This document shows, piece after piece, positions 1 to 6,697 of a stretch of 6,697 nucleotides of DNA. The translations under genes were made by a program, and so were the position numbers. Source of the stretch: Octopus vulgaris (Eukaryota). The notes below the pieces were generated by a model that was not told the origin of the DNA, did not search any database, and was given only the letters and a program-made list of their open reading frames with translations. The stretch covers positions 1 through 6,697 of the forward strand of contig CATOCA020000088.1 in the NCBI GenBank assembly GCA_951406725.2. The letters run 5' to 3'. Every line of letters begins with the position of its first letter. Position 1 is the first letter of the stretch.

Positions 1-40
1 TTTCAAGCGATGTTGGGGGGGCCAAACACAGACACACACA

Positions 41-46
<6 letters not shown>
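1..46 (-). mobile_element. Fragment of an octopus-type tRNA-derived SINE (segment adjoining its internal CA/TA microsatellite)
   Basis: tcaagcgatgttggggggg-ccaaacacagacacacaca running into a TA array matches, from recall only, the antisense strand of a very abundant Octopus SINE. Only 46 bp are visible and no database check was possible. Confidence 0.45.
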
Positions 47-1525
<1,479 letters not shown>

Positions 1526-1531
<6 letters not shown>

Positions 1532-2305
1532 TTGGCGTATATCGTTGTCTTTCGTCTCAAATGCTAGCTGAAGCATATAAACTTTCATTCACAAAAACTT
1601 CGCAAAAACATCTCGTCTCAAATTTGGTCTTTCTTTCTGTCGCTAAATTCTCTAACCCATCTTTTTCCCAACTTCCACTCATAGAAACTTATGCACACGA
1701 TCGCAAAGCATTCCATCTCAAATCCTGTCTTTCTTTCTGCCGCCTAAAAATCTCATCCTCTCCCATTGCGCGGTGTCGTTTTGTCCCTCTGTTATCACTA
1801 TGTCTCTCTCTCTCTCTCTCTCTCGCTCTCTCTCTCTCTCGCTATGTGGTGTCGGTTTCTCCCTCTGTTATCACTGTCTCTCTCTCTCTCTGTATATATA
1901 TCTCGCCTTCACTCGCTTCCACAGGCTTAGCCAATACGCAGGATGAAAAATATCAGCTAAGTCCTGTTCCTTCTTTTCATTGTTTTTGCAAGTATCATCA
2001 TCACCATCAAGCCTTCTTATTATTATTGTTTCCCCATATATTGGCGTTATCGTTGTCTTTCGTCTCAAATGCTAGCTGAAGCATATAAACTTTCATTCAC
2101 AAAAACTTCGCAAAAACATCTCGTCTCAAATTTGGTCTTTCTTTCTGTCGCTAAATTCTCTAACCCATCTTTTCCCAACTTCCACTCATAGAAACTTATG
2201 CACACGATCGCAAAGCATTCCATCTCAAATCCTGTCTTTCTTTCTGCCGCCTAAAAATCTCATCCTCTCCCATTGCGCGGTGTCGTTTTGTCCCTCTGTT
2301 ATCAC

Positions 2306-2342
<37 letters not shown>

Positions 2343-2795
2343 CTCTCTCTCTCGCTATGTGGTGTCGGTTTCTCCCTCTGTTATCACTGTCTCTCTCTCT
2401 CTCTGTATATATATCTCGCCTTCACTCGCTTCCACAGGCTTAGCCAATACGCAGGATGAAAAATATCAGCTAAGTCCTGTTCCTTCTTTTCATTGTTTTT
2501 GCAAGTATCATCATCACCATCAAGCCTTCTTATTATTATTGTTTCCCCATATATTGGCGTTATCGTTGTCTTTCGTCTCAAATGCTAGCTGAAGCATATA
2601 AACTTTCATTCACAAAAACTTCGCAAAAACATCTCGTCTCAAATTTGGTCTTTCTTTCTGTCGCTAAATTCTCTAACCCATCTTTTCCCAACTTCCACTC
2701 ATAGAAACTTATGCACACGATCGCAAAGCATTCCATCTCAAATCCTGTCTTTCTTTCTGCCGCCTAAAAATCTCATCTTCTCCCATTGCGCGGTG
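1526..2795. repeat. Tandem repeat, ~510-bp unit x 2.5 (1526-2034, 2035-2547, partial 2548-2795)
   Basis: catatattggcg recurs at 1526, 2035 and 2548. Copies are near-identical apart from (CT)n length, a T-run length, one extra A at ~1539 and one C>T at 2778. The third copy stops after cccattgcgcggtg. Confidence 0.98.
1803..1840. repeat. Interrupted (CT)n microsatellite inside tandem unit 1 (equivalent at ~2310-2353 in unit 2)
   Basis: Directly visible; tract lengths differ between the two copies. Confidence 0.95.
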
Positions 2796-2805
2796 CGCCC
2801 GCCCT

Positions 2806-3107
2806 CCCACCCCCACCACCAATACCACCCCCACCACTCCCACCACCCCCACCACCACCACCCCCACCACCAACACCACCCCCACCACCACCACCACCCC
2901 CACCACCAATACCACCCCCACCACCAATACCACCCCCACCACCAATACCACCCCCACCACCAATACCACCCCCACCACCAATACCACCCCCACCCCCAAT
3001 ACCACCCCCACCACCAATACCACCCCCACCACCAATACCACCCCCACCACCAATACCACCCCCACCACCACCAATACCCCCCCCCCCACCGCCAATACCA
3101 CCAATAC
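2806..3107. repeat. 18-bp C-rich minisatellite, consensus CCACCCCCACCACCAATA, about 16 copies
   Basis: Directly visible periodicity, with variants gaining or losing CCA triplets. The minus strand is G-rich (GGTGGGGGTGGTATTGGT). Confidence 0.95.
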
Positions 3108-3323
3108 CGGTGAACACTGTTCTCACCATCTACACCGGATACTCCCTCCTCCTCCCCCACCACCCCTTCCTACCCCTTCTCCTCATATGCTTTCACTGAG
3201 AAAAGACAAGCTGCTAGCGTCTCAGCTCATCAACCGCCCTCTGATCTTACGCTTCCTCCTGTTTTGAATCTGACACTGCCTCAATCCTACTATCTCCTTC
3301 CAGTCCCCTCCATGCCTCGTAAT

Positions 3324-3501
3324 ATCCTACGTTTTTATTTCTTACGAACCTGCACCAACCCTTCCTGCCATCGTTCCTCCTTACCCACCCAACCTTCCCC
3401 ACACCTACCCATATATATATATACACATCCTACGTTTATATTTCTTACGAACCTTCACCAACCCTTCCTGCCATCGTTCCTCCTCCCCCAACCTTCCCCA
3501 C
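3324..3501. repeat. Imperfect direct duplication, 103-bp period
   Basis: atcctacgttt(t/a)tatttcttacgaacct(g/t)caccaacccttcctgccatcgttcctcc...ccaaccttccccac starts at 3324 and again at 3427, with a short TA run between. Confidence 0.92.
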
Positions 3502-3624
3502 TGGTGCTCCCCTATATTACCTGCACCCCTTTACTATCTCTCCCTCTCTTTTCACTGGTGAAACCTTTCTCAGCTGGACCCCCCCCAACTCAACTCTACC
3601 CCGCATCCCGTTGCCCCCGTGTCC

Positions 3625-3873
3625 CTGGCACGTTAAAAGCTCGAACCGATCGTGACCGATGCCGGACCCCCCGGCCCCTGTGCAGGTGGCACGTAAAAAG
3701 CACCCAATCCACTCACGGAGTGGTTGGCGTTAGGAAGGGCATCCAGCCGTAGAAACTCTGCCAGAATCAGACTGGAGCCTGGAGCGGCCCCTGGCTTCCC
3801 AGACCCCGGTCGAACCGTCCAACCCGTGCTAGCGCGGAAAACGGACGTTAAACGATGATGATGATGATGATGA

Positions 3874-3877
<4 letters not shown>
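3625..3877 (+). mobile_element. 3' portion of an RTE-related SINE/non-autonomous retroposon with terminal stem-loop and (GAT)8 tail
   Basis: Contains tggcacgtaaaaagcaccc...gagtggttggcgttaggaagggcatccagccgtagaaa...ggacgttaaac(gat)8, recalled as a common octopus repeat end. A hairpin directly before a short tandem tail is typical of RTE/CR1-type 3' ends. The 5' boundary is uncertain. Confidence 0.7.
3854..3877 (+). repeat. (GAT)8 tail
   Basis: Eight perfect GAT units directly after ggacgttaaac. Confidence 0.97.

Positions 3878-3939
<62 letters not shown>
3876..3939. repeat. Perfect (AT)32 microsatellite
   Basis: Directly visible. Confidence 0.99.
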
Positions 3940-3942
<3 letters not shown>

Positions 3943-4163
3943 CTGCAAGAAAGAAAAAAGAAGCATCTCTCCCGAAAAAAATCCCGTAAACCAAAAAAAA
4001 ATTATCCAGACCACATTGTTGGATTAAGTATCAATTTCATCTATTTCATATTTTATTTATTATTCTATTTTATCTTTCACTTAGGCCCACATCTTAGTTA
4101 AAGTTGCGATCGTCATTTGGTTTGTTTACATTTTCAATAACTGTTCTCGATATAATAATTTTC

Positions 4164-5148
4164 CAGATACTCTATCTTCTAATTAGCCTTAAGATTAAAT
4201 TAAATAACGTTTAATATTGATGCCGTCAAATTAGCCTTAGGATTAAATTAAATAACGTTTAATATAGTTTAATATTGTTAATAATTATTATTAATTAGCC
4301 TTAAGATTAAATTAAATAACGTTTAATATTGTTTTAATATTGTTAATAATTTTTCAGATACTCTATCTTCTAATTAGGCTTAAGATTAAATTAAATAACG
4401 TTTAATATTAATAACGTCTAATTAGCCTTAGGATTAAATTAAATAACGTTTAATATTGTTAATAATTATTGTTAATTAGCCTTAGGATTAAATTAAATAA
4501 CGTTTAATATTGTTTAATATTGTTAATAATTATTGTTAATTAGCCTTAGGATTAAATTAAATAACGTTTAATATTGTTTAATATTGTTAATAATTATTGT
4601 TAATTAGCCTTAAGATTAAATTAAATAACGTTTAATATTGTTTTAATATTGTTAATACTTCTTCAGATACTCTATCTTCTAATTAGCCTTAAGATTAAAT
4701 TAAATAACGTTTAATATTGTTTTAATATTGATAATACTTCTTCAGATACTCTATCTTCTAATTAGCCTTAAGATTAAATTAAATAACGTTTAATATTACC
4801 CACACTCCTAATATAATATTAACATTGCTAATATATTTTCAGATACTCTATCTTCTAATTAGCCTTAAGATTAAATTAAATAACGTTTAATATTACCCAC
4901 ACTCTAATATAATATTAACATTGCTAATATATTTTCAGATACTCTATCTCCTGATTAGCCCTTAAGATTAAATAACGTTTTTATCCACACTCTAATATAA
5001 TATTAATATTGCTAATATATTTTCAGATACTCTATCTCTAATTAGCCTTAAGATTAAATAACGTTTTTACCCAAATAACGTTTTTACACAAACTTTAATA
5101 TTGTTAATATTTCTTTTTCAAGTACTCTATCTTCTAATTAGCCTTAAT
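4164..5148. repeat. AT-rich modular tandem array, 14 copies of core TTAGCCTTA(A/G)GATTAAA, spacing 48-97 bp
   Basis: The core, with minor variants, starts at about 4183, 4231, 4295, 4374, 4422, 4476, 4540, 4604, 4683, 4762, 4859, 4955, 5042 and 5138. An optional module cagatactctatct occurs at 4164, 4355, 4664, 4743, 4840, 4936 and 5024, and degenerate at ~5119. Confidence 0.96.
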
Positions 5149-5208
5149 ATCTTCCTGTCTTCTCTCGAACATAATTAGATAGATAAACGGATAGACGGAT
5201 TATCCAGC

Positions 5209-5409
5209 ATGTCCAGAGCATGGAGACGTGACGAGCTGGATCTATTCGTACGAGCATGGGAGTGCGCCGGCGGAGATAGCCCTAGCGAGGTGATTGCGGC
5301 TGCGCTGAAGAGCAGAGGCTACAAGAGGACAGCGGCTCAGATGGAGCGAAAGAGACAGGAATTCGTGCGCTCATATGCGCTTGTACCGGTCGCACATTGG
5401 CGCACTTGA
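5209..5409 (+). CDS. ORF1 N-terminal segment, Myb/SANT-like (trihelix/MADF-type) DNA-binding domain
   Basis: MSRAWRRDELDLFVRAW...VIAAALKSRGYKRTAAQMERKRQEFVRSY fits the W-x3-E-x6/7-W...IA-x2-L-x3-G-x2-R-T-x2-Q-x3-K pattern of Myb_DNA-bind_4-like domains. It starts at the first ATG after the AT-rich array, where GC content rises sharply. Confidence 0.65.
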   Translation: MSRAWRRDELDLFVRAWECAGGDSPSEVIAAALKSRGYKRTAAQMERKRQEFVRSYALVPVAHWRT

Positions 5410-6121
5410 TGCCATCTTTGAGAACGAGCGGGGCAAAGATGGCAAGAATGGAGACGATGAAAGAAGTCACCCCCACCTGGTGGACGCCCAGGAGGAGGTT
5501 TTGAATGAGAAACCTGCCCGGGAAGTGAACCCAGGTGCAAGTTCTCCAACCGGCAGCAAGGGCCATGGAGACGGAGAACCCGGTGAAGAGGTAGAGGGAG
5601 GAAGAAGAACTAAAAGAAGGACTGGAAGAGCTAAAGGAAAAGAAAAAGCTCAAGCAGGACCAAAGAGTGAAACAACCAGGAGTAGAAGTGGAACCGCAAA
5701 GGATGGAACCAAACAGCGCACACGGGTGTGTATGTTCTACCTGAGAGGTTCCTGCTGGCACGGAAAGGAAGGTGCAGGCTGCCGCTTTGCACATCGGGGA
5801 CCCTGCCACAGAGACACGAGGCAGATGGACAAACCATCAACACAAAGAAAAGGGATGGACTACGCACCACCTGCCCCAAAGCGGAGGTACGCAGATGTTG
5901 TGCGCGCCACAAACAGCCAACATGATGTTGTCGAAAGGGCAGCTGCTGAGCAACAATCTTTTTTGTGCATGGCACAAAAGATTGTACAGCAGCTGACCTG
6001 GCTTCATCAAACCCAAGCCCGCAGGTGGGACTACCCACTATATACCAGACCACCACAGCAAACAGACACAGGATGGACACCGCCGGCAACAACGTACACC
6101 TCACCTCGATACTCCTACTGA
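5375..6121 (+). CDS. ORF1 main segment of the LINE: charged/basic linker, CCCH zinc finger, YADVV motif
   Basis: CMFYLRGSCWHGKEGAGCRFAH (C-x7-C-x8-C-x3-H, 5729-5794), basic NLS-like stretches, PKRRYADVV, and position directly upstream of and overlapping the APE ORF. Confidence 0.75.
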   Translation: MRLYRSHIGALDAIFENERGKDGKNGDDERSHPHLVDAQEEVLNEKPAREVNPGASSPTGSKGHGDGEPGEEVEGGRRTKRRTGRAKGKEKAQAGPKSETTRSRSGTAKDGTKQRTRVCMFYLRGSCWHGKEGAGCRFAHRGPCHRDTRQMDKPSTQRKGMDYAPPAPKRRYADVVRATNSQHDVVERAAAEQQSFLCMAQKIVQQLTWLHQTQARRWDYPLYTRPPQQTDTGWTPPATTYTSPRYSY

Positions 6122-6697
6122 ACATCAGAGGACTGCAAACACTCAGTAACAGGACAAAGATCCCGTTCCTGAGAGACTTTGTTGCATGCAATCAAGCCTT
6201 ATGCATAGCACTTACAGAAACGCACCTGAAACCGGACATAGCAGATGCGGAGTTACACATACCACAGTATGCTGTACTACGGACCGACAGGAAAGAAAGG
6301 AGTCATGGAGGTGTTGCTATGTACATCCGTGAGGACCTCACACCCCAGGTCCTCTTGTCATACTCAAACTCGGTGTGTGACACACTAATTGTACATATTA
6401 GGCAACTTGATGTAGTTGTGTGTGCTACATATCGCCCTCCAGATGCCCCAAGCCATGTGGGCAAGTTCGAAGACTGCCTTATAAAAATAGAAGAAATTCT
6501 AACCACATTAGAACAACACATAGGTGTGCTTCTTATGGGAGACTTCAATCTGCCCAATGTCAGATGGCCCGAGGGCCTTTCTCTCCCAGGAATGACAAGA
6601 TGTGAATGAGGACAGGCGAGGTCCCTCCTGAACCTCATCAACACCCTGTACATGGAGCAGGTAATACTCCAACCAACCAGGGCAGGTAACACACTGG
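6073..6697 (+). pseudogene. LINE ORF2 N-terminus, apurinic/apyrimidinic-like endonuclease (EEP superfamily), interrupted by TGA at 6607-6609
   Basis: Motifs LLNIRGL, IALTETHL, RTDR...GGVAMYI, YRPP and LMGDFNLPNVRW are present. After the stop the same frame continues GQARSLLNLINTLYMEQVILQPTRAGNTL, matching the conserved PTR..N.LD region. The first ATG is at 6073; the frame is open from 5950. Confidence 0.93.

Follow-up and report, generated by a model that had tools for sequence, protein, structure and literature searches.

The stretch of DNA analysed here (the window; 6,697 nt, the whole of Octopus vulgaris contig CATOCA020000088.1) carries the 5' portion of a young CR1-group LINE, whose family we call A. 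Its features are as follows.

3876..3939, no strand: (TA)n microsatellite, the 5' flank holding the LINE insertion; similarity from copy to copy starts at 3937
3937..5208, + strand: LINE 5' UTR, with about 235 nt missing relative to the full-length 5' end
5209..6121, + strand: ORF1, frameshifted in the window copy; intact copies such as L003:1610-2518 encode 303 aa
5209..5443, + strand: Myb/SANT-like (Myb_DNA-bind_4 / trihelix-like) domain; helices at residues 7-20, 25-35 and 42-60, a fourth at 63-78; pI 10.2
5386..5387, + strand: single extra base that puts Myb and CCCH in different frames
5435..5704, + strand: charged spacer (aa 76-165) with few hydrophobic residues (6 in 90) and with K/R clusters; evolves fast
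5729..5794, + strand: CCCH finger, C-x7-C-x8-C-x3-H, CMFYLRGSCWHGKEGAGCRFAH, nearest to finger 1 of the array in PHD-type relatives
5939..6013, + strand: conserved amphipathic helix (SFL-x-x-M type motif), common to Myb- and PHD-type ORF1s
6073..6697, + strand: start of ORF2 (APE); first in-frame ATG at 6073, with a 49-nt overlap with the end of ORF1

The window copy and its family

A DNA search with positions 5100-6697 returned 2344 candidates, and the 40 of these that were scored were 99-100% identical across the whole query. The 5' truncation of the window copy is evident from 11 of 14 longer copies, which extend about 235 nt farther 5'. Its 5' UTR contains AT-rich tandem monomers of about 50-100 nt at 4153-5150, with 14 TAACGTT words; in family A the number of monomers differs from copy to copy, and mouse L1 promoters likewise have monomer arrays of varying copy number. 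The APE frame downstream of ORF1 matched Exo_endo_phos above the Pfam cut-off. It contains a TGA at 6607-6609 that is private to this copy, and the contig ends within the APE. Among the family A copies fetched at 10 kb (n = 14), ORF1 was intact in all 14 and ORF2 (1039 codons stop-to-stop) in 12. As in the CR1 group, the family A ORF2 carried only Exo_endo_phos, Exo_endo_phos_2 and RVT_1, with no RNase H, and all 14 3' ends had the stem-loop and repeat tail of that group, here a hairpin followed by (AATC)n.

Several neighbouring features were recorded alongside. The terminal hairpin before AAAC in the octopus families A, C and G (L032, L084, L150; families described below) has wholly different stems with compensatory changes; the 3' tails in this set are (AATC)n, (GTAAAA[GA])n and (TCTAAGTT)n, and that of family H is (AAATG)n. 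Within the window, positions 1531-2795 hold about 2.5 tandem copies of a 508-513-nt unit (98-99% identity, (TC)n within), which was unmatched among the loci fetched, and 3600-3877 is a SINE-like repeat of about 280 nt with a (GAT)n end, copies of which (77-93% identical) lie in at least 12 unrelated loci.

The extra base after 5385 belongs to this copy alone. We aligned 29 other copies, chosen as the best-scoring and so enriched for young ones; in 28 of them one open 313-codon frame (303 aa from its Met) joins the Myb and CCCH parts, and the remaining copy has a nonsense change of its own. The window shows four private differences, including the extra base and the TGA at 6607, none of which occurs in any of the 29, and these may be mutations or errors of a small contig. 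Contigs from three public runs span the extra-base site with no gap. A frameshift that is a family trait or a programmed event is ruled out by its restriction to the window copy.

The intact ORF1 thus read consists of Myb/SANT-like helices, a charged spacer, one CCCH finger and an amphipathic helix. The first-pass annotation had proposed that a LINE ORF1 joins a Myb/SANT-like pattern to a CCCH finger upstream of a CR1-type APE; both motifs lie where it placed them, the 28 fused frames confirm the union, and the segment 5209-5409, on whose presence in other copies it had staked the proposal, is retained across the copies aligned. The spacer is likely disordered. As a separate observation, the last 66 residues of a lipin-like protein (P0130) are 62% identical to the spacer of family A/E ORF1s; this C-terminus is a piece of LINE that splicing or mis-annotation has joined to a host gene.

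Identity of the N-terminal domain

In the frame opened by the ATG at 5209, Myb_DNA-bind_4 (PF13837) was matched at about 5215-5379 with E 0.0024 and 18.7 bits (cut-off 27). Family A scored 16.5-18.7 bits overall, short of the curated cut-off, and the profile was listed in 6 of 22 A-type sequences (E 0.002-0.1), in none of them above the Pfam cut-off. Searching the genome with PF13837 gave 43 matches, and the best 30 of the 43, which were fetched, comprised 25 members of LINE family G and five non-LINE genes; 18 of the 25 G-type loci had an APE start downstream within the fetched flank. By hmmscan, five of seven family G ORF1s exceeded the PF13837 cut-off (28.9-36.2 bits) and the other two reached 23.6-23.9. 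An N-terminal profile built without family G (A3) scored 32-54 bits on every one of the 25 N-termini of G type and 5-10 bits on the five non-LINE genes. Using HHalign, A3 aligned with G at 97.8% (score 64.8) and with the five non-LINE Myb/SANT-like genes at 94.3% (score 41.8), compared with scores of at most 14 for reversed or 30 column-shuffled targets (shuffles up to 13.4 against the five genes and 13.6 overall). That 25 of the 30 top Myb_DNA-bind_4 matches in the octopus genome are retrotransposon ORF1s, not transcription factors, is a warning for annotation.

The AlphaFold2 model of the domain (23 sequences, pLDDT 87) has four helices and a predicted HTH fold with a long third helix. In the VIA list it is closest to the MYB protein RAD (Z 7.9, rmsd 2.5, 58 aligned), then LUX and ARR1; trihelix GT-1 follows at Z 7.5 (rmsd 7.1, 75 aligned), TEAD4 at 7.3 and Zeste at 6.7. 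No entry reaches 8, and TEAD and homeodomain folds score like Mybs. Foldseek with the domain model returned nothing at E 0.001 or better (E over 0.2), and the A3 profile matched no Myb chain among PDB sequences, the sole match being ribosomal S8 at E 0.02. An atlas search with the 66-aa peptide placed Myb-type clusters at 0.77-0.84, below the 0.9 lead threshold, and is not counted as evidence.

These sub-threshold Pfam scores in family A, the Z values under 8 and the lack of a significant match by Foldseek or among PDB sequences are what would be expected of an unrelated three-helix bundle whose likeness to Myb is convergent. We consider convergence highly improbable, as family A is linked by transitive homology to family G, which clears the curated cut-off, and the direct profile-profile match to the non-LINE genes far exceeds the shuffles. 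The Myb assignment accordingly draws on the chain of profiles from A3 through G to PF13837, together with the non-LINE genes, a match in predicted fold being insufficient by itself. At the level of sequence profiles, these comparisons establish that the N-terminal domain is homologous to Myb_DNA-bind_4 proteins. The homology bears out one half of the earlier suggestion of a dsDNA-binding module; the other half, DNA binding itself, is a property that we infer for the domain.

Myb-type and PHD-type relatives

Genome searches recovered the same layout of Myb, spacer, one finger and helix, followed by ORF2, in families B, C/D, E and F, with an intact ORF2 in C/D, and the proteins P0122-P0124 share the Myb-CCCH arrangement of family A. 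The Myb domain of A is 41-66% identical to those of the other families, with pN/pS of 0.27-0.49 versus 0.64-1.0 in the spacer, and is under purifying selection in several diverged families. A protein search of 1.84 billion representatives produced 33 matches, and six of the ten that were checked carry Octopus names. Family G differs in combining Myb with four CCCH-type fingers; one of its subfamilies (L169, L170, L177, L181-L183) has an extra partial copy of finger 1 before the array, an internal duplication. Family H, found in the octopus genome with a PHD-CCCH query, has an intact ORF2 and an ORF1 with a PHD-type finger (Pfam E 0.03, plus the PHD pattern) and three CCCH fingers, in which the Myb profile found no match. 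The proteins P0152, P0155 and P0157 have the PHD-CCCH layout of family H.

To these we can add a metagenome scan with ORF2, which yielded 80 loci, 41 of them with at least 500 nt upstream. The Myb profile matched 0 of these 41 upstream regions (best E 0.4). CCCH arrays were present in four, and the three with a visible N-terminus (L188, L190, L191) were all PHD-type and without Myb, in a non-octopus sample that is small (these three elements) and in which Pfam confirms the PHD of L188 only, those of L190 and L191 being called by pattern. A metagenome scan with the family G ORF1 gave 39 pattern matches, 0 of them confirmed, and a protein search for CCCH arrays gave four matches among eight candidates, too few to show a distribution. 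Among the elements seen, Myb and PHD are mutually exclusive.

ORF1s with a PHD and 3-4 tandem CCCH fingers mark a clade sister to CR1-like elements; the carriers are family H (L167, L168, L171, L179, L180), L188, L190, L191, P0152, P0155 and P0157. In H, L190, L191 and P0157 a shared helical region without a Pfam match lies ahead of the PHD and looks SAP/HeH-like, by eye only.

The rest of ORF1 is held in common by the two types. The window's finger scored E 0.0049 against zf-CCCH and E 3e-5 against Torus, both below the Pfam cut-off, and its x7-x8-x3 spacing departs from the canonical C-x8-C-x5-C-x3-H; the family E finger is above the zf-CCCH cut-off (21.1 bits), and the finger profile matches Muscleblind fingers (E 8e-5). 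All seven intact A-type ORF1s listed have the C-x7-C-x8-C-x3-H ligands together with aromatic stacking residues. The A finger matched finger 1 of H, P0152 and P0146 at 37-38 bits and those of G at 20 bits at best, and so is nearer the PHD-type proteins than G, as a chimera predicts. The CCCH finger is an inherited remnant, the first finger of an array of 3-4, and Myb the newcomer. The CCCH part of the fusion noted at first pass is consequently present but not new, since PHD-type relatives have it too. The SFL/DFL helix at the C-terminus recurs in all CCCH-type ORF1s compared except P0155.

On the ORF2 tree, all CCCH-type elements form one clade apart from the CR1-like PHD-coiled-coil/esterase elements (100/100). 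In this clade, A and C are joined to the PHD family H (100/99), and the partner of G is the PHD element L188 (95/97); both groupings repeat in trees of 40 and 20 rows. A single clade of Myb families is rejected, with p-AU 2e-8 for the 15 rows whose ORF1 was seen and 1.7e-6 for 20 rows. The 15-row tree has long branches and a midpoint root, with unnamed elements labelled by ORF1 type, and most of the 120 ORF2 proteins, having no known ORF1, were left out of the main trees; an RT-only FastTree with all 120 joined A and G weakly (0.66) and was otherwise poorly resolved. The Myb-bearing families are thus non-monophyletic on the ORF2 tree.

The Myb domains of the A-type families and of G resemble one another more closely than they do the non-LINE genes, which argues for one capture followed by transfer of the 5' module. 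The simplest and most likely reading is therefore a single Myb capture and a later passage of this module between lineages, with the PHD replaced each time; the transfer would have been a recombination involving the G lineage, on one side, and the ancestor of A-F on the other. The donor was presumably a host or Harbinger-type Myb/SANT-like gene, although none of the five non-LINE Myb genes lies beside any of the nine DDE_Tnp_4 matches in the genome, and a Harbinger donor is not supported. The capture of a foreign module, raised in the first-pass annotation from a single element, is upheld and extended by two LINE lineages that share Myb in place of PHD.

Proposed role and known systems

ORF1 proteins generally package their own RNA. 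We propose that an ORF1 in which Myb replaces PHD has, in this domain, the DNA- or chromatin-tethering end of an RNA-packaging protein, and as a whole explanation we hold this to be about evenly balanced between right and wrong. The CCCH finger is predicted from its sequence to hold the element's own RNA, the amphipathic C-terminal helix would likely oligomerise ORF1p, and the basic Myb domain would likely bind dsDNA with little sequence preference, which would hold the particle at chromatin and leave the choice and nicking of the site to the ORF2 endonuclease. The tethering role is proposed by analogy with that suggested for the PHD which Myb replaces: the text of PMC4120745 puts forward a general genome-targeting role for the PHD fingers of ORF1 and states that a functional study of them is lacking.

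Alternatively, the domain could be no DNA binder but a protein-interaction module that recruits ORF2p, import factors or chromatin complexes, or acts as an anti-silencing decoy. The Harbinger Myb-like partner, for example, binds its transposase. The helix-3 Trp typical of the Myb_DNA-bind_4 family is replaced here in the HHalign alignment, the fourth helix, extra to the Myb core, is conserved, SANT and DNAJC2-type domains lie within 1 Z of DNA-binding Mybs, and the PHD that was replaced is itself a protein-binding reader. We nevertheless think such a module unlikely. Histone-binding SANT domains are typically acidic, and all 22 sequences of this domain are basic (pI 8.9-11.4), 21 of them with a net positive helix 3; moreover, R40, Q44 and K48 of helix 3, which are nearly invariant and the most conserved positions, are on the predicted recognition helix.

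Two further possibilities, target choice and self-regulation, had been raised at first pass, and neither gained from the comparison of families. The domain might choose where the element inserts and direct it to (TA)n microsatellites, and (TA)4 does occur within 30 nt of the 3' flank in 12/14 A, 4/7 C (one C locus being without a 3' end) and 11/16 G copies, against a background of 16/629 windows in the distal flanks of G. But insertions of the PHD family H lie in (TA)n too (3/7, above its background of 6/151), the difference between the Myb families (27/37) and H gives a Fisher p of 0.18 with families that are not independent, and in APE LINEs the target is normally set by the endonuclease. 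We regard site selection as quite improbable. Binding of the domain to the element's own 5' UTR monomers, as a regulator of its promoter, is suggested by the TAACGTT words in the family A array, reminiscent of the Myb site YAACKG, and is at least as doubtful a proposition as steering, for the UTRs of A, B, C/E and G showed no long similarity when compared. Family E makes the point most directly: its Myb is 66% identical to that of A and its ORF1 is closest to A, but its pyrimidine-rich UTR is about 70% like that of C (L084, L091). A recognition helix is thus conserved without a conserved UTR partner, the UTRs having been replaced between families that share it.

Two observations concern the surroundings of these insertions. 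TA-array windows make up 30-45% of the distal flanks in A and C versus 3-4% in G and H. At L031, L034, L036 and L042-L044 (family A), long (TA)n arrays contain more pieces of the same family at distances of a few kb, often in inverted orientation, and these represent clustered insertion.

A bolder version of the history, in which a Myb captured from a host or Harbinger-type gene and passed between two distant LINE lineages guides ORF1p by sequence to (TA)n-rich chromatin, seems to us unlikely as a whole. If this were true, a transcription-factor-like DNA-binding domain would be seen in an ORF1 type for the first time, and in the genome's young expanding families. The natural PHD/Myb swap on a shared CCCH-helix chassis, which a single genome holds in young families that are intact (A, C/D and G with Myb, H with PHD), makes the role of LINE ORF1 N-terminal modules testable, for example through a comparison of insertion profiles.

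The nearest described systems are the CR1-lineage LINEs with a PHD-containing ORF1 (types III and V of Khazina and Weichenrieder, as used in PMC4120745), which likewise have two ORFs, an APE-RT without RNase H, a microsatellite 3' tail, an N-terminal reader module in ORF1, and shuffling and transfer of ORF1. As presented in that paper's text, 448 Jockey-group ORF1s were analysed, RRM, CCHC, PHD, esterase and zf/lz are listed, and ORF1 transfer between lineages and domain shuffling are described; the words Myb, SANT, CCCH and Zenon do not appear in its main text. The octopus ORF1 differs from the forms described there in its Myb/SANT-like N-terminus and in an RNA-binding part that is CCCH rather than RRM, CCHC or esterase. 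Compared with described types I-IV (RRM+CCHC, L1-like, PHD, esterase), the family A ORF1 showed no RRM, CCHC, PHD or esterase in Pfam scans to E 10 and in CCHC and PHD pattern searches, and it falls in the unclassified type V.

From sequence motifs, the octopus LINE group may belong to CR1-Zenon; the octopus element measures about 5.7 kb, and on our tree the CR1-like PHD/esterase elements are the sister of its ORF2 group. CR1-Zenon is reported as a clade near CR1 that is common in bivalves, about 5.2 kb long and reduced or absent in cephalopods, in passages that say nothing on ORF1 domains (PMC10294476, PMC11481361). The octopus families depart from those reports in being several, abundant and young, a comparison made with the reported properties. 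The passages of PMC9115989 that describe an octopus RTE mention no CR1, CCCH or Myb. Our literature search, whose scope left out Repbase, Dfam and paper supplements that may hold such families, found neither Myb nor CCCH described in a CR1-group ORF1, nor CCCH arrays described as an ORF1 type. The octopus elements would thereby add two ORF1 features that look undescribed, CCCH arrays and Myb, and a tree-supported transfer of a module between LINE lineages.

The domain itself shares with PF13837 proteins (PIF/Harbinger accessory proteins, MSANTD, GT-1, Zeste) a W-x-x-x-E helix 1, an R-[ST]-x-x-Q-x-x-x-K helix 3 and a basic surface, being homologous by profile and modelled with the same predicted fold; unlike them, it is part of a retrotransposon ORF1, joined there to a CCCH finger, and has its helix-3 Trp replaced. 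Myb-type domains also occur in the N-termini of the R2 group and in TRAS ORF2, where they are part of the protein with the RT and recognise the target of a site-specific element, whereas the octopus Myb sits in ORF1 and its element has no unique target. The Myb-CCCH ORF1 is a new variant within a kind of LINE already known for module shuffling and reticulate evolution.
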